Shown: in pieces, positions 1 to 9,002 of the stretch
Layout of the letters: every line of letters starts with the position of its first letter
How positions within the stretch are numbered: position 1 is the first letter of the stretch
NCBI RefSeq assembly: GCF_006345805.1
Contig: NW_021828178.1
Location: 1 to 9,002 of the forward strand
Length of the DNA stretch: 9,002 nucleotides
Direction: 5' to 3'
Origin: Octopus sinensis
Lineage: Eukaryota
Position numbers and translations under genes: made by a program
Notes under the pieces: model-generated
Database searches by the model: none
What the model saw: only the letters and a program-made list of their open reading frames with translations
What the model was told of the DNA's origin: nothing

Positions 1-125
1 TCTTGTGCACGTTTGTTTTCATTAAGCGAACGTCCCTGACCTTTGTCTGACCTCACCGTTCCGCTTTTGGAAACGTCATCAACTGGAATCGAAGAATTCC
101 CTTGCTCGCTGTCATGCTCAGTGTT
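1..125 (-). CDS. Putative host-gene coding exon (5' part only, runs off the window edge); product unknown
   Basis: On the minus strand a long pyrimidine tract (complement of 156-197) leads to gtttgtttatttatacAG (AG = 127-126). Phase 0 is then open to the edge: NTEHDSEQGNSSIPVDDVSKSGTVRSDKGQGRSLNENKRAQ. The other two frames contain stops. No recognisable domain. Confidence 0.55.
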
Positions 126-324
126 CTGTATAAATAAACAAACGCGCGACCCGACAAGGGAAAGAGAGAGATGGGGGGGGGGCGGAGGGAGAGAGAGTTG
201 GCTATGTCTGTACATGGTCATCCGACCTTCTTAGAAATAGCAGACACTCTCTCTGAAACTACGTCCTACAGCAGGTCCGTGGATCCTGCAAGCTTAAACT
301 TCACCCACCCTCGGGTGGCCTTTG

Positions 325-341
325 AATAATAATAATAATAA

Positions 342-431
<90 letters not shown>

Positions 432-539
432 GTAGTAGTAGTAGTAGGTAGTAGTAGTAGTAGTAGTAGTAGTAGTAATAATAATAATAGTAGTAGTAAT
501 AATAATAATAATAATAATAATAGTAATAATAATAATAAT
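325..539. repeat. Compound (AAT)n/(TAG)n microsatellite, probably the expanded (ATT)n tail of the adjacent retroposon
   Basis: Directly visible trinucleotide arrays abutting the element end at 540. Confidence 0.95.
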
Positions 540-900
540 TGCCCTGATGCAGTACCAGGCAGTGGCTCTCATGGCTTCTGATCTTAACTGATTGGAAGTG
601 TTATCATGTACATTGTTTTGTCTTGGTATAAAAGATGGGCTACAGCAAATATTCTGCTCAATACCACAGATTTGCTTATGAGTTGTTTGACTTTAACCAG
701 TTGAGCATGTCCCTTAGTGGCTGACGATATGTGCATCTCTGATCACGAGCAGAAGTAGTGGGGGAGCATCATGGCCATGTGTTGAGAGGGATTCTTTGGA
801 GTTTGGATAGTTCACCTCTGGAAACATGGGTGGTTCGTTCAACATCCTTAAACAATCCTTATTCATTTGAGCGGGATGGGCCACTCGACCAGAAGAAAAT
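540..900 (-). mobile_element. 5'-truncated non-LTR retroposon (SINE or LINE 3' end) with (ATT)n tail
   Basis: The minus strand ends ...gagccactgcctggtactgcatcagggc followed by (att)n, a typical retroposon 3' architecture. I recall the body as an abundant octopus repeat (unverified). Family not assigned. Confidence 0.6.
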
Positions 901-1672
901 TCGGATCTTTTCACTTTGACTGGCAGATTTTTTAAATAATTTCTTTGTAACTAAACACTTTTAAACTTCGTATACTGGTAGAATGTGTTACATAAAACAT
1001 CCTTTTCTCTTGGCTTTCTTGAGAAAATTCTGTAGTTTGTAAGCTAGTTGTTGTTTAATTTCTTGCTTTTCGGCAATTTCAACCAATCAATGACGTCTAT
1101 TGAGGTGAATAGTTTACAAATGTTGGGTAATTTTAGCCAGTCGAAAGCCAGAGACATATAGGTGCCTGTTTCTATAGTAACAAGCCACGCGGTCATTTTT
1201 AGCTTATTAAATGGTAGTCCTGAAAGGTGCTAAAAATAACAGCTAAACAAGTCTTACAGCATGCGCCAAAACATTTTTCTTGTATTAGCATAATCGTATG
1301 AATTCTCGTATGTAGATTACAAATTCGCAAAAATTTCCCGAAAATTCCCCAAAATAAACAAGTAAAGCAGAATTCCGCCAATATTTAATTTGCTTACAGT
1401 TAACAACACGTGCAGTCCCGCACAAAATGACAACTTCCAAGTCCTGTTTTCTGATTGGGTAAAAATGACCAAACTTTAAACTTCTAAATTTTTGAAAAAA
1501 ATTTCCGAAAAAAGTTAAACATCCTACCGAGATTCAGCGTGGAAAATTACACCAATACACAAAATTTTTCAACTTTTAATAAACTTTAAAACAGCCAAAG
1601 AGAAAAAATCCAACGGGATCTTTGATAATATGCAGTGCCGTCCAGTTTGGTGGGGGGGGGTTGTAACTTTTA
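901..1672. mobile_element. Unclassified AT-rich interspersed repeat fragment(s), possibly DNA-transposon derived
   Basis: Sharp boundaries (cggatcttttcactttgactggcag at 902; ggggttgtaactttt running into (TA)n at ~1672). Short inverted motifs inside: accaatca ~1082 vs tgattgg ~1452, and ttttctcttggct ~1003 vs agccaaagagaaaa ~1593. No matched terminal inverted repeats or TSD found. Confidence 0.35.
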
Positions 1673-1823
1673 ATATATATATGCGCATATGTATATAGGT
1701 TTATGTATATATATATATATATATAATTATATATATATATAATATATATAATCATATTTATATATATTATATATATATATACATAAACCTATATACATAT
1801 GCGCATATATATATTAAAAGTTA
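1664..1823. repeat. Perfect 56-bp inverted repeat (fold-back) in an (AT)n tract
   Basis: 1664-1719 (taacttttaatatatatatgcgcatatgtatataggtttatgtatatatatatata) is the exact reverse complement of 1768-1823, with a 48-nt AT-rich spacer. Confidence 0.95.
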
Positions 1824-1869
1824 TATATATATATATATATATAATATATATATATATTATATATGCATG

Positions 1870-1904
<35 letters not shown>

Positions 1905-1946
1905 TGTGCGCGTATGTGTGTGTATATATATAATATATATATATAT
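1824..1946. repeat. (AT)n/(GT)n compound microsatellite
   Basis: Directly visible. Confidence 0.95.
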
Positions 1947-2088
1947 TATCTAATTCACTATTGCTTAACCATCTTCTGACATCGTCTCCGATGAAGAGAT
2001 ATAATAAATATCCTAGAAACAGCTGTAAGACCTATTATAAATGTTCTAAAATCTACACAGCCTTGGTTTTTTTTTAATCTCATTACGG

Positions 2089-2090
<2 letters not shown>
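1947..2090 (+). mobile_element. Short Penelope-like (pseudo-LTR-derived) element in (TA)n, carrying a hammerhead motif
   Basis: Flanked by (AT)n on both sides, has a T-rich 3' end, and contains a minimal hammerhead at 1984-2031. Confidence 0.55.
1984..2031 (+). ncRNA. Minimal type I hammerhead ribozyme motif (U4C variant, decayed helix II base)
   Basis: gtct-CCGATGA-aga-gatat-aataa-atatc-cta-GAAA-cagctg-TA-agac. Helix I gtct/agac, helix II gatat/atatc, palindromic helix III ACAGCTGT, GUA cleavage triplet ending at 2027. Confidence 0.65.
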
Positions 2091-2147
<57 letters not shown>

Positions 2148-2153
2148 TATATA
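2091..2153. repeat. (AT)n microsatellite
   Basis: Directly visible. Confidence 0.95.
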
Positions 2154-2340
2154 GGTTAATAAAACACACAACAACAACGCGAGGACGTGGAACAAATATA
2201 TTATTATTGGACGCTCAGGAAAGAAGGAGGGTTTAACGTTTCGAGCGGAGCTCTTCGTCGGAAACATAGGAGAAGGAAAGGTCCAGAGAAGGGAAGACAG
2301 AAGAAAAAAAATCTCCAACGGTACACACGAGGTCACATTT
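2154..2340 (-). mobile_element. Short Penelope-like element in (TA)n, carrying a hammerhead motif
   Basis: Flanked by TA repeats. Shares blocks cgctcagga, acgtttcgagc and gctcttcg with the element at 8360-8480. Hammerhead at 2231-2265. Confidence 0.6.
2231..2265 (-). ncRNA. Minimal type I hammerhead ribozyme motif (U4C variant)
   Basis: Minus strand reads gttt-CCGACGA-a-gagc-tcc-gctc-GAAA-cg-TT-aaac. Helix I gttt/aaac, helix II gagc/gctc, palindromic helix III AACGTT. Predicted cut after GUU, between 2235 and 2234. Confidence 0.75.
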
Positions 2341-2352
2341 TATATAATATAT

Positions 2353-2390
<38 letters not shown>

Positions 2391-2465
2391 AATATGAATA
2401 TATATATATATATATATACATGAGAGAGAGAGGTGGAGAGGGAGAGGGAGGGAGGGAGAGGGGAA
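2341..2465. repeat. (TA)n/(GA)n/(GGGA)n simple repeats
   Basis: Directly visible. Confidence 0.9.
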
Positions 2466-2606
2466 GACTCACATACACTCAGACACACGCACATAAAGGC
2501 TTAGCCATCATTTAAAAGTGCAGCAAGTAGCCGAGGACGTTGAAAGGTTATGTCAATTTTGACAGCAAGATTTACTGCCGAGATTTCAATATAATAATTA
2601 CTGCCG

Positions 2607-2608
<2 letters not shown>

Positions 2609-2661
<53 letters not shown>

Positions 2662-2669
2662 CGTGCGCG
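2609..2669. repeat. (GT)n/(GC) microsatellite
   Basis: Directly visible. Confidence 0.95.
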
Positions 2670-2883
2670 ACGTGTGTAATGTGTGTCTGTCTGTTGTCTG
2701 TGTGAATTACCACCGACCACCCAACCAGCAAGCCTGATGAACTTGAAATACAGTAATAAAGGTTAACGGGTTCGAAAATATATTTTATTATTTTGTGCTA
2801 ATTAAATATCAATAACTTAAGAAAGGCGCTTATCTATTCAGTTGTTTGTTTATATATTGTTGTTGTTTTTTTATGTATTTAAG

Positions 2884-2908
2884 TACAGTCAACCCTCGAT
2901 TTAACGAA
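2884..2908 (+). mobile_element. Orphan pogo/Tigger-like (Tc1-mariner superfamily) TIR
   Basis: TA|CAGTCAACCCTCGATTTAACGAA resembles the TA-CAGT...CCTCG..TAACG termini of pogo-like elements. No partner TIR in the window. Confidence 0.4.
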
Positions 2909-3063
2909 CTAAGAGCAGAGAAAGTTATATCTGGTAACATCGCCAGAACATTTTATTGAAAGTGTTCTGAATTCTTATTTTGTATTGTTCTTAATGTACA
3001 AAAAATGCTTAAAACACCATATATATACATATGTGTGTGTATGTACATATACATATATACATA

Positions 3064-3832
3064 TGTAACGGTTAGGTTTTAATTAGTGTATAGTTACCAA
3101 TTGTAACGAGTAAGATTGATTAGGTGCACAATATTATGAAATGTCGTGGTCAGCAGTTGTAATGACAAAAATTTGTTGTTATAATTGCATACTGTAGGAT
3201 GAGAAAGATGAACAATGCATAAAGTTTTAAGAAAGTGTTACGTTTTAAGAAAGTGTTACCGTTACGTTGAAAAATACCATACCTCGATGGGCAGGTTTTG
3301 ATAAATCCAAAGGCATGTGAAGTAAAGTTTATGTTTGTGTCCTCTTCATTGTTTAGCAGTAATTACAGAGAGAGATAGAATGATGTAAGAGAACAGATTT
3401 AGAGCTAGTGAGAGTTGTAGGGTTGTAGGTGTTGTCTCACAGTTGCTGACAGTAAACTTCATATCTCCCTCTGACCAAGGGTCTAACTGGACAGCCAGAC
3501 TTCGTTCTCATTGAGTCATCACCATGTGACTGGACTCGTTGAGTCGTCACCGACTGATTTTTGCTTGGGGTGTTCTTGCTTTTATAACTATCCAGAAGAA
3601 TAGATATATCATTGAAAACAATAGATTTAGTTGGTGGTCTAGCTTTTGGTGAAGTAGAAGAGGTTAGAAAGGGTCAAGTGGTGAAGATATTATTTCGGCC
3701 TAGCTAAAGGCATCTGGAAAATTAAAAACTGTTGTCAGAGAAAAATCATTGTTTCACCATGGGAAAAGTTCTGTTAATTTAAATTTGGCTATGGTGGATC
3801 GAATCCACTTCATGCTTACAAGATCCACTACA
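3064..3832 (-). mobile_element. Probable solo LTR (769 bp)
   Basis: Begins TGTAACGG and ends CCACTACA (TG...CA, 6/8 terminal inverted match), between TA/CA microsatellite flanks. The minus strand has a TATA+Inr module and ATTAAA near its 3' end (~3078-3083). Internal 18-bp tandem duplication at 3224-3259. No convincing TSD. Confidence 0.55.
3552..3586 (-). promoter_or_regulatory. TATA box plus initiator within the putative LTR
   Basis: Minus strand TATAAAAG (3586-3579) starts 31 nt upstream of the A (3555) of TCAGTC, which matches the TCAKTY initiator at canonical spacing. Confidence 0.45.
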
Positions 3833-3880
3833 TACACATACACAAAAACCGTTAACTTCACTTCAACATTTATATTTAGT

Positions 3881-4260
3881 AAGGCAGCGACGGCGAGCTG
3901 GCAGAGTGGTTAGCACGTCTGCCGTTACGTTCTGAGTTCAAATTTCGCCGAGGTCGACTTTGCCTTTCATCCTTTCGGGGTCGATTAAATAAGTACCAGT
4001 TACGCACAGGGGTCGATACAATCGACTTAATCCGTTTGTCCGTCCTTGTTTATCCTCTCTGTGTTTAGCCCCTCGTGGGTAGTAAAGAAATAGGTATTTC
4101 GTCTGCCGCTACGTTCTGAGTTGAAATTTCGCCGAGGTCGACTTTGCCTTTCATCCTTTCGGGGTCGATAAATTAAGTACTAGTTGTGTACTGTGGTCGA
4201 TGTAATCCACTGTCTCCACCTCACCAAAAAATTTCAGTTCTTGTGCCTAAAGTAGAAAAG
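3881..4260 (+). mobile_element. Dimeric tRNA-derived SINE with diverged target-site duplication
   Basis: A-box-like tggcagagtggttagc (3899-3914) and B-box-like gagttcaaatt (3934-3944). A ~100-bp block from cgtctgccg to ggtcgat, including gcctttcatcctttcggggtcgat, occurs at 3916 and again at 4100 with different 3' tails. Flanks aacatttatatttagt (3865-3880) and aacatttaaatttgat (4261-4276) match 13/16. Confidence 0.85.
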
Positions 4261-4280
4261 AACATTTAAATTTGATTTGT

Positions 4281-4327
4281 ATCAAAATATCTTTTCGTCG
4301 CTTTCAAACCGCGACCTGTTCACCGAG
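4281..4327 (-). ncRNA. Minimal type I hammerhead motif, G3-C8 swapped core (left-arm copy)
   Basis: Minus strand reads tcg-GTGAACA-g-gtcgc-ggtttgaaa-gcgac-GAAA-agatat-TT-tga. Helix I is only 3 bp with one G-U pair. Confidence 0.55.
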
Positions 4328-4328
4328 A

Positions 4329-4373
4329 GTCAGTGAACAGGTCGCGGTTTCAAAGCGACGAAAATATTTTGAC
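4329..4373 (+). ncRNA. Minimal type I hammerhead motif, G3-C8 swapped core (right-arm copy)
   Basis: gtca-GTGAACA-g-gtcgc-ggtttcaaa-gcgac-GAAA-atat-TT-tgac. Helix I gtca/tgac, helix II gtcgc/gcgac, palindromic helix III AAAATATTTT. Predicted cut after 4369. Confidence 0.7.
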
Positions 4374-4460
4374 ACTAATTAAATTTAAACGTTGAAGTGA
4401 ATTTTAAAGTTTTTCTGGCTTTTAAATGGCTTATAATCACCTTCCCCACTGCAATGGTAG

Positions 4461-4539
4461 ATATACATATATATACATATATATATACATATATATATAC
4501 ATATATACATACATACATACATACATACATACATACATA

Positions 4540-4596
<57 letters not shown>

Positions 4597-4716
4597 GTAT
4601 ATACATATACACACACACACACACTCATACATACACACAGACACATTCACTCACACACACACGCGCGCGCGCGCGCACACACACACACACGCCCACACAC
4701 ACACACACACACACAC
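4461..4716. repeat. Compound (TA)n/(TACA)n/(CA)n/(CG)n microsatellite
   Basis: Directly visible; source of several spurious ORFs. Confidence 0.95.
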
Positions 4717-4995
4717 GTTGTGGAGAGCAATTTAAATGTCACCAGAGCTCGAAACCGTGATCCTGCGATCAATTTCGTTTCACAAATCAGTCCAACTGGT
4801 GGTCTGACAGCAACCATAATTAAACAAACTAGCGACAGACAAGTCACGTGATATTAATTAATCCATTCATTTTTGAAGTTGGCTGAAAGTTCTTATGTCC
4901 TTGTCTGACCTATATTCAGGGGTTGTTCACCCGGCAGGATACATCAAGACACAGAACGTCAGCAATATCTGGAGCTCTTTATGTGTATGTACACA

Positions 4996-5077
4996 CGAGG
5001 GGGTACTGAAAAGTTTCTGGCTTTAAGGGTGGCGCGAAAGGTCTGGTTCGAGGCCCAACCTTCCGAGTTCTTTTACA
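4996..5077 (+). mobile_element. Left end (TIR plus subterminal sequence) of a mariner-type non-autonomous element
   Basis: CGAGGGGGTACTGAAAAGTTTCTGGCTTT (4996-5024) has the mariner-like CGAGGG...AAAAGT terminus and matches the reverse complement of 7603-7631 at 22/29. Confidence 0.7.
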
Positions 5078-7463
5078 CCTCGAGCATGAGGGGGAGGTGT
5101 CAAACCCGTGTATCGACAACCTCTCTCGAACCGGCAAGGCCGATCGGTAGCACAACCAAGCCACGGATTTCTGGAAGTTATCCAGATACCTCGGCCCGAA
5201 TGTCCTTCCGAACAAGCTGGTAGCTGTTCCTCATCGAAGCTTAAAGCCTCCCCCAGGACGTCGTCGAACTCATGCTCTACCAACCCTCTATAAAAATCCG
5301 CAGTGTTAGCCCCGCTGCCGGTACTGCTCGCCCGGGAGAACAGAGTGAGTGCCTGTCTGCACTCCTTCAACCATTCTCCCATTGTAGGTCTCCGCTTGAT
5401 CCATACGCCTACGTCCCGTAGAGACGTTAACTGTGGAAAAAGGAACTTGGAATGCGGTGACCACACCTGTTCACCGTCCAGGTAGCACCAGAGATGTCTC
5501 AGCCTCAGCGCATTCTTGCGCATCATCAGCCAAGGCATCCCTAACTCGCCCTTTAACGGTTTCTGGTAGCAGATGAAGCATCTCACAAGTGGTGTCTTCC
5601 CCTTCCACAAAAAGCGGAATAGGATCCGTTCCAGTTTGGTCAGCTACACAAGGCACGACGTTTAAGCGGTAGGTTACCACAGATGCTACAAATACCTGTA
5701 CAACCTCGGCCCTTCCTAGCAAAGATAGCGTCCTCCGAGACCAGGTCTGGGTTATGGCCGTCACCTTGCTCGCAACCTCGCTCCAGTTTTTCTCCATATG
5801 GAAATCTGGTCCGAACCTGACTCCGAGCAATATAACCGGGCCCTCCGTCCAGCGTCCGGCGACGCTGTTGGGAAGCAGCGACTTGCCCCGCCAGGTGCCA
5901 AGTTGCAAGCCGACTGATTTATCCTGGTTAATTTTTGCCCCTGCAACCGATTCGTTTCCTTTGATGGCGTCTTCTACACGAGGTAGCTGCCCTTCATCAG
6001 ACACGATGATGGTGACATTATCCGAATACGTCGTCGCTCCTCTACCATAACATAGATCACTCGGGTCCCCCCCCCCCATAGTCCCCAATCTCCGCAGCAG
6101 TGGCTCAAGAGCCAATACATACAGGAGCGGGGACAGAGGGCAGCCCTGGGAAACTGAACGCTCGATCGCGAAAGGATTCGAGAAGAAACCGTTCACCTGG
6201 GCAACTGATTCGATGATGTTCCTATACATGGCATCGATCCAGCCACGGAAAGTCCAGCCCAGTTCGACCACCCGGAAGACCGCCTCCAGTCTATGGTGTA
6301 GCGAATGAGATGAATTTTATTGTGTATCGTCCTTTCTAGGATGTCATATGTCTGCGACTCTCCCACCAGGTCGCCCACAACAAGCCTCACTCCCTTGGCT
6401 AACACCTTGGCCAAAATCTTTAACTCTGTGTTTAGCAGAGTTATGGGCCGGAAATTATTAATGTTATCCCCATTGTGCGGGTCCTTCCTGATCTGTGTCA
6501 CTACTCCCCGGCTCACAGATCTGGGACTTCTCCCATTCTATTGCCAGTTCGCGTATACACCGGCCAGTATGCTCCCCAACAAGTCTGACATACTTTTATA
6601 AAAATCGTACGTTAGACCATCCAATCCCGGTGACTTATCCCCGGGGTACTCGGAAAGTACCTCTGTAACCTCTGCAGCTCAGCGTCACGTGCCGAGCGAC
6701 GCGGGCCACCGGCCAAGAAATCCCAAAGGGCATCCCTATGGTCCAGCGCCCCGCCCTTCTCGAACAACGCAGCGAAGTGCTCGTGAAAGGCCTTACACTT
6801 CTCTTCCTGTCCTTGTATCTCCTGTCCATGTTCATTTACCACAGACGTTATCGTGGCATCTATGCCAAGTTGGGTTTCTACCGAGCGAGCCCACCCGGCA
6901 ACCTTGATGCCCTCGCGACCCAGTGCACGTTCTTTTGCCCGAACCCTGCATCCTTCGTGTTTGGCATTGAAGTGTTGGTCCAAGGCCAATCTTGCCGCCA
7001 AAACTTGGGGCGCAGAGCCCATTCTCAGCGCCTCTTCTAACGCCTTAACTAGATTCCCTTCTACTCTAGGCTGTTCTAGACTTAATTGTTTGCTAAATCT
7101 AATAGACTAAAGTCGAATGGCTCTTCTGAGGGCACCCTACCACCAGTTATTTAACACAGTACCGGTTAGTGCCCTCATTACTAACTCCTTAGTAATGAGC
7201 CTAAACGAAGTTGTGATGGCGATCGCGAAGAAACAAGTCTGGACAGGAGACAGAGAACAATACGTCTTCCTTGTCTGACTAGGAGATATGACTTTCTCAT
7301 AACCATTCAAGAGAGTAGAGAAGGCCTGCAATTTGTCCAACATGGTCTCTGTAGCAACCATAATATCCATTCTATGTGATCTGAGGTCGTCGAGAAAACA
7401 AGCAAGCTTCCACTTCGAATTCAGGCCACGCACATTTAAACAACCTACACTAAGTGTAGCCAT
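5078..7463 (-). pseudogene. Degenerate ORF2 (APE endonuclease-reverse transcriptase) of a Tx1/L1-clade LINE
   Basis: Collinear motifs across frameshifted ORFs. Endonuclease start: GCLNVRGL..DIMVATET. RT: NFRPITLLNTELKILAKVLA, QVNGFFSNPF..QGCPLSPLLYVLALEP, YSDN in place of YADD (6017-6028), GAKINQDKS. Thumb and downstream: WSRRTLSLLGRA, WKGK, GELGMP, ending at CSRC (start of a Zn motif). Multiple stops and frameshifts. The D..KAFD.V motif is missing near 6289 and most of the endonuclease is missing near 7196-7274. Confidence 0.92.
7196..7274 (+). repeat. 79-bp foreign insert in the LINE, a direct-repeat copy of 8075-8153
   Basis: Ungapped manual alignment with 8075-8153 gives 71/79 identity. 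Confidence 0.92.
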
Positions 7464-7597
7464 GTCAATAAATAAATGAAAAAGGAAAGTTTGGCTTCTT
7501 ACTCTCCTACTACCGACTGACTTCTACAACGACTGACTGTCTGACTTTATAGTGGCTTTGACACGTGCGAAGCGGCGTACCGTTTCACTACAACATT

Positions 7598-7631
7598 TAC
7601 CCATAGCTAGGAACTTTTTAGCACTCCCTAG
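7598..7631 (+). mobile_element. Right TIR of the mariner-type element
   Basis: atagctaggaactttttagcactccctag (7603-7631) is the inverted counterpart of 4996-5024. Flanks are CA and TG rather than intact TA. Confidence 0.7.
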
Positions 7632-7789
7632 TGTGTGTATGAGTGTGTGTGTGTGTGTGTGTGTAAAACTTACTTGGAAAAGGATGCGTAGCGTTCAATC
7701 ATATGATAATATAAATAATATATATATATGCATATGTACATACATGTGTGTACATACTTACATGTATACGTATATACATATGCATATAT
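7632..7789. repeat. (GT)n and degenerate (TA)/(TACA) microsatellites
   Basis: Directly visible, with a short unique spacer at ~7665-7700. Confidence 0.85.
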
Positions 7790-8265
7790 GGGCACAGAAC
7801 GTCACAAAACGTAAACAACAAAAAATACGAAGTACGAGGACATGGGATATGAACTTTTTATGGGAGCAACAAAAGAAATAAACGGAAAAAAAGACAAACG
7901 ACCCTTCATCAGTTGTCGGCTGTTTTTCTAATCCGTATTTTAAGCATTTCACGACAAGATACGCCTTCGATAAAACAGTTGCTCCCGCAAAGCACATTAA
8001 ATAAAATTTGGGTTTTTGTGGAGGGTCAAAATTGGTGACAAAACAGGACAGTGAAAACAAACAGAAAGGGCTGCTGAGCCTAAACGAGGTTGTGATGGCG
8101 AACGCGAAGAAACAAGCTTAGACAGGAGACAGACAAGAATAGGTCTTCCTTGTTCAGCTGCAACAAGAAGAAAGAAAGAAACACAAGTTAGGAGTAGAAA
8201 GAAAATGGTCGATGGTCACGTGGGAGCCACGTTACAAAAAGGAGAAGAGTGAAGGAGAGAGAGTG
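7790..8265 (-). mobile_element. Interspersed repeat lying in (TA)n, possibly Penelope-related
   Basis: TA-repeat flanks on both sides and a T-rich minus-strand 3' end like the other TA-embedded elements. Part of it is duplicated at 7196-7274. Contains ctgatgaaggg on the minus strand but no complete hammerhead. Confidence 0.45.
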
Positions 8266-8284
8266 ATATATATATATAATATAT

Positions 8285-8359
<75 letters not shown>
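8266..8359. repeat. (AT)n microsatellite
   Basis: Directly visible. Confidence 0.95.
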
Positions 8360-8477
8360 AAGGGAAATTTTACGAAAATAAACAAAAGACGAAGGCAGCT
8401 GGAGTACAAACAAACAAATGTATTAGATAGCGCTCAGGAATAGAAAAAGTCTTTTACGTTTCGAGCCTACGCTCTTC

Positions 8478-8480
<3 letters not shown>
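8360..8480 (-). mobile_element. Short Penelope-like element in (TA)n with a 5'-truncated hammerhead motif (8449-8480)
   Basis: Minus strand reads (at)n-GTCGA-a-gagc-gtag-gctc-GAAA-cg-TA-aaagac. It has the same helix II and ACGT palindrome as 2231-2265, but the helix I 5' strand and core start are replaced by (AT)n. Confidence 0.6.
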
Positions 8481-8523
<43 letters not shown>

Positions 8524-8549
8524 ATATATATCTATATATTATATATATA
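8481..8549. repeat. (AT)n microsatellite
   Basis: Directly visible. Confidence 0.95.
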
Positions 8550-8564
8550 TGACTGTTGAATAGG

Positions 8565-8755
8565 TGGAAAGCTGGAAAAGAAGGGGAAGAAAAAATAACC
8601 TTGGTAAGAAGGAGGGGAATTAAGAGAACAATGAAAAGAAGGAGGGGACGAAGAGGTGGAGGACGAAGAGGAGGATAATGACGAAGGGGAGGACAAAGAA
8701 GAAGAGGACGACGAGGAGGAGGGCGTGAAGCAGTAGTAGCAGGAGATGAAGAAAA
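8565..8755. repeat. Purine-rich low-complexity tract (degenerate GAG/GAC/GAA repeat)
   Basis: Directly visible. The acidic reading frame is bounded by TGA (8632-8634) and TAG (8734-8736). Confidence 0.8.
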
Positions 8756-9002
8756 GTGGCTGCGATATCTTCATCCTGGTTCCAAGAATAGACTACAGCA
8801 ACGAGAGCAAAAAGGAAAACGAATTACAAAAGCTCGACAGTAAACATTAAAAAAACCCTGGTATTGTCTCTCGTGTTTGTGTGTGGTGTGTGTGTGTAAG
8901 TGAGTGTAGCTGCGTCATAGAACAGAAGAACAATCTGAGCATTGTTGTTATGTTAAGTAGCCTATAAACAATTTGTGTTTTTGAGGTCAATGATTCCGGT
9001 TA

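What the first reader, a model, noticed from the sequence alone, without database searches (positions are those of the whole stretch)
1947..8480. Five minimal hammerhead motifs from at least three element families within 6.5 kb, all associated with (TA)n tracts
Seen: motifs at 1984-2031(+), 2231-2265(-), 4281-4327(-), 4329-4373(+) and truncated 8449-8480(-). All have type I order, a very short helix I, an extra purine after A9 and a nearly absent helix III that is palindromic in four of the five (ACAGCTGT, AACGTT, AAAATATTTT, ACGT). In four, the predicted cut lies about 60-95 nt upstream of an element end running into TA repeats. Established: minimal hammerheads with palindromic helix III that cleave as dimers mark the pseudo-LTRs of Penelope-like elements and related non-autonomous retrozymes. 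Inference: this genome has several high-copy, microsatellite-targeting, ribozyme-bearing non-autonomous retroelement families that standard masking would probably label unknown.
Basis: partly seen in the sequence, partly recalled or inferred. Interest (0 to 1): 0.7.

Follow-up and report, generated by a model that had tools for sequence, protein, structure and literature searches.

The report
Penelope end-pieces with variant hammerheads
The five motifs are real small hammerhead RNA folds carried in the end-pieces of four very abundant Penelope-type jumping genes, a known association; none has the textbook catalytic core, each family keeps its own altered core, and the copies were likely made from RNA that had not been cut.

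Summary
All five motifs are present. The family-majority cores are U4C (A, B), swapped G3-C8 (C) and A6U (D). Each family continues, in longer copies elsewhere in the genome, into Penelope-like RT and/or GIY-YIG coding sequence: B is Hydra-type, C and D have the Neptune/Nematis linker, and A is related to D. So these are pseudo-LTR stubs of protein-coding elements; direct tandems, the retrozyme hallmark, are rare (2 of 120 loci). A 600-kb sample gives about 90,000 copies genome-wide. In divergent D copies the core and stems are better kept than the flanks (0.95 vs 0.83-0.86) while N7 and H17 vary, pointing to selection on the altered fold. Copy 5' ends cluster upstream of the ribozyme, near TCA motifs, and almost never at the cut (2 of 94 rows). 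Cleavage and RNA ends are untested. The scan noted the G3-C8 and A6U cores before on other DNA.

The parts
1947..2090 (+). Family B stub: 5'-truncated pseudo-LTR of a Hydra-type Penelope-like element, between TA tracts
1984..2031 (+). Minimal type I hammerhead, C4 core, helix III palindrome ACAGCTGT, predicted cut after 2027 (GUA); this copy has a G>A change in helix II and an extra A before GAAA
2091..2153 (.). (TA)n tract shared by the 3' ends of the B and A stubs
2155..2340 (-). Family A stub: pseudo-LTR whose 5' end lies in the family's -84..-73 cluster
2231..2265 (-). Minimal type I hammerhead, C4 core, palindrome ACGT, predicted cut 2235|2234 (GUU)
4261..4326 (-). Family C inverted arm with G3-C8 core; helix III broken by a 2-nt insertion; its 3' part stops at a SINE-like end
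4329..4455 (+). Family C forward arm ending at the first of the family's two 3' end sites, then TA-rich repeats
4329..4373 (+). Minimal type I hammerhead, swapped G3-C8 core, palindrome AATATT, predicted cut after 4369 (UUU)
8360..8480 (-). Family D stub between TA tracts 8266-8359 and 8481-8550; truncated inside the core
8450..8480 (-). Hammerhead remnant lacking C3, U4 and the 5' strand of helix I; family core has U6; predicted cut 8455|8454 (GUA)

Best explanation
The five motifs are minimal hammerhead folds in short pseudo-LTR stubs of four Penelope-like element families whose longer copies encode RT and/or GIY-YIG endonuclease, and the stubs likely arise when the element's enzyme nicks TA-rich DNA and copies an uncut RNA from an internal start just behind the hammerhead back to a preferred upstream stop. 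Shown: family membership, link to coding sequence, TA-rich 3' junctions, head-to-head arms, clustered ends, family-majority core changes. Inferred: endonuclease targeting and internal priming (from the Anolis element), possibly helped by an element-encoded TATA at the 3' end pairing with the target; the upstream stop being the transcription start in the first pseudo-LTR (about even odds); the altered cores being held by selection as a slow, dimer- or protein-assisted ribozyme or as a fold. The window's own copies are likely inert: B has a helix II mismatch, D lacks half its core, the C arms are predicted to lock into one hairpin.
For: Coding links: A-ORF-A tandem 3.17 kb apart with DKG motif and RT similarity to an intact RT+GIY-YIG ORF, E 2e-15 (one locus); B collinear with RT motif, CxCx5C linker and GIY-YIG in L273-L276; D collinear with RT, Cx4CxxC linker and GIY-YIG in L435-L438; C joined to a GIY-YIG C-terminus in L431 and, inverted, in L377. 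Two 3' end clusters about 57 nt apart in C, the PLE tail. Head-to-head arms in 10 of 30 C and 5 of 30 B loci. (TA)3+ in the 30 nt after the 3' end: A 9 of 15, D 14 of 16, C 2 of 5, B 0 of 2 copies not used as search anchors, against 9.3% background. Cores: C4 57 of 78 (A), 54 of 61 (B); G3-C8 63 of 66 (C); U6 90 of 92 (D). Divergent D copies (n=38): core 0.953, helices 0.955, flanks 0.857 and 0.826; N7 U15/G11/A8/C4; H17 A22/U11/G3/gap 2. 5' ends within 3 nt of the cut: 2 of 94 non-anchor rows. 5' clusters: A 16 of 25 and D 11 of 39 in 12 nt, p<5e-5 and 3.5e-4 against uniform. The C hairpin folds at -73 kcal/mol.
Against: No cleavage, transcript end or strand was observed; only assembled contigs of guessed-RNA runs exist. 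In A, B and C the motif is barely better kept than its flank (0.967/0.946, 0.953/0.936, 0.966/0.959) and there is almost no within-family covariation. B shows no sharp 5' cluster. No cap-like extra G is apparent at A or D junctions, and exact ends follow AT microhomology (read by eye). TCA is common (three within 130 nt in A) and was picked after the fact. No intact ORF was found for A-D; A's endonuclease and C's RT were not seen; the A and C links rest on one and two loci. A4/A6/G3 changes and U17 triplets are expected to be slow (PMC3088659 passages; U17 ranking recalled).
Confidence: 0.8

Rival explanations
1. The short forms are self-propagating non-autonomous elements: a stub holds promoter, hammerhead and priming site, is transcribed on its own and is moved in trans by the PLE enzyme.
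For: Sharp 5' and 3' boundaries in A, C, D and a large excess of short over long copies (5 of 6 A and 2 of 3 C copies in the random sample start in the cluster). PLE termini suffice for mobilisation in trans (PMC3846280 passages).
Against: Short and long copies are the same sequence families, and B has a graded range of 5' ends. Both A sequence variants occur in long copies. Compatible in part with the best explanation.
Confidence: 0.3
2. They are non-LTR retrozymes that spread through ribozyme-cut, circularised RNA.
For: Type I hammerheads, 150-250 nt size, origin from pseudo-LTRs as argued in bioRxiv 10.64898/2026.07.22.740005. Another family in this genome does form 535-nt tandems (L316).
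Against: Direct tandems in 2 of 120 loci; ends do not coincide with the cut; cores are minimal and altered rather than canonical.
Confidence: 0.06
3. The hammerheads are dead relics: the core changes are inactivating mutations fixed by chance in source elements that no longer need the motif.
For: Cleavage is dispensable for insertion in vitro (PMC11167929); weak conservation contrast in A, B, C; A6 changes cut activity strongly (PMC3088659).
Against: G3-C8 is a two-position compensatory change; D keeps U6 in 37 of 38 divergent copies while N7 and H17 vary and flanks drift; a further family in the genome carries U3-A8 with intact ORFs.
Confidence: 0.15
4. The 5' clusters mark a reverse-transcription barrier, a splice acceptor or favoured microhomology joins rather than a transcription start.
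For: In C the cluster edge is also a branch-point/polypyrimidine/CAG acceptor-like site; low-complexity UTRs lie upstream in A, C, D; junctions show AT microhomology.
Against: Upstream edges fall 0-4 nt from a TCA in all three families; at most one possible spliced-type junction among the loci searched.
Confidence: 0.4

Closest known systems
Minimal type I hammerheads (min-HHR) in pseudo-LTRs of metazoan Penelope-like elements (Cervera and de la Pena 2014, PMC4209133; parts 1-2 of 4 read)
   Same: Short helix I, extra nucleotide after A9, palindromic helix III, many families per genome, mostly single truncated copies, opposite-strand pairs close together, U3-A8 core variant.
   Different: The parts read describe U3-A8 as the core variant; here family-majority U4C, G3-C8 and A6U cores occur. 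Lunse et al. 2017 on PLE hammerhead variants could not be read (title only) and may cover them.
Hydra clade PLEs (Craig et al. 2021, PMC8557442; section 11 and passages read)
   Same: Family B: CxCx5C linker, no CCHH, CxxC and CxH around the conserved E and N, C-terminal GIY-YIG, (TA)n insertions.
   Different: C4 core; long low-complexity 3' region; N-terminal RWK and DKT motifs not recovered.
Neptune/Nematis clade PLEs
   Same: Families C and D: Cx4CxxC linker before GIY-YIG; D also CCHH-type residues; A has DKG and 66.5% DNA identity to D's RT.
   Different: Clade not resolved by a tree; altered cores.
Poseidon element PAc of Anolis (Frangieh et al. 2024, PMC11167929; parts 1-2 of 4 read)
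   Same: Two 3' end sites, AT-rich targets, uncut RNA as template; C3G/G8C partly rescues cleavage, which is protein-assisted.
   Different: There G3-C8 is a laboratory mutant; here it is the family majority. PAc primes without homology; in family A the end site itself is TA-rich (one tandem locus).
Animal non-LTR retrozymes (PMC7229834 passages; bioRxiv 10.64898/2026.07.22.740005 part 1 of 5 and passages)
   Same: Short type I hammerhead repeats related to pseudo-LTRs.
   Different: Retrozymes are tandem arrays; these are single or head-to-head stubs continuous with coding elements.

Membership tests
PLE minimal hammerhead | Type I order with helices I and II and palindromic helix III | tested here: met
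PLE minimal hammerhead | Extra nucleotide after A9 and G10.1-C11.1 pair | tested here: met
   A, C, D met; B has G-U in 47 of 61, G-C in 4
PLE minimal hammerhead | Canonical CUGANGA core | tested here: not met
   family majorities C4, C4, G3-C8, U6; hence filed as variant
PLE minimal hammerhead | Self-cleavage as dimer or with protein help | not testable with these tools
   no assay; cofolding gives the helix III dimer duplex only for B
EN+ Penelope-like element | RT and C-terminal GIY-YIG upstream of the hammerhead-bearing end | tested here: met
   B and D both domains; A RT only; C endonuclease only
EN+ Penelope-like element | Pseudo-LTR tandem, inverted 5' arm, optional 3' tail | tested here: met
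   tandem L278 (A); inverted arms B, C; two 3' end sites in C
Hydra clade (family B) | CxCx5C linker, no CCHH, CxxC and CxH near E and N | tested here: met
Hydra clade (family B) | RWK and DKT motifs; phylogenetic placement | tested here: inconclusive
   N-terminal part absent from the four loci fetched; no tree built
Neptune or Nematis clade (A, C, D) | Cx2-5CxxC linker | tested here: met
   D, C; A only by relatedness to D
Neptune or Nematis clade (A, C, D) | RT phylogeny separating the two clades | not tested
   no named reference proteins were fetched
Non-LTR retrozyme | Head-to-tail tandem units each with a hammerhead | tested here: not met
   2 of 120 loci with a direct neighbour within 600 nt
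Non-LTR retrozyme | No link to coding sequence | tested here: not met
Non-LTR retrozyme | Circular RNA | not testable with these tools
   only contigs available

The most novel reading that the evidence does not exclude
Because Penelope reverse transcription starts internally, priming in the first pseudo-LTR of the mRNA copies only the 200 or so bases from the transcription start through the uncut hammerhead, which would explain the tens of thousands of solo minimal hammerheads in animal genomes; and these elements hold cores known as crippling or laboratory-only (A6U, G3-C8, U4C) under selection, so the motif works as a slowed, protein-gated ribozyme or as a binding fold.
Probability: 0.35. 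Interest if true: 0.62.

Novelty: new variant of a known kind. Interest (0 to 1): 0.38.

Why it matters
What hammerheads do for Penelope elements is an open question (PMC8557442, PMC11167929). One genome with sister families carrying canonical, U4C and A6U cores, plus G3-C8 and U3-A8 families, is a ready natural panel for asking whether cutting, slow cutting or only the fold is selected. The clustered 5' ends give a simple, testable account of why solo minimal hammerheads are so numerous. The general association with Penelope elements and (TA)n is already in print.

Tried and rejected
Rfam scan: no hammerhead model matched. Regex search for PLE motifs in the first 140 loci found no link; links appeared only after walking upstream. 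The 30 GIY-YIG loci and 12 longer stretches from the Pfam search belonged to other families; A-D hits in them were incidental. The RT 1.2 kb downstream of a C copy in L399 is a separate insertion after a TA tract and was rejected as a link. The L1/Tx1-like RT inside the window is unrelated. RNA: no RNA holder listed on record; contigs of four guessed-RNA runs hold family C sequence but cannot show ends, strand, splicing or level. Cap-derived G at 5' junctions: looked for by eye, not apparent. Spliced-form copies of C: one doubtful hit. TA-tract density does not explain the local cluster: 29 tracts in the window, mean 19.6 per 10 kb, 16 of 60 samples as high; rho 0.16, p 0.24. Within-family covariation: essentially none; no R-scape-type test run. 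One search used a mis-oriented query; it returned head-to-head C junctions, so that set is biased and was left out of end statistics. Literature: searches showed no listing of natural G3-C8 or A6U PLE cores; Lunse et al. 2017 was not held and the supplements of PMC4209133 and PMC3088659 were not seen, so absence from print is not established.
Full report
Setting. The window is the whole of contig C4649 of a 2.72-Gb genome. The repeats look like octopus repeats (recalled; earlier scan notes say the same; not tested). I name the families A (2155-2340, minus), B (1947-2090, plus), C (4329-4455 plus, with an inverted arm 4261-4326) and D (8360-8480, minus). Positions such as -84 count from core position 3.

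Observation. A relaxed descriptor finds 3 of 5 in the window against a mean of 0.11 in 200 shuffles; a related descriptor finds 18 hits in 599,700 evenly sampled bases and 0 in each of five block shuffles. Rfam lists no hammerhead. None of the five has a canonical core, motifs 3 and 4 are one inverted insertion, and the inverted arm does not touch a TA tract.

Abundance. Each family filled the 40 scored places of a genome search, from 1540, 2678, 1665 and 170 candidates (not copy numbers). In 60 evenly spaced 10-kb stretches 20 copies covered the hammerhead: A 6, B 1, C 3, D 10 (D including 74-87% relatives), about 90,000 genome-wide, Poisson interval 55,000-140,000. No sampled stretch held more than 2. 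Four insertions in 9 kb has Poisson probability 2.7e-4, so the window is a dense patch, of a kind expected some tens of times among about 300,000 such windows; TA-tract density did not explain it.

What they are part of. Walking upstream linked every family to PLE coding sequence. B: L273-L276 are collinear over 1.4-2.1 kb and carry an RT motif, a CxCx5C linker and a GIY-YIG with CxxC and CxH, the features given for the Hydra clade, which inserts into (TA)n (PMC8557442 section 11). A: in L278 two A ends 3.17 kb apart enclose a broken ORF with the DKG motif and RT similarity to an intact 781-aa RT+GIY-YIG ORF of this genome. D: L435-L438 are collinear over 2 kb with RT motifs, Cx4CxxC linker and GIY-YIG; A and D are related in their ends and RT (66.5%). 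C: a 1.4-kb low-complexity region joins the stub to a GIY-YIG C-terminus in L431, and the same endonuclease with its linker lies inverted beside a C end in L377. No intact ORF of A-D was found; the A and C links rest on few loci. In the first 30 loci per family, direct neighbours occurred in 2 of 120 and head-to-head arms in 10 of 30 (C) and 5 of 30 (B); inverted 5' arms and tails are standard PLE anatomy (PMC8557442, PMC3846280 passages). C has two 3' end clusters, +123..+132 and +180..+190. 3' flanks hold (TA)3+ far above the 9.3% background in A and D, less clearly in C (2 of 5; 15 of 37 anchors) and B (0 of 2; 20 of 32 anchors). In L278 the A end site is itself TTTATATA before the sequence continues to the ORF, which suggests primer pairing with a TA target (inference, one locus).

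The cores. Family columns: A C4 in 57 of 78, U4 in 21 while the CpG partner changes in only 2, so both states probably existed in source elements; B C4 in 54 of 61; C G3-C8 in 63 of 66; D U6 in 90 of 92. In A, B and C the motif is hardly better kept than its flank and compensatory changes are nearly absent, as expected for copies decaying from few sources; this is no evidence of selection. D is informative: among 38 copies under 84% identity the core and helices stay at 0.95, flanks at 0.83-0.86, U6 in 37 of 38, while N7 takes all four letters and H17 is A or U in 33 of 38. Those are the two free positions of a hammerhead (established knowledge), so the altered motif was likely under selection in D's source lineages; the copies are not independent and no tree-aware test was run. 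Between A and D the outer helix I pair is G-C versus C-G. A third relative at 72-76% has a canonical core, and a family with intact ORFs has U3-A8. In print: U3-A8 in Schistosoma PLEs (PMC4209133); U4C in a viroid and A6C in a phage, both weak (PMC3088659 passages); C3G/G8C as a partial laboratory rescue in an Anolis PLE whose cleavage needs protein and is dispensable for insertion (PMC11167929). My searches listed no natural G3-C8 or A6U PLE core, but the most relevant paper (Lunse et al. 2017) was not held.

Copy ends. If cut RNA were the template, 5' ends should pile at the cut. Among 94 rows from copies not used as anchors (A 40, of which 11 are D cross-matches; B 5; C 9; D 40), 2 start within 3 nt of the cut, one of them an internal deletion. 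Instead ends cluster upstream: A 16 of 25 in 12 nt (-84..-73; cross-matches and rows outside -150..+70 dropped), D 11 of 39 (about -80..-72 on reference L429, with a second group near -35), C 30 of 34 ends upstream of helix I (about -24..-14; anchors and inverted arms included, and the reference reached only -45, so the uniform null used overstates significance). The upstream edges lie 0-4 nt from a TCA (A -84, C -23, D -83). Penelope transcripts start inside the pseudo-LTR (PMC2377424 passages) and reverse transcription starts internally just past it (PMC11167929), so priming in the first pseudo-LTR would give exactly such stubs. Against: B has no sharp cluster, no cap-like G is apparent, ends follow AT microhomology, TCA is common, and in C the site doubles as a splice-acceptor-like signal. 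I put the start-site step at about even odds.

Verdict. Real motifs, known kind: pseudo-LTR stubs of at least two PLE clades, not retrozymes by the tandem criterion. The variant cores and the end clustering are the parts worth a test. The scan recorded the G3-C8 and A6U families before on other DNA; those notes are not independent support. One of them mentions an indirect hint of cutting in a G3-C8 family; my end count found none, with only 9 unbiased C rows.

Noticed in passing
window 5023-7523 (-): Broken L1/Tx1-like retroelement (RVT_1). Its endonuclease region appears shortened and holds a 79-nt piece (7196-7274) 90% identical to 8075-8153 of the neighbouring element, like filler copied from nearby DNA at a repaired break.
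   Followed up: partly
window 7785-8262 (-): Abundant family E (4225 candidates), ending in TA-rich repeats, with GCTCGAAA upstream of CTGATGA (reverse of type I order); no standard type I hammerhead found in 20 loci and no ORF link.
   Followed up: partly
window 2731-2790 (+): CTGATGA ... GAAA with a possible G-U-rich helix II but no helix I partner; possibly a further decayed motif.
   Followed up: no
window 3885-4260 (+): SINE-like repeat with a 112-nt internal duplication; its end abuts and seems to have truncated the inverted C arm.
   Followed up: no
window 1664-1823: Perfect 56-nt inverted repeat with a 48-nt spacer inside a TA tract.
   Followed up: no
L171-L175, L147-L170: PLE family with many intact 781-aa RT+GIY-YIG ORFs; related copies carry a U3-A8 core hammerhead downstream of the ORF.
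   Followed up: partly
L316 2848-5220; L274 1939-2704: Canonical-core hammerheads in 535-nt (four direct, two inverted) and 435-nt tandems: retrozyme-like arrays of other families.
   Followed up: no
L399, L389 (long family C copies): Splice-donor-like, branch-point-like and acceptor-like signals ending 21 nt before the core, recalling the intron beside helix I of Drosophila virilis Penelope; splicing not shown.
   Followed up: partly
L028, L117, L209 (incidental copies): A relative of families A and D (72-76% identity) with the canonical core, a natural control for the U4C and A6U forms.
   Followed up: no
family C, e.g. L080: The first 12 bases after the 5' cluster are nearly complementary to the sequence at the first 3' end site, so the stub RNA could close into a long stem around the hammerhead (read by eye).
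   Followed up: no

What the first reader, a model, noticed from the sequence alone, without database searches (positions are those of the whole stretch)
4281..4376. Hammerhead with a natural compensatory swap of the C3-G8 pair (GUGAACA core)
Seen: gtca-GUGAACA-g-[gtcgc/gcgac]-GAAA-atat-UU-tgac places every helix where a type I hammerhead needs it, but positions 3 and 8 are G and C instead of C and G. The same core is in both arms, so it predates the duplication. Established: C3-G8 is a tertiary Watson-Crick pair in the active fold, and the double swap partly rescues activity while single changes are strongly deleterious. Inference: a repeat family carries a covaried, likely functional ribozyme that CUGAnGA-based searches would miss. 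The UUU cleavage triplet is also atypical. I cannot confirm whether this family has been described.
Basis: partly seen in the sequence, partly recalled or inferred. Interest (0 to 1): 0.8.

Follow-up and report, generated by a model that had tools for sequence, protein, structure and literature searches.

The report
Retroelement hammerhead with flipped core pair
A jumping-gene family with thousands of copies in this genome carries a hammerhead-shaped RNA motif whose core base pair is flipped (G-C where its sister family has the usual C-G), which suggests that the self-cutting fold is being preserved, though cutting is untested and this particular copy is likely inert.

Summary
Window 4329-4373 is a minimal type I hammerhead with G3/C8 in place of C3/G8; a relaxed descriptor gives 0.005 hits per shuffled window. 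It is the end of the pseudo-LTR of a young Penelope-like retroelement (RT + GIY-YIG). The genome holds 6,441 pattern matches, and 93 of the first 100 are G3-C8, none C3-G8. The sister family (SH-aLRT 100) has a colinear hammerhead with C3-G8, and 4 of the 5 pairs that differ change on both sides and still pair. So the swap is natural and compensated. Cleavage is untested. Genomic copies mostly span the uncut site (38 of 49), and the sister family has fixed an odd A9C core, so activity may be weak or protein-assisted. This locus is a head-to-head insertion that folds into a long hairpin instead. Natural U3-A8 is published; I found no natural G3-C8 in eight searches, but one key paper was not available. 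The scan noted a different G3-C8 motif near a Penelope RT in another genome. Verdict: new variant of a known kind.

The parts
4329..4373 (+). Minimal type I hammerhead motif with G3-C8 core; predicted cut between 4369 and 4370
   Evidence: sequence; descriptor scan; alignment with sister family
4329..4332 (+). Helix I, 5' strand (pairs with 4370-4373); the family's further 3-4 bp of helix I are lost in this copy
4333..4340 (+). Core G3-U4-G5-A6-A7-C8-A9 plus the extra base between 9 and 10.1
   Evidence: 93 of the first 100 genomic matches are G3-C8
4341..4359 (+). Helix II (5 bp, G10.1-C11.1) with a 9-nt loop that varies in sequence and length among subfamilies
4360..4369 (+). GAAA, self-complementary helix III (AATATT, 4363-4368) and U17
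   Evidence: pair 15.2-16.2 is A-U here and G-C in the sister family
4329..4458 (+). Right arm: 5'-truncated end of the pseudo-LTR of a Penelope-like element, stopping at the first of the family's two 3' ends
4261..4323 (-). Left arm: inverted, shorter, decayed copy of the same pseudo-LTR end (core kept, helix I broken)
4459..4716 (.). AT/AC microsatellite directly behind the element's 3' end (typical insertion context of the family)

Best explanation
This is a hammerhead motif at the end of the pseudo-LTR of a young Penelope-like retroelement family, in which the core 3-8 pair reads G-C while the sister family reads C-G; it likely still folds into the active hammerhead shape and would cut weakly, as a dimer or with help from the element's own protein, whereas this head-to-head copy is predicted to be inert. 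SHOWN: place in the element, family-wide G3-C8, homology to a C3-G8 motif, compensated pairs in all three helices and in the 3-8 contact. INFERRED: the 3-8 pair forms only in the active fold, so its compensation points to selection on that fold; RNA likely starts about 20 nt before helix I; reverse transcription likely starts at two sites about 90 and 145 nt behind the cut site, mostly on uncut RNA, giving thousands of short copies; two cDNAs joined at one break would give the palindrome seen here.
For: Element: upstream of the motif lies an ORF with DKSG, YVDD, CX3CxxC and GIY-YIG (Pfam PF01541 at cutoff); stop-free frame of 1,042 aa in L150; copies 95-97% identical among the best 23 of 41 rows; L148/L149 show ORF flanked by the same pLTR end and an inverted pLTR. 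Family state: 6,441 matches, first 100 listed: 93 G3-C8, 0 C3-G8, 0 U3-A8; 27 of 30 copies picked on an upstream 27-mer are G3-C8 (24 parsed, 3 read by eye); no variant at 5% or more in the core in 4 runs under four organism labels. Sister family: 58% protein identity, sister in the tree, SH-aLRT 100, pLTR ends colinear, 97 of the first 100 of 2,867 matches C3-G8. Pairs changed on both sides: 3-8, one in helix I, one in helix II, 15.2-16.2; 95.8% of cells pair against 19-45% for slid controls; chance of 4 of 5 about 2e-5 to 2e-3 in a simple model. A helix I variant keeps a U-G pair. Loop II has 8 or 9 nt by subfamily, so coding does not explain the conservation. In two non-inverted copies helices I and II form with probability 0.91-1.0. 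The engineered C3G/G8C double mutant partly restores cleavage in a Penelope-like element's hammerhead, which cuts only with the protein (PMC11167929).
Against: No cleavage data. 38 of 49 tail-anchored copies start 11 nt or more upstream of the cut site and only 3 start within 6 nt of it; no pile-up of foreign ends at the cut site among the loose ends shown, so most templates were uncut. The sister family has C at position 9 in 96 of 100 listed copies, which hints at relaxed catalysis in this clade. The four compensated pairs stem from one split, not from many events; the 'pairs changed' measure did not beat its shuffle control (264 of 500). One helix I pair is broken in the sister family, and its helices are not the dominant predicted fold (0.0-0.19). 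The palindrome around helix III is 10 nt (AAAATATTTT), so a dimer could over-pair and trap A13/A14. All runs held were contigs, so RNA ends could not be seen.
Confidence: 0.68

Rival explanations
1. The hammerhead fold is kept as a shape (a binding or folding signal for the element's protein, or a 5' UTR structure), and no longer cuts to any useful extent.
For: Most copies come from uncut RNA. The sister family has fixed A9C. In the anole element, catalytic mutants do not affect insertion in vitro and no RNA-seq reads end at the cut site (PMC11167929). Naiad elements thrive without canonical hammerheads (PMC8557442).
Against: G5, A6, A9, G12, A13, A14, A15.1-U16.1 and H17 are all intact in this family, and the compensated 3-8 pair belongs to the active conformation (PMC3884650).
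Confidence: 0.23
2. The ribozyme died in this lineage, and G3 and C8 are two neutral changes that happen to be complementary, spread by the master copies.
For: Within-family uniformity only reflects recent amplification. The comparison rests on one split.
Against: Three other pairs are compensated too, while the proteins have drifted to 58% identity; subfamily changes fall in loop II or keep wobble pairs.
Confidence: 0.07
3. The feature is a palindromic MITE or a microRNA-like hairpin, and the hammerhead look is accidental.
For: The locus folds into a -73 kcal/mol hairpin; weak plant microRNA-model hits far below threshold.
Against: 20 of 49 loci have no inverted partner and the inversion points differ among the rest; the sequence continues into an RT-GIY-YIG ORF.
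Confidence: 0.02

Closest known systems
Minimal type I hammerheads in pLTRs of metazoan Penelope-like elements (Cervera and De la Pena 2014, PMC4209133)
   Same: Place in the pLTR; short helix I; extra base between 9 and 10.1; G10.1-C11.1; palindromic helix III with a 2-nt insert, as in the Drosophila forms; opposite-strand pairs; mostly solitary truncated copies.
   Different: G3-C8. Of their 56 representatives 53 are C3-G8, 2 U3-A8, 1 U3-G8, none G3 (supplement Fig. S3).
Natural U3-A8 hammerheads (Perreault 2011, PMC3088659; Schistosoma Cercyon elements, PMC4209133)
   Same: Natural double change that keeps the 3-8 pair.
   Different: U3-A8 needs two transitions with a U-G wobble as intermediate; G3-C8 needs two transversions, and both single intermediates (G-G, C-C) abolish cleavage in the anole element.
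PAc (Poseidon, Anolis) hammerhead and its engineered C3G/G8C mutant (Frangieh 2024, PMC11167929)
   Same: Hammerhead near the pLTR-ORF junction, two 3' ends ('tail'), AT-rich targets, uncut RNA as main template.
   Different: There the swap is engineered and the ORF starts inside helix II; here it is the natural state, the motif is non-coding (about 128 nt before an ATG, read by eye in L126), the two ends are about 55 nt apart, and the protein has the Neptune/Nematis-type linker.
Non-LTR retrozymes (bioRxiv 10.64898/2026.07.22.740005)
   Same: Type I hammerhead, link to Penelope-like pLTRs.
   Different: Retrozymes are head-to-tail tandem repeats without ORF; these copies are dispersed, single or inverted, and belong to a coding element.

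Membership tests
Minimal type I hammerhead (PLE type) | Helices I and II around the core in type I order, G10.1-C11.1, extra base after 9 | tested here: met
Minimal type I hammerhead (PLE type) | Literal CUGAnGA consensus (C3, G8) | tested here: not met
   GUGAACA; 0 of the first 100 matches are C3-G8
Minimal type I hammerhead (PLE type) | Watson-Crick pair between 3 and 8; U4, G5, A6, A9, GAAA, U16.1, H17 present | tested here: met
   G-C here, C-G in the sister family; no core variant at 5% or more
Minimal type I hammerhead (PLE type) | Short palindromic helix III that allows a dimer | tested here: met
   AATATT at 4363-4368; the monomer helix III has predicted probability 0
Minimal type I hammerhead (PLE type) | Second same-strand copy in one transcript at this locus | tested here: not met
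   The partner is on the opposite strand; hammerhead helices have probability 0.00 in the two-arm RNA
Minimal type I hammerhead (PLE type) | Site-specific self-cleavage after H17 | not testable with these tools
   Only contigs were held; 5' ends of genomic copies show no excess at the site
Rfam hammerhead families | Match to a covariance model | tested here: inconclusive
   No hit for the window, L019, L173 or the canonical-core L228
EN+ Penelope-like element | One ORF with PLE-type RT and C-terminal GIY-YIG | tested here: met
   1,042-aa frame with DKSG and YVDD; PF01541 22.6 and 24.4 bits, cutoff 22.6; no Pfam RT hit, RT rests on motifs and on relatives named as RT-domain proteins
EN+ Penelope-like element | pLTR, inverted 5'-truncated partner, optional tail, AT-rich targets | tested here: met
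   features as listed in PMC8557442
Neptune/Nematis clades | CX2-5CxxC linker before the endonuclease | tested here: met
   CQSNCAVC; definition
Neptune/Nematis clades | Placement among named clade references in an RT tree | not tested
   The tree held no named reference elements
Non-LTR retrozyme | Head-to-tail tandem units, no ORF | tested here: not met
   No tandem array at the locus; linked ORF; the one same-strand pair checked is a 3.3-kb segmental duplication

The most novel reading that the evidence does not exclude
This is the first natural, family-wide, catalytically active G3-C8 hammerhead, reached through an inactive intermediate. With the A9C sister family it marks a retroelement clade whose ribozyme cores are tuned down and depend on the element's protein, and it implies a class of genomic hammerheads that all CUGAnGA/UUGAnAA searches have missed, perhaps including elements reported to lack one.
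Probability: 0.4. Interest if true: 0.7.

Novelty: new variant of a known kind. Interest (0 to 1): 0.52.

Why it matters
The 3-8 pair was deduced from a crystal structure and rescue mutants; nature was known to use U-A as the alternative. A G-C form fixed in a recently active family is evolutionary support for the active fold, and it needs a route through states that abolish cleavage. It also bears on an open question: whether hammerheads of Penelope-like elements cut for a purpose, serve as protein-bound shapes or are passengers. Two sister families with different core defects give a direct test. In practice, descriptors should allow any Watson-Crick 3-8 pair; at least 6,400 motifs in one genome are otherwise invisible.

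Tried and rejected
Rfam: no hammerhead hit, uninformative because a canonical-core relative is missed too. A same-strand pair 3.3 kb apart (L057/L058) looked like pLTR-ORF-pLTR but is a segmental duplication without ORF. Looking for cleavage in reads failed: all 24 runs listed are contigs; the 'RNA?' runs are guesses and were not used as proof of transcription. The loose ends at L019:1544 come from a 2-nt subfamily indel, not from truncation at the cut site. A search with an outgroup protein returned hits at 39-47% identity, many of them loci already assigned to the two families, and gave no third family to compare. A third motif with canonical core was found in only 2 old copies, with no ORF linked. 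A spliced first exon before the 5' pile-up was rejected: the 15 copies that stop there share no upstream sequence. A short reading frame through the motif was rejected: loop II lengths differ by one base among subfamilies. Rows dropped: L078 (duplicate flank of L077); the value 0 for L233 is a mis-parse of the inverted arm. The careful tree did not finish; the quick tree (36 of 89 proteins, SH-aLRT only) is used. Papers not held: Lunse 2017, Przybilski and Hammann 2007, Nelson and Uhlenbeck 2008. A sequence look-up in earlier findings gave nothing.

Full report
OBSERVATION. A descriptor for minimal hammerheads with a free 3-8 pair finds only this hit in the window and 1 hit in 200 shuffles. 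The motif opens the right arm of an inverted repeat, 4261-4323 against 4333-4394. The left arm keeps the core but has lost helix I.

THE FAMILY. A DNA search of the own genome gave 1,556 candidates, 40 scored. A 19-mer with N at positions 3, 7 and 8 has 6,441 exact matches, 0 for the reversed control; of the first 100 listed (all on contig C1, not a random draw) 93 are G3-C8, 2 G3-U8, 2 G3-G8, 2 C3-C8, 1 U3-C8, none C3-G8 or U3-A8. Of 30 copies picked on an upstream 27-mer, independent of the core, 27 are G3-C8. Contigs of 4 runs under four organism labels show no variant at 5% or more in the core; listed variants fall in loop II, at CpG sites, and at one helix I position where U-A becomes U-G. 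Loop II differs in sequence and length among subfamilies.

IT IS A PENELOPE-LIKE ELEMENT. Walking upstream from the motif leads through about 1.1 kb of microsatellite-rich 3' UTR to an ORF ending in a GIY-YIG domain (PF01541). L150 holds a stop-free frame of 1,042 aa with DKSG, YVDD and a CX3CxxC linker, the mark of Neptune/Nematis elements (PMC8557442, passages). L148/L149 show the ORF flanked by the same pLTR end and by an inverted pLTR. Copies end at two fixed places about 55 nt apart, often in TA or ATT repeats: the 'tail' signature explained for the anole element by internal start of reverse transcription (PMC11167929, parts 1-2 of 4 read). 29 of 49 tail-anchored loci have an inverted partner (50 of 63 matches examined, one duplicate dropped). 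The window's palindrome is one such insertion. The closest database protein carries an octopus name and matches own-genome copies at up to 99%, so the genome is apparently an octopus.

THE SISTER FAMILY IS THE KEY TEST. That protein (P0001, 58% identity) is sister to this family in a quick tree of 36 proteins, SH-aLRT 100. Its pLTR end aligns colinearly with ours from the motif to the tail and holds a hammerhead at the same place with C3-G8 (97 of the first 100 of 2,867 matches). On an alignment made without structure, 4 of 12 pairs change on both sides and still pair: 3-8 (G-C/C-G), helix I (U-A/C-G), helix II (G-C/A-U) and 15.2-16.2 (A-U/G-C). One helix I pair breaks in the relatives. 95.8% of cells pair, against 19-45% when partners are slid; the count of changed pairs alone did not beat its shuffle (264 of 500). 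These changes come from one split; a simple model puts 4 of 5 at 2e-5 to 2e-3. A scarce third motif with the same helix II has the fully canonical core (2 copies), which with the general rule makes G3-C8 the derived state (inference).

HOW IT LIKELY WORKS. Shown: anatomy, place, homology, compensation. From the literature: 3-8 is a Watson-Crick pair of the active fold (PMC3884650, passages); single changes abolish and the double change partly restores cleavage (PMC11167929; PMC8495972, passage); minimal PLE hammerheads cut poorly, as dimers (PMC4209133, parts 1-2 of 4; PMC6765202, passages), or only with the protein. Inferred: RNA starts about 60 nt before the cut site, since 30 of 49 loci have an arm reaching -50 to -61 and none carries the upstream 17-mer; 8 of 15 copies stopping there have an extra G where the element has C (binomial p 0.002-0.017), as a copied cap would give. 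In two non-inverted copies helices I and II are the predicted fold (0.91-1.0); in the window's two-arm RNA they are absent (0.00) and with the right arm alone weak (0.02-0.2). So the family motif likely folds, and this copy likely does not.

RESULTS AGAINST ACTIVITY. 38 of 49 forward arms begin 11 nt or more upstream of the cut site and 3 begin within 6 nt of it: inserted cDNAs came mostly from uncut RNA. The sister family has C9 in 96 of 100 listed copies, and its helices are not the dominant predicted fold. The helix III palindrome extends to 10 nt and could over-pair. No raw reads were available.

NOVELTY. Natural U3-A8 is published (PMC3088659, passages; PMC4209133). None of the 56 representative PLE hammerheads has G3 (supplement file 2, parts 1-2 of 3; file 1 could not be searched). 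Eight literature searches returned G3-C8 only as an engineered mutant. Also seen without a natural G3-C8: PMC6155905 (passages), PMC10085705 (passages and section 14), bioRxiv 10.64898/2026.07.22.740005 (part 1 of 5). Lunse et al. 2017 on PLE hammerhead variants was not held and could contain a prior report.

VERDICT. A real, compensated core variant in a known setting: new variant of a known kind. About 0.93 that it is a true hammerhead homologue, about 0.68 that it retains weak or assisted cleavage. Interest 0.52.

Noticed in passing
L153-L197 (sister family; e.g. L173:100-144 +): The sister Penelope-like family has fixed C in place of the near-invariant A9 (96 of the first 100 of 2,867 matches), with C3-G8 intact and a non-palindromic helix III. 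A second family-wide core anomaly in the same clade.
   Followed up: partly
L126:7818 and 15 short copies: 5' ends of short copies pile up at one A about 60 nt before the cut site, 8 of 15 with an extra G; likely a capped start site inside the pLTR, though the context also looks like a splice acceptor.
   Followed up: partly
window 1987-2032 (+): Decayed minimal hammerhead of another family (U4 changed to C, palindromic CAGCTG helix III); a copy with intact CUGAUGA lies in L156. Read by eye.
   Followed up: no
window 2238-2268 (-), 7915-7935 (-), 8452-8480 (-): Further decayed or truncated hammerhead-like pieces with C3-G8 type cores from other repeat families; an intact relative of the first lies in L093. 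Read by eye.
   Followed up: no
window 3880-4260 (+): Two SINE-like units, 112 nt at 88% identity, 184 nt apart (D11); the left arm of the finding abuts their 3' end. The same repeat interrupts copy L010.
   Followed up: no
window about 4960-7470 (-): Broken non-LTR retrotransposon-like stretch (RT and endonuclease-like motifs seen by eye); no tblastn match to the Penelope-like protein.
   Followed up: no
window 1664-1823: Perfect 56-nt inverted repeat in AT-rich DNA (I12), possibly another inverted insertion.
   Followed up: no
L178:804-848 (+), L228 about 1490-1545 (+): Third, scarce hammerhead with the sister family's helix II and a fully canonical core; no ORF linked.
   Followed up: partly
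L061:2200-6300: 3.3-kb tandem segmental duplication carrying two copies of the motif.
   Followed up: yes
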